A stretch of 64,000 nt of DNA from Heterodontus francisci (taxonomy: Eukaryota), in assembly GCF_036365525.1 (NCBI RefSeq), contig NC_090372.1, forward strand, positions 44,764,246 to 44,828,245, given 5' to 3'. The notes under the pieces are model-generated. The model saw only the letters and a list, made by a program, of their open reading frames with translations, was not told the origin of the DNA and did no database searches. Shown one piece after another: positions 1 to 64,000 of this stretch (positions are counted from its first letter, which is position 1; each line of letters opens with the position of its first letter). Position numbers and translations under genes: made by a program.

Positions 1-659
1 TGATTAACTTTGTATCTGCTCAATTACTACAGCACTGATTTTTAAGTGTCTCGAGGCCCATTGATGGAGAAACATTCCTTTAATTTTGGAAAATGTACCT
101 ATACCAACTATTGCCATTGTTGTACACAGCGCGGAGTCTCTAGTTGTGTAGCTGGGAGCAACAAATTGCATCATAGTTCATATATTGAAACCTTTTGTAA
201 AACATTGGGGAGAAGACTGTTGGGTTCAATATTTTCCACTCTTGCTACCAGCCACAAACAGATGCAGTTGCAATAACAAACAAAATTGGCTAAGAATACA
301 CAGTAAGTCTGCCAGCATCTTAATGAACAATGATGGGTAAATGTTTTGGAAACACCTTGATTCTGTTCAGTATTTTAATTTGTGGTTTTGACAACACTTT
401 TATCAAGCTTGCATTCTCCATAGTGATAGATCTTTTATAATGAAAGGTAAATCATTGTGTCAGCCATCTGTTCCTCAGGTGTTGATTGATTGATATAGGT
501 ATAAAATTAGAGTCAACCTGTCTGGATCTGGGACACGAATATCCACTCCACATTACTTAACATGGTATACTTGATGCTATGTTTTGTGCAATTGAGATTA
601 GCTATATTTTGATGAGGGAGCAGTGATGCAGACTTGTTGTCTGGCAGGTGGAGACAGAA

Positions 660-810
660 ATTACTCTTTTCCTTTCCCCTCTTTTGCCCTCAGCATTTCC
701 TGCTAATCTACCTCTCCCATTTCCCCCTCTTCTGCCCTTCTCATTTGCACCACTTCTACCTTTCTCATTTCCCTCTCATACCCATTCCTCTCCGCCCCCA
801 ACCCCAAACT
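660..810. repeat. Pyrimidine-rich degenerate tandem repeat (about 45-bp unit, about 2 copies)
   Basis: Repeated ctacct(c/t)tc(c/t)catttccc and ccctctt(t/c)tgccct segments. Confidence 0.55.
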
Positions 811-1250
811 CAGAAACTAGTTGGTTGTCAGGGTTATGTTGACAGGTCTGTGCAGGGAAAATGCTGCAATATTTACCAATTATGCATAGCTCAACAAAAT
901 TGTTTCCATTCCTAGAATTTCAAACCTATTGAAGAAACCATTGCACTAAACTAGCCATAGTGGAGAATTGAAGGCAGAATACTTTGATTTGATATCACAT
1001 TCTTCTCTACAGAATGTTTTTGTAATGAGTGCTAATGAACAACAGGTTTTGTTTGAAAATCTGGAAATGAAATGTGTTGCAGCTGTTTGACGGTACAACA
1101 ACTTTGCTCACTGACCAGTATTTTACAGAACTAGTTTTGTAACCTTGAGTAAAATAAAAGCAAAATACTGTAGATGCTGGAAATCTGAAATAAAACCAAA
1201 AAGTGCTGGTAATGCTCAGCAGGTTTGGCAGCATCTCTGGAGAGAAGCAA

Positions 1251-1289
1251 AGTTAATGTTTCAGGTCAGTGACCTTTCATCAGAACTGG
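1251..1289 (-). ncRNA. Minimal type-I hammerhead ribozyme motif (PLE pLTR), stem III decayed
   Basis: Minus strand reads CCAGUU-CUGAUGA-AAGGUC ACU GACCU-GAAAC-AUU-AACU. Confidence 0.7.
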
Positions 1290-1554
1290 AAAAGGTTAGA
1301 AATGTAATAGATGTGTCTGCCCACTTTTCTTCATGTTTTGCTTTTGGCTAGGGCTTTTATTATTGTCATTTAACACCCTCTCCGCACGAATGCTTTGTAT
1401 TCCACCACACCATTTACACACTCTTTGTCTTTGCCCCATGACCTCCTTGTCAGTTATTCTCTGTGACCCTGTCCTATCAACATCTTCCCATTTGTTCCCT
1501 TTGCCCCACCCCCACTTTATTTGCTTTAAACCTATTACATTTCTAACCGTTGCC

Positions 1555-1727
1555 AGTTCTGATGAAAGGTTGATGACCGAGTTCTTGTACCGTCAAACAG
1601 CTGCAACACATTTCAATTCCAGATCTTCAAACAAAACCTGTTGTTCATTAGCACTCATTACAAAAACGTTCTGGAAAGAAGAATGTGATATAAAATCAAA
1701 GTATTCTGATGACCTGAAACGTTAACT
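1555..1727 (+). ncRNA. Hammerhead ribozyme motif with a 136-nt insertion in loop II
   Basis: AGUU-CUGAUGA(1559-1565)-AAGGU...[insert]...GACCU-GAAAC-GUU-AACU(1727). Confidence 0.65.
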
Positions 1728-1899
1728 TTACTTCTCTCTCCACAGATGCTGCCAGACCTGCTGAGTATTTCCAGCCCATTTTGGTTTTATTTGTAACCTT
1801 GAGCATCGCTAACAGAGGCAGATGGTTCATCAGGTTTTTCATTGGCTGTTTATAAATGAGAATCAGAACAGACTCGGTTTGTTATTACATTTAGCTTTT

Positions 1900-1926
1900 T
1901 ATATATATATATATATATATTATATA
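1900..1926. repeat. (TA)n microsatellite
   Basis: Direct dinucleotide run. Confidence 0.9.
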
Positions 1927-2651
1927 CACAGCACGAGATATTTCAAGGACAGGTTGTGGAAGAACAGTGGGGGAAAATTTGAACCCTTTGCCACTTGTGG
2001 TCAAAAAATAGTGAAGTTTTTTTGGAAATAGTAGGCCTGCAGATTATTCGAGTCCAAACTGTTATGGAATTGTCTAGTTTTCAAAATGTAGCAAACACAA
2101 GAAAATGATCTGAAGGTGGGTGTGGACCATAAACCATGTTTGGAGTGCTGTACTGTTCTTGCTGTTTGGCTGAGCTGCATTGCGTTCTGTTGTTTCAGTA
2201 AGAGTTCATCCTTACTTTACAGGCCTGCCTTCAGCAGCACATGTACCTTCAGAAGCAGCTCTTTCTAGCCAGCTGAGTACAGATAAGTCACATGAGTGCA
2301 AAGGATTGGAACAGAGTAGAGGAAGTGTTCCTCTGCAACCAGCTGGTGCACTTCTGATATTGCTGGCCAGTTTGTATTTCCCTCTTCTCCCTCACCTTCC
2401 TCTAATATCCGAGAGGTCAGGGGTCGATTTGTGCAGGCGCTGTTGACTTTCAAATATTGCACGCACAGCTGTATTAAAGTTACATTCATGACTTTGGAGT
2501 AACCTTCATATCTGTGGATCATTTTTTGTTGAATGGGACCAGCAATATAAGAGGAACGGATTGTCCTGCGAGTGCACAATTGCAAGTTGTTTTGTAATAT
2601 ATGTCAAACATATCAGGAATTCAGTAATGATTGATTATTGATACAGTAAAG

Positions 2652-3000
2652 AGAAGAACTTACATTTATAAAGCAGCTTTCATGACCTCAGGACATCCCA
2701 GAGCACTTTACAACCAAGGAAATACTTTTGAAGTCCAGTCACAGGCTGCCATGTTTCCTACATTACAACAGTTTGCACACAGCAAGGTCCCACAAACAAC
2801 GATGTGATAATGACCAGAAAATCTGTCTGAGTGATGTTGGTTGAGGGATAAATAGTGGCCATGGGACCAGGGAGGGCTCCCAGACTCCTCTTTGAGCAGT
2901 GCCATGAGATCATTTACATCCACCTGAGAGGGAAGATGGGGCCTCGGTTTAATATCTCATCTAAAATATGGCACATCTGACAGTGTAGTTCCCACTCAGT
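2652..3000 (-). mobile_element. DeuSINE (SacSINE1/AmnSINE1-like) SINE
   Basis: Reverse complement of the family seen at 34615-35075: Deu-domain-like core and L2-like tail. Confidence 0.7.
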
Positions 3001-6000
3001 AATTCATGTTGGATAAACACTTTTCTTAGTAAAGGATATTGCTCAAAAACACCCTTACCAATTATCTTGGCTTCAATAAATTTATACTGAAAAATTTAAG
3101 AGCCTCTGTTCAATGCATTATTGTCAACAAAACCTACATGCCTCAGTATCCTGCTGGATGAATAGGCCACCCACTATTATCTGAAAATACTTCCTTGTGA
3201 GCTTCTTGAAAGGGCTGCCATCATGCTTTCGGTTGTGGTGTTGTTATGAAGCAAACAAAAGCAAAAGCAAGGTCTATTTTATAGAAACATCTGTAGCAAT
3301 GTGGTAATGGTCGTTAAGTGTAGTGAATTGTCCCAATAAAGGCTGCCAATTGTGCAGAGGCTGTTAGCAAGCCTGTTGAAGAATGCAGTAGCTTGTTTCG
3401 TCTATATCCTTGCTTCTGTTGCAGAACGGTACTATAGTTAACTGCAGCCTGTTTTGAGTGGCACTGTAATTTCTATTGATTTGGTTAGCAGGCAGTGAGA
3501 TGTGCCTACCCTGACAAAAGGACCAAAACACAATCCAGTTTCATGATTATGTTTTAAGCTTCCTTGATGGTGGGTCCCATGTTACTTCTAAACTGACTTG
3601 ATTTGCTTGGCAATTGACACCAATGAAGGATGTTGCAAAGCTTTAAGGCTGGAACAGTTCTTTAATTTATACAAAATTTCAAGTCCAAGCTTCTGTTTTC
3701 TTCCACTTTATAAAATGGATAATTCTGATTCCTCTTTCCTCCTGTCCCCATAGCTGTTGGTAAATGCAGCTGTATGATGCTGAGCAATGCAAATTTACAA
3801 GGATGCTGGATCTGACTCCCGCTGGAATGTTCCAGGTTAGTTGATCCAGTCATTAGGAAGTGAAGTGGAGAGGAGTAGGGCAGCTGGCTTCAGTGTCCCT
3901 GTGCTAGGGAGAGGAAAAAGCTATTCTGGGTTCTTGTGCCACATTGGCAAGTTCACCCAATAATAGTGTTCCCTTGGTCAAGGTACTGAAGATTGTTGGC
4001 TTCTGTGGCCAACATGAGGCACTAAACCTCAGAACACATGGCAAGGAAAATAGATATTTTTAAACTAGTTTTACGATTGGAAAGAGAAGTTTTTTTTAAC
4101 CTTAAGTAACCTGTTGTATGACTGGTTTGGGGGAAAAAAAAATCTTTGCAGGGAGCCTAAAATAAAACCTAAAATGTTTGCGTTGAGTGAGTGTGACTGT
4201 TTTTAAAAATTAGCTATAATTAAAATCACTTCCAGGCACATTTTTTCAGAATCTACAGTTTGCCACATTGGTTAATCATTTTGCGAACCAGTGAATCCTC
4301 TGTGGTGACAGTGAAGGCTCAAGAGCTCTCTCTGGTGGCGGAGGTTAGAGTTTCGCAAGCTCTGTCAAGTAATGGTGGGCATACTTTTGCCAGAATAGAT
4401 GATGATTGTTCTGTGCTCGAGTCCCGATCGATCTTCAAGTGTTCCTGAACTAGAGTCCATAACAGGTCTCAGGACAGTGCAGGAACTCCTGCACAAGGTG
4501 GGCAATATGTCAGGTTGTGATCTTACTAGTACAGTGATGGGTTTGTATGTTCTCCCCAGCATTATGAACCTTGACTGATCTTCAGGGAGCAAGCAGTGTT
4601 TTAGGAACTTGGGCAGGTCAATCAGCACTGTTCTGACAACTCTTAACCAGTCATGGAATGATGATGACAGTTCCAGCCTTTTTCAAATTGCTTCAAGGTT
4701 GTCCTATAAGTAATCTGAAACCCAGTAGTGAACCACCAGTACACAGCTGGTTTTCAAAGTAGTCTTGTTTGTAGCTTCTCCCTCCTGCTTTTGAACCACT
4801 CTCAACTCTGATCTACATGGCACTGGTGGCCAAAAACCTGGTGGCTGCTGTCAGCTCAGCTGCTGCAACTCATGATAGTACTGAAGTGATTGTAAGACTC
4901 ACTTGCTTATGCTGTCTCCTAGTAATCATTGCAAGCTATTGAGGGCTGGAGAGCTTTTGTTTGAAGCTACCCATGTATGCATGTGTCTGACATGCTGATG
5001 AATGTACAGTTAAAATATTTTAGTACTTCCCCTCTTTACCTCCTCCCCTTCCTCAGTCCTCCCTAGTGACCATAAGCTTCAGTGCAGGTGCAGTCTATCT
5101 TATAGAATTTAGATGGCTAATGCTATGTTTTTGGTCACTGCTATCTTTTTAAAAAAAAAAGTAATTCCAGCTCTCGCTTGACTAACTTTCTTCTCTCCTT
5201 AAAGATGTTGTCTCCTTGCTGCGCTGTCTTTTCACAGACACCTGTAATCTGCTGCCAGCTCACCCCAAGAGGCCTTTATTTGTTTGTGTTCGGCACTACT
5301 CAGCAAAGCCTGGCCATAATCACCATGAGGGTTACTAGGCAGCGATCAGGAATAGGAACCTGGGCTAGATCCACCTCATCCCCACATCCCCATACTTACA
5401 GCCCAATCAAAGGTACTGAGGTCTGTTGTAGAATCTGCGCTGCCATTGTGCTTACAGAGAAAGAGAACTGGATTGAGCTGCAGTCAAACTTGAGATCTAC
5501 CTGGTCTGTATGGCATAGCTGCTTGTTGTATCTGCTGACCTGACTTTCATTGCCAGCACCATTTTCTAGGGACAGGAAAGTAAACTCGGAGGTTACTTTT
5601 TATCGCCTTTTGGAAACTTGCCAAAATAGTTGGATTTCCCTTATGTTTGCTCTTTGGCATTTCTATTGTAAGTGGTAGCAGAATTGCATGGTCAGCTGCT
5701 GTTTGAAACTATAGTTGGAGTATAAAACGGAAATGAGAGGAGGTATAGTTTTGAGAATACTTACGCAACAGATTCATAGGATGCAAGTGTGTGTCTTCAA
5801 GCTCACTCAAAATGAGTGTACTGTCTCAGCCATGCCAACAGTCATGTGAAGCTAATCATGCTCCACAGGAAAGCAAAAAATCAGTATGTGCGATACACAT
5901 GGCTAGTCACATTTAGTTCCAAAAAGTTTTGTTACATTTATAGAGCAAGGCTGGAAAAGTACTGGGAATTTGTCATTCACTCTCACAGTTGGTTGGGGAT

Positions 6001-6129
6001 GAGAGTGCGTGTGTAAAACCTAATCATGGAAACATGAACATACACTTCAAAAAAAAATATCATGTTTAGTGGTGAATATGGTAGGTAAAGAAAATGTGTC
6101 TATTTATCTCTCTTCTAGAAAGTATCTGC

Positions 6130-6490
6130 TTGGCTCAATTGGTAGTACAAACTTGGAAGGTTGTGGATTTAAATTCCTCTCCAAGACATGTGCGCTGGAT
6201 CTAGGCTTATGCTGTTGGGCAGTACTGGAGAAGTGCAGCATCATCCAATGTGCTGTCTTTGGGACAAGGATCAGCCTGCCTTTTGAGCATGAGCGATCCA
6301 GTGGCAATGGTCAAAGGCAGGCAGGGATTTCTCCAGATATCCTGACCAACATTCTTTCCTCGGCCAACACCATCAAAATCAGATTTGTTCTTTGAAGGGC
6401 CTCGCTGTGTACAAATTGGCTGTGGTTTTGTCTGTATAATGGTGGCTACAATTTGCTGTATCCTGAGGATATAATCAGACACTATGTTTT
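6130..6490 (+). mobile_element. Degraded DeuSINE-like SINE
   Basis: tRNA-like head ggctcaattggtag...; core gctgtctttgggacaag...cctgaccaacattctttcctc. Confidence 0.6.
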
Positions 6491-6583
6491 GTTTCTTCTA
6501 ATGTGGACAATCCGTTGCTGTGAGATAGGTTTTTGTATTGTTGAGAGATGACTATGTTAATCACTGCTTTTGTTCTTTTACAG

Positions 6584-62289
<55,706 letters not shown>

Positions 62290-62564
62290 GTGAGTAGAAG
62301 GTTTGGTCGAAGTAGGATTGAAGATGTTCAGTATCTGAGCACAGTTGTAATCTAATCTCTAACCAGGAAAAGCAAGCTTTTTAGGTTTGTTTCATACTAT
62401 CTTCCACACCTGCTGGAGATTCTCCTGTGCCCTTGCCCATCCCAAACTTACCCAAGGATATATCAGATACCTGCAGTATTACTCGAAATGTAATACATTT
62501 TTGATGTGGAATAGGGGAAGGTAAATGCAATGCATAGTGTAGGACGTAGCCAGACAGATCAAGA

Positions 62565-63010
62565 AAATAATTGCATTCATACACTGGATTTCACATCCAC
62601 AAGCTGTCCCAAAGCACTTTAAAACCAACTAATTGCTGTTGATTGCTGGATAAATGTTGGCCTCTGAGCCAGAAGGTTCAAGAGCCACACCAGGACTTGG
62701 AACACATAATCTAGGCTGACATTATGGAGATTCCATCTTCTTATGAGAAAGTGAAGGCAGGTTCCTGTCTGCCTGTTCAGGTGGATGAAAAAGATTCCAT
62801 TGTAGAATTCAACAGGAAGCAAAAGTTTCCCTGATGCTTGGCCAACATTCTTTCCTCAATCGACATCACCAAAACAGGTCATCTGGTCATTGCTCTTGTG
62901 CACAAATAAGCTGTGACTCCGCAATGCCAGTGACTACACTTGAAATGCTATCTATTTATTATAAACTGCTTTAGGACTTCTAAACGTAAGTCCTTAAATG
63001 AAAGAAGGCT
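62565..63010. mobile_element. Two DeuSINE-like pieces head to head (minus 62565-62645, plus 62650-63010)
   Basis: Tail ttgcattcatac...gtcccaaagcacttta on minus; head gcctctgagccagaaggttcaag and Deu core on plus. Confidence 0.6.
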
Positions 63011-63019
63011 TGTCTTGTG

Positions 63020-63360
63020 TCTCAGTAGGTAACTGTGGTTTTGCATTGAGTCATATAGGCAGGAAAGCCCAACATTCATTGATCTATACCAAGTTAGCTG
63101 ATGGCAATCAAGGTGGACAGCTACAATTTCCACCAAATAGGGAAGAGAAAATTCAGCCAGGACTTCCTATTCCTGATTACTACCCAGTGACCCTTGTATA
63201 TGAGTGCTGTTGAGAGCATTGAACATGGCAGTGATGCCCCCCAAGGAAAGTAGGCTGCTCACACTCTATCCGACTCTCTCATGAAGGATGGCCACTTAGG
63301 ACTGCTGACACATGAGCAACTAGATCCTCAGTTGAGGTCTGTCCTTCTGGAGAGAAGGGG
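63020..63360 (+). repeat. Unclassified interspersed repeat (related pieces near 3880-4050, 5270-5545 and 33380-33520)
   Basis: attcagccaggacttcctattcctgattactacccagtgaccc is the reverse complement of 5328-5370 (gggttactaggcagcgatcaggaataggaacctgggct). Confidence 0.5.
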
Positions 63361-63654
63361 AGGAAGATGCCAATAAAAAAAAAAAATCCAGTTAATAATT
63401 GGTAACATTACGAAGTTTAAATACACTCGAGGGGTGGGGAGTCATCTAGAAGCACAAGGCAGAGCTGAGTTAGGAAAGTCACTTGAATCCCTGAGATGAT
63501 CTTGCATGCATCTTTTGTACTTATTCTATCCTTTTCCACCTTGACATTTGTGCTTTTGTTCTGATTTCTATCTAAGGCTGCAGTTACGCTGTAGCTCTAA
63601 ATATGGGACCAGCATCTGTTGGTTGCAAGTTATGTGATAAAAAAGGAAGCACTT

Positions 63655-64000
63655 ATAGAATAATTGAAATTTACAACACAGAAGGCCTGTTGTGCCTGTG
63701 CTGTCTCTTTGAAAGAGCAGCAATGCTTAGTCTGTGTTTTGCCTGTAACCCTGTAAGTTCCTCATCCTCAAGTACCTGTCCAACTCCCTTTTAAAATATT
63801 TAATGGAATCATTTTCCACCACCTTTCCAGGTGGAGCGTTCCAGATTCCGACAACTGAGTGAAAAAAATTCTCCTCTAGATCTTTTGCCAGTGATTTTTA
63901 AACTATGTCCTCTAGTTATTGGCCCACTCACCAGAGGGAATAACTTTTCTCTATCTACTCTATGAAAACTTCTCATCATCTTGAAAACCTCCATTAGGTC
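63655..64000 (-). mobile_element. CR1 3' fragment running off the window
   Basis: EVFKMMRSFHRVDREKLFPLVSGPITRGHSLK plus CR1 tail. Confidence 0.85.

Follow-up and report, generated by a model that had tools for sequence, protein, structure and literature searches.

Penelope-like elements (PLEs) that bear an endonuclease (EN+ PLEs) have been described as having a target-site duplication (TSD), an inverted 5' arm, and a tail at one end only (PMC3846280, PMC8557442, PMC11167929), with a CX2-5CxxC linker ahead of the endonuclease serving as the criterion for the Neptune/Nematis type (PMC8557442). According to PMC11167929, the late steps of Penelope integration have yet to be validated. Local inverted copies and insertions of nearby DNA are known from other settings. 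In four-point template switches (Löytynoja and Goldman 2017, PMC5453318), a switch and a return leave behind a reverse-complement fragment; the switch-point order 3-2-1-4 and its mirror, 1-4-3-2, together make up 31% of high-confidence human-chimp switch events, and sequence alone cannot separate a 3-2-1-4 event from a mirror made in the other direction. At yeast breaks, fold-back insertions are primed by ~10 nt of imperfect inverted homology, captured through 0 to 5 nt (median, 2 nt), and up to ~150 bp long (PMC11724301). L1 templated insertions are typically <250 bp, come from within 15 bp of the site, and have been attributed to the cDNA as it grows (10.1101/2024.08.27.596794). The class of event reported here is already known from this template-switch, break-repair, and L1 work, and the locus adds a well-preserved instance; our literature search, which largely excluded subscription papers, found no report of flank-derived inserts within PLE hammerheads.

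The window analyzed here is a 64,000-nucleotide stretch of Heterodontus francisci DNA. An original prediction, made from the letters, proposed that it contains a Penelope insertion whose hammerhead loop II had captured an inverted copy of the flanking host DNA. The features to which we refer below are as follows.

975-1103, plus strand: source of the insert; single-copy host intron DNA that predates the element, with 2 genome matches, present in organisms B and C
1108-1116, plus strand: 9-nt match, TCACTGACC, to the family stem-loop II, 5 nt past the source end
1136-1149, plus strand: left TSD, 14 bp; organisms B and C, whose site is empty, have one copy
1150-1310, minus strand: inverted pLTR arm with the long tail; carries an uninterrupted hammerhead motif with loop CAC and its core at 1277-1283
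1311-1570, plus strand: 5'-truncated 3' end of the PLE, up to the stem II 5' arm, from paralog alignment
1555-1570, plus strand: hammerhead left-side strands (stem I at 1555-1558, core CUGAUGA at 1559-1565, AGGU at 1567-1570), by inspection
1571-1579, plus strand: left junction filler, TGATGACCG, which replaces the loop CAC; elsewhere in window positions 1-3200, its first 8 nt are present only at 1707-1714
1580-1708, minus strand: inverted copy of 975-1103, 129 nt; its last 2 nt overlap the second TGATGACC
1709-1789, plus strand: rest of the right pLTR arm, starting with one extra A and ending at the short-tail end point
1712-1727, plus strand: hammerhead right-side strands (ACCU at 1712-1715, GAAAC at 1716-1720, then GUU, and stem I at 1724-1727), by inspection
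1790-1803, plus strand: right TSD, 14 bp, a perfect repeat of the left copy
6584-7601, plus strand: JARID2 (Jumonji) exon with JmjN, from Pfam and PDB matches; end approximate
9241-9810, plus strand: GIY-YIG end, including a C-x4-C-x2-C linker, of a longer related copy; Pfam GIY-YIG

The exon at 6584-7601 matches JmjN in Pfam (1.8e-13) and Jumonji residues 303-652 in the PDB (E = 1.9e-130). An earlier JARID2 exon, located through short motifs, lies ~48 kb upstream of the window; two further exons expected between the located ones were searched for and not found. Since the element sits between two plus-strand JARID2 exons, it lies in an intron, with its right-arm hammerhead motif in the sense orientation of the gene.

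A repeat finder and BLAST, applied to the window, aligned 1580-1708 with the reverse complement of 975-1103 at 122 of 129 positions with no gaps (E = 9e-54); extending the pair to 975-1104 gives 122/130. The original prediction, which paired 977-1104 with 1579-1706 at 8 mismatches in 128 nt, had its counts right and took in one terminal mismatch. The source, which it placed ~30 bp before the left TSD, ends 32 nt outside it, at a distance of 470 to 600 nt from the insert. A genome-wide DNA search with 940-1135, of a kind that passes over very common words, matched two places in the 6.0-Gb genome, namely, the source and the insert, as expected for a local templated event. None of the 29 closest paralogs fetched contains the insert. 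The idea that this region might be a multicopy PLE repeat fails on both counts. The insert is, then, the reverse complement of nearby, preexisting DNA, and its source is neither a dispersed repeat nor part of the element.

Contigs from three sequencing runs of two samples, belonging to two other species (organisms B and C), span the orthologous locus. They cover 895-1149 and then match 1804-1833 at 24 of 30 positions, so that the source is present, the element is absent, and the TSD is single, which is the empty site for which the prediction had called. Because the orthologous sites are empty in two other species, the 14-bp TSD (TTTGTAACCTTGAG at 1136-1149 and 1790-1803, identical at 14 of 14 positions) is proven. 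These contigs show the source to be older than the element, which entered an empty site. Over 895-1149, the outgroups differ from the window at 31 of ~255 sites and by gaps of 1 to 3 nt, which marks the source as noncoding. The outgroups also polarize the seven differences between source and insert: the insert changed at positions 991, 1007, 1009, and 1058; the source changed at 1015 and 1099, where the insert retains the outgroup base; and 1067 is ambiguous. Since an assembly error cannot carry outgroup bases, the insert is an old and real copy. Taken together, the alignments support an insert that was copied once, in inverted orientation, from neighboring single-copy intron DNA and lies inside a dead Penelope-like insertion.

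The identification of the host element as a Penelope insertion is borne out by the TSD, the inverted 5' pLTR, the tail at one end only, and the pLTR hammerhead motif, all of which are present and the first three of which form the structure described for EN+ PLEs. The element body has 4,388 candidate relatives in the genome, the best of which are 88 to 91% identical. Many paralogs share the short end point of the right arm, and others reach the left arm's long tail. The left arm (1150-1310) differs from the majority of 29 paralogs at 6 of 140 sites. The insert-bearing copy itself has no open reading frame. In a related copy within the window (9241-10303), however, the GIY-YIG end at 9241-9810 matches Pfam GIY-YIG with an E value of 2.7e-4 and 21.6 bits (just below the cutoff of 22.6), has two cysteines between GIY and YIG as in EN+ PLEs, and is followed by a pLTR 71 to 85% like that of this element; the copy designated L063 below retains a decayed end of the same GIY-YIG frame. 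The linker of the related copy fits a family of the Neptune/Nematis type, and the Poseidon clade was dropped once this translated linker was set against the criteria of PMC8557442. In sum, the locus resembles Neptune/Nematis-type EN+ PLEs in its TSD, inverted 5' arm, one-arm tail, pLTR hammerhead, and (in the related copy) GIY-YIG domain with a CX2-5CxxC linker, and differs from them in having no open reading frame and in carrying a flank insert. It also differs from the host-DNA capture described for Adineta elements, which takes the form of a 0.9- to 1.5-kb spacer or a whole gene rather than a local inverted copy in a ribozyme loop.

Other retroelement sequence is present in the window. Pieces of the same Penelope family lie at 272-320, 9241-10303 (plus strand), and 38844-38982 (plus strand), and reverse transcriptase (RT) and AP-endonuclease fragments of other retroelements lie at 11969-13018, 16004-16393, and 18454-20666. 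The open frame at 2174-2443 had no match in Pfam or the PDB.

The junctions retain more detail than a simple insertion. The 8-mer TGATGACC occurs at 1571-1578 and 1707-1714, with a 2-nt overlap with the source at 975-976; both the duplicate and this short microhomology had been pointed out in the original prediction, which read the 8-mer as bracketing the insert. The letters are there, but the 8-mer is not the family loop. The majority loop of the family is AGGT-CAC-TGACCT, as it is in the element's own left arm and in the closest paralogs, and exact 25-mers with the CAC loop occur 5,864 times genome-wide, compared with none for TGA or CGA. The left half with a TGA-type loop occurs twice, at this locus and at L034, a more diverged copy that is interrupted by another sequence and has no inverted match in its 3 kb. 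As no intact copy carries the TGA-loop 25-mer, TGATGACC was not there to be duplicated, so that a TSD-like reading of the 8-mer is ruled out and the repeat is better described as junction filler. Relative to the majority, 3 nt were lost, while the left junction gained 9 nt of filler and the right junction 1 nt. A single switch and return do not explain all of these letters; the 9+1 nt of filler remain, and extra slips are needed.

Just past the source end, the 9-nt TCACTGACC at 1108-1116 matches the family stem-loop II; in fold-back orientation, 5 nt pair exactly, or 8 of 9 nt pair overall. In random stretches, the chance level is 0.45% for an exact 9-nt match in either orientation and 1.4% for an 8/9 fold-back match. 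We regard this sequence as a likely priming microhomology, judging from the letters at the source end. The outgroups differ from it at 3 or 4 of the 9 positions, and the match may therefore not have had its present form at the time of the event. In addition, priming at 1108-1116 predicts a left junction of CAGTGAGCAA, whereas TGATGACCG is observed; the junction letters do not retain the match, and an extra rewriting step is needed. For the right junction, either a 2- to 3-nt loop overlap or a 5-nt core overlap plus a slip across the hairpin would suffice to join the source end to the element. Slips from the core TGA to the loop TGA exist in other copies (e.g., C30:16803536) and could build this junction.

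Copies interrupted at loop II or at a control site were surveyed with sequence patterns. With strict anchors at loop II, all 64 copies with 20 to 250 nt between the anchors were compared with 1.5 to 2.5 kb of flank: two carry local inverted inserts (this locus and L063), versus 16,712 intact copies, and most of the 64 were judged by eye to be partial tandems, neighboring copies, or other mobile elements. A relaxed pattern at loop II gave one capture (this locus) among the 50 of 54 matches analyzed, versus 31,230 intact copies; of the other four, three were already among the fetched copies and one is a 44-nt tandem. At a control site just 3' of the hammerhead, two captures (L252 and L178) were found among the 100 of 107 matches analyzed, versus 53,458 intact copies. 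The first control site was dominated by satellite: no local inverted insert was found among the 22 analyzed of its 3,875 matches. Local captures run at roughly 1 in 10,000 to 30,000 per 10-nt site, as seen through patterns that miss diverged copies, longer inserts, and sources beyond ~2 kb. The expectation that other copies might hold flank-derived inserts at the same position was borne out once, in loop II of L063, but loop II was not enriched, two captures lying beside it. Loop II as a capture hotspot was accordingly set aside: without this locus there is no excess, the counts being too small to exclude a modest one.

L063 (G000:C11:74315617-74315706) holds in loop II an inverted copy (49/50) of a source ~1.36 kb downstream, with 10 nt of the hairpin duplicated and overlaps of 4 and 2 nt. 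L252 (G000:C23:8120924-8121175) holds inverted upstream flank (179/180) whose source lies 480 to 659 nt upstream and is in part repeated in 16 other fetched loci. Its order is a head-to-head element, a near-perfect 79-nt arm-junction palindrome, 180 nt of inverted flank, and the original right arm; it is a two-step fold-back after integration. L178 (G000:C2:203311867-203312370) is an inverted duplication (385/386) of the arm plus ~300 nt of downstream flank, centered on a head-to-head element. In L063, L252, and L178, the capture postdates the element (Fisher P = 0.017, 0.004, and 0.019, respectively), as gauged against arm divergence or the subfamily majority, which may overstate element age. 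The 173-nt loop II insert of L060 (G000:C10:46373849-46374050) has no source within its 10-kb region.

Several other arrangements were observed in the course of this survey. Tails of other mobile elements, judged by eye, lie in or next to loop II in L039, L047, L057, L061, L069, L135 to L138, L160, L194, L202, and L205 to L207; similar insertions at the control site mean that no preference for loop II is shown. In loop II of L077 (C20:31847492), the hammerhead core is briefly folded back on itself, and L043, L045, L046, L074, L078, L082, L085, and L095 contain many tandem re-copies of 30 to 70 nt around the hammerhead. At L218 (G000:C7:12784314-12784770), a 168-nt direct local duplicate (97%) lies 170 to 337 nt downstream of the interrupted copy. 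A tandem satellite whose 68-bp unit comes from the pLTR part 3' of the hammerhead lies at G000:C3:214.29-214.33 Mb and C4:0.40-1.72 Mb (L124 to L131); most of the 100 matches listed among the 3,875 at the first control site belong to it.

At the locus itself, the element differs from the majority at 20 of 477 sites, and source and insert together carry 7 differences in 258 site-branches. The resulting insert/element age ratio is 0.65 (95% confidence interval, 0.23 to 1.59; Fisher P = 0.41). The divergence between the arms (10/117) is likewise not different from that between source and insert (7/129; P = 0.45). The likelihood ratio of "same age" to "some time later" runs from 0.39 to 1.72 depending on the counting rule, the lowest value being obtained with indels counted.

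We think it probable that the 3' end of the plus strand folded back on its own upstream DNA at stem-loop II, copied the flank, and rejoined the element. Under this proposal, the plus-strand DNA end would have stalled or broken at the hammerhead stem-loop II and folded back onto its own strand, with priming through the stem-II-like sequence at 1108-1116; copying would have run from 1103 to 975, with release after 129 nt and capture back into the element through 2 to 3 nt of microhomology. The polymerase would have been DNA templated, rather than an RNA-templated first-strand RT. The two junctions are unequal in microhomology, with 5 nt exact (or 8/9) for the beginning of the plus strand and 2 nt for its return; the longer match at the beginning, together with the three younger captures, means that a DNA-templated repair or replication switch fits better than a first-strand RT jump. 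The original prediction had offered template jumping by the PLE RT during integration and polymerase theta-style repair of a later break; the local templated capture common to both holds, and the first-strand RT jump fits less well.

The switch points at this locus are ordered 3-2-1-4, and all four cases in the family follow this order or its mirror, the class that arises when a 3' end folds back on its own strand. As in the four-point switches of Löytynoja and Goldman (PMC5453318), there is a switch with a return and a reverse-complement fragment in the same point order; however, those events are short and confined to tens of bases, whereas here 129 nt came from 470 to 600 nt away with 9+1 nt of filler. 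Yeast fold-back inversions (PMC11724301) may be alike in their ~10 nt of imperfect inverted priming, ~2-nt capture, and length of up to ~150 bp, but they have a loop of 41 nt and inserts mostly <14 bp, whereas the loop here would be ~450 nt and contain a competing inverted arm. Further observations count against the fold-back. A single-stranded plus strand should first fold on the 47 nt of left-arm homology, yet the insert is not preceded by a copy of the arm; L063 has its longer microhomology (4 versus 2 nt) at the junction opposite to that predicted for own-strand priming; and the source end is close to the insertion site, as in the L1 templated insertions that are ascribed to growing cDNA.

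The fold-back may have taken place in the second-strand or repair stage of integration, when a single-stranded cDNA template with a folded hairpin and a resected left flank would be at hand, or at a later break or fork stall at the inverted-repeat locus. We hold the two timings to be about even. If the event was a fold-back, the closeness of the source to the TSD and the skipping of the left arm favor the finishing stage of integration, while the three younger captures and the point estimate of age favor a later event. A more specific version, in which the locus is a frozen intermediate of Penelope second-strand synthesis (i.e., a stall at the cDNA hairpin, skipping of the RNA-paired left arm, priming on the resected flank next to the TSD, and return), seems to us unlikely.

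Resection from 5' ends at a break would remove the left-flank bottom strand. That is the very template needed if, during target-primed reverse transcription, the first-strand RT paused at RNA stem II, copied the left-flank bottom strand from 975 to 1103, and returned to the RNA. We give this RT jump a low probability. In its favor, 32 nt separate the source from the left TSD, a closeness to the target also seen in L1 templated insertions; the ages of insert and element are not significantly different; a 5-nt core overlap (TTCTG) is available in that direction; and a PLE protein has been shown in vitro to cut both strands and extend them (PMC11167929). On the other hand, the starting microhomology would be only 2 nt unless a prior slip is assumed, and an 8-nt back-step on the RNA needs the TGA loop, which no intact copy and one other left-half match carry, against 5,864 copies with CAC. 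The three other captures, being younger than their elements, also speak against it. As for the L1 parallel, both cases have non-element DNA of <250 bp from beside the site in a copy with an inverted 5' part; the L1 inserts are within 15 bp and made at integration, whereas the present insert is derived from 32 nt beyond the TSD and lies in the 3' arm, not at the inversion point.

We are similarly doubtful of a later switch that ran the opposite way or crossed between strands, in which a bottom-strand end copied the flank ahead of it or polymerase theta-type end joining acted in several short rounds. Polymerase theta scars have iterative filler and short overlaps, which the repeated junction filler and 2- to 5-nt overlaps resemble, and this polymerase typically copies stretches shorter than 129 nt from 470 to 600 nt away. 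The present copy is thus long for it, and a single fossil event permits no assignment of an enzyme. The point estimate of age, younger than the element, and the likelihood ratio for simultaneity with indels counted suit a later switch, and the two orientations are indistinguishable from the letters; against it, the 9-nt stem-loop match would then fall at the finishing junction rather than the priming one.

The hammerhead motif was assigned by inspection against PMC4209133. As the original prediction had it, the core and the AGGU/ACCU stem II arms are intact at 1559-1565, 1567-1570, 1712-1715, and 1716-1720; the minimal core and the strands of helices I and II are present, with all 8 stem pairs Watson-Crick. 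An Rfam scan of the window at E values up to 1 gave no matches, and the hammerhead was thus not detected in this way. The further proposal of a hammerhead with an expanded, host-derived loop holds for the letters but not for the predicted fold. The predicted probability of stem II across the insert is ≤0.002 in five sequence extents, compared with 0.88 to 0.93 in an intact paralog. Forcing stems I and II costs 3.3 to 4.8 kcal/mol when intact and 10.6 to 11.6 kcal/mol with the insert, rising to 48.5 kcal/mol in the whole element and 117.5 kcal/mol with the source included. Over larger extents, the predicted partner of the core is the left arm and that of the insert is the source; in JARID2 pre-mRNA, long stems would be expected between insert and source and between the two arms. 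The hammerhead fold is therefore predicted not to form, the motif being disabled rather than usefully enlarged. Minimal PLE hammerheads have a short helix I, a long helix II with an unpaired 5'-end base, and a rudimentary palindromic helix III, as does this motif, except that its helix II is cut to 4 bp, closed by ~141 nt, and predicted to be unfolded.

A functional enlarged loop, whether as an active or regulated hammerhead or as an RNA stem affecting JARID2 splicing or editing, is in our estimation highly improbable. The motif, on the sense strand of a JARID2 intron, retains every core letter and both arms of stem II, and the predicted probability of pairing between insert and source is near 1. 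However, alongside the predicted loss of stem II, the insert has accumulated substitutions about as fast as the dead element (4 to 5 in 129 versus 20 in 477), and the element and insert are missing at this locus in two other species. Even an intact single minimal PLE hammerhead motif had no cleavage detectable in vitro, according to PMC4209133, and PLE ribozyme mutants were without effect on insertion in vitro according to PMC11167929.

An assembly artifact, or an insert that is part of a Penelope subfamily with a secondary match to the flank, is scarcely credible: the left junction was seen in none of the contigs listed and the same-sample contig across the right junction has a short side of 27 nt, below the 31-nt bar for a bridge, but in that contig, at single-copy depth (10 versus 8.9 to 9.8), the 27 nt of element tail continue into 71 nt of insert that carry 4 of its alleles, two of the 7 substitutions between the copies have the outgroup base in the insert (one of them 5 nt from the left junction), and the two genome matches, the insert-free paralogs, and a source that predates the element argue against a subfamily.

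By itself, the locus matters little: it is a probable repair or replication scar in a dead intronic element, and its value is that of a specimen. The four cases in the family suggest generic fold-back where hairpins and inverted arms occur, rather than a capture system specific to the ribozyme. With tens of thousands of anchorable copies, a full survey of the family could separate captures made at integration from later ones. If this insert were indeed a second-strand intermediate, inserts from >30,000 copies would map the resection length, strand order, and stall sites of Penelope integration.
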